From positions 1 through 52,286 of IMG/VR virus record IMGVR_UViG_3300046000_009647: DNA of 52,286 bases; one strand, 5' to 3'. This stretch comes from a virus (taxonomy: Duplodnaviria > Caudoviricetes). The translations under genes were made by a program, and so were the position numbers. Positions 1-52,286 of this stretch are shown piece after piece. The notes beneath the pieces were generated by a model. That model saw only the letters and a list, made by a program, of their open reading frames with translations. It ran no database searches and was not told the DNA's origin. Positions within the stretch are counted from its first letter, which is position 1, and every line of letters starts with the position of its first letter.

Positions 1-5298: not shown

Positions 5299-6135
5299 TT
5301 AAGAAGCTTGATGATCTGCTAATACTTTAGAAACATGAGCTACTACTTTATCCCAAGAAGCTATACCATCTTCATCCTCATAAATTACAGGATCAGGACG
5401 ACCTAATTTAATAAACGCTTCTACTCTTTCAACTGATGAAGCACTCTTATAATCAGAATTCCCACTTGGGTATGGTTTATAACTCGTATTAGTTCTACTA
5501 TATACTTCGTTAAAGTCTAATCCTAATTCTTCACATAAGATTTGGCCATCAACTAAAATATCATATTTCATTCCTTCAAGATATGGAGTGAAATATCCTA
5601 CTCTTTCAGCATCCCAGTTACCTGCTCTAAAAGCAGCATCATCAGCATCTCTGAATTCTTGTCTACAATCTGGATAAACTCCAAAATCTCCTGCATGAAT
5701 TCCTAAAGCAATATCGCAATTTTCTTTTGTTCTATTAGAAACAGATAAAGCTACTGCTTGTACTATTGAAGCAAACATTTTGTTACGATTAGGAACAACT
5801 GTCTCTTTTTGATTTGATTGCTCATAGTGACCTTCTGGTACTTCTTCACCTCCTGTTACTAAGGCTGAATCTAATAAATCAACTAATCCGTTTAATTGGA
5901 TTTGGCGGTAATTAATAGGTGTTGTCCATTTATCAGACCTTTTAGCGTACTCTACTCTAATATACTCTACTAGTGATTGAGCTCTCTCTAGCTCTACTCT
6001 GTGTTTTTGACCATAGTCAAATGAAATAGCAGTAACTGTGTCATACTCTTTTAGACATCTAAGTAGTAACGTACTGCTATCCATGCCTCCACTCAGTGAA
6101 AGGACTACATGTTTCTTATTTTTGCTCTCCTTCAT
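5299..6135 (-). CDS. queC: 7-cyano-7-deazaguanine (preQ0) synthase
   Basis: LSGGMDS PP-loop, FDYGQKH..E, VVPNRN, HAGD..YPDCR; alternative start at 6159. Confidence 0.95.
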   Translation of the reverse strand: MKESKNKKHVVLSLSGGMDSSTLLLRCLKEYDTVTAISFDYGQKHRVELERAQSLVEYIRVEYAKRSDKWTTPINYRQIQLNGLVDLLDSALVTGGEEVPEGHYEQSNQKETVVPNRNKMFASIVQAVALSVSNRTKENCDIALGIHAGDFGVYPDCRQEFRDADDAAFRAGNWDAERVGYFTPYLEGMKYDILVDGQILCEELGLDFNEVYSRTNTSYKPYPSGNSDYKSASSVERVEAFIKLGRPDPVIYEDEDGIASWDKVVAHVSKVLADHQAS

Positions 6136-6454
6136 AAATCTTTTTTCCAAAATATTCATCTAAAAATTCTCTACGATACAAATGTACTGTCCCTTTGTAA
6201 GCAGGATTTTCAATATGTCTTTCGTGGATAGTTTCTTTAAGCTTTACAGCAACATTATTTACTTCTGCTCCTAATTGTTTTCCTGCTGCTCTACCTAAAT
6301 AGTCATAAAGCGACATCATGTAAGGTTTTTGTTCCATAACTTTTTGTTCCATAACTGGTTCTGTGATTAAATTAATAATTTCTAATACGTTTTGTTTTGT
6401 AAAAATCGAACTTGGTGATGATTTGATCAATAATGATACTAATTTTTTGTCCAT
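6116..6454 (-). CDS. Hypothetical protein
   Basis: Open frame coupled to neighbours; SLYDYLGRAAG motif. Confidence 0.75.
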   Translation of the reverse strand: MDKKLVSLLIKSSPSSIFTKQNVLEIINLITEPVMEQKVMEQKPYMMSLYDYLGRAAGKQLGAEVNNVAVKLKETIHERHIENPAYKGTVHLYRREFLDEYFGKKIYEGEQK

Positions 6455-6591
6455 AACTTTAATTTATTTTTTATTGCAAATTTAATATATGAAAAATATC
6501 CTGCTACTCCAACAAAAAGTGCAGAAAGGTTAAAAATGTGGGGATGATTTTCCCCACAAGTTCCACAAATATGATTTATAACTTCGGTCAT
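6439..6591 (-). CDS. Small membrane protein with HxCGxCGExHP motif (50 aa)
   Basis: Hand-translated MTEVINHICGTCGENHPHIFNLSALFVGVAGYFSYIKFAIKNKLKLWTKN; ATGA overlap with the upstream ORF. Confidence 0.7.
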   Translation of the reverse strand: MTEVINHICGTCGENHPHIFNLSALFVGVAGYFSYIKFAIKNKLKLWTKN

Positions 6592-6728
6592 TTTTTTAAT
6601 TTTTCTAATTTCCAAGGATGGAAGGTTATATCAAGGGTTTCAGGACCAAACTCAGCCATTCTTTGATAGCTATACCCAAACCAACTAAGTGGTCGGTTTA
6701 CTAATTGTATTAAATAAAACTTTATCAT
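6588..6728 (-). CDS. Small hypothetical protein (46 aa)
   Basis: MIKFYLIQLVNRPLSWFGYSYQRMAEFGPETLDITFHPWKLEKLKK; ATGA overlaps at both ends. Confidence 0.65.
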   Translation of the reverse strand: MIKFYLIQLVNRPLSWFGYSYQRMAEFGPETLDITFHPWKLEKLKK

Positions 6729-7513
6729 TGATTACAAAATTCTTTAAATTTATTTATATTAAATATAATATCTTCTAATTTGGAATCCAAATTTTCTTCC
6801 ATAAATTCTTCAATCTTTTCTTTGGGTTTTTCTAATAAACCTGTTTCAGTATATCTTATACCTAAAGCACCACAAATAATTGGGTTTGAAGTATCAACTG
6901 AATTAACAACGGTAGGGATTGCGTCTCTATAAAATGTAAATTCTTGTGGAGTAGAAGCTCCTAATAAATGAATATAGTGATGATCCTTAATTACATTTTG
7001 GGATAATAAAAATTGTATAAGTAATACTCTCCCAACAGATTGATTAGCTAAAACATTTTCTGATCCTCCTAATTCTTGATAAACAATAGAGGAATGATTA
7101 AATGCAAAATGAGTATAACCTAAATCAACACATTGTTGGTATAATAAATGTATATCACTCACGGTTTTTCCTTGCAATACTACCATTAATTTAGTACGCA
7201 TCGGCATCTTATATTGTAACCAATGTTTAGCATTTTTAGCCGTGATTGTTGAATCATTCCACTCGTCAGGAACAATAAAAATATCAGGTTTAATTAAATC
7301 AATTTTTTCAAGTAAATCTTGAGTAGTATGAGTTACTCCCTCAAATAATCCATTATCACAGATTATGAATCTGTCTCTTTCTCGAGCATCTAAAAAATAT
7401 TGTCTGTAATCAGAGTATTTATCCAACAAGTGGGGTAAACAATAGTCAAAATTATTCCATTCATGGCTATATTCCATTAGGGTTAAGGGTAATTCGTGTG
7501 AAATTTTAATCAT
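6725..7513 (-). CDS. tRNA-guanine transglycosylase-like (TGT/DpdA superfamily) TIM-barrel protein
   Basis: DNGLFE (cf. DSGGF), IVPD, VVLQG, HLLG, SVDTS motifs in TGT order; near queC. Confidence 0.75.
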   Translation of the reverse strand: MIKISHELPLTLMEYSHEWNNFDYCLPHLLDKYSDYRQYFLDARERDRFIICDNGLFEGVTHTTQDLLEKIDLIKPDIFIVPDEWNDSTITAKNAKHWLQYKMPMRTKLMVVLQGKTVSDIHLLYQQCVDLGYTHFAFNHSSIVYQELGGSENVLANQSVGRVLLIQFLLSQNVIKDHHYIHLLGASTPQEFTFYRDAIPTVVNSVDTSNPIICGALGIRYTETGLLEKPKEKIEEFMEENLDSKLEDIIFNINKFKEFCNQ

Positions 7514-8021
7514 AACGTGATTGTAAATGTTTTAATGATTTTGGTAAATAAAATTTATTATAAGGGTATTTTTGTTGTAAGTGAATGTACAACTCTTCTA
7601 GTGTACCATCAAATTCTCCCATTAGAGTTTTTACTTCATCTTTAGTAATTTTGAAGTTTTTAGATAATTCAATAGCAATAGATTCTAATCTATTATCTTC
7701 TTCCTTGTAGTGATCTTCTAATAAACGTTTTCTACGTGAACGAAGTAATGAAGTTTCCTCTACATATCGTCCCATATCATCTAAACCAAATTTATTGTAA
7801 ATTTTATTCATTTCATGCTCACACCACATAGCTTGATAGTTGTAGTGAGAGTAATTAAAATCACCATTTTTAATCCGGTCTAATATAAAGGATTGTTTAG
7901 ATAAAGAAGGTTTTGGATCGTCATACATTCTCCACCACCTAAAAGCATTGTAATTTAATTTACGTAACTTTTTAAATTTTTTCTCTAATTGTTCTTGTGA
8001 GTAAGAAGGATTGTATATCAT
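7506..8021 (-). CDS. Hypothetical protein
   Basis: Open frame, first gene after the 8040-8070 promoter/hairpin. Confidence 0.8.
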   Translation of the reverse strand: MIYNPSYSQEQLEKKFKKLRKLNYNAFRWWRMYDDPKPSLSKQSFILDRIKNGDFNYSHYNYQAMWCEHEMNKIYNKFGLDDMGRYVEETSLLRSRRKRLLEDHYKEEDNRLESIAIELSKNFKITKDEVKTLMGEFDGTLEELYIHLQQKYPYNKFYLPKSLKHLQSRYD

Positions 8022-8051
8022 AACTTTTATTTTAATACTTAAATGTACGAA

Positions 8052-8068
8052 GGCTCCCTTAGGGAGCC
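8052..8068. promoter_or_regulatory. GGCTCCC-N3-GGGAGCC palindrome, copy 1 (terminator/operator within promoter)
   Basis: Between minus-strand TTTG and CGTACATTTA; second copy at 21806-21822. Confidence 0.6.
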
Positions 8069-8072
8069 AAAT

Positions 8073-8474
8073 TTATTTTATAAAGAGATACCCTGAGGTA
8101 ATTACTCCAACTAGTGTACCTAGTTTATATAAAAAGGTTTTTGTTCTTTGTTTTTTTATTTCATCTCGTAGATCACTAGTCATATGTTCGTACTGACCAA
8201 TTTGTAATTCTTGTTGACGAATGATGTATTGGTTATTCTCGTCTTTATCATTCAGTAACTCAATGATTGTATCCTTATGCTCATCTCTTTCTTCTAACTT
8301 ATTTACTACAGTTGATAGTAAATCATTTTCAGCTACACATCCATCATAACGTACTAATTCCTTAGCTGCTTGTCTGGCTACTTTACTCGGTAGGCAAACT
8401 GTCTTTGTATCTGCTTGTGAAAAACAGTTCAAGTTCACTATCAGAAAGCTTGTCAATATTATTAGCTTTTTCAT
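8073..8474 (-). CDS. Spanin-like protein (signal peptide, coiled coil, C-terminal TM)
   Basis: Overlaps the upstream coiled-coil gene by 92 nt in the lysis cassette. Confidence 0.55.
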   Translation of the reverse strand: MKKLIILTSFLIVNLNCFSQADTKTVCLPSKVARQAAKELVRYDGCVAENDLLSTVVNKLEERDEHKDTIIELLNDKDENNQYIIRQQELQIGQYEHMTSDLRDEIKKQRTKTFLYKLGTLVGVITSGYLFIK

Positions 8475-8736
8475 TTGTTTGTTTTTTTATGATTGTTACT
8501 GTTTTATTAATTTGGTGAATTTCATTTGTAATTGTAACTACTTTATGTGTTACTGAATCTATTTTAGTGTCTATTTCACGATTGACTACTAGGGCTGAGT
8601 CTATTTCAGTTTGGAGTGATTCAATCTTATCTATAAATCCTTTAACGTCTGTTCTAATACTATTTGTATTAAAAATGCTGTATCCTACTAGTACTAATAC
8701 TATGATTAGCAGTATGTTTTGTTTATTCTGTAACAT
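8383..8736 (-). CDS. i-spanin-like protein
   Basis: N-terminal TM plus coiled coil, after the holin. Confidence 0.6.
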   Translation of the reverse strand: MLQNKQNILLIIVLVLVGYSIFNTNSIRTDVKGFIDKIESLQTEIDSALVVNREIDTKIDSVTHKVVTITNEIHQINKTVTIIKKQTNEKANNIDKLSDSELELFFTSRYKDSLPTE

Positions 8737-9148
8737 CTCTTTGTCCTTTATGATTATCGAATTTATCTAATATTTGAGTAAGTAATTCATTTTTTACAAC
8801 ACCCACCATTGAAGCATTCTTTAATACTGAGATTAGTTGGAACACTAGGAAAGGTGCCATTATGGTTTCACTCAACCAAGCTGTTCCTGTAAATCCTTTT
8901 TCAATTGCTAATATGCAAGCAAGCATTATTACCCAGAATCCAAATGTTCTTAACACACTTAGGGCTTTATAAGTTTTAAATCCCTCTCTCTTTATTCCTG
9001 CCCATACACCAAAAAACCCATCAGCAAATACAACAACACTCACAGCAAGAAATTGCTCAGCATTATCTGAAGTTAGATTAAAAAAATAAGTGCCAATAAA
9101 GGCTAAGATTGTTGACATTGATAGTATAATTATTAATCCTGTTTTCAT
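8723..9148 (-). CDS. Holin (phage holin 4-like)
   Basis: Several TM helices, D..GVWA, ISVLKNA..G motifs; follows the endolysin. Confidence 0.75.
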   Translation of the reverse strand: MKTGLIIILSMSTILAFIGTYFFNLTSDNAEQFLAVSVVVFADGFFGVWAGIKREGFKTYKALSVLRTFGFWVIMLACILAIEKGFTGTAWLSETIMAPFLVFQLISVLKNASMVGVVKNELLTQILDKFDNHKGQRDVTE

Positions 9149-9153
9149 AATAA

Positions 9154-9762
9154 CTATTTTATGTATTCATAATACTTCTTAGTTCTAATAGCTCGATCTT
9201 CCAAACCATGAGTTCCACCATTTACTCTTCTAGTTAATGCAAGAATTGATGCATCATCAACTACTTTACATAAGTTCCACAGTTTATTATTATTAAAAAA
9301 GAATATTGCTGATTCAAAAGAATATAGTGTCGCTACTAGGTCTGGATTGGTTATTATTTCTGGTTTTTGTAGGTACTTGGAGAATGCTGTGTAATTATCT
9401 TTTCCTGTTAATTGAAGAGCTCCTCTTCCTCTAAACTTCCAACCATCACCAGATGCCTCATTACCATTACCCATTCTTGATGCATAAACCCTATTGGCAA
9501 TCTTTTGAGGGTTTTTAGCATATGATTCTTCTAGTGTGCCTGGAAAATACTTTGAGAAGGTTTTTTGTAAACCCTCTGCAGAATAGTTTAAATTCTCTGA
9601 GAGTATTGTAAATCCCCCAGTTTCGTGTGCTGTTTGACCGAAGAAGTGGGCAGCAGCTGTTGGAGTTAACCTAAAATACTCCATTGCCTTTTTCATTGTA
9701 GTTGGACCAAAATTACCGTCAGGAGTAGCTCCTATCTTTTGTTGTAAACTTTTTAAACTCAT
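9154..9762 (-). CDS. Endolysin, GH19 family with N-terminal PG-binding remnant
   Basis: DGNFGPTT, FFGQTAHETGGF..ENLNYS, DGWKFRGRGALQLTG..NY, VNGG..GLEDR. Confidence 0.93.
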   Translation of the reverse strand: MSLKSLQQKIGATPDGNFGPTTMKKAMEYFRLTPTAAAHFFGQTAHETGGFTILSENLNYSAEGLQKTFSKYFPGTLEESYAKNPQKIANRVYASRMGNGNEASGDGWKFRGRGALQLTGKDNYTAFSKYLQKPEIITNPDLVATLYSFESAIFFFNNNKLWNLCKVVDDASILALTRRVNGGTHGLEDRAIRTKKYYEYIK

Positions 9763-9763
9763 A

Positions 9764-9964
9764 TTATTCTTGATTTGTATCCTCTACAAAGAAACTTGTT
9801 ATTACTTTACCTAAAATACCACATATCATAGATGTAATTGCCAGAGCAGGTTCATCAATAAAAGCTGTGTACCCTGTAATTAGTGTTGAGATACTTAATA
9901 AGGCATTACCTATTTGTTTCCACAATTTAGGAGTAGGTGATTTAAGTCTGTTTAGTAGGTTCAT
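9764..9964 (-). CDS. Small two-TM holin/antiholin-like protein
   Basis: RLKSPTPKLWKQI plus two TM helices; start placed downstream of the ATATTTAT motif at 9990-9997. Confidence 0.65.
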   Translation of the reverse strand: MNLLNRLKSPTPKLWKQIGNALLSISTLITGYTAFIDEPALAITSMICGILGKVITSFFVEDTNQE

Positions 9965-9997
9965 GGTAGGTTTAAGTTTTAGGTTTACAATAAATAT

Positions 9998-10028
9998 AAA
10001 AAGCCCCAATGTTAATTGAGGCTCTTTT
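9998..10028 (-). terminator. Intrinsic terminator after nrdA
   Basis: AGCCTCAAT-TAAC-ATTGGGGCT-TTTT on the minus strand. Confidence 0.7.
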
Positions 10029-10046
10029 GTAAAATTGTATTAATTT

Positions 10047-11777
10047 TTAACCTTCACAGGAAATGCAAGCGCTTTCAGCTGTTCTATTTAAATTATCACC
10101 TCGCAATACTGATTCAGTACGTAAGTAATATAGAGTTTTAATTCCTAGTTTATGTGCTTCTTTATGTACTGCACTAATGAATTTAGGAGTATCATTTGGA
10201 TCAAAACATAAATTTAAAGACATTGCTTGATCTACATATTTTTGGCGAATTGCATTTTGTCTTACTAAATCCATTTGATTAATCTCTTTAAATGTTAAGA
10301 ATACTTCTTTTTCTTCTTGAGATAAAATGTAATCCGGTAATCCTAATACAGAGCCTTGATCTTTTAAGATTTGATCCCAAATACTATCAATATTAAACCC
10401 TTTAGATTCAAGTAATTGCTCTAATATTCGGTTTTTCTTAATGAATACACCTTTGGCTGTTTTTAAGTTGTAAACATTAGCTGGGATTGGTTCAACTGAT
10501 GGTGAAACACCACCTGAAATGTGAGCATTAGATACAGTTGGGGCAATTGCTAAATGATGTGTATGTCTTAATCCTGTTCCTTTACACCATTCTGGTTCTC
10601 CGTACAATTCTGCTTGTTCTTTAGAGGCTCTTAATGCTCCTTGCTCAATAAAATCAAACATCAATCTAGTGTAAGTGTCAGCTGGTATTCCTGTGAATGG
10701 TAAGTTTTTAGATTGTAAAAATGTATGCCATCCTAATACTCCTAAACCAATTGCTCTACCTTTAACAGCAGATCTTACAGTATTTTCAAAGAATTTAATG
10801 TTTTTAGCACGATCAATAAATTCTTGTAATGCACCTTCTAAAAACCATGTAGATAGTTCAGGTAAGTCCATTCCATTTTCAAATTTGTAATCTTTCCATT
10901 CATCCCATCTAGCAAGATTTAATGAAGATAAACAACAAATAAATGAGTGTAATTCATCTGTGTAAAGTGCAATTTCAGAACAAATGTTCGTCATTGTTAC
11001 TTTTAAATTATTGTTTTTGTATGGTTGAGGGTTAGCATTATTAACGTTATCTTCAAACATAATATAAGGTTCACCTGTCTCTAAACGTGTTTTAAGAATT
11101 TCACCCCATAATTTTAATGATTTTGGGTCTCTTTCTTCAAGTTTGTTCATAAAGACATCATCAATTACAACACATTGGTGTAAATTTAAACATTGTCTAT
11201 TAACATCACCTTTTGGTCGTCTAATTCCTAAGAATTCTTCAATATCTGGGTGATTAATTGATAAATTAACTGATGCTGCTCCTCTACGTACTGAACCTTG
11301 GTTTGTAGCTAGGATAGTTGAGTCAAACATTTTAGCCCAAGGTACAATACCTTCAGAAGTACCATTATCTTTAATCATTTTACCTCTACCTCTAATACGA
11401 GATAAACCAATACCAACTCCACCACCTTGTGAAGTTAATCTCATTAATTCTGAATTAGAGCCGGCAATTCCTTCAATTGAATCTTCTACATCAATACCAA
11501 AACATGAAATAGGCATACCTCTTTCTGTCCCCATATTTGATAATACAGGAGATGCTAAACATAACCAGTTTTTAACTAGGGCTTCATAAAAGAAAGGTTG
11601 TAAGTCTTTACGTTTTAATCTTCTTGCTGATGCTTTACTTACTCTTAAAAATGCTTTAAATGCATCTTCTTCAGGTAAAAGATATCCTTTAGAGATAATA
11701 TCTAATCCTATTTGATCCATCCAATTAGGGTAATTTTTGCCCTTAACCCAGTGGGTTGTGTCTACGTGTACGCTCAT
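10047..11777 (-). CDS. nrdA: Ribonucleotide reductase class Ia alpha subunit (no ATP cone)
   Basis: ISCF, GGGVG, TNICSEI, CCLSS, IAPTVS, TLYY, C-terminal CISCEG. Confidence 0.97.
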   Translation of the reverse strand: MSVHVDTTHWVKGKNYPNWMDQIGLDIISKGYLLPEEDAFKAFLRVSKASARRLKRKDLQPFFYEALVKNWLCLASPVLSNMGTERGMPISCFGIDVEDSIEGIAGSNSELMRLTSQGGGVGIGLSRIRGRGKMIKDNGTSEGIVPWAKMFDSTILATNQGSVRRGAASVNLSINHPDIEEFLGIRRPKGDVNRQCLNLHQCVVIDDVFMNKLEERDPKSLKLWGEILKTRLETGEPYIMFEDNVNNANPQPYKNNNLKVTMTNICSEIALYTDELHSFICCLSSLNLARWDEWKDYKFENGMDLPELSTWFLEGALQEFIDRAKNIKFFENTVRSAVKGRAIGLGVLGWHTFLQSKNLPFTGIPADTYTRLMFDFIEQGALRASKEQAELYGEPEWCKGTGLRHTHHLAIAPTVSNAHISGGVSPSVEPIPANVYNLKTAKGVFIKKNRILEQLLESKGFNIDSIWDQILKDQGSVLGLPDYILSQEEKEVFLTFKEINQMDLVRQNAIRQKYVDQAMSLNLCFDPNDTPKFISAVHKEAHKLGIKTLYYLRTESVLRGDNLNRTAESACISCEG

Positions 11778-11782
11778 GTTTA

Positions 11783-12505
11783 TTAATTAATTTTTCTTTT
11801 TCTATTGATTACTTTTTCATAAACCTTGCCATAATTTGGGTTAGATTCAAATTTAATTTCAAACCCTTCCCATTTAAAGGGTTTATTACATTTAGGATTT
11901 TTTAGTATTTTACCTTTATTTACCCAATTTCTTATAGTTAATTCATTCAGACCCCATTTTATTAAAGATTTAATGTTTTTAAATTCTAATTGATTATCTA
12001 AAGGATCTATAAGAATATATTTACCTTTACTTGTTCCAAAATTACCAGCTAATTCACCTGGCCTTTTAACACCATACATTGGATGATTAGGGCCTTCCAT
12101 AGGTTTAATAAACTTTAAATAGAATTCTTCATTAGATAAATTTTGAATATTTTTTATCATAGTTTTTCTCCTTTCTTCTATTATTTCAGGAGACCAATTT
12201 TTATTATTCAAACTTTCTTTAATTCTTTTAATTTTTAATTCCTCTACAGCTTGTTTTTTTGTTTTACTTACTCCACTCATTAATCTATAAGATATCCAAT
12301 TACTATTAGTAGGTTTCCACTTATATAATAGATAATGAGCAAACACATGTTGTTCATATGTAAGTAAGATTAAATTACTTTTATCATCACTTCCTTTATC
12401 AGATCTAGGAAGGATATGATGATTGTGATAAATTTCACCTTCTATTTTTAAATTCTCTTTACATCTATCTATATGAGTATTATATAAAGTTTCCCAGTTT
12501 ATCAT
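11783..12505 (-). CDS. HNH homing endonuclease between nrdB and nrdA
   Basis: HNHHILPRS..GSDD.SNLILLT..QH..AH; NHPMYG NUMOD3-like motif. Confidence 0.88.
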   Translation of the reverse strand: MINWETLYNTHIDRCKENLKIEGEIYHNHHILPRSDKGSDDKSNLILLTYEQHVFAHYLLYKWKPTNSNWISYRLMSGVSKTKKQAVEELKIKRIKESLNNKNWSPEIIEERRKTMIKNIQNLSNEEFYLKFIKPMEGPNHPMYGVKRPGELAGNFGTSKGKYILIDPLDNQLEFKNIKSLIKWGLNELTIRNWVNKGKILKNPKCNKPFKWEGFEIKFESNPNYGKVYEKVINRKRKIN

Positions 12506-12559
12506 AATATATTATTTGATAATAAATATCAAGACTTTTTTGAAAAACGTCATTTTGTT

Positions 12560-13510
12560 TTATAGATCTGACCAGTCGGCTACAGATTTAGCATAATCAG
12601 TTACACGGGAAGCAAAGAAATCAGTATGACTCTTTCCTGAAGTTAAGTGACCAAACCATTCCATTTGTTTAAGTTGGTTAGGATCTATATCGTTGTATAC
12701 AGAAGAGTATCCAAGTTCTATCATTTTTTCATTTGCTCTAGCTTTGATGAAGTTTTTCAATTGATCTACATTTAGACCTTCAACTGATCCCATTTCAAAT
12801 GCTTTGTCAATGAAATTAAATTCTAATTGAACTGATAAATGACATGCTTCTGTTATTTTGTTTCTTAGTTCGTCTGTGTTTAATTCAGGCTGTTCACTTA
12901 GTAATGTTCTAAATAACCAACAGCCCGCTTGTGAGTGAAGTGATTCATCTCTTACTGACCACTCTACAATTTGTCCTGTACCTTTCATTAAGTTTCTCAA
13001 CTGAAAAGACATTAAAATCGCGAATGAAGAGAATAGATTAACACCCTCCGTGAATGCAGAGAATATAGCCAAAGATTGCGCTCTTTCTTCGATAGTATCG
13101 TTAGGAATTGATAGTAAACGCTCAATTTTAGCTGATGAGGCTTCATCTTCTAAAAATGCTGCAAAATCTTCTAATCCTAATTCTTCATTTAAACGAGCAT
13201 AAGCATGAGCGTGAATTGCTTCAAATGAACCAAAAGTAGAAGTCATTGCTACTATTTCAGGTTTAGGAAACCATTTAGAAACATTTGAAGACCAATAATC
13301 GTTTACATGTACTTCAGTTTGAGCAAATCCTTTTAAAATATTACCTATTAGGTTTTTTTCGGATTCAGAAAGTTTTTGTTTCCAATCATTTAAATCAGAA
13401 GCTAATGGTACCTCATCTGCCAACCAGTGGACTCTTTGCTGGTTTAAATAATAATCAAATGCTTCTTGGTATTCAAAGGGTTTGTAATAGTGACGTGGTT
13501 CAGTTAACAT
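12560..13510 (-). CDS. nrdB: Ribonucleotide reductase class Ia beta subunit
   Basis: EAIHAHAY, EG..LFSSF, DESLH di-metal ligands; C-terminal DFF..RVTDY. Confidence 0.97.
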   Translation of the reverse strand: MLTEPRHYYKPFEYQEAFDYYLNQQRVHWLADEVPLASDLNDWKQKLSESEKNLIGNILKGFAQTEVHVNDYWSSNVSKWFPKPEIVAMTSTFGSFEAIHAHAYARLNEELGLEDFAAFLEDEASSAKIERLLSIPNDTIEERAQSLAIFSAFTEGVNLFSSFAILMSFQLRNLMKGTGQIVEWSVRDESLHSQAGCWLFRTLLSEQPELNTDELRNKITEACHLSVQLEFNFIDKAFEMGSVEGLNVDQLKNFIKARANEKMIELGYSSVYNDIDPNQLKQMEWFGHLTSGKSHTDFFASRVTDYAKSVADWSDL

Positions 13511-13546
13511 AATTTTTTTTAATTTTAAAAGACGTGGTTATAAATA

Positions 13547-14932
13547 TTATTCAGATTCATTACTTAAACTAAAGTTTTTGAATAAATCACTCATTGCATT
13601 CTTCTCAGTAGGTGAAATTCCTCCAAATTTAGATGCAGGTGCTTGTGGTTGGTTTTTGTAATCTTCAGTATCATCATACTCTCCTAATACTTCAATATGA
13701 CCACAAGAAGTATCAATATTGACATTGTAGGTCATACCATCAGGTCCGTAACGATTCTTTTGAATGTGCCATCTTCCTGTACCTTCTGTTTTGTCTTTCT
13801 TCAATCTTGATTGAGACATACCAAAATCTACAATAGCTTGTTTTTCATATGAACCTGCTGATTTATCACCTTCTACAATCTCATCTTTAGCACCTGCTCT
13901 ATTTACTTGTGAAACAGACCAAATAGGTAAATTTAATTCTTTGGCTAAACCTTTAGTTCCATAATGTAAATCATCAATTTCTTCCTTCTTTTCCTTACGG
14001 CGTGAAGGTGGTTTTAATAAATCAACATAATCAATTAAAATCAAATCAGGTGAAAAACCTAAATCCATTGTTTTCTGAATATGTGATTTAATTGTAGTTA
14101 ATGATGCTCCTTTAGCGGGGTATTCTTTGATGATAATATTATCGTCATATTCCTCTAACATTTCTTTAATTTTATCTTGGTAATTGTGAATATCACTTAC
14201 AGAGATACCTGTATAATAAGCATCGTACCTTTTACCAACATAATCTTCACCTAATTCTAGAGTGTAATGAATTACTTTGTAACCTAATGAACCAGCAAAT
14301 GCACCTAATGCTACTAAATCCCATGATTTACCACCACCAGGACCACCGTAAATTAAACCATAATCACCTCCACCTAAACCACCTTGCAGTAATGTATTTA
14401 AAACGGTCCAAGGTGTAGGTACTACTTTTCTACTTGATTCTCTATAACGAGATTCAATATCTTTTTTATACTCATGACCTAAATTTTTATCAGCACCTGC
14501 TTTTAAAGCATTATCAATTAAAATTCGAATATCATCGTAATGACCACTTTTTAGTAAGTCTACTGAATCGATTAGAGCATTTTTTAATAATTGATTTTTG
14601 CAGAAATTAGAGAATTCTTCTTCAACATACTCTTGATCATCATATTGGGTAGTATAAACTAGTTTTAACTGTTCTTTTACAGCTGTTTGTAAAATATCAT
14701 TGTCAATTTTTTTAATTTCAATCTTTAAAGTATCTAAAGTTGGAGTTGTATGATATTTGTCAAAATAATTTAAGGTTTCAGTTAAAACCCATTTATGACC
14801 AGGGTGTTCGAAATGGCTATCATCAATAATGTCTCTGACATTAAGTAGAAATGCTTTATTTTTAAGTAAAGAACTAATTACTTTTATTTGGAAAGTAGGA
14901 CCGTAATCCTTTAAGGACGAAAATGCAACCAT
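13547..14932 (-). CDS. Replicative DNA helicase (DnaB/T4 gp41-like)
   Basis: Walker A GGPGGGKS, TLEL, IDYVDL, SQVNR, KNRYG. Confidence 0.93.
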   Translation of the reverse strand: MVAFSSLKDYGPTFQIKVISSLLKNKAFLLNVRDIIDDSHFEHPGHKWVLTETLNYFDKYHTTPTLDTLKIEIKKIDNDILQTAVKEQLKLVYTTQYDDQEYVEEEFSNFCKNQLLKNALIDSVDLLKSGHYDDIRILIDNALKAGADKNLGHEYKKDIESRYRESSRKVVPTPWTVLNTLLQGGLGGGDYGLIYGGPGGGKSWDLVALGAFAGSLGYKVIHYTLELGEDYVGKRYDAYYTGISVSDIHNYQDKIKEMLEEYDDNIIIKEYPAKGASLTTIKSHIQKTMDLGFSPDLILIDYVDLLKPPSRRKEKKEEIDDLHYGTKGLAKELNLPIWSVSQVNRAGAKDEIVEGDKSAGSYEKQAIVDFGMSQSRLKKDKTEGTGRWHIQKNRYGPDGMTYNVNIDTSCGHIEVLGEYDDTEDYKNQPQAPASKFGGISPTEKNAMSDLFKNFSLSNESE

Positions 14933-14985
14933 TTATATAACTTTTATTTTGTGTGTTTGTAATTTGTAATATATGTAAAAGATGT

Positions 14986-15576
14986 TTAATATCCTAACAT
15001 TTTATTACTTTTCTTTCTATTATCTTCTTTCCAAAGTGGTTGGAAGTTAGTGTAATGATTTAACTTATAAATTTCTTCTTCATTCTTAGCTGATGAAATA
15101 GGTATTATATGGTCTATTTCCCATTCACCATGGTTTTCTAGAGTCATACCTTCAACAAATTGCGATTTTAAATGTTGGGTAAAATCTTCTAAAGTGCAAC
15201 CTAATACTTCTTCTGTTTTTTTTCCTTTTTTATAACTTCCTTTTAAACAATTTTTAAATGAAATTAAAATTAATGATCTAATATTATGAGTTAACCTGAT
15301 ATCAGGATCATTTTTCATTCTAGTTTTTTGATATTCTTTCCTATAACTTGTAGACTTTATATAATTATTTTTAGTATAATTTTTATCATAATCAGGGTTA
15401 TTATCTCTCCAATTTTTTAAATATAATAAGGTTTGAACTTTATTATTTTTTTGGTATTGAGTAACTCTAATTTTATCACAAGATTTACAATAATTATTTT
15501 TTTTATCCTTATTAGATTTATTTGAAGAAAAACTATCTAAAGATTTTTTAATTTTACATTTACTACATTTTTTCAT
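14986..15576 (-). CDS. HNH endonuclease with N-terminal CxxC..CxxC zinc finger (paralog 1)
   Basis: WEIDHIIPISS...HYTNFQPLW..DN..K. Confidence 0.88.
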   Translation of the reverse strand: MKKCSKCKIKKSLDSFSSNKSNKDKKNNYCKSCDKIRVTQYQKNNKVQTLLYLKNWRDNNPDYDKNYTKNNYIKSTSYRKEYQKTRMKNDPDIRLTHNIRSLILISFKNCLKGSYKKGKKTEEVLGCTLEDFTQHLKSQFVEGMTLENHGEWEIDHIIPISSAKNEEEIYKLNHYTNFQPLWKEDNRKKSNKMLGY

Positions 15577-15583
15577 TTGAAAT

Positions 15584-15679
15584 AAGAAACCTACAGCTTT
15601 CAGGGTCGCGGTCCTTACTTGCTATAGGTTCTAAATTAATATTTTATATTTGCACCGCGACAATGCACGTATAAATATT
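15584..15679 (-). ncRNA. Structured leader RNA (kissing loop plus loop E), copy 1
   Basis: TGCAT-TGTCGCG-GTGCA and AACCTATAGC-AAGTA-AGG-ACCGCGAC-CCT-GAAA-GCTGTAGGTT; near-identical to 31963-32058. Confidence 0.75.
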
Positions 15680-15688
15680 GAAAACCTA

Positions 15689-16717
15689 TTATTTTTTATG
15701 AGAGTATTTAGTTAAGTATGAAAAGTTAGAACTTAACCAAAATTCTATATTGGGGGAGATTTGCCTTTCTAGTAAATCTGATTTATGTAATTGTAAAAAT
15801 CTTGCTTGATTTAAAGTATAAGGATTTTCATCTATTAATCTTTCCAATACAATTTCATCAGGTTCAGGAATGTTTGGATTTTCTAAAGACATTAACTGCT
15901 CATTAATCATTAATTGTCCTCTAAAATTCCATACATTACCATAAATGCCATTTTCTTCATGACTTTCTAAACTTTTAGAAATAATTTCCTTTAATGTTAC
16001 TTTTTTATCTCCTGTAATTTCAGGGAATAATTTGTATAATTTTTTAGGACCTAATCCTTTAACTCCAGGTAAGTTATCAGAACTATCACCCATTAGCACT
16101 TTGTAATTAATGAAGTTTTGAGGCCATAATCCATACTCATCAAATACTTCTTTGGGTCCATAGAATTTTTTCTTAATTGGAGAGTATACTTGTACTGTAT
16201 CACTACACAATTGTAAGAAATCTTGATCGGCTGACATTATAATGGACGAGTCAAATCTAGGGGCTAAGTAACCAATTAAATCATCTGCTTCTAATTTATC
16301 TCTAGTTATAATGCTGATTGGTAATGTTTTTAGATAATCAATTAATCTTAGCATTTGTTGAGATAACGATGCAGATTCATCTGCTAAGTCATCAAATGAA
16401 GACCAATTTGTAATTCTTTTTAATTTACGATTACCTTTATAATCAGCATACAAATGTTTTCTATTTGTAGTATTTCCTTCACCATCAAAAACACATATTA
16501 CTCTAGTAGGTTGTACTAAATTTACAACGTAAGCTAATGATCTTAAAAATCCAATCATACCCCCAACGTGTGTTCCTTGTGTGTTTGTACTGTTTATAAC
16601 AGCAAATGACCTTAGGAAAGTATTCATACTATCCACTAACAAAACCCTACTGTTTAAATGTAGAGTTTCTGTTTGTGAATCTTCTTTTATGTTGTTTAAA
16701 AGATCTTTATAATCCAT
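15689..16717 (-). CDS. 5'-3' exonuclease/flap endonuclease (PolI N-terminal/T4 RNase H-like)
   Basis: VFDG, YKGNR, EADDLI, SADQDF, GDSSDNLPGVKGLG. Confidence 0.95.
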   Translation of the reverse strand: MDYKDLLNNIKEDSQTETLHLNSRVLLVDSMNTFLRSFAVINSTNTQGTHVGGMIGFLRSLAYVVNLVQPTRVICVFDGEGNTTNRKHLYADYKGNRKLKRITNWSSFDDLADESASLSQQMLRLIDYLKTLPISIITRDKLEADDLIGYLAPRFDSSIIMSADQDFLQLCSDTVQVYSPIKKKFYGPKEVFDEYGLWPQNFINYKVLMGDSSDNLPGVKGLGPKKLYKLFPEITGDKKVTLKEIISKSLESHEENGIYGNVWNFRGQLMINEQLMSLENPNIPEPDEIVLERLIDENPYTLNQARFLQLHKSDLLERQISPNIEFWLSSNFSYLTKYSHKK

Positions 16718-16719
16718 AA

Positions 16720-17790
16720 TTAAATTTCAGATGTGTCCACTCCTAAGAAATCAAGGTTTTCTTCTTCAACTATATCAAAATCATCGCTTCCTAAGATACT
16801 AGCCCAATTTTTAGAGTGTTCTTTTTTATATTTGTTTATCTCATTAGGTGAATTTTTAATAAACCCATGAGCAGTACTTACAATAGTACCTTTAGCTGTT
16901 ACACCTGTTACGTGATTTTTATCACAAGATACTTTTGTTTTCAAGGCAAATTCAATTTCCTTACCGTTTTTAGTGGCTTTTACTTTTTGAGTACCAGGAC
17001 TAGTTACGTTACCAAAGGTAATAATGAATGAGGCATCAAAAAACATACTATCGCCGCCTTTATTCCTGAGTTTAGGCTGAGCCATTGGCATAAGTGCTGG
17101 TTCAACCCATACTTTATTTACGCAAAGCATTGTATTAGTGTATGATTGTGATTCTTTACGAGACATAATCAATCTTTGATTGATAAAGTTAGCAAATTGT
17201 TGAGACATTGCTCCTGCATTCCACATTGGTGAGTTAGAGTTTTTCTCAATACTCATTTTACATGGAATAGATCCAATTGAATCCCATAAAAACAATAAAT
17301 CATAAGGTAAATTACCTTTCTTTTGCTCGTCTAATAAATCAGCCATAAATGCTGCTACATCTTCAATACATTGTAAAGATTCTCTATCAGCATAAATAAA
17401 GAAACCTTTATAGTCTTTATTACCATTTTCATCAATAGTTTCACCTAAATCAAATCCCATTGCAGACCAGTGTTCCCAACTGTGTTTCATCTCAGTGATG
17501 ATGATAACTGGTAGTACATTAGTTTTTTGTGCTTCGATTGCAGCTTCAATCAGTAATGTAGTTTTACCTGTATTACTGTGACCTCTAACTAAAGTTATAT
17601 GTCCTTTAGGAATACCAGGCATTTCTAACATTTCAGAAACAGGTTCAGTAAATTTAATCCATGCTTGTGGTTTAAAATTAGATGAACTTTGTCCTAGATT
17701 TTTACCTTTTTTGAACTTATCAAGTGAGAAAGTCCCAGTAACTGCCTTTCCGATATTACCGGAAAGGCTTTCTGTTTTTTTACCGGCCAT
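16720..17790 (-). CDS. uvsX: RecA/UvsX-like recombinase
   Basis: Walker A GHSNTGKTT, Walker B LFLWDSIG, KGG, KNHV. Confidence 0.85.
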   Translation of the reverse strand: MAGKKTESLSGNIGKAVTGTFSLDKFKKGKNLGQSSSNFKPQAWIKFTEPVSEMLEMPGIPKGHITLVRGHSNTGKTTLLIEAAIEAQKTNVLPVIIITEMKHSWEHWSAMGFDLGETIDENGNKDYKGFFIYADRESLQCIEDVAAFMADLLDEQKKGNLPYDLLFLWDSIGSIPCKMSIEKNSNSPMWNAGAMSQQFANFINQRLIMSRKESQSYTNTMLCVNKVWVEPALMPMAQPKLRNKGGDSMFFDASFIITFGNVTSPGTQKVKATKNGKEIEFALKTKVSCDKNHVTGVTAKGTIVSTAHGFIKNSPNEINKYKKEHSKNWASILGSDDFDIVEEENLDFLGVDTSEI

Positions 17791-17797
17791 AAATTAA

Positions 17798-18649
17798 TTA
17801 ATTGTCACCAAATAAGTCATCAAACTCATCAGCGGTTGGGATTTCTTTTTTAGCTGGGAATGCTTTATTCGCAGTTGGTTTTTTAGTATCTAACTCAAAT
17901 TTAGATGGTGGTGGTGTTGTTGATGGCTCAAAATCTGTAGCAGGTCCATCCATAATGCTTCCTTCTTCTTTAGCTTCTTCTTCTGGGTTTAACCATTCAG
18001 CTAAGAATTGTTTAATTTCTTCAAAAGTATAACGTTTTGAAAATGAAACAGGATCGGGTTGTGTTTCCAACCATTTATTTAACTCATCATTATCATTGCA
18101 TAATGGTGTAGTTTTTAAAGCAGGCATAATACGAGATTTATTGTACTCAGTTCCTGTAGTTTCAGGTCCTACTGTTTCAATTTTCATATCTCTACCTTCC
18201 ATAATATCGGTAAAATCTCCGATATCTTCATCAGCAGCTAATGATAGTAATGATTGATAAATTTCCTTACCAAATTCCCATAAACGTACTCCTTTGTCTT
18301 CTTCACCTCTAACTATAACAGGAGCAAAAACTCTCATTTTTGGTTCAAGTTTTTTAGCTAGTTTCCAGTTTTCAGGTTCTTTAGTTTTACGAAGTTCTTT
18401 AGAAAATTCGATAATTGGGTCTTTTTCACCAAAGTTTGAAGGTGAAATAATTGTTCTTTTCCCGATTCCATAATGGAAGTATAATTCTCTAAATGGATTT
18501 TCGGGGTTGTACTTTGAAGGAACAAACCTTACTAAGGCTTTTCCAACTGTGGGTTTCCAAAAGCTTAATGCTTTTTCATTGTTTTTCATGCCACCTCCTT
18601 TAGGTGCGGATAGGGCATTCAACTTGTTTTGAATCAAGTCTAAATTCAT
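17798..18649 (-). CDS. Single-stranded DNA-binding protein (T4 gp32-like)
   Basis: FWKP, VRFVP, GVRLWEFG, D..GRD; acidic tail ending FDDLF. Confidence 0.88.
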   Translation of the reverse strand: MNLDLIQNKLNALSAPKGGGMKNNEKALSFWKPTVGKALVRFVPSKYNPENPFRELYFHYGIGKRTIISPSNFGEKDPIIEFSKELRKTKEPENWKLAKKLEPKMRVFAPVIVRGEEDKGVRLWEFGKEIYQSLLSLAADEDIGDFTDIMEGRDMKIETVGPETTGTEYNKSRIMPALKTTPLCNDNDELNKWLETQPDPVSFSKRYTFEEIKQFLAEWLNPEEEAKEEGSIMDGPATDFEPSTTPPPSKFELDTKKPTANKAFPAKKEIPTADEFDDLFGDN

Positions 18650-18690
18650 AACTTTTTAAATTTAAATGTTAAAACTAATTTATGTGATCG

Positions 18691-18722
18691 TAAATATAAT
18701 GAAGATAATTCAGGCAGCCAAA
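18691..18722 (-). promoter_or_regulatory. Bacteroidetes-type promoter for the replication operon
   Basis: TTTGG followed by TTATATTTA upstream of SSB. Confidence 0.6.
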
Positions 18723-18738
18723 TATTTTTACAAAGTAA

Positions 18739-18969
18739 TTATTTTCTAGGTTTTGAGAAAACAGATATTACTATTTTACCATCTTCTATAGAAATTTGGT
18801 TTTGATATACTTGGTCAAATCCTAATACATCTCTTAAGTCTTGATTTAAAGGCAATTTTCTAAACATAAATTTTACCTTTTCTAAGTCTTCTTGAGATAT
18901 TTGAGTAGGGGCAAATTCTGTTCCTTCTAATAATTGTTGTTTTGCTTTCTTTAAATTGAAATCTTCCAT
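18739..18969 (-). CDS. Small protein with MxxFNLK..LLE N-terminus (possible internal head protein)
   Basis: N-terminus resembles that of 21859-22080. Confidence 0.65.
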   Translation of the reverse strand: MEDFNLKKAKQQLLEGTEFAPTQISQEDLEKVKFMFRKLPLNQDLRDVLGFDQVYQNQISIEDGKIVISVFSKPRK

Positions 18970-18972
18970 AGC

Positions 18973-19443
18973 CTATAATGTAATTATTTTAAAAATTTTT
19001 GTATCTAAACGCTTTAAATCTCCTGCGTGTGTTAATAATATACAATTTCTATAATCAGTCCAATTGATTGTATATGAAGTATCCAATACCCCATCATTTA
19101 ATGATTTGATTAAATCATTTAAAGCATTAATAGTGTAAAGGGTATTTGATTCTTTCTTTCTATGTAATAAAATTGTATTACCCAATAGCCCATTAGACAT
19201 GTTGTTATGATCTATGTTATAAGTGCAAACGTATTCCTCTGTAGAGGCAACGTATAGAACAAATATCTTATTAAATAAGATTTTGTATTGGGATTGTATA
19301 TGGGATAAAGTACTTTCCAAGTCGTTTTTACTTGAAAACGTACAAAATAGTTTGTTGTTCATGTTATTTAAATCGGGACATATAACATCCATGTCATACT
19401 GGAAATAAATATATGAGGGGTCTATAACCTGTGTATTAATCAT
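18973..19443 (-). CDS. Conserved phage hypothetical protein
   Basis: NKLFCTF...HRKKESNTLYTINALN; true start may be 19362 (ATATTTAT motif at 19405-19412). Confidence 0.8.
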   Translation of the reverse strand: MINTQVIDPSYIYFQYDMDVICPDLNNMNNKLFCTFSSKNDLESTLSHIQSQYKILFNKIFVLYVASTEEYVCTYNIDHNNMSNGLLGNTILLHRKKESNTLYTINALNDLIKSLNDGVLDTSYTINWTDYRNCILLTHAGDLKRLDTKIFKIITL

Positions 19444-19472
19444 AACTTTTATTTATACTTTGCTTAAATTGT

Positions 19473-20375
19473 TTATTTATTTTTATATTTCCAAATATAT
19501 CCTTTAGAAGTTTTAATATTTCCTTTACAACACATGACAATTCCTGAGGAGTATATATGAAGATTGGTTTCTATTTCTTTTATATTATTCCATTCTTTAA
19601 TAAATTCTCCATTTTTATTAAATTGTAAAATTTTCTTTTTAGGTTTCAATTCAAAATTAAAATCTAATGGAGAGGTTTTATATCTCCAAATAAAATTATT
19701 AGAGGTTTCTTGGAGCTTATTACAACATGCATAGATATCTGATAGGTTAGTATTAGTATATTTGGAAGCTTTAGTTATACTGTCCCATTCTTGTATAATA
19801 TTACCTTTTAGATCGTACTGTATAACTGATTTTCCTTTTCTATCTTTAGAAAAGATAAAATTGTTATTAATTTTATCAAAATCAAATCTCCAAATAAAGT
19901 TAAAAGCATATTTTGTTTGTTTTCTACAATTAGCTAATATGTTAGAAGCTTTTAATCCTAATTTATTTTCTACACAAATTGCTCCATCCCATTCTTTAAT
20001 AAAATTACCTTCTAAATCATATTGGATTATTTTTTTCTTCCCAACCCCTTTTCTAGCTAATTTAATTTTTTCCCTTGTATTCTTTGTATGAAATTCTACC
20101 CCACTTCCACCGCACATTTGTTTATTTTGTAAATCAAAACCCAAATATCTAAAATATTCTATCCAAAATGATTCTAAGGGTTTCCAATACTTTCTATTTA
20201 AAGAATTAACTTCATCAATATAAGTAAAAATTAAATCTTTACCAAATCTTTTTTTATGGTTATTTTTTCTAAATTTGTTATTAGTTTTACCTATATAAAT
20301 TTTATTAGGATCTCCGTAACAATTAGTAATTAGGTAAATTTTTGTAGTTTGAGGAAGAGTTGTAATATTTATCAT
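19473..20375 (-). CDS. GIY-YIG homing endonuclease with three NUMOD1 repeats
   Basis: KIY...IYIGKT, ESFWI; three IQ(Y/F)x(L/K)xGxxIxEW...C...(F/Y)IW(R/K) repeats. Confidence 0.88.
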   Translation of the reverse strand: MINITTLPQTTKIYLITNCYGDPNKIYIGKTNNKFRKNNHKKRFGKDLIFTYIDEVNSLNRKYWKPLESFWIEYFRYLGFDLQNKQMCGGSGVEFHTKNTREKIKLARKGVGKKKIIQYDLEGNFIKEWDGAICVENKLGLKASNILANCRKQTKYAFNFIWRFDFDKINNNFIFSKDRKGKSVIQYDLKGNIIQEWDSITKASKYTNTNLSDIYACCNKLQETSNNFIWRYKTSPLDFNFELKPKKKILQFNKNGEFIKEWNNIKEIETNLHIYSSGIVMCCKGNIKTSKGYIWKYKNK

Positions 20376-20425
20376 TGTTGTATGTTTAATTGTGTTGCAA
20401 CAATAAATATTACTTCTTTAAGCCT

Positions 20426-21778
20426 CTATTCAGAGGCTTTTATTTTTTTAAGGTTATCATAATCATACCCCCAAGAAATTCTAACCTTAAACCCAAAACT
20501 ATTTTCTAATAAATTCTTAATTTCTTTTAATACCTCCTTCCCATCTTCTCTGCTATAATCCACTAAAATTGAATCATATGTGTAAAGTATAATATTACTT
20601 TTCTTGTTCTCCAAATACTTTAACACATTTTTTATCGAATTTACATTATAAAAAGTCTCCCCTGATTGTATAATGTAATTCAATAATTTTTGAGGTGTAA
20701 CGTTTTCAATACCTTGTGCAAATAATTTTCTCCCTCCAACTAATTTTATATATCCCAGAGAATTAAAATCTTGATATATCTTATCTGTATATTCTTTTAC
20801 CTTAGCAAAAAACGGTATATCTTTGTATTGCTCAAACACTCCTCCATATAGTTGTTTGAATGTTAATTCTTTAGAGGCTTGATATTGCTCTGGAGTTAAT
20901 TCCTCAGTTTTAAAATACATTTTTCCTAAATGAGTATGAACCGAGGCCTCTGTAAACTCATATCCAATTTGTTTTGCTAAAATGCGTGGATGGTACGAAT
21001 CGTAATCAAATTCAAATAAAACATCATTTTGAGGTATAAAAGAAGCTCTTTGCCCGTTGTTTTTATTTAAAGCCGCAAAGTTAATTCCGTTAAATGAGTT
21101 TGAAGGACGAGAAGTAAAATTATTTAAGTTAAATTGTGTGTAAATTTTATCTTCTTTTACATTGAATTTAATGTTTTGTAGGGTAAAATTCTCGTTAAAA
21201 ACAGGCATATCTAACGTTATACCTTGTTTTTCAATACCGTAGAACACTTTAATATAATCCTCGTTATAATACGGGATTTCATGTTGTTTTTCGGTCCATT
21301 GTTGTACTAAATTATAAATACATTCTTGAGTCTCATAATGTTTAGAAATAGGGATAATCGAATTTAAATAAGGTTTATCTCCATAAAGTCGTTCGAAATG
21401 AGTGTGTATATTGGTATAACAATCTTGTATATACGGAGTGGTTTGGGTGGCGTGCAGTGATAGCAAATTTATATCTTGCACTTTACTTTCTAAAAATTCT
21501 TCACCTATTAAATGAGCAGTTGTTTTTTTATCTAAAACGTAAATTAATTCGTGTTTTAGAAGAAATTCTTTTACTTTTTCTAAGCTTAAATAAAATCCTT
21601 CACTATGATTTATAGTTAGTATTAATCCTTTACCATGTTTGGGTTTATAGTAAATTAATGATACTTCCGTTAGTATAGGGTGATAATTTGGTGATAGCGG
21701 GATAACATTAATATAGCATTCTTCCGATATTGGAAGGTGTGATAATTGATCTTGTGTTTCTACTATCCAAAATGACAT
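20426..21778 (-). CDS. Compact family A DNA polymerase
   Basis: TSRPS, motif A FEFDYDSYHPR, motif B SKELTFKQLYG, NYIIQS, motif C YTYDS. Confidence 0.85.
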   Translation of the reverse strand: MSFWIVETQDQLSHLPISEECYINVIPLSPNYHPILTEVSLIYYKPKHGKGLILTINHSEGFYLSLEKVKEFLLKHELIYVLDKKTTAHLIGEEFLESKVQDINLLSLHATQTTPYIQDCYTNIHTHFERLYGDKPYLNSIIPISKHYETQECIYNLVQQWTEKQHEIPYYNEDYIKVFYGIEKQGITLDMPVFNENFTLQNIKFNVKEDKIYTQFNLNNFTSRPSNSFNGINFAALNKNNGQRASFIPQNDVLFEFDYDSYHPRILAKQIGYEFTEASVHTHLGKMYFKTEELTPEQYQASKELTFKQLYGGVFEQYKDIPFFAKVKEYTDKIYQDFNSLGYIKLVGGRKLFAQGIENVTPQKLLNYIIQSGETFYNVNSIKNVLKYLENKKSNIILYTYDSILVDYSREDGKEVLKEIKNLLENSFGFKVRISWGYDYDNLKKIKASE

Positions 21779-21805
21779 AACCTTTATTTTTGTGTAATAT
21801 AAAAA

Positions 21806-21822
21806 GGCTCCCTATGGGAGCC
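21806..21822. promoter_or_regulatory. GGCTCCC-N3-GGGAGCC palindrome, copy 2 (terminator overlapping polymerase promoter)
   Basis: Followed on the minus strand by TTTTTATATTAC. Confidence 0.65.
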
Positions 21823-21858
21823 TAATTTATTTTAATGTATTTTTAAAATTTATTCTTA

Positions 21859-22080
21859 TTAATCTTTTTCATTGAAAATTGATATAACATCGTTTAATAC
21901 CTCTAAAATTTCATCCTCAGTAAAATCTTCCATTTTATTCTTAATAACTTGATATATATCTTTCATTAATTGGGTTTTTTTCTGAAAGTTATTAGTTGAG
22001 GATTCTTCTACATCTGAGGGTGTATTTTCTTTTAGTAGTGTATTTTTTGTTAAGTATTCTTTAAAATTGAAATTTTCCAT
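21859..22080 (-). CDS. Small acidic protein (possible internal head protein)
   Basis: MENFNFKEYL...LLKE. Confidence 0.7.
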   Translation of the reverse strand: MENFNFKEYLTKNTLLKENTPSDVEESSTNNFQKKTQLMKDIYQVIKNKMEDFTEDEILEVLNDVISIFNEKD

Positions 22081-22084
22081 TTTT

Positions 22085-22315
22085 TTATTTTTTTAGTTTA
22101 GCTTTAAATGAAGATTGGATTGATAATCTTCTTGCTTTTTCTTTAGCTTTTTTGATTGCATCTGTTTCAGAAGTTGCTTTTACTTCTATAGTATCAAAAT
22201 CTGTATCATCTCCATCTTTACCATAACGGTATGAATATTCAACTTCGTATGTTTGTTCTCCAGTTGATTCTGTTATTATGGTTTCTAAAATATCTTTTAA
22301 TTTAATGCTACTCAT
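22085..22315 (-). CDS. Small protein (possible internal head protein)
   Basis: IKLKDILE..ITE N-terminus; own ATATTTAT motif at 22329-22336. Confidence 0.7.
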   Translation of the reverse strand: MSSIKLKDILETIITESTGEQTYEVEYSYRYGKDGDDTDFDTIEVKATSETDAIKKAKEKARRLSIQSSFKAKLKK

Positions 22316-22348
22316 ATTTAATTTTTCAATAAATATATGAAAAGTATT

Positions 22349-22945
22349 TTACTTAGCAAACTGGGTTGGATTACTTAGGTATTGTTTTATGCCTATAAAA
22401 TTCTTTTCTGCTTGGTTTAGTATTTTTTCATTAGTATCAATTATACCAGGTCTTACTTTAATTCCATTTACTAATTTATCATTTAGAGGACCTGAAATTT
22501 GCCATTGAATGGAAATTGCTCTCCAAACTGAGTAATTAAGATTATCTCGTTGTTTAGTTAAGTTATCAAAAGTGGTTTTGTCTATTTCCATTACTCTAAA
22601 TTGAGTACCACCTTTTTGTCTTGCGATATATCTTGTAATTCTACCTACTTTATAGTCTGCTTCTGTTGGAGAAGGAGTAAAAGGGGTAGGATCAACTAAA
22701 TTAGCATCTACACTAGAATTTAATTGTTTATAAGATTCAACTGTAACATCTCTAAACCCACTGTTTGGTGGGATGTAAGTTAGCAATGGTGTTGAGGAAC
22801 CTTCATTGGGACTAATTCCTGTAAAAGATTCACCATTGAAAGTAGTATAGTAAGGACCAGTATAATCTTTACCCTCAGGAGTTGTAAATTGACCAGGGTT
22901 AGCTGTTTGATTAGTTACTATACGTGATTTTGGGAAGTATTTCAT
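22349..22945 (-). CDS. Hypothetical virion/baseplate-associated protein
   Basis: Last gene of the baseplate operon; YTGPYY and PTEADYKVG..RY motifs. Confidence 0.7.
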   Translation of the reverse strand: MKYFPKSRIVTNQTANPGQFTTPEGKDYTGPYYTTFNGESFTGISPNEGSSTPLLTYIPPNSGFRDVTVESYKQLNSSVDANLVDPTPFTPSPTEADYKVGRITRYIARQKGGTQFRVMEIDKTTFDNLTKQRDNLNYSVWRAISIQWQISGPLNDKLVNGIKVRPGIIDTNEKILNQAEKNFIGIKQYLSNPTQFAK

Positions 22946-22958
22946 TTTTATTTACTTT

Positions 22959-23903
22959 TTAACCCCAATATAATGGGTCTTTAGCATCATTAAATCTATT
23001 GTAAAAGTTTGTTGCAAATTTACTTCTGTCAGCAGCTCCATATTTAGGTTCATTAAAGTAAACATCCGGGCCTCTGTTACAACCATAACAAACTTCTACA
23101 GTTTTAGCAAATAAATAAGCAGCATCACTAGCATTTGGTGAATTTCTAACTTCTCTTAACCAAGTTTTATAAGTTGGGTACTTATTTAATAAATAACTGA
23201 TTTGTGCTTCAACGGTATTACCTATAATATTAAAAACAGTATTGGCATCTTTGGTACCTCCATTTATAAATTTACCATTCCATTGAATTAACCCTAATGA
23301 AGGGTAACCATTTGTATCTTTTTTATTTATAGCTTTAGGATTAAATATACTTTCTTTTTGTATATTACCCATAGCACCTGCTGCTGCTATTTTACTTAAT
23401 CCTGATTGTTTTAGTAGGTTTTTTACAGTTAATTGATTGGCTGATGATTGAGTAGTAGATATAGTATTTAATTCTCCTCCTACATTTTGAAAATCAGATA
23501 GAGTTTGGGATTTTTGTTTATCTTTAGCGTCTTGAATTTGTTTTTTTTCAGCTTCAGTTAAGGGTTCAAATCTAATATTAAGAGTTTGACCTGTTATCTT
23601 AGTTGTCCATTTATTTTCACCAAAATTTTGCTCTATAGTATGCAAAATAAAAGCTATTTTTTGTTTTCCTTTATCAGTACCTGTTTGAATTATATAAGAT
23701 GAAGGTAATGAATCTGAAGGTATAACAAAGGCTGAGTGAGGGATTATTCCACTTAATCCATCCATTTCTAAACTAAAATCTAATGGTAGTATAACTCCAG
23801 AGTTAAAAGCATTATCATCTCCTGATTTTAATGGATCAGAAAATACTTCTCTGTATGAATTTAGACATGAATCTGTTTTATCTGTGTTAAGTATTAGTGC
23901 CAT
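22959..23903 (-). CDS. Baseplate hub C-terminal part fused to tail lysozyme (Phage_lysozyme2-like)
   Basis: LEMDGLSGI...HTI....WTTKI hub-like segment; AAAGAMGNIQKES.FNP...GLIQW. Confidence 0.8.
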   Translation of the reverse strand: MALILNTDKTDSCLNSYREVFSDPLKSGDDNAFNSGVILPLDFSLEMDGLSGIIPHSAFVIPSDSLPSSYIIQTGTDKGKQKIAFILHTIEQNFGENKWTTKITGQTLNIRFEPLTEAEKKQIQDAKDKQKSQTLSDFQNVGGELNTISTTQSSANQLTVKNLLKQSGLSKIAAAGAMGNIQKESIFNPKAINKKDTNGYPSLGLIQWNGKFINGGTKDANTVFNIIGNTVEAQISYLLNKYPTYKTWLREVRNSPNASDAAYLFAKTVEVCYGCNRGPDVYFNEPKYGAADRSKFATNFYNRFNDAKDPLYWG

Positions 23904-23906
23904 AAA

Positions 23907-26015
23907 TTATAATCCTCCTCCTATGCGGCTATTATTAACTCTATTAGTTTCCTGTTGAGTTTGTTGTTTAGCGGCTTCAGCTGCAGCTGCATTTTCCTTA
24001 TCAGTTTTAGCACCTCCAACCCCACCATATATTTCTTCTATATACGTTCTTAATTCTATATATCTTTGTTCTACAGTACTATCAGTACTAACATTTTTAT
24101 TAAGATCATTAGCAGAATCTACTACTACAGTATCTAATCTGTTATATAAACCTTTATTTAAATGTGAAAAAGCTAAAGCATTTTCTGCTCCTTGTACTCC
24201 ATAAGGTTGAGCTTGTGCTGCTACTACAACCATAGCTGCAGTATTAGGAGAAATTTTAGAGGTATAATTAAAATTATAAACTATACTTTTTTTACCTAAA
24301 ATTGGTATTTCAGTATAATTTGGGATAAGTTGACCAGACCCTACTGTTCTTCTATCATCTAATATCCTTACACAAGATGTATCATCATCAGGGACTATTC
24401 TAAACTCATTATAACCACCTGTAGCTTTAGAAATTCCATCCAAAATATCTTTAACTAAATCAATAAAATATACATCACCTTTTGTATTACTTGTTCTCCA
24501 TTTTTTCATTAAAGATGCAACCCAATTAATGTTTACTAAAGTATACATAAATCTACCTCCAGTACCATCATTATCAAAAAATGGAAAATTAGTTTGTATT
24601 TCATCAAAAATTGTAGAAGTTATTCCAAAAGGTAATTGGTTTGAACCAATTAAGCATATTGAAGGATCTAGAGAACAATGCCCTTGAAATGTATAACATC
24701 TATTTGTATCAGGATTTACATCTATATAATTATAAGGTTTAGAATTACTGTTTTCATCTGATTTTTGTTGTAATCCTCCAGTATAGTTTATTAGTAGTAG
24801 TAAATGACCTAAAGTAATATAAACTTGTTCTAATCCAGGTTTAGTAACATCATTTTGATTTAAACCTTCCCCATTAATTTCATATCCCATAACTAATCTG
24901 TTGAAAAAAGTAGTGGGGTTTATTGCTAGAACTTTTAAATCTATAAAACCATTTAAGCCAGTATTTTTATTCATACCAGGTTCATTTATTAAACGATAAT
25001 TAAATCCCTTTTTAATTAATTCTGAGTTGGAATCAAAATTAATAATATTAATATGAGGTTTAAATATATAATCTAACCATTTTTTATAGGTATCATCATA
25101 ATCCGTTTTAGCTCCTGTAACATTATCTTGATTAACTACATTATTTTGGTAAATATAATATAAAGCATTATTTAATAATGATAAATTAGCATCTGCTACA
25201 ACCGGGTATATTGAACCTGTATTATTTGAGCCAGTAGCTGTAGATTTAAATTCTCCTGATAGATTTACTTTTAGTGATTCTAATATATCTCCTGCTCCTA
25301 CTAATTGTACTTGACATTTAAATTTTCCGTTACCGTCAAGTGTGTAAGAGAAGTTTTTAACTGTTCCCCAAGAAGCATCGTAATTTCCACTATGTTTTTT
25401 TCGGTAAGTGGTTATTTCTTCCATTAGGTCTTCTTTAGTTTTAATACCATAGAAAGGAAGGGGTTGAGGGGTAGTTTCTATTTTTCCTGTAGTGTTATCA
25501 ATATAATTTGTATGACCCCATTCAACTAAAATACCAAATCCTAATTTCATATAAAGAGCCTCCATTATATTGAGTTGCTCCATATTATGGCATACAAAAT
25601 TAAATGTAGTTTCTTTTAATGTACCTAATTTACCTCCAGTTTTAATAGAAATGTCAATTAAGCCAGGCATAGGAACTAAACCAAAATTAGTTCCTCCTAT
25701 ACCATAAGCTCCATCAGGACCTACTCCTGCACGTAAAGTATAAGTGTCTGATCCTCCTAAGTGATTTAGTACTCCTCCTTGAAGGATGTACTTTTTAGAT
25801 AATTCGTCTCCTTCTAACCCTTGATATCTTTTATTTCCAGATAATACGTTAGCACCTGAACTAATTCTAATCCAAACGTTTCTATTTGATAACCAATTTA
25901 GTTCTGAGGAAGATCTATAGTCTTGATTAAGTAAAGCTTTACGTTTTTCTATTTGGGTGGAAACATAGGGTTGAAAGGGGGAACCTGCGATATTAGTATA
26001 ATCTAAATCGGCCAT
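23907..26015 (-). CDS. Baseplate hub protein (gp27/gp44-like), N-terminal part
   Basis: Position after the LysM wedge protein; PMPG...EWGH...GNYDA..G.VKNF. Confidence 0.65.
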   Translation of the reverse strand: MADLDYTNIAGSPFQPYVSTQIEKRKALLNQDYRSSSELNWLSNRNVWIRISSGANVLSGNKRYQGLEGDELSKKYILQGGVLNHLGGSDTYTLRAGVGPDGAYGIGGTNFGLVPMPGLIDISIKTGGKLGTLKETTFNFVCHNMEQLNIMEALYMKLGFGILVEWGHTNYIDNTTGKIETTPQPLPFYGIKTKEDLMEEITTYRKKHSGNYDASWGTVKNFSYTLDGNGKFKCQVQLVGAGDILESLKVNLSGEFKSTATGSNNTGSIYPVVADANLSLLNNALYYIYQNNVVNQDNVTGAKTDYDDTYKKWLDYIFKPHINIINFDSNSELIKKGFNYRLINEPGMNKNTGLNGFIDLKVLAINPTTFFNRLVMGYEINGEGLNQNDVTKPGLEQVYITLGHLLLLINYTGGLQQKSDENSNSKPYNYIDVNPDTNRCYTFQGHCSLDPSICLIGSNQLPFGITSTIFDEIQTNFPFFDNDGTGGRFMYTLVNINWVASLMKKWRTSNTKGDVYFIDLVKDILDGISKATGGYNEFRIVPDDDTSCVRILDDRRTVGSGQLIPNYTEIPILGKKSIVYNFNYTSKISPNTAAMVVVAAQAQPYGVQGAENALAFSHLNKGLYNRLDTVVVDSANDLNKNVSTDSTVEQRYIELRTYIEEIYGGVGGAKTDKENAAAAEAAKQQTQQETNRVNNSRIGGGL

Positions 26016-26021
26016 AACTTA

Positions 26022-26342
26022 TTATATATTATTTGATTGATCAAATTTTGATAAAACTCCTGCTAAATCTTTAGGTATTCTTAAATATACTGCTGTTGGA
26101 GGATAAACTGAATCGCCTGCTAAGTTATTAACCATAGCTATAACCCACCATAAAGTAGCATCTCCATAAAAATCAAATGCTATATTGTCTAATCTATCTG
26201 TTACTCCTGTTAAAATGTAAGTATCATCAGCTTGGGCTTCAATATCAGGATAGTATGTTGGAACATACATTGTTTTACCTGAGGTTGAAGTTACTCCTGT
26301 ATCGTTTTTAGTAGTGGAGATGGATTGATATCTACTTGGCAT
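26022..26342 (-). CDS. LysM-type baseplate wedge protein (gp53-like)
   Basis: DRLDNIAFDFYGDATLWWVIA..N...LRIP. Confidence 0.88.
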   Translation of the reverse strand: MPSRYQSISTTKNDTGVTSTSGKTMYVPTYYPDIEAQADDTYILTGVTDRLDNIAFDFYGDATLWWVIAMVNNLAGDSVYPPTAVYLRIPKDLAGVLSKFDQSNNI

Positions 26343-26391
26343 GGTTTATGTTTTGATATAAATATCAAAAGATAAAAAAAATTAATTTAAA

Positions 26392-28716
26392 TTATAAACC
26401 TGCTGCTTCAGTAGCTTCAATTTTCGCGTCATTAATAACATTATTTACTAATGAAGAAGGTGAACCTGTTGATACTGATCCATTAGGAGCAGTAACATCC
26501 CAATAAAAGAAACCTTGTTGTTGAGCTCTGTTCACTTCCCAAAGAGCAGTTCCTGCAGGACCTGTAACATTACCTGAAATATAAACGGAACCTGGTATCC
26601 AAGATTCTGATGGAGCAGCTTGTGTTGTAGTTGTAGTAGATGTTGGTGCAGTATTTACATCATTAGTTGTATTAGTAACTGGAGGAGTATTTGTGTTAGT
26701 ATCAGCCCCAAAGGTAGTTGTAGATCCTGGAGTATTAGGAGTTGTTAATGTTGAGGGTGTAGTTGTAGGTTGAGTTTTACCTTGTTCATTAAATTTAAAA
26801 TCACCTCTTTGTAAATAATTATTAGCTATTTTTTCAGAAATTATAATTGGTTCTTTAAGACCTCTTTGTGGTAATTTATCCATTATAGGTTTAAAGTTCA
26901 TTTGAATTTTTAATATTTGTGGTACTTCCATTTGTAATTGGTCTCCACTAGCATTAACATCACCATTATTTTCCTTTCTTAGCTCAGGTTGTCTCATTTT
27001 AATTTCCCAAGGATAATTATCATCTACACTTATATTCATAGAAGTAATAACACCTGTAGTTCTATAAAAATATTCTCCTATAGTTAATTTATGAAGACTA
27101 CCTCTCATAAATCCTGTACCTTCTTGATAATCTGGGTGTAGAGTAGATGCTAAATAATTTACTTTTTGGTAAATTTTCTCCATTTCTTGAACAGATTGAG
27201 CAGCCACTATAAAAGTAAATCCAACATCTCTTGTGAATCCTTGGTAAGTATAGAAGTTTTCACCTCTACCCATATATTTTTGTGCATTCCAATCAGCCCC
27301 TATATTATCTGAAAAATTAGTAATGTAGGCTCTGAAGTGCATTCTATTAGTTTCGTCAGGGTAACCATTATCTATAACTTCTATACAAAATTTGATTAAA
27401 TCTCTAACTGAAGGGTCATCTTGTTCAACTGGGTCTCCTATATCTCTTCTATAAATGGGAGACATATTAATTTGATCTTGCCCATCTTTATATTCATCAT
27501 AAAAACTATTTCTTTTATCATTAGGTCTAGTCCCTGGATTACCAACTCCAATTCTAGATTCTATTTTGAATCCAGTATTATTAGGACCTTTTGTATTATA
27601 ACTAACTGAATTGGCTAAAACTGAAGCATTAGTTTGAGCTCTAAAATCTTGAGTTTTTCCAAAAGCTGCTATATCTTCATTCTTTTTAGAAGATAATAAC
27701 TTACTATAAGCCATTGTATTCCCAAAAGAATTTATATCTGCTATATCAATAGGAACATTTTCAGGTCTTATATAATCTGGAGATGATTGTTGGTATAAAT
27801 TTTTAGGGTAATTTCCAAATTCAGTTTTAGTAAAATCTAAATTACCCCTTACATTAGAAAAATCTGGTGGTGGTGGTAAATCGGAAGTTGGAGTAGTTAC
27901 AGAACTTGGAAATGTTTGAGCTCTAAATCTATAAGGAAATAAATTTCCTGTTAATCCCTCAATAGAATTGGTTTTAATATAATCTGATAGACCTAAAGTA
28001 TTTAAATATCTAGTTGAGCTATCAGGTATTTTTACAGATGAATTAGTATTTGTAGTTCTGAAAATAGTAGTATTACCATCTCCATATAATGAATCAGGTC
28101 CTCCTACATAATCAAATAGTACATTATCGTCAAATGCAGATATTCCTAATTTAGTTATAGTAGAATCAAGAGATAACCCTGTTGTATCAGTACTAATTTT
28201 TGAATTAAAAAGAGCTACTAATCTATTTTGATTAGTATCTTTATGTGATACAATATACTCGTATTTAGCTTGAGGATTATCTGCTCCTAATTCATTAGTG
28301 TTAGCACCGGCTCTTGGAATGTGAATTCCACTTCCTTGTTCGAGTACTTGTGCTAATAAATTAGCGTTTAAATTGTATGTTTGTGTGTTTAATCTAGATG
28401 CAAAACCTCCAGTTTCAATTTTAGGATTTGACTTTTGTAATTGGACTTGTTTTGTAGTAAATGTAGTACCCTTAGGAAAATCAGTTAAAAAACGGGATAT
28501 TCTTACAGTATCTTCAGTAGATGCTACGGTCCAATATTGTCCTCCTCTTAATGGCCAATCCGCGCTGTTTCTCGCTATACCAGCAAGATATTCACCCGCA
28601 GGAGAATCTTCGGGTAAGCCGGTTTGGATATAAGGTAGTCCACTAGCACCACCCCCTTGAGTGTCATTTCCAAACCTTAGTGACTTTAAATTTGTTCTAA
28701 GGTTAATTAAGCTCAT
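26392..28716 (-). CDS. Baseplate/tail-tube initiator-like protein with Thr-rich C-terminal linker
   Basis: FRAYIT.FSD...W....YMGRGE.FY.Y.GF.R...LTIGEY tube-fold segment. Confidence 0.7.
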   Translation of the reverse strand: MSLINLRTNLKSLRFGNDTQGGGASGLPYIQTGLPEDSPAGEYLAGIARNSADWPLRGGQYWTVASTEDTVRISRFLTDFPKGTTFTTKQVQLQKSNPKIETGGFASRLNTQTYNLNANLLAQVLEQGSGIHIPRAGANTNELGADNPQAKYEYIVSHKDTNQNRLVALFNSKISTDTTGLSLDSTITKLGISAFDDNVLFDYVGGPDSLYGDGNTTIFRTTNTNSSVKIPDSSTRYLNTLGLSDYIKTNSIEGLTGNLFPYRFRAQTFPSSVTTPTSDLPPPPDFSNVRGNLDFTKTEFGNYPKNLYQQSSPDYIRPENVPIDIADINSFGNTMAYSKLLSSKKNEDIAAFGKTQDFRAQTNASVLANSVSYNTKGPNNTGFKIESRIGVGNPGTRPNDKRNSFYDEYKDGQDQINMSPIYRRDIGDPVEQDDPSVRDLIKFCIEVIDNGYPDETNRMHFRAYITNFSDNIGADWNAQKYMGRGENFYTYQGFTRDVGFTFIVAAQSVQEMEKIYQKVNYLASTLHPDYQEGTGFMRGSLHKLTIGEYFYRTTGVITSMNISVDDNYPWEIKMRQPELRKENNGDVNASGDQLQMEVPQILKIQMNFKPIMDKLPQRGLKEPIIISEKIANNYLQRGDFKFNEQGKTQPTTTPSTLTTPNTPGSTTTFGADTNTNTPPVTNTTNDVNTAPTSTTTTTQAAPSESWIPGSVYISGNVTGPAGTALWEVNRAQQQGFFYWDVTAPNGSVSTGSPSSLVNNVINDAKIEATEAAGL

Positions 28717-28719
28717 TTA

Positions 28720-29007
28720 TTATACTGGTAGATTATCTATGTATCCTTGTCCTGGATTGCTTCGGTATTGAGCTGTGTTGAGTGGATCTTTTTCTTCTAA
28801 TTGAGAAGGGGCATAAGTTACTGCAGGGGCTTGTAAGCCTTCAACTCCACCTACAATAATATTACTAGATATATTTGGTTGCCCATTAACAGAAAATAAA
28901 TTATGACGAGTGAATCCTGGAAGATTTTGTTGTACAGTTGAAGGAACTGGTCCTCCGCTGTATCCGTAATTGCTTACTCCTGAGTTTAATAAATTAAGTA
29001 ATCCCAT
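28720..29007 (-). CDS. Small hypothetical virion protein
   Basis: Between TMP and baseplate genes; own ATATTTAT motif. Confidence 0.7.
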   Translation of the reverse strand: MGLLNLLNSGVSNYGYSGGPVPSTVQQNLPGFTRHNLFSVNGQPNISSNIIVGGVEGLQAPAVTYAPSQLEEKDPLNTAQYRSNPGQGYIDNLPV

Positions 29008-29047
29008 TTTATGTTATGTTTTATTGTTTATAATAAATATTAATAAA

Positions 29048-31294
29048 TTATATTTTACGTGTAGCTATTCCCATTGGTGTTTGTAATCGACTTGATACTG
29101 CTACTCCATCTAAGTTAGATTGTACTGTGACTTTAGATACAGCTTGTGCTAAATGAGTTCCTAATTTTTCATAATCAATTATAGCAGTAGGAGAAGTAGT
29201 TTGGGTTGGAGGTGCAGATTGTGTTCTTATATTAGGTGATACAGCTAATCCATCACCTACGCTAGTAATAGCAGTTGCTCCATAACTATCAGTAATAGTA
29301 AATGGACCTTTACTAGAAGGAGCAATACCATCTTGAACTCTTGATTCTCTTCCTGCTTCAGTAAATCCCAAATTAGCTCCATAATTTTGTTGAGCACTTA
29401 CTTCAGCTTTTCCTATTTGCTTTATAAAAGCAGATCCACCTTTAAAAGCATCAGATTTACCAAAAAATATTGTACCCAATAAATATTTTATACCATTTAC
29501 TATATCTTGGATAGCTGCTACTCCTACAAGAGTTGCTTGAATCATAGGATCTAAAATAGACATTATAGGTCCTAATAGTTCAAATACAGATGCAAATATA
29601 TCTATTATAGGCATTAAAGCTTGAACTACAGTAACAAATATTTCTTTTAATTTTTCAATAGAAGCATTAAATCTGTCTTGTATTGAAGCTGAAGCCATTT
29701 GTCTATCTAATTCATCTTGTCCTAATTCAGCAATAGCTTGAGCACTAAATCCTTGTTCTTTTAATAGTGCTAATTTTTTTCTATTTTCTTCAGTATCACC
29801 ACCAGTTAATTTAGATAAAGCTGCTTGTTCTAATAACATTTCTCCTAACTGGTCACGAGATAATCCCATAGCTTGGGCTACTGATTCTTGTTGCAGGACA
29901 TTCATTCCTGCAAATTTGGTTTGGTCTATACCTTGTTTTGTTAATTCTTGTGAAAGACCTGCTATATTATTAGTTAAAGCATAATATCTTGCTCTTTCTA
30001 GGTTTAATTGTTTACCTGTTAGTACTTCTGCTTCAAATTCAGCTGCAATAGAGGATTCAATATTTAATAATGAATCTTGTATTCCTTTTATTTCATTTAA
30101 TTCTAAACCTACTTTTTTAGCAGCAAAAGCAGCTTCAATTAATTTTTTAGGTTGAGCAGCAAAAGTAGCTAAAATTCCTTTGGAAGTTTTTGATATACCT
30201 TCTATTAATTGTTTTTCATTAATAGCAGTATTATTAACTAGATTTAAAGCTTTAGCTTGACCTAAAAACGAAGTTACAATGTTTTTAGAAGACTGGCCAG
30301 TAGCTAAAGATAATTTAGAAATTTGAGTAGCAGCTTCTACACTATAAAATGCTTGTTTAGTAAGTTCAGTTTGAGTTAGTAATAGTTCTTCACTTAAATT
30401 AGCATTAGTACCTAAAGCAGTATTTATTTGATTAAAAGATTCGTTTATACCTTTAGTAGTAACAAAAATATTACCACTTGCATTAGCTATGGCATTAAAT
30501 TCTGAGTTTAATTGGGTTGCTTCTTCATAGGATATACCCATAGATTTAGCAGTATCTCCAGCTAAATTATCTAATTTTAAAAAGGAATCAATCATGAGTC
30601 CAATTGCTACCTGTATAAAATTAGCTTTGGATAAAACTTCTTTAAAATTACCTCCTAAATTTTTAGTATAGGTAGCCCATATATTAGTTCTTTCCCCATT
30701 TAATTCATTTTGAATAGCTATTTTACGAGTATCTTCAAGAGCTTTATTAAAACCTAAATCAGGAAGACCTAATTTTTTTAGAGATTTATCTAAGCCCCCT
30801 AATATTTGTGGGGCTAAACCTAATTGTGTTTTTAAATTATTATCTACTTCATCTAATATTCTAACTTGATTATTTAACTCTTCTGTATAAGATTGATTTA
30901 TTAAAACTAAATCTTGGTATTGTTGGTTTAATTCATTTGCTTGAGAAATAGCTTCAGCAGTTCCTATTTTTCTTAAAGCCTCTGTACTAACTTCAATAGA
31001 ACGAAGTTTAGCAGCTCTAGCTTCTATTTGTTTTTGGATATCAGCTTGTTTTAAGGCTCCTTGATTTAGTTTTTCAAAATTATCTGCTAATTTAGAAGAT
31101 TCCCTAGCTGCAGATTTAATTGAGTTAGATATATCTTTTTGAAATGATTTTATTATAGTATCCGAAGCATTTAGAGCATTCGCAAACATGTCTTGAATAT
31201 TAGCCGCGACGGATCTGAATGTTTCTTCAGTTACCGCAGCTATATCTATTATATCTTGTCGTGTTTGATTTAAATTAGGTTGGTTTTGAGCCAT
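29048..31294 (-). CDS. Tape measure protein
   Basis: Long A/Q/L-rich helical protein, ESSIAAEFEAEVLTGKQLNLERAR, position after the chaperones. Confidence 0.85.
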   Translation of the reverse strand: MAQNQPNLNQTRQDIIDIAAVTEETFRSVAANIQDMFANALNASDTIIKSFQKDISNSIKSAARESSKLADNFEKLNQGALKQADIQKQIEARAAKLRSIEVSTEALRKIGTAEAISQANELNQQYQDLVLINQSYTEELNNQVRILDEVDNNLKTQLGLAPQILGGLDKSLKKLGLPDLGFNKALEDTRKIAIQNELNGERTNIWATYTKNLGGNFKEVLSKANFIQVAIGLMIDSFLKLDNLAGDTAKSMGISYEEATQLNSEFNAIANASGNIFVTTKGINESFNQINTALGTNANLSEELLLTQTELTKQAFYSVEAATQISKLSLATGQSSKNIVTSFLGQAKALNLVNNTAINEKQLIEGISKTSKGILATFAAQPKKLIEAAFAAKKVGLELNEIKGIQDSLLNIESSIAAEFEAEVLTGKQLNLERARYYALTNNIAGLSQELTKQGIDQTKFAGMNVLQQESVAQAMGLSRDQLGEMLLEQAALSKLTGGDTEENRKKLALLKEQGFSAQAIAELGQDELDRQMASASIQDRFNASIEKLKEIFVTVVQALMPIIDIFASVFELLGPIMSILDPMIQATLVGVAAIQDIVNGIKYLLGTIFFGKSDAFKGGSAFIKQIGKAEVSAQQNYGANLGFTEAGRESRVQDGIAPSSKGPFTITDSYGATAITSVGDGLAVSPNIRTQSAPPTQTTSPTAIIDYEKLGTHLAQAVSKVTVQSNLDGVAVSSRLQTPMGIATRKI

Positions 31295-31330
31295 AATAAT
31301 CTTAATATATAATATAAATATAAAACTTAT

Positions 31331-31954
31331 TTATTCTTTTATAAATTTATCTCCTTTACTTCTATTATCTTCTTTCCAAAGGGGTTGTAAATTAGTGTAG
31401 TGATTTAATTTATAAACATCTTTTTCGTTTTTAGCAGAAGCTAAAGGTATTATATGATCAATTTCCCACTTTCCATGATTTTCTAAAGTCATACCTTCTG
31501 TAAATTTAGATTGTAAATGATGGATGAATTCTTCTAAGGTACAACCTAATATTTCTTCAGAATGTTTAGATTTAATCCAACCTTTTTTATGTTGTCTTAA
31601 AAATGAATCTTTAATTAAATTTCTAATACTACCTTTGAGCTTAAATATTGGATCAGTATTTCTTCTGATTTTATGATACTCATTAATTAAGGGTTGTTTT
31701 TCTTTATGTTTTGCAAGTATTAAATTTTTATTCTTATTATAATAACCCTTCCAATATTTTTCATAATAATTAGGGTTATTAACTCTAAATATAGCATCAG
31801 TAATTTTTTGTTTTTGGGATAAAGTTTTCCAATTTTCTTTTTTATATAATTTAGTACATTCTTTACATTTTACATCTTTACCATCTTTAGTTTTAGGATG
31901 GTTGTAAAAACTATCTAAAGATTTTTCAATTTTACATTTATTACACTTTTTCAT
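31331..31954 (-). CDS. HNH endonuclease with N-terminal zinc finger (paralog 2)
   Basis: WEIDHIIPLAS...HYTNLQPLWKEDN; N- and C-termini close to paralog 1. Confidence 0.88.
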   Translation of the reverse strand: MKKCNKCKIEKSLDSFYNHPKTKDGKDVKCKECTKLYKKENWKTLSQKQKITDAIFRVNNPNYYEKYWKGYYNKNKNLILAKHKEKQPLINEYHKIRRNTDPIFKLKGSIRNLIKDSFLRQHKKGWIKSKHSEEILGCTLEEFIHHLQSKFTEGMTLENHGKWEIDHIIPLASAKNEKDVYKLNHYTNLQPLWKEDNRSKGDKFIKE

Positions 31955-31962
31955 TTTTGATA

Positions 31963-32058
31963 AAGAAACCTATGGTTTTCAGGGTCGCGGTCCTTACTTA
32001 CCATAGGTTCTAAATTAATATTTTATATTTGCACCGCGACAATGCGGATATAAATATT
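31963..32058 (-). ncRNA. Structured leader RNA (kissing loop plus loop E), copy 2
   Basis: Same as 15584-15679 but stem is AACCTATGGT/ACCATAGGTT (compensatory changes). Confidence 0.75.
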
Positions 32059-32066
32059 TAAATTTA

Positions 32067-32345
32067 TTAAGATTTATTACTTACTGTTGTATTATATGTA
32101 CTGGAAGCTGGAATATTAGGTCTAGCTACCTCTGTGGCATTTTTATTAGTTAACTGATTATTTTGTTTTTCTATTTGTTCTTGTTCTTTATCATACCATT
32201 CTTTTAATTTTTGAAAAGTAAAATTTCGGAGCCAAATAGGCATTTCATAAACAGTATCCCAAGTGTATCCTCCCTTACCATGAAATACTATTTCATTCAT
32301 TTGGGAAAATAAATTTATTCTATAGGTTGATGTCAGGCCAAAAAA
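32067..32345 (-). CDS. Tail assembly chaperone downstream segment (gp51/GT-like), likely reached by frameshift
   Basis: Frame open from the T7 run (FFGLTSTYRINLFSQMNEIVFHG...MPIWLR); ORF track starts it at 32300. Confidence 0.7.
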   Translation of the reverse strand, partial: FFGLTSTYRINLFSQMNEIVFHGKGGYTWDTVYEMPIWLRNFTFQKLKEWYDKEQEQIEKQNNQLTNKNATEVARPNIPASSTYNTTVSNKS

Positions 32346-33063
32346 AGTTTAAAGAAATAGGTACTGTGATGTCCTCCCCGCCATCACCTTGAATTGTTAA
32401 ATCTACATCAGGAGAAATTCGTTTAATTTCTTGACGCAATGATCTTGAATCTCTAGCTAATAATTCATTATCAACAAATTCTCTAACTACTTTTCGGTCT
32501 GTGTTTCCACCAACTGAAGTAATCATGTATTTTAAACGAGTAGATAATTCAGGTGCACCACCATTTGGATATAGTTTTTTAAGCCCTTTTAATTCCTGTT
32601 CTATCGCGGATTCATCACCATGTGTTAATAGTTTAAATCCAACTTCTATACCTGAGGAGGGTAATGTATAGTAGAAGTTATTTCCTTTAGTGTAATCTAC
32701 ATCTTCAGGTAATTCTTTGTCTTTTAATGTAGTTAAATCTACATTATAATGTACTCCACCTGAATCAAATTCATAATCTTGACCATACCCTAAAATACGA
32801 GAAGCAATTAGGATAGCATTTTTATCACCAATTACCATATCTTTTAGATCTACTTTAGAAACAATTAATGATTCTAATAGTTTGTCTAAAACAGTACCTT
32901 GTTGAATGTAGTTTTGGTTAGTTAAGATATCTTCCTCTTTTGCTCGCATATATCTCATTTCTATTTTTCCACTAGATAAAGGGTTTTCTTTAGAGTAAAG
33001 TAAACCTTTTGAAGGTAATTCTACAGTTTCGGTAGGATACGTAACTTTGTTTTGTGATTCCAT
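32320..33063 (-). CDS. Baseplate hub assembly/tail assembly chaperone (T4 gp26-like)
   Basis: LPSKG..Y, M.AKEEDIL, GD.NAIL..R..GYG, terminal FFWP. Confidence 0.85.
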   Translation of the reverse strand: MESQNKVTYPTETVELPSKGLLYSKENPLSSGKIEMRYMRAKEEDILTNQNYIQQGTVLDKLLESLIVSKVDLKDMVIGDKNAILIASRILGYGQDYEFDSGGVHYNVDLTTLKDKELPEDVDYTKGNNFYYTLPSSGIEVGFKLLTHGDESAIEQELKGLKKLYPNGGAPELSTRLKYMITSVGGNTDRKVVREFVDNELLARDSRSLRQEIKRISPDVDLTIQGDGGEDITVPISLNFFWPDINL

Positions 33064-33072
33064 ATTTTTAAT

Positions 33073-33717
33073 TTATTTGTTTGATTTATTTCTATTTCCT
33101 ATTTGGTCATTATAACCAAAAGATTCAGCTATTTTTGTTGTTTTAAATAATGGTTGTAAATTGGTATAATTAAAACATTCTTTTTGTTGTTTTTCTTCAG
33201 TTAAATTAAATTTAGAACAAGGTATTATATGATCTATTTCCCATATTTCTCCATGATTATCCCACGTCATTTCGGGTTTAAATAAAGATTCTAAATAATG
33301 TTTTAATTCATTAACTGAGCAGTCTAATAAATCTATGATAGATTGGATTTTGAATTGATTGGTAATAGCATTATAAAACCTACTTCTAAGATTATCTTTT
33401 ATTCTATATTCAATATCACTATTATATTTTTTACTTTTCCATTCTTTTTGATAATTGGGATTATTTTTCCACCATTTATCTATAGATTGTTTTTTCTTTT
33501 CAAAGTTATTTATATTATATTGTTTATTATAACTAGATATATATTCTTTATTATTATTTAACCATTCTTTATGTCTATTTTGTATTCTATCTTTATTTTG
33601 TTCTTTATACAATTTATGACAGGGTTTACAAATATAATGATACCCATCCTTTTGTCTTTTATTTTTAACAAAATTATTTAATGGTTTTTCCAAACTACAT
33701 TTAGTACATGTCTTCAT
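33073..33717 (-). CDS. HNH endonuclease with N-terminal zinc finger (paralog 3)
   Basis: MTWDNHG.IWEIDHIIPCS.F...NYTNLQPL. Confidence 0.88.
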   Translation of the reverse strand: MKTCTKCSLEKPLNNFVKNKRQKDGYHYICKPCHKLYKEQNKDRIQNRHKEWLNNNKEYISSYNKQYNINNFEKKKQSIDKWWKNNPNYQKEWKSKKYNSDIEYRIKDNLRSRFYNAITNQFKIQSIIDLLDCSVNELKHYLESLFKPEMTWDNHGEIWEIDHIIPCSKFNLTEEKQQKECFNYTNLQPLFKTTKIAESFGYNDQIGNRNKSNK

Positions 33718-33756
33718 CTTGTATTACGAGGATATCAGCCATAAATATAGCAAAAT

Positions 33757-33788
33757 AAAAAAAGCTCACAAATAAATGTGAGCTCTTT
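33757..33788 (-). terminator. Intrinsic terminator after tail tube
   Basis: AGCTCACA-TTTATT-TGTGAGCT plus T run. Confidence 0.8.
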
Positions 33789-33807
33789 CCTATTATTTTT
33801 AAATTTC

Positions 33808-34296
33808 CTAAAAATTCAAAATGCAATAATCCATAGCTATTGTCATTGAGATTTCAGCTGCAGCTTCACCTTGTGACCAATCATAGTCTCCAAATGTTGC
33901 TGATTTGATAAATGCACCTTTAATAATCCATTCACCTACTACATCACCTACAGGACCTAAAATATTCATTGTTAAGTCTTTTTTATAGAAATCTGAATAT
34001 CCATCTCTACCTGTTACTGATTCGTGAGATAAACGCATCCATTCCATTACTGCTTGTGAACCAGCAGGAGCGATTGGATCGTATAGGGCTAAAGTCATAT
34101 CGTTCCATTTTACTTTACCTTTAATTTTACGGTAAACATTGATATGATCTAGTGTGATTTCACCTGCATCGAATCCTGGAGCTGAAGCTTTCTTAATTAA
34201 GTAAGCTGGGATTCCATCTACATATAGTATGAATCTATTTGATACCTTAGGTTCGAATGCGGTAAACATTATCTCATTAGGATTTAGTACTGCCAT
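33808..34296 (-). CDS. Tail tube protein (T4 gp19-like)
   Basis: FEPK..NRF, W.D.TL.LYD, YKKD, W.IKGAF; follows the sheath. Confidence 0.92.
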   Translation of the reverse strand: MAVLNPNEIMFTAFEPKVSNRFILYVDGIPAYLIKKASAPGFDAGEITLDHINVYRKIKGKVKWNDMTLALYDPIAPAGSQAVMEWMRLSHESVTGRDGYSDFYKKDLTMNILGPVGDVVGEWIIKGAFIKSATFGDYDWSQGEAAAEISMTIAMDYCILNF

Positions 34297-34333
34297 GTTA
34301 TATTTTGTGTTATTTTATTATTATTTGTTTATA

Positions 34334-34341
34334 ATAAATAT
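34334..34341 (-). promoter_or_regulatory. ATATTTAT promoter motif (representative of about 20 intergenic copies)
   Basis: Reads ATAAATAT on + at 2898, 3788, 5273, 9990, 12522, 13540, 15671, 20403, 22329, 26358, 29033, 31314, 32050, 33741, 34334, 36506, 38599, 48865, 49583, 50171; mostly 13-40 nt before a start codon. Confidence 0.75.
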
Positions 34342-34345
34342 TAGG

Positions 34346-34371
34346 AAAAAAAGCCCTTTTATTAGGGCTTT
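34346..34371 (-). terminator. Intrinsic terminator after sheath
   Basis: AAAGCCCT-AATAAA-AGGGCTTTTTTT. Confidence 0.7.
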
Positions 34372-34385
34372 AATCCTAAACTTTT

Positions 34386-36467
34386 TTAGTCAAAAGATGC
34401 ACCAGTTGGTGTAACATTAAAGTCTAATATGATAAACTCAGCAGTTCTAGTAGGTTGAATAAAAATCTGACCTACTAATTGATTTCTATCAATTACATCA
34501 GCAGTATTATTTGAATCATCCATTACCACTTTATAAGCGTATAAGCCTTGTCTTTGTTGGATTGAATCCAAGTAAGGATTTACTTGTCTTAAGAATCTGT
34601 TTCTTGTAGCAGCTGTGTTTTGTTCGAATACTAATCCGTTAGCTACTTGACCAATGTATGATTTTAATTCGATTAATAATCTTCTAACATTGATTCTGTC
34701 TAAAGCAGATGCTTTTTTCTGTAATGTTTTCTGACCGTATGCTACTACACCTTGTCCAGGGAAGGTAGCTAATGAATTAACTTTACCAGCATATAGAGTA
34801 TCTCTATCAGATGGAGCTAATTTTCTTTCAGCTTGAATTACACTTAATCCACCTCTAGTAAATCCTGCAGGAGCGAACCATGGAGCACCTACTCTATCAT
34901 TATAAGCATAAACACTTGGAATGATTGTTGATGGTGGAACCCATGTTAATTTTCCTGTATTAGGAGCACTAATTTGAACCCATGGATAATAAGTTGCTGC
35001 ATATGAACTATCAATTGTAGTTGCATTGTTGATTACTGTAGCTACATTATTTCCAAAAGCAGACATGTCTACAATAGCGATACAATCTCCTCTATCAGTA
35101 GCCATATTAGTTATTGAAGTAATAATTGCATTTCCTGTTGTAGCTGTAATACCTGGAGTAGTAATTATGTTAAATTTAAATTCATCAACGTTACCTAATA
35201 ATGAAATTGATGAGGTATAATCTGAATTTGATAAACCATAAACTCCACAGTTTGAACCTGCAGCTCCACCAAATGATCCACTTTGTGGGGTTGGTAATGA
35301 AGAAGTATAAGATGCTACTGGATTTCCATTATTATCAAAATAATTTGGGGTAGTATAAGTAACTGATTTTATTCTTACATATCTTGATTTATTAGTATAA
35401 TCTCCTGTTGTTTGGACATATCCATTATCTGTAGTAGTAGATTGGTTACCAATTACTGCTTCAATATAATTTAATTGGTTTGGATCTAATGATAAACCTG
35501 TCCATTGTTCTAATACTACTTTAGAATTTTGATTATCATCTCCTCTTCGGATTAATAAATCAAATGTACCACTACCTGAACTAGGATTAACAATTTCAAA
35601 TCTAAGATTATTAACTGAGCCTGAAGCTAATGAGCTTGAAGTTTCAGTACTAAAACTATTATTAATAGCACCTTGAGATAAAGTTTCTAATATAAATACT
35701 GTACTTGGAGTACTATCCGAACCCCCTGAAAATGCAGATGATGTTGGAGCTCCAATACCATAACTACTAGTCAAAGATAAATTATTATATATAGTACCGG
35801 CCTGTGTTGAAGTAAATACAATTCTATTACCTAAAAGAGAAGCAGATACTAAACTAGAAACTTCAGTACCTGAAGTGTTAATACTATTAATTAATAAAGT
35901 AGCCCATTGGGACGTAGAAGTTATAGCATTACTACCATCAAAATCTCCATCACCTACTCCTAAATCAAAATAATTGTTAAAAGAATCATACTGGTAAGAA
36001 CCTGTAGAAAGGTAAGGGTTATTTCTAATTGTATAGTTAACACCACCAAAATCTGTATTTCCTACTATTAAGATATTATTCCAAGAACCTGTTGAAGAGG
36101 ATTGAGTAACAAATGATGCAGAAGCAAATGCTCCAACTACTAATGCAACATTACTAGAAGCGCTAGAAGTTGCAGGAGCAAATGTACCGCTTACGGCTCT
36201 TTGTACTAATAAAGTAGTTCCACCTTGTTGAAAATAATTATAAGCAGAGATTGATGTTAAATATTCGTAAGATGCTCCACCACTGATGAAAGACCCACCG
36301 AACTTATTTAAATAGTCGCTATAAGAAGTAACTAAGGTTGGAATTCTAACAGGACCGGATACAGTAGGTCCTATAATAGCTGCTCCTGCAGTAATAGGGC
36401 CTTGAGTAATCTGTGATTGGTCATTTTCTCTAGTTAGAACACCTGGAGATAATAATGTTTCAGCCAT
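34386..36467 (-). CDS. Contractile tail sheath protein (T4 gp18-like)
   Basis: SPGV..RE.D, YYPW, PWFAPAG..RG, GQKTL..ALDRINVRRL, FEQN, PTRTAEFI. Confidence 0.96.
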   Translation of the reverse strand: MAETLLSPGVLTRENDQSQITQGPITAGAAIIGPTVSGPVRIPTLVTSYSDYLNKFGGSFISGGASYEYLTSISAYNYFQQGGTTLLVQRAVSGTFAPATSSASSNVALVVGAFASASFVTQSSSTGSWNNILIVGNTDFGGVNYTIRNNPYLSTGSYQYDSFNNYFDLGVGDGDFDGSNAITSTSQWATLLINSINTSGTEVSSLVSASLLGNRIVFTSTQAGTIYNNLSLTSSYGIGAPTSSAFSGGSDSTPSTVFILETLSQGAINNSFSTETSSSLASGSVNNLRFEIVNPSSGSGTFDLLIRRGDDNQNSKVVLEQWTGLSLDPNQLNYIEAVIGNQSTTTDNGYVQTTGDYTNKSRYVRIKSVTYTTPNYFDNNGNPVASYTSSLPTPQSGSFGGAAGSNCGVYGLSNSDYTSSISLLGNVDEFKFNIITTPGITATTGNAIITSITNMATDRGDCIAIVDMSAFGNNVATVINNATTIDSSYAATYYPWVQISAPNTGKLTWVPPSTIIPSVYAYNDRVGAPWFAPAGFTRGGLSVIQAERKLAPSDRDTLYAGKVNSLATFPGQGVVAYGQKTLQKKASALDRINVRRLLIELKSYIGQVANGLVFEQNTAATRNRFLRQVNPYLDSIQQRQGLYAYKVVMDDSNNTADVIDRNQLVGQIFIQPTRTAEFIILDFNVTPTGASFD

Positions 36468-36538
36468 TTTTTATTGTTATTTTAATTAGTTTAATTTGTT
36501 TGATAATAAATATTAAAAAAAGGCTCAAAACCTATAAT

Positions 36539-36790
36539 TTAGGGATAAGTTATCTCACCTGTTTTTAAATCAATTTGAACATCACCATAAGTTTCTTTAA
36601 GTCTTTTACTTAATTCATTCTCAGCTGTAAGAATTTGATCAAATAATTGTTTTAAGTATTGTTCTTCTTTTTCAATTTGTAGTTTTTTAAATCCTACTTG
36701 CCCTAATTGTGCAATTAATGTTTCAGATTGTGATTGAAAATCTTGTAATTCTTGTAATTCTGTTTCTTGTAACTTTGTTGGTTTAATCAT
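36539..36790 (-). CDS. Small coiled-coil protein
   Basis: Q/E/L-rich, ends YG...IDLKTGEI. Confidence 0.75.
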   Translation of the reverse strand: MIKPTKLQETELQELQDFQSQSETLIAQLGQVGFKKLQIEKEEQYLKQLFDQILTAENELSKRLKETYGDVQIDLKTGEITYP

Positions 36791-36814
36791 AACGTTGTTT
36801 TATTTAATTTATTT

Positions 36815-38578
36815 TTAGAATAATGCATTCCAAGTTGTCCCATCGTAGTAATATAGAATACTAGCTCCTGCTGATCCTGAAGCTATTATCATACCTTCTA
36901 CGGGAGTTGGTGTTGTTGTTCTTCGTTGTAATATTAGAATATCGTTTAGTCTCGTTGATCCTGATACATCTAAGGTATAGGATGGTGTTGAAGTTCCTAT
37001 ACCTACTCTAGCATCAGATACTGAACCTGAGGATGGGTTACCAGTTGTTGTTGAGTACGATCCGGTTGCAAAAATTATTCCCCCTAAGTTAATTGCATTA
37101 CTTTGTTGTGGAGCTAGGGTTATATTTGTACCTATTATAATATTATTTGAACCTATGCTATTAGATGCTGTACTAGCAAGTCCTACTTGGTACCCCAGTA
37201 GTGTTGTATATGATGCACTTACTGCTAACTGACCTGCAGCATATCCTAAAAAATTACTATTATTTGCATTAACTGCGTAACGGCCGGTGTATTGTCCTAT
37301 AAAGTTTGACCTAGAAGCACTTGTTTCTTGACCTGTTTCTAATCCTAAGAAATTAGAACCCTCAATATTTACTGTATTTCGTCCTGCTCTATTTCCTAGA
37401 AAATTTGAATATCCTATATTGTTTGAAGCCCCACCAGCATTCCATCCCAACATAATTGATGCTGTTACGTTTGTTGTTGAGCTTGCTGGCCCTCCAGGAG
37501 GTGCTGTTGAGTATAGTGTACCTAAGTCAATGTTATTATTATATACTTCTATTGGACTTGTGTTTGGTGCCCAAGAAGCACTTAATGCTTGAGTAGCATA
37601 GGATGCAGTAGTTGAAAATGAAGCTGTTCCAAATAGTGAACCTGTTATTGAACCCGACACATTTAGTGAACCTGTTATTTGAAACTGAGAACCTGAGGCG
37701 AATACTAAATTTCTTCTTGCATTATCTGCCGTACCATTTCCTATAATAAAAGCAGCCTCTGCTGATGATGTTATATTAAACTGACCTTGTACATGTTGGT
37801 AATTACCTAATGCTATTGTTGAATTCCCTTCAGCATGTGAGTGTGATCCTGAAGCTAAGGTGTCATATCCTTCAGCATGGGATTTTTCACCTCTAGCTTC
37901 TGTATTATTTCCTTCAGCATGTGAATAATCTCCTGATGCTGTTGTATAATTTCCCTCAGCATGTGATCCTATTCCGGATGCTAGGGTATATTGTCCTTCG
38001 GCGTGTGAATAATTATTTGATGCAGTTGTAACATTTCCTTCAGCATGTGAGCCTATTCCTGAAGCTATTGTAGAGTCTCCTTCAGCATGAGCTGAAATAT
38101 TAGTTGCTTTGGTATTTGATCCTTGAGCATAAGAAAAATTTCCTGATGCCGTAAGGTTACTACCTTGAGTAAATGAATATAATCCTGTAGGGGTACTAGT
38201 GCCTAAAGTTAAACTTGAAGAATTATATATAAATTTAAAACCAGAATTTCCAGCTAAAACACTACCACTATTATATTGGACTTGTGTATCAGATCCCCCA
38301 GGTTGAGACACACTCATTGTAACTCCTAATGAAGCTGAGGCTAGATATGATAATTGTCCTGTAGTAGGATCATATGTAATTACATTAGCTCTAGAGGTAT
38401 TAGGTAATCCTTTTAAAAAGGTTGAACCTGTAACATTTAATGAACCAGATGTAGAGAGTGAACCTGTTATAATTATATCAATAGGAGTAACTCCATTTAA
38501 AGCATTTATTACTCTTAATAGATGTTCTGAATGGATTATTTGCCCTACTGCAATTCCTGATGTACTTATTGTAGCCAT
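36815..38578 (-). CDS. Tail fibre/adhesin with YadA-head-like 14-aa repeats
   Basis: Tandem SHAEGxxTxASG repeats, SNFLG repeats, VGIGTSTP. Confidence 0.8.
   Translation of the reverse strand: MATISTSGIAVGQIIHSEHLLRVINALNGVTPIDIIITGSLSTSGSLNVTGSTFLKGLPNTSRANVITYDPTTGQLSYLASASLGVTMSVSQPGGSDTQVQYNSGSVLAGNSGFKFIYNSSSLTLGTSTPTGLYSFTQGSNLTASGNFSYAQGSNTKATNISAHAEGDSTIASGIGSHAEGNVTTASNNYSHAEGQYTLASGIGSHAEGNYTTASGDYSHAEGNNTEARGEKSHAEGYDTLASGSHSHAEGNSTIALGNYQHVQGQFNITSSAEAAFIIGNGTADNARRNLVFASGSQFQITGSLNVSGSITGSLFGTASFSTTASYATQALSASWAPNTSPIEVYNNNIDLGTLYSTAPPGGPASSTTNVTASIMLGWNAGGASNNIGYSNFLGNRAGRNTVNIEGSNFLGLETGQETSASRSNFIGQYTGRYAVNANNSNFLGYAAGQLAVSASYTTLLGYQVGLASTASNSIGSNNIIIGTNITLAPQQSNAINLGGIIFATGSYSTTTGNPSSGSVSDARVGIGTSTPSYTLDVSGSTRLNDILILQRRTTTPTPVEGMIIASGSAGASILYYYDGTTWNALF
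37820..38095 (-). repeat. 42-bp coding tandem repeat (seven HAEG units)
   Basis: Recurrent ccttcagcatg(t/g/a)ga spaced 42 nt on the + strand. Confidence 0.8.
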
Positions 38579-38652
38579 TTATAGTAATATATTTTGTAAT
38601 AAATATTAAGGAATTATTTAATGGTTTAAGTTTATTAATTTAGAGATAATTT

Positions 38653-39018
38653 TTATATTAAAAATTTCAAAATTGCAAGTACTACTGCAGCACCTAAAAT
38701 ACCACCATAACTTCCCATATGAATATCAACCTGGTCCCATTCAGTACCATATAATTTACTTCTTATCCCCTCTCTAACGCCATTAACAACGTAAGCTCCG
38801 AATCCACCAACGAATAGTTGAAATAGTACTCCAACATCATCTAAGTCAAAAAATAATATTAACACTATTATAGAAGGTACTGTTAATACCAAAGACCAAA
38901 GCAAATGTTTGTAATATGCTCTAGTTATAAATTCAGGTGTTTTTATAAACTTTATATCAGTAAAATATGTTACTATATTTTTTTTAATTATTGGGCAAAT
39001 TGGGCATTGTATTTTCAT
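38653..39018 (-). CDS. Three-TM membrane protein
   Basis: Hydrophobic helices; KH...E...D..D..G.YGG. Confidence 0.75.
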   Translation of the reverse strand: MKIQCPICPIIKKNIVTYFTDIKFIKTPEFITRAYYKHLLWSLVLTVPSIIVLILFFDLDDVGVLFQLFVGGFGAYVVNGVREGIRSKLYGTEWDQVDIHMGSYGGILGAAVVLAILKFLI

Positions 39019-39030
39019 AATTTTATTTTT

Positions 39031-42000
39031 TTATATTTTTATAAATCTTATTGTTTTGTTATCTAATCTTAGCAAATATAGACCTTTATTTAATGTATTT
39101 GTGTTTACTATAATTGTATTCTCATTGTACTTAGTATACTCTACTTTATATGTTTTTCCTAATATGTTATAAACTTTTAAAATTTTACCCTTGAAGTTTT
39201 TAATGTATAGGTTGTTGTTTGTTGGATTAGGATATACAACTATTTCACTATTTGCTGCTGGGATATTTGTTAATAATAGGTTAGTATAAACTAATTCAAA
39301 TCTATCGTTAAATTCACCTATTTCGCTTGTAAAAGTGTAAGGTAAGTTATGTAGCACACCATTATCTTTTATGTAAACATTATCTATATTATTTAAACTA
39401 TCGATAGATATTGTAAATGTTTCAGCTACTGCTGTTTCATACCCTAATTTAACAACATCGTTTAGGTTATAAGTTCCTCTAGCTTGGATATCATATTTAT
39501 CTCCATTCTCAATAGAATAGAATTTAATTGGTGTTTTAGCTATTAGAATTTTAGCATCAAAACCTTTATTATAAGCTAAAGAAGTGTCATCTCGATATCC
39601 AATTAATTGTTGTGAGAATAGCCCCAAACTTGTTGACATATTCAACCAAACTTTATTAATTTCTTGAGTTCTAAAAAAAGCCACAGCTGTCGTGTTAACA
39701 TAAGCGTTAGACATTAATGAAGGTGTAAAAACTAAATTAGCGTTATTTTCAGCTTCAACAAAGAAACCTTGACAACTTCCAATAACGTTGGTAGGTACTT
39801 TACCACCAAATGTTGCTGCCACACCACCAAGTTTTGTATATCTTGCATAATCATTCACAGAGAAATTAAACATTTCTAACCCAGAATATGATGTACTTAA
39901 TGTGTTAGTATGTGTCCAGAAAAATAGAGTACCTGAAATGTTGGTGATGTTGGCATCAATAAAGTCATTTGAATTGATAGCAGCTGGAAATGGGTTACCA
40001 ATAAGGTTTTTATCATCATTAGTCTCCAATAAATTTGCGCTTAATCCTATTGGAGTTGTAATAACACCTGTGTTTAATTGACCTATGAAATTAACAATTT
40101 CAATTCTAGGATAAGTGCCTGTTGGTATTAAAGATTTTATCATAGAAATATATCCTTTTCCTTTAACCATAATATCACTAGGTAAAACATTTGTCCAAGC
40201 ATCATCATTATCATCTTGACCATCAGGTAGGTTTGATAAAAAGGTGTTTTGGTATCTAGTTTCAATATCAAAAAAGTTAGATGTGTTAAAAGTATAGGTA
40301 TGGTTTGGTTCCCACTTAGTAGCTAGTAGTGAATTTCCAATACTGCAATTTACAGGTGATGACCAATAAGTATAATCATAACGTTTCATTGGTGTAGTTC
40401 GTCTTTCAATATTTATGATACCTGTAGAAATACAAGTAGGTGAAATTGGAATTAAAGATCCACCAGATTTAACTTGTAAAGAACCAAAAGTATCAACGGT
40501 GATAATATCTCCACTAACACTACAATATTCACCAGAAGTGATAATTAAACTAGCTCCACTAGTTACAAATAAATCGCAGCAGTCAATAGATCCATCATTA
40601 GACGTGTCATAGAGTCCGTTAATTACTGCTGTTCTGTTTGATAAGGGAATACCAGCAGACCAAGAACTTCCATCCCAAGTAGTTATTGCACATCCGGCAT
40701 TTATAATATTAATAGTTTGGTTTAAATTATTATATCCTGTTGTTGCTTCAAAAACAATATCTGAATTAGCCAATTTTATACTATATTCAGGTCTTGATTC
40801 TAGATTAGGATCGGCAATGTGTAAATATAAGCTATATTGTCCATCAGGTATGTCTTTTACCAATGATTGAGAAAATGAGTGTGTTGTTCTCCAAAATCTT
40901 GGATCAACGGTTAATAGTTTTTTGTATTCGGTCCCTGAGGTATTTCTAAAAACAAGGTATACATTTTTATTAGATGTTACATTACCGTAACCTGTATTGG
41001 TTATGTTCATAGTAAAATCAATTGTTGTACCTATATTAATAGTTGTTGAATTTAATTGTAATCTATATCCTAGGTTTTTAAGTATTGTATTATAATGACC
41101 AGATGCAATCCAATCATTCCAAGCATTTGGGAAATAATCTCTATTTAAAGTTGAGAAGTTTAAAACATCTAACTCTACAACAGCATTGGCACCAGTAGTT
41201 CGTATTCCACTGTTACATGGATTAATTCCATTTGTTTCACCATTCATAGGTAAATATTGACTAGCGTTACTTATTAGCAAATAATCCGTGGTACCAACAG
41301 GGTTAACACAATTATTAATTTCATAAGTTCCCATATCACCATCTTCATTAAGAAAAGCATCGTTGTAAAATCCAACCCTAGCTAACGGTGTATTTTGGTA
41401 AGCAGTAACATCAGTTAGTAGTGTACTTCCGTACATTTTACGTTTTGCTGTTGCATATCTAACTTGAATAGGTAAGTTGCCAAAATTAGATAACATTGCA
41501 TCAACAACTTCTTTTCTATTTAACCACTGAGTATTACTTATATTTCCTTCATCACCAAATTCAGGACTTCCATCAGTATCACTACTAGTACTACCACCTG
41601 TATAATACCATTCACCATAAACACCAATAAAACCACATTGTACTGATACCATAATGTCTTTATTTAAGTTAATTATAGCAGAAAGTTGTGATATATGGTT
41701 TAATATAGTTTGTTTGTTTGGTTGTACTACTGCATCATAATTGGTAGTGTATGCAGGTCTAACTATTACTTTTAACCCAGCATTTCTTATTCTATTAAAA
41801 TCTGTCTGTACGTTAGTTAGGTACGTTGAATTAATAACACTATTATTACTAATAAATTCACCTAACATCAAATACCTATAGACAACAGTTATTTTATCGG
41901 TACCAGTTCTCCAACCAGTTAATGTTGCTTGATTAATTGGACTATACGTTCCGGAACTACTTACATTCTTTGAATATTTTTGTAATCCTCTTTCAGGGTT

Positions 42001-42090
42001 AGAGAAGTTAGAAGAATCGGTAGTATAGTTAACTGTCTGTGAAAAACTAATGTAAGTTGTTAATAGGAAAAGGAGAATTAGTTGTTTCAT
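39031..42090 (-). CDS. Secreted DUF4874/DUF4832-type putative glycoside hydrolase with T9SS type A C-terminal sorting domain
   Basis: Sec signal ending FSQ; NPERG, GFIG.YGEW, GFYNDAFL..DMGTY, GET, LGYRL; YTYWSSPV/NLIGNPF/QGFFV flavobacterial module; YPNP...VYNILG...GLYLL....RFIK. Confidence 0.85.
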   Translation of the reverse strand: MKQLILLFLLTTYISFSQTVNYTTDSSNFSNPERGLQKYSKNVSSSGTYSPINQATLTGWRTGTDKITVVYRYLMLGEFISNNSVINSTYLTNVQTDFNRIRNAGLKVIVRPAYTTNYDAVVQPNKQTILNHISQLSAIINLNKDIMVSVQCGFIGVYGEWYYTGGSTSSDTDGSPEFGDEGNISNTQWLNRKEVVDAMLSNFGNLPIQVRYATAKRKMYGSTLLTDVTAYQNTPLARVGFYNDAFLNEDGDMGTYEINNCVNPVGTTDYLLISNASQYLPMNGETNGINPCNSGIRTTGANAVVELDVLNFSTLNRDYFPNAWNDWIASGHYNTILKNLGYRLQLNSTTINIGTTIDFTMNITNTGYGNVTSNKNVYLVFRNTSGTEYKKLLTVDPRFWRTTHSFSQSLVKDIPDGQYSLYLHIADPNLESRPEYSIKLANSDIVFEATTGYNNLNQTINIINAGCAITTWDGSSWSAGIPLSNRTAVINGLYDTSNDGSIDCCDLFVTSGASLIITSGEYCSVSGDIITVDTFGSLQVKSGGSLIPISPTCISTGIINIERRTTPMKRYDYTYWSSPVNCSIGNSLLATKWEPNHTYTFNTSNFFDIETRYQNTFLSNLPDGQDDNDDAWTNVLPSDIMVKGKGYISMIKSLIPTGTYPRIEIVNFIGQLNTGVITTPIGLSANLLETNDDKNLIGNPFPAAINSNDFIDANITNISGTLFFWTHTNTLSTSYSGLEMFNFSVNDYARYTKLGGVAATFGGKVPTNVIGSCQGFFVEAENNANLVFTPSLMSNAYVNTTAVAFFRTQEINKVWLNMSTSLGLFSQQLIGYRDDTSLAYNKGFDAKILIAKTPIKFYSIENGDKYDIQARGTYNLNDVVKLGYETAVAETFTISIDSLNNIDNVYIKDNGVLHNLPYTFTSEIGEFNDRFELVYTNLLLTNIPAANSEIVVYPNPTNNNLYIKNFKGKILKVYNILGKTYKVEYTKYNENTIIVNTNTLNKGLYLLRLDNKTIRFIKI

Positions 42091-42338
42091 AATTTTATAT
42101 ATTTTTTTGTTTTTTTATTAAATTTGAATTTCAAGTATACTTTGTCTGAGTAGTAATATAGCATGTTTTTACTTATTCTAACTGAATTATCGTTTTCTAA
42201 GTATAGGATAGTGTCTTTATATAATAATTTTTTATCAACTATACGTAATGTTTCTTTATTGTATACTACACTTTGCTTATTAATCTTAATTTGAGAAAAA
42301 CAAATTGTACTTAAAAGTAATATTACTATTAATTTCAT
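42087..42338 (-). CDS. Small secreted protein
   Basis: Signal peptide ending CFSQ; ATGA overlaps on both sides. Confidence 0.7.
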   Translation of the reverse strand: MKLIVILLLSTICFSQIKINKQSVVYNKETLRIVDKKLLYKDTILYLENDNSVRISKNMLYYYSDKVYLKFKFNKKTKKYIKL

Positions 42339-42697
42339 AGTTTTAAGTTAGATTGTCTGTAGCTAAAATTTGTTATTCCTAAATCTAATATTTTTTGATT
42401 ACACTCTGCTCTAAGTCTATCTCTCTCATCAATTGCTGATTGTGGAATAGGTATACCATCTATACTTATTTTTTCAATGTGTTTTCTTAAAAGGTCTGAG
42501 ATAAGTCCTGTATAATATAAATCTATTTCTAGTGCCTCATCAACAAGGTCTTCCTGAAATACATAATTGCTTTCAAATATCTCTCCATCTGCCCTTAAAT
42601 AATCAACATAAGCCACATACAATGTACTACTTTCATCCATTGGAATAACTTGGCTATTCTCATCAATTATTTTTCCATATTTAGTTCTGTAGTACAT
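42335..42697 (-). CDS. Possible tail fibre assembly chaperone
   Basis: IPMD...Y..Y..YL and ERD.LR; directly after the fibre gene. Confidence 0.55.
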   Translation of the reverse strand: MYYRTKYGKIIDENSQVIPMDESSTLYVAYVDYLRADGEIFESNYVFQEDLVDEALEIDLYYTGLISDLLRKHIEKISIDGIPIPQSAIDERDRLRAECNQKILDLGITNFSYRQSNLKL

Positions 42698-42699
42698 AA

Positions 42700-44922
42700 T
42701 TATTGATTTTTTACGTTACCAATTGCGCCACCATCTAAATAACTTGCAATAGCCGCTGTTGCATTATTAGATATCCAAGTTAATAACTGAATTACGCCCG
42801 TTGCATAATTAGGTATGTTTGTTGCTAATGTGTTTGTAGTTGATATACTTGCGCCAGTTGCAATAGTTACCCTTTCAACTGTTACAATATAAGTAGTAGT
42901 TGTTTGCTCAATAGTAATAAAGTAATTGTATTGTGAATCGGTACAAGGGTAAGAACTGCCTAAATCAATTGTTGTAGCTGTTCCACTTGCATCATTATGA
43001 ACAACGTGCATATTAGTACTACTTGATAGTTGACAAACTCCTACAACATCCGTTAATGTTGATGGTTCAACGTTAGTAGGTGCTACAAATTGATTGCCTT
43101 TTGAAATTCCTGAAAAGAAACGTTGTCCTGATACATTAGAATTAAATTGTATTTTTCTAGTAAATACAACTTCTAACCCTGTTAAAATTAATGCATCATT
43201 TCGTCTTGAAAAAGCAAGTATTCCAGGGACGATTGTTGTATTAAAAGATATCATTCCCCTTGTTAATACTCCATTATTTAATAAAGTAAAACTGTTTGCC
43301 ATAATTCTTTCTGAATAACCAAAACCAGAAGATAATCCTGTTGAAACTGTATTAGGGACAAACCAAAAATAATTATCTCGCATTATAGCTTTTTGAATAG
43401 AATCAAAAATTAATGTAGATGTATTTTGTTTATTGTTAAATGTTGTCCAATCTGTTGAACTTAGTATACCACTACTGCTAACACTTGCTGTTGGTAAATT
43501 ATTATAAGTTGTTGCAGTAATTGATCCTGTTACAGTTAAAGAACCAGTTACTCTATGTGTATCAGTAATGGCACTTCCTAAAGTTACTCCAGTACCTGTC
43601 ACTGTAAATTCATCTACACTTGCACTTGATACAGTAAATTGTGTTGGAGAAACTGAAGCTGTTACACTTCCTGTTGCTAGTTGTGATAAATTTAATCCTG
43701 TTATTGCTGAGGCTGGTATTGAGTTTAGATTTGCTCCTGAACCCGAGAATGAACCTGAGAATTGACCACTGAACGATCCTGTGTTTGATAGGAATTGATC
43801 TACTCTATTGGCTGTTACTATTAATGAAGGGATACCTGGTACTACTCCAAAACCTGCTTCAGCATGTAATCTTACATTAGCATCTGGAGAATACCACATT
43901 AATTGAAAATAGTCATTTGCTGCAGCATTAACAAAGAAATTCCATGCTGCTACATAATGTGCTCCATTACCAACTAATTGTATTGATGTTGCAGTATCTG
44001 TTAAATTTGTTCCATTTTTTCTTAACCAAATCCATATTTCATCTGTTCCTGAATCTGTTTTATCTACTTGAGCAGAAAATTGTATATCATATACTCCAGC
44101 ATTTTCTGTTTTAATATAAGTGTTAAAAGGATTTGTTGATCCTGATACTGATACTCCGTTTGTAATGTCTGTTGTATTTAAGGACATTGAACGAGCTGTA
44201 CCCGCTACATTAGTTTGTGTTTGAGTAGAATAAAACGATCCATATGAACCGGTTGCTGTATTAAATCCACCACCACCTGATGTTGAAGAAATAGTTACTT
44301 GTCCTAAACCATTGGTTGGTGATAGTGTTACATTTGGTCCTGCTAGTAATTGTGTTACTCCTCCGTTTAAGGCAGTTGTAGCTATTATTGCATTAGTAGC
44401 CCAACTTGCAGTACCAAATAAAGATCCTGTTATGCCTTGAGTTACGTTTAGAGAGCCTGTTATTACTTGATTTCCTATAAAGGTGTTAGAACCAGTTGTA
44501 GCAAGTGAACTTGTATTTATACTCTGTCCTGGTAAATTAATTAAACCACTTCCATCTCCTCTAAAACTTCCTGTAAAGCTACCTGTGTTATAGCTACTTG
44601 TAAATGAGTTAAATGATGAAGTTGTAACTAGTGAACTTGTGTCTATTGTTTGTGAAGGTGCCCAAGAAGCACTTATTGCAAATGAACTTGATACTGATCT
44701 TGAAGAACTTATAGCAAAAGATGAGCTAGTACTAAATGAACTTGATATAGACTTACTGGCCCAACTAGAAGTACCAAATAAAGAACCAGTAAATCCTTGA
44801 GTTGCAGATATACTTCCAGTTACTCCTAACGAACCTGTAATGAGTGCAGAACCCGTGTATGGAAATACCGATGATGTAGTTTCTTGTTTACCTCTTGAAA
44901 ATTCGTAGAATCCGTTATTCAT
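42700..44922 (-). CDS. Tail fibre protein
   Basis: TGSL/TGSF/SASWA repeats, C1q-like YGSFY...GVYDIQFS..IWLRKNG domain, distinct C-terminal domain. Confidence 0.8.
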   Translation of the reverse strand: MNNGFYEFSRGKQETTSSVFPYTGSALITGSLGVTGSISATQGFTGSLFGTSSWASKSISSSFSTSSSFAISSSRSVSSSFAISASWAPSQTIDTSSLVTTSSFNSFTSSYNTGSFTGSFRGDGSGLINLPGQSINTSSLATTGSNTFIGNQVITGSLNVTQGITGSLFGTASWATNAIIATTALNGGVTQLLAGPNVTLSPTNGLGQVTISSTSGGGGFNTATGSYGSFYSTQTQTNVAGTARSMSLNTTDITNGVSVSGSTNPFNTYIKTENAGVYDIQFSAQVDKTDSGTDEIWIWLRKNGTNLTDTATSIQLVGNGAHYVAAWNFFVNAAANDYFQLMWYSPDANVRLHAEAGFGVVPGIPSLIVTANRVDQFLSNTGSFSGQFSGSFSGSGANLNSIPASAITGLNLSQLATGSVTASVSPTQFTVSSASVDEFTVTGTGVTLGSAITDTHRVTGSLTVTGSITATTYNNLPTASVSSSGILSSTDWTTFNNKQNTSTLIFDSIQKAIMRDNYFWFVPNTVSTGLSSGFGYSERIMANSFTLLNNGVLTRGMISFNTTIVPGILAFSRRNDALILTGLEVVFTRKIQFNSNVSGQRFFSGISKGNQFVAPTNVEPSTLTDVVGVCQLSSSTNMHVVHNDASGTATTIDLGSSYPCTDSQYNYFITIEQTTTTYIVTVERVTIATGASISTTNTLATNIPNYATGVIQLLTWISNNATAAIASYLDGGAIGNVKNQ

Positions 44923-44932
44923 TTATTTTGTT

Positions 44933-52286: not shown

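Follow-up and report, generated by a model that had tools for sequence, protein, structure and literature searches.

A conserved kissing-loop leader RNA precedes homing endonuclease and replication genes in uncultured phages

The window analyzed here is a 52,286-nucleotide stretch of DNA from an uncultured tailed phage (Duplodnaviria; Caudoviricetes; IMG/VR record IMGVR_UViG_3300046000_009647). On its minus strand, two genes for Zn-ribbon HNH endonucleases are each preceded by nearly the same leader, raising the question of whether this RNA serves the nuclease itself or the expression of whatever gene follows it. To our knowledge, the only structured leaders on record as moving with mobile nuclease genes are the simple hairpins of T-even phages, each specific to its gene. 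The original prediction, made from the window alone, was of an undescribed unit of RNA plus nuclease, with the RNA as cofactor, autoregulatory site or translational switch. Our best reading is that the leader belongs to an undescribed family of structured leader RNAs of about 85 to 95 nt, found in uncultured phages whose hosts are probably Bacteroidota.

RESULTS

Two copies of the leader share a two-hairpin fold

The minus-strand repeat covers 15577-15690(-) and 31963-32062(-), with 91% identity over 100 nt, and the folded copies occupy 15577-15679 and 31955-32058 on the same strand (Table 1). A scan of the window with the full covariance model (CM) returned only these two as copies, at 90.3 and 91.3 bits, and the next score was 21.9; the leader is indeed repeated almost exactly, as first noticed. 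Each copy contains two hairpins. In copy 1, GUCGCGG in loop 1 (15661-15655) is exactly complementary to CCGCGAC in loop 2 (15611-15605), and the kiss sequence of copy 2 is identical. Single-sequence folding gave z = -3.3 and -3.8 for the two copies, so the fold exceeds chance. Within the structured part, the copies differ in two places, the lower stem of hairpin 2 and the hairpin-1 base. Pairing is kept in all five of the lower-stem differences (A-U to G-C, C-G to U-A and U.G to U-A), with three compensatory differences in copy 2 relative to copy 1. The internal loop predicted as AGTA/GAA is present in both copies as AGUA facing GAAA between Watson-Crick helices. The consensus of the sarcin-ricin or loop-E (bulged-G) motif is AGUA/GAA, and the likeness here is one of sequence signature. 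The stem of hairpin 1 has 3 to 4 bp in the window copies and 4 to 6 bp in other members of the family described below. An alternative hairpin 1, with a stem of 6 to 7 bp and a triloop, is the minimum free energy (MFE) fold of the single sequence; it has no support in the family alignment and was rejected.

Table 1. Coordinates of the leader copies and associated features in the window
Feature	Position	Strand	Basis
Promoter-like box AATATTTATA, copy 1, directly 5' of hairpin 1	15670..15679	-	sequence, motif strand bias
Hairpin 1, copy 1: UGCA (15667-15664), loop UUGUCGCGG, UGCA (15654-15651); kissing strand 1, 15655-15661 (GUCGCGG)	15651..15667	-	sequence, family covariation
A/U-rich single-stranded linker, copy 1, 20 nt, includes AAAAUAUU	15631..15650	-	family comparison
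Hairpin 2, copy 1, whole element	15588..15630	-	fold and family alignment
Hairpin 2, copy 1, lower stem AACCUAUAGC/GCUGUAGGUU, including one U.G pair	15621-15630 with 15588-15597	-	
Hairpin 2, copy 1, internal loop AAGUA/GAAA	AAGUA 15616-15620, GAAA 15598-15601	-	
Hairpin 2, copy 1, inner stem AGG/CCU	15613-15615 with 15602-15604	-	
Hairpin 2, copy 1, loop ACCGCGAC; kissing strand 2, 15605-15611 (CCGCGAC)	15605-15612	-	
U-rich tail UUCUUAUUUCAA, copy 1, from hairpin 2 to the ATG	15577..15587	-	sequence
Promoter-like box AATATTTATA, copy 2	32049..32058	-	sequence, motif search
Hairpin 1, copy 2: GCA/UUGUCGCGG/UGC; kissing strand 1, 32034-32040	32031..32045	-	sequence, repeat comparison, folding
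Hairpin 2, copy 2: lower stem AACCUAUGGU/ACCAUAGGUU, AAGUA/GAAA, AGG/CCU, loop ACCGCGAC	31967..32009	-	
Hairpin 2, copy 2, kissing strand 2	31984-31990	-	
Zn-ribbon and HNH endonuclease ORF 1, 196 aa	14986..15576	-	ORF; weak Pfam HNH match
Zn-ribbon and HNH endonuclease ORF 2, 207 aa	31331..31954	-	49% identical to ORF 1
Insertion cassette (approximate): alternative rnh 3' end, leader and HNH gene	14981..15736	-	contig junctions, relatives

All four helices, including the kiss, covary across the family

Forty distinct relatives were collected from viral and metagenome contigs. Exact or loosely gapped patterns taken from the window loops found one near-identical relative, and six of seven loci matched by looser loop patterns were rejected as chance matches in G+C-rich contigs. 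One metagenome scan, with an A/T-rich pattern, gave at least 119 stretches, almost all of them chance, with two members (L044 and L140) among the matches listed. A search anchored on the HNH 1 protein found the leader at 2 of 12 loci (L010 and L011). None of 14 loci from a scan of prokaryote genome contigs passed the structure check, and the CM, run on 4 and then on 151 Bacteroidia genomes with 25 to 150 candidates scored in each, found no member. Comparison of two leaders with 50,697 phage records by blastn gave no real match, and with the CM no match below E = 0.079 was obtained in Flavobacterium phages immuto and elemoA.

The 40 distinct members were aligned with MAFFT, without fitting to a model. 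In this alignment 91.1% of cells pair (69.0% in shuffles) and double changes occur at 22 of 26 pairs; the covariation score of 0.622, compared with 0.201 in shuffles, was reached by 0 of 500 shuffles. Slid controls of the same alignment paired at 32 to 44%, and RNAalifold independently predicted the same nested helices. Covariation is present in hairpin 1 (columns 10-13 with 23-26, e.g. AU:14, UA:13, CG:10), the 7-bp kiss, the lower stem of hairpin 2, whose upper six pairs are 97.5% paired with double changes at all six, and the 3-bp inner stem, which is 99.2% paired across the family. The kiss helix is 98.6% paired over the 40 sequences, with double changes at four of seven pairs (columns 17/75, for example, have AU:17, CG:12, UA:8, GC:2). 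The predicted complementarity of the loops thus holds up as covariation, and the length proposed for it, 6 to 8 bp, settles at 7 bp family-wide. The remaining three kiss pairs were fixed by the search pattern, as were AGUA, GAAA and the ATATT of the linker (14 to 21 nt and 91% A/U across the family), so that the conservation of those features is partly imposed. This applies to the AGUA/GAAA signature in all 40 pattern-derived members; the signature is also present in an independent member found by CM only (L278, 47.6 bits), which has its own 6-bp kiss, GUGCAG/CUGCAC, and the inner stem GGC/GCC.

When the four central loop bases were left free in the pattern, 45 distinct non-genome matches were obtained, of which 43 had the exact upstream complement, one had it with one mismatch and one was a non-member. 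Among the 14 chance matches in prokaryote genomes, none had a complement with fewer than two mismatches. The family uses no fewer than 14 different complementary pairs of kiss heptamers. This pattern of covariation indicates that the two hairpin loops form a kissing-loop (loop-loop pseudoknot) RNA. U.G pairs are frequent, occurring at two stem positions in 20 and 24 of the 40 sequences; since these would be A.C mismatches on the opposite strand, the RNA lies on the strand of the downstream gene, in the window the minus strand, in agreement with the original prediction.

The leader matches no Rfam 15 family

Searched with the covariance models of Rfam 15, the whole window gave 11 tRNAs only at gathering score. 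With the E limit relaxed to 10, positions 15500-15760 gave four weak unrelated matches, all at least 18 bits under their gathering scores, and four loci with other members gave none, so the expectation that the leader would belong to no described Rfam family was borne out. Small ribozymes are common in phage metagenomes, and a ribozyme that shortens the 5' leader by self-cleavage would suit the compact pseudoknotted fold, the invariant unpaired purines (AGUA, GAAA) and the occurrence in phages. This reading is scarcely credible: even with E relaxed to 10 there is no match to an Rfam 15 ribozyme family, an ordinary bulged-G structural module has the same invariant bases, which the search patterns also imposed, and few further unpaired positions are conserved. 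Three other classes were set aside: a group I intron remnant, there being no split host gene; a riboswitch, given metabolically incoherent downstream genes and few conserved unpaired bases; and a single-stranded DNA structure, since the loop-E signature and promoter context favor RNA. Our literature search found no description of the motif. A published set of 10,006 unnamed candidate RNAs from IMG/VR mentions neither HNH nor kissing in its main text, and its supplementary tables may include the motif (PMC10690425).

Leader and HNH gene appear to insert together, and other genes also carry the leader

The window HNH proteins are of homing type, about 200 aa long, with no Pfam domain besides a weak HNH match; for ORF 1 this has E = 0.005, under the curated cut-off, and its translation contains the IDHIIP...N motif. 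In DNA contigs from a lake metagenome (run X11), position 14980 is joined to 15737 with 11 other letters between. In a relative whose rnh is 92% identical (G001), the helicase gene directly follows rnh, 11 nt apart, with neither HNH gene nor leader, and Flavobacterium phage immuto has the same synteny and lacks the HNH gene. The joint absence of leader and HNH gene from this site in a close relative shows that the two move together, and these junctions mark them as one insertion unit. The proposed mobile unit of RNA and nuclease stands in this respect.

At first inspection, such an arrangement recalls HEARO, the omega-RNA of IscB, which also adjoins an HNH-domain gene on a mobile element and has a model in Rfam. 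There, the partner of a protein with RuvC and HNH domains is a large structured RNA, part of which is free to act as a guide. The leader differs in being about 90 nt long, in lying 5' of the ORF, in having variable loops that pair with each other and in also preceding non-nuclease genes; the proteins here are Zn-ribbon proteins of 196 and 207 aa that differ from IscB in having only the weak HNH match. No HEARO match was obtained at gathering score in the window, nor at E up to 10 in the leader region, and the dissimilarity originally noted is real.

The genes that follow the 40 distinct leaders, a biased and partly redundant sample in which one kiss sequence is common to 13 of 40, comprise 21 homing endonuclease-like genes, 14 replication-initiator-like or replisome-organizer-like genes and five small unknown ORFs. 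Four kinds of endonuclease are represented: Zn-ribbon HNH, NUMOD4 plus HNH_3, HNH plus NUMOD3, and GIY-YIG. The phages themselves are very different (T4-like, about 34 kb, and 66 to 79 kb). Complete phages of about 34 kb have exactly one copy, located before the replication-initiator gene of the replication module, and among the small phages the leader is kept while the gene after it differs. Two GIY-YIG ORFs (in L023 and L024) open with the first six HNH codons, MKKCTK, which suggests recombination at a joint just within the ORF; with a joint in the first codons, leader and initiation region behave as one module.

The leader is therefore not protein-specific. A dedicated partnership with the Zn-finger HNH protein, whether as cofactor or guide or as an operator for self-repression, would account for the joint gain and loss, for the endonuclease genes after 21 of 40 leaders and for a leader that, as first observed, is more conserved than the protein (91% versus 49% identity). 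Against it, the endonucleases come from unrelated families (three unrelated HNH architectures plus GIY-YIG), replication initiators follow 14 of 40 leaders, and two of the four Zn-ribbon HNH paralogues in the window have the promoter box without a leader. Moreover, the pairing of the variable loops with each other leaves no segment evidently free to act as a guide. We regard such a partnership as highly improbable. Of the original functional proposals, cofactor (unlikely on present evidence) and autoregulatory operator are thus not supported, and a cis-acting expression switch is possible. The idea of a unit dedicated to its nuclease is likewise unsupported.

A promoter-like box and a U-run flank the fold

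The ATATTTAT motif noticed upstream of the leader is a real, strand-biased signal, with 22 occurrences on the minus (coding) strand of the window and 3 on the plus strand; it precedes many window genes, mostly 20 to 45 nt upstream of the start codon. In nearly all members, a box resembling TAnnTTTG/A is found no more than about 20 nt upstream of hairpin 1 (upstream sequences read by eye), and members start a few bases past a box of the Bacteroidota -7 type, for which a consensus is quoted in PMC2483708. At the other end, the lower stem of hairpin 2 has 9 to 13 bp in 32 of 40 members and is bulged in the remaining eight. The first eight bases past the stem include seven T in 31 of 40 members (mean 6.6 T); in the T4-like members, the window included, this U-run is interrupted (UUUCUUAUUU). 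From the end of the stem and U-run to the start codon is 8 to 17 nt in most members, and the U-run adjoins the stem even in three members whose ORF starts about 45 nt beyond.

The lambda PR'-6S RNA-tR' region exemplifies a promoter-proximal attenuator. Like it and other intrinsic terminators, the leader has a G+C-containing stem followed by a U-run, shortly past a promoter-like box and before the genes that would be regulated; it differs in that the stem encloses a structured insert of about 30 nt that kisses an upstream hairpin, a loop far larger than usual, and its terminator role is putative. A simple terminator scan of the window did not call hairpin 2 and its U-run, because the loop limit of the scan is 3 to 8. 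We tentatively favor the view that the leader is a portable, promoter-proximal expression-control module, probably an attenuator, for dosage-sensitive genes whose products act on DNA. Promoter, leader and initiation region would form one cis-acting unit, with hairpin 2 and the U-run as a leaky intrinsic terminator (attenuator or insulator) and the kiss and loop-E turn locking the fold. Leaky termination would limit the downstream gene to low or timed expression, and homing endonucleases and replication initiators act on DNA and may be harmful if overproduced. Homing-endonuclease cassettes, both window ones included, would bring the module along. Several points weigh against an attenuator: the atypical structured insert in the terminator hairpin, the interrupted U-run of the T4-like members, and a narrow start-codon spacing that suits a translational role equally. 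In addition, the sole RNA-library contig (257 nt, depth 2.9, 15355-15610, from the thin coverage of runs X23 and X24) crosses the U-run into the HNH gene. It may stem from contaminating DNA; if it is RNA, termination at the U-run is at most partial.

A leader acting on translation or mRNA stability is the alternative closest to these data, and we consider it somewhat unlikely. The compact 5' fold would block 5'-end-dependent decay, or would position or recruit the ribosome on the A/U stretch in hosts that do not use Shine-Dalgarno sequences, and the U-run would be an initiation region rather than a terminator. The fold indeed lies at or beside the predicted transcription start, no Shine-Dalgarno sequence was seen before the leader-associated starts (window copy 1 and the other members inspected), and the recombination joint falls in the first codons. 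The distance from the end of GAAA to the ATG is 17 to 26 nt in 36 of 40 members, although the downstream genes are unrelated. In T-even phages, RNA hairpins act on homing-endonuclease translation, according to the available part of PMC2988022. However, no helix of the consensus structure includes the ATG or the 8 to 17 nt before it. Nothing is therefore sequestered, and the leader is not a ribosome-binding-site-sequestering hairpin of the T-even type, in which a late promoter within the hairpin releases that site. In the T4-like subgroup, MFE folding of read-through transcripts allows the promoter box to pair with the linker; the start region is untouched, and the pairing is not conserved in the L215 group (sequences read by eye). 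Three members have their ORF start about 45 nt past the U-run, and the putative ribosome-binding consensus of F. johnsoniae, TAAAA (PMC2483708), is A-rich whereas the stem-adjacent stretch is a U-run. Finally, a simple 5' hairpin would suffice for protection, which leaves the conserved kiss and loop-E unexplained.

DISCUSSION

Among the closest known systems are the T-even hairpins of I-TevI, I-TevII, I-TevIII, segB and mobE of Aeh1, as described in the available part of PMC2988022. There too, a structured RNA immediately precedes a homing-endonuclease gene, either free-standing or within an intron, and has a promoter at its 5' edge; those RNAs are simple gene-specific stems that sequester the Shine-Dalgarno site (PMC2988022, same part). 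The leader, in contrast, leaves the start region outside its helices, has a conserved two-hairpin kiss and is common to unrelated genes, including non-nuclease genes.

A second comparison is with antiterminators of the put type, in which a nascent two-stem RNA binds the zinc-binding domain of beta' and suppresses downstream termination. The available part of PMC9378689 describes HK022 putL (with putR, one of the two put sites) as about 70 nt long, with two stem-loops just downstream of the early promoter PL, and put RNA as acting in cis without a phage protein. If the leader worked in this way, the nascent RNA would act on polymerase or host elongation factors to confer resistance to pausing or termination, and an endonuclease cassette would not be polar on the genes behind it. 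Like putL as that account presents it, the leader is a phage RNA of similar size, with two stem-loops directly after a promoter box (PMC9378689). Its presence in very different phages favors a host target over a phage protein. The likeness is one of position and size alone, and the leader itself ends in a terminator-like stem and U-run, making a put-like role quite improbable. Compared by description, put RNA has a V shape and a triplex in its stem I, the same part of the source mentioning no loop-loop kiss (PMC9378689), and the leader has the covarying 7-bp kiss, the loop-E type internal loop and the U-run right past hairpin 2.

Loop-mediated, long-range pairing in which the loops differ and stay complementary is shared with two further groups. 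In the rep leaders of IncB, IncI-alpha and IncL/M plasmids, a pseudoknot and loop-loop antisense pairing control replication-initiator genes, and like the leaders of the small phages they lie upstream of a replication initiator; an antisense RNA, a leader peptide and pairing with the initiation region are not evident in the leader. The phi29 pRNA is part of the packaging motor of another phage group and pairs between molecules. The specificity loops of plasmid copy-control RNAs and of pRNA also vary faster than their stems, and the kiss does likewise: in a group of 14 close relatives, the hairpin-1 stem is the same and the lower stems are almost identical, but three different kiss pairs occur. 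These parallels bear on the reading in which a phage small RNA of about 90 nt is itself the product, acting in trans or multimerising through its loops, for instance in replication control, with the downstream gene read through. Promoter box, compact fold and stem with U-run would make a complete small-RNA gene, each complete genome of about 34 kb has one copy beside its replication-initiator gene, and both window copies have one kiss sequence in common. Against this, the two copies of one record (G004) carry different kiss sequences, the linker of 14 to 21 nt suits an intramolecular coaxial kiss by our own estimate of the geometry, no target or partner is identifiable, and a constant site and orientation right before an ORF would be expected more of a cis element. 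We judge the small-RNA reading distinctly unlikely.

We think a bolder proposal unlikely. The leader would be a new class of phage riboregulator, a discrete RNA of about 90 nt made from its own promoter, with the 7-bp kiss as a programmable specificity code that evolves fast and is more than a structural clamp. Whether polymerase stops at the U-run would depend on the kiss, which could be intramolecular, intermolecular or blocked in read-through transcripts. This choice would gate the replication initiator in small phages, and homing endonucleases would have taken over the device as a self-contained, self-limiting expression cassette.

The leader appears to be a conserved three-dimensional RNA module, with unusually clean covariation that extends to a tertiary loop-loop contact. 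It is common to very different uncultured phages and reused before four kinds of homing endonuclease and before replication initiators. The kiss can be re-coded freely, making loop-swap experiments straightforward. Bacteroidota have unusual promoters and do not base initiation on Shine-Dalgarno sequences. If its action were worked out, the leader would show how phages of these bacteria control when, or how strongly, dangerous DNA-acting proteins are expressed, and it could provide a compact natural part, promoter plus insulating leader, for expression in Bacteroidota.

A leader RNA precedes two HNH genes of a T4-like phage

The 52-kb window is an A/T-rich fragment of a T4-like phage (CheckV completeness estimate, 32%), found in sequencing runs from lake-water and freshwater metagenomes; its closest named relatives are Flavobacterium phages. 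On the minus strand, genes for a gp32-like SSB, a RecA/UvsX-like protein and a 5'-3' exonuclease (rnh) are followed by a 196-aa Zn-ribbon HNH ORF, a DnaB-like helicase gene and nrdB. Phage immuto has this gene order, but its exonuclease-helicase interval holds no HNH gene. In the window, the gap from the rnh stop codon to the HNH ATG is filled by a structured leader (copy 1), of which another copy (copy 2) lies 16.4 kb away, 5' of a further HNH ORF. The near-exact repeat of the original prediction is thus real: the leaders share 91% identity over 100 nt and their HNH proteins 49%, and a full covariance model (CM) scan of the window returned these two copies only.

Loop 1 of copy 1, GUCGCGG, is exactly complementary to loop 2, CCGCGAC. 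Differences between the copies in the structured part are confined to the foot of hairpin 1 and to five sites in the lower stem of hairpin 2; at all five, pairing is preserved. The fold first read from the window was correct overall for both copies, except that hairpin 1 has just 3-4 bp there and the family-wide kiss between the loops is 7 bp. A single-sequence MFE version of hairpin 1 finds no support in the family alignment.

Features of the window, with the predicted fold of the copy 1 leader
Feature	Content	Position	Strand	Element
Box	AATATTTATA	15679-15670	-	copy 1
Hairpin 1	UGCA / UUGUCGCGG / UGCA	15667-15651	-	copy 1
Linker	20-nt A/U	15650-15631	-	copy 1
Hairpin 2 lower stem	AACCUAUAGC / GCUGUAGGUU	within 15630-15588	-	copy 1
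Hairpin 2 internal loop	AAGUA / GAAA	within 15630-15588	-	copy 1
Hairpin 2 inner stem	AGG / CCU	within 15630-15588	-	copy 1
Hairpin 2 loop	ACCGCGAC	within 15630-15588	-	copy 1
Tail	UUCUUAUUUCAA	15587-15577	-	copy 1
Start codon	AUG	15576	-	copy 1
Leaderless HNH paralogues	promoter box, short unstructured 5' region	33073-33717; 49604-50155	-	
nATATTTAT boxes (examples)		50178; 36513; 34341; 29040; 13547	-	
tRNA genes	11, clustered at window start (Rfam tRNA, 35-67 bits)	136-3491	-	
42-nt repeat	8 units, head-to-tail, within coding region; 60-76% identity to reference copy; probably a 14-residue repeat of a structural or fibre protein	37780-38131		

The kissing fold covaries across a family of leaders

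A protein-anchored search reached 12 HNH loci, with the leader at two. Sequence patterns, first with the loops left free and then with only ATATT, AGUA, inner-stem classes, C....AC and GAAA fixed, yielded many more viral contigs. Of 45 distinct non-genome matches left after screening, 43 carried the exact reverse complement of the loop 2 heptamer upstream; the others were L213, a chance match, and L044. The latter contig (955-1064, +) holds the sole member with a kiss mismatch (GUUACGG vs CCGCAAC), intermediate between two perfect variants; its ATG at the usual distance opens a 10-codon frame only, and a 230-aa NUMOD-type ORF begins 8 nt further on. As a negative control, the same fixed pattern matched 14 times in 185,579 prokaryote genomes, none with the stem or with a kiss complement at up to one mismatch.

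Forty distinct leaders, 13 of them from one closely related group, were aligned with MAFFT with no fitting to any structure. Paired cells made up 91.1% of this alignment, compared with 69.0% of shuffled ones; both sides had changed in 22 of 26 pairs, and none of 500 shuffles attained the covariation score (0.622 vs 0.201). When partners were slid by 1-3 columns, pairing fell to 32-44%. RNAalifold, unaided, predicted identical nested helices. The predicted loop-loop complementarity holds up as well: the kiss helix is 98.6% paired and uses at least 14 heptamer pairs, with 2-4 pair types at each of its four pattern-free positions. The sample is pattern-derived and had three kiss pairs, AGUA, GAAA and ATATT imposed on it. 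A further member found by the CM only (L278, 47.6 bits) differs in its inner stem (GGC/GCC) and joins its loops through a 6-bp kiss not shared with the others, GUGCAG/CUGCAC, but retains AGUA/GAAA and the U-run. At two lower-stem positions U.G is the commonest state (20/40 and 24/40), which means that fold and downstream gene share a strand, in agreement with the minus strand originally assigned from one G-U pair. The linker measures 14-21 nt, by our estimate roughly enough to span hairpin 1, kiss, inner stem, loop-E and lower stem when these are stacked coaxially, which would fit an intramolecular kiss. Within one closely related group the kiss changes faster than the stems, as might be expected of a discrete small RNA acting through re-codable loops, a reading we consider unlikely.

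The leader moves with an HNH gene and precedes diverse genes

A relative with 92% identical rnh and an unchanged copy 2 has an rnh-helicase gap of 11 nt, lacking both HNH gene and leader, and lake DNA contigs have the identical joint (14980 to 15737). This places the leader within the inserted cassette, as expected of the proposed mobile unit. Another lake contig has, at the copy 1 site, a hairpin 2 like that of contig L026 (AGG/CCU to GAG/CUC, loop 2 CUCCGAC).

Downstream genes were classed by blastp clusters, with representatives named by Pfam or PHROGs. The supposed tie to nucleases stands for 21 of the 40 leaders, which precede homing-endonuclease-like genes (5 Zn-ribbon HNH, 11 in a mixed NUMOD4+HNH_3/GIY-YIG cluster, 3 HNH+NUMOD3, L225 and L232), but 14 precede replication-initiator, replisome-organizer or DUF6291-like genes and 5 small unknown ORFs; the L278 leader lies 5' of a DnaD-like loader or replication-initiation gene. 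Such diversity all but excludes any protein-specific role, and two of the four Zn-ribbon HNH paralogues in the window lack the leader; that it serves as nuclease cofactor or operator, as first proposed, is very improbable. In L023 (5344-5997, -) and L024 (2864-3517, -), ORFs with a GIY-YIG-like start (IYLVTN...VYIG) open with MKKCTK, encoded also by the six initial codons of the L025 Zn-ribbon HNH gene behind the same leader. To judge from these sequences, MKKCTK marks a recombination joint just inside the ORF, which suggests swaps of coding sequence behind a leader that stays constant.

The RNA was present in each of the 38 viral records searched, mostly in one copy; three records of 51-79 kb had two. 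Complete ~34-kb genomes have exactly one, between recombination and replication modules (L215, 3468-7586, +). In these phages the recombination module comprises, by eye from translations, a single-strand annealing protein, a YqaJ-like exonuclease and a NinG-like protein. Otherwise near-identical ~34-kb genomes differ in the gene directly after the leader.

The leader starts near a promoter-like box and ends in a U-run

Upstream sequences, read by eye, have a TAnnTTTG/A-like box at most about 20 nt 5' of hairpin 1 in nearly all members (a few bases from the stem in most, ~17 nt in the L218 group). PMC2483708 quotes TAnnTTTG/A as the -7 consensus of Bacteroidota. The window version, ATATTTAT (nATATTTAT), has 22 copies on the coding strand and 3 on the other, mostly 20-45 nt 5' of start codons, often after a hairpin and T-run, and before DNA-metabolism and structural genes alike. 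It resembles the -7 box and is probably a general promoter element of this phage; because it sits just upstream, the RNA probably starts at hairpin 1. In a G+C-richer subgroup (L162, 8430-8571, +; L218, 1470-1608, +; relatives L248 and L257), an extra GCC-GAAA-GGC (GNRA) hairpin lies between box and hairpin 1. Farther upstream in L162, GCUGCCUACC is complementary to loop 1 and the 3' strand of hairpin 1, and by pairing there instead might prevent the kiss.

Of the 8 bases directly 3' of the lower stem, 7 are T in 31 of 40 members (mean 6.6). This U-run keeps its place by the stem in three members whose ORF starts ~45 nt later, and by this positional evidence is part of the RNA element, not of the start region. 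The only expression evidence, a single thin RNA-library contig crossing the U-run into the window HNH gene, hints weakly, if at all, at read-through. The GAAA-to-ATG distance is 17-26 nt in 36 of 40 members; such tight spacing speaks for a translational or mRNA-stability role, which we nonetheless regard as rather doubtful.

A new family among structured phage leaders

The leader is absent from Rfam, in which the window, the leader region and the loci of other members were searched; as first supposed, it has no matching family there and is distinct from HEARO/omega-RNA. That it is a ribozyme is scarcely credible. Blastn against 50,697 deposited phage records, the CM on two cultured Flavobacterium phages and the searches of Bacteroidia genomes all failed to find it. 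We found no description of it in the literature searched, although the 10,006 unnamed candidate RNAs of PMC10690425 may include it. Known elements nearest to it are promoter-proximal attenuators, put RNA and the hairpins that sequester the RBS of homing-endonuclease genes in T-even phages (PMC2988022). As they are described, none has the kissing/loop-E architecture, and the RBS sequestration that defines the T-even hairpins is not seen in the leader. That it acts on polymerase as put does is improbable, and a mode of action so far undescribed rather unlikely.

We rate the leader as a new family of an already known kind of element, the structured phage leader. Its covarying kissing fold of two hairpins is promoter-proximal, lies on the sense strand and finishes in a stem and U-run just before an ORF, and we infer that the leader is a cis-acting expression-control module. 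Our tentative preference, at somewhat less than an even chance, is a leaky terminator serving as attenuator or insulator: polymerase would stop in part at the stem and U-run, limiting or timing the output of downstream genes, whose DNA-acting products would be harmful in excess.
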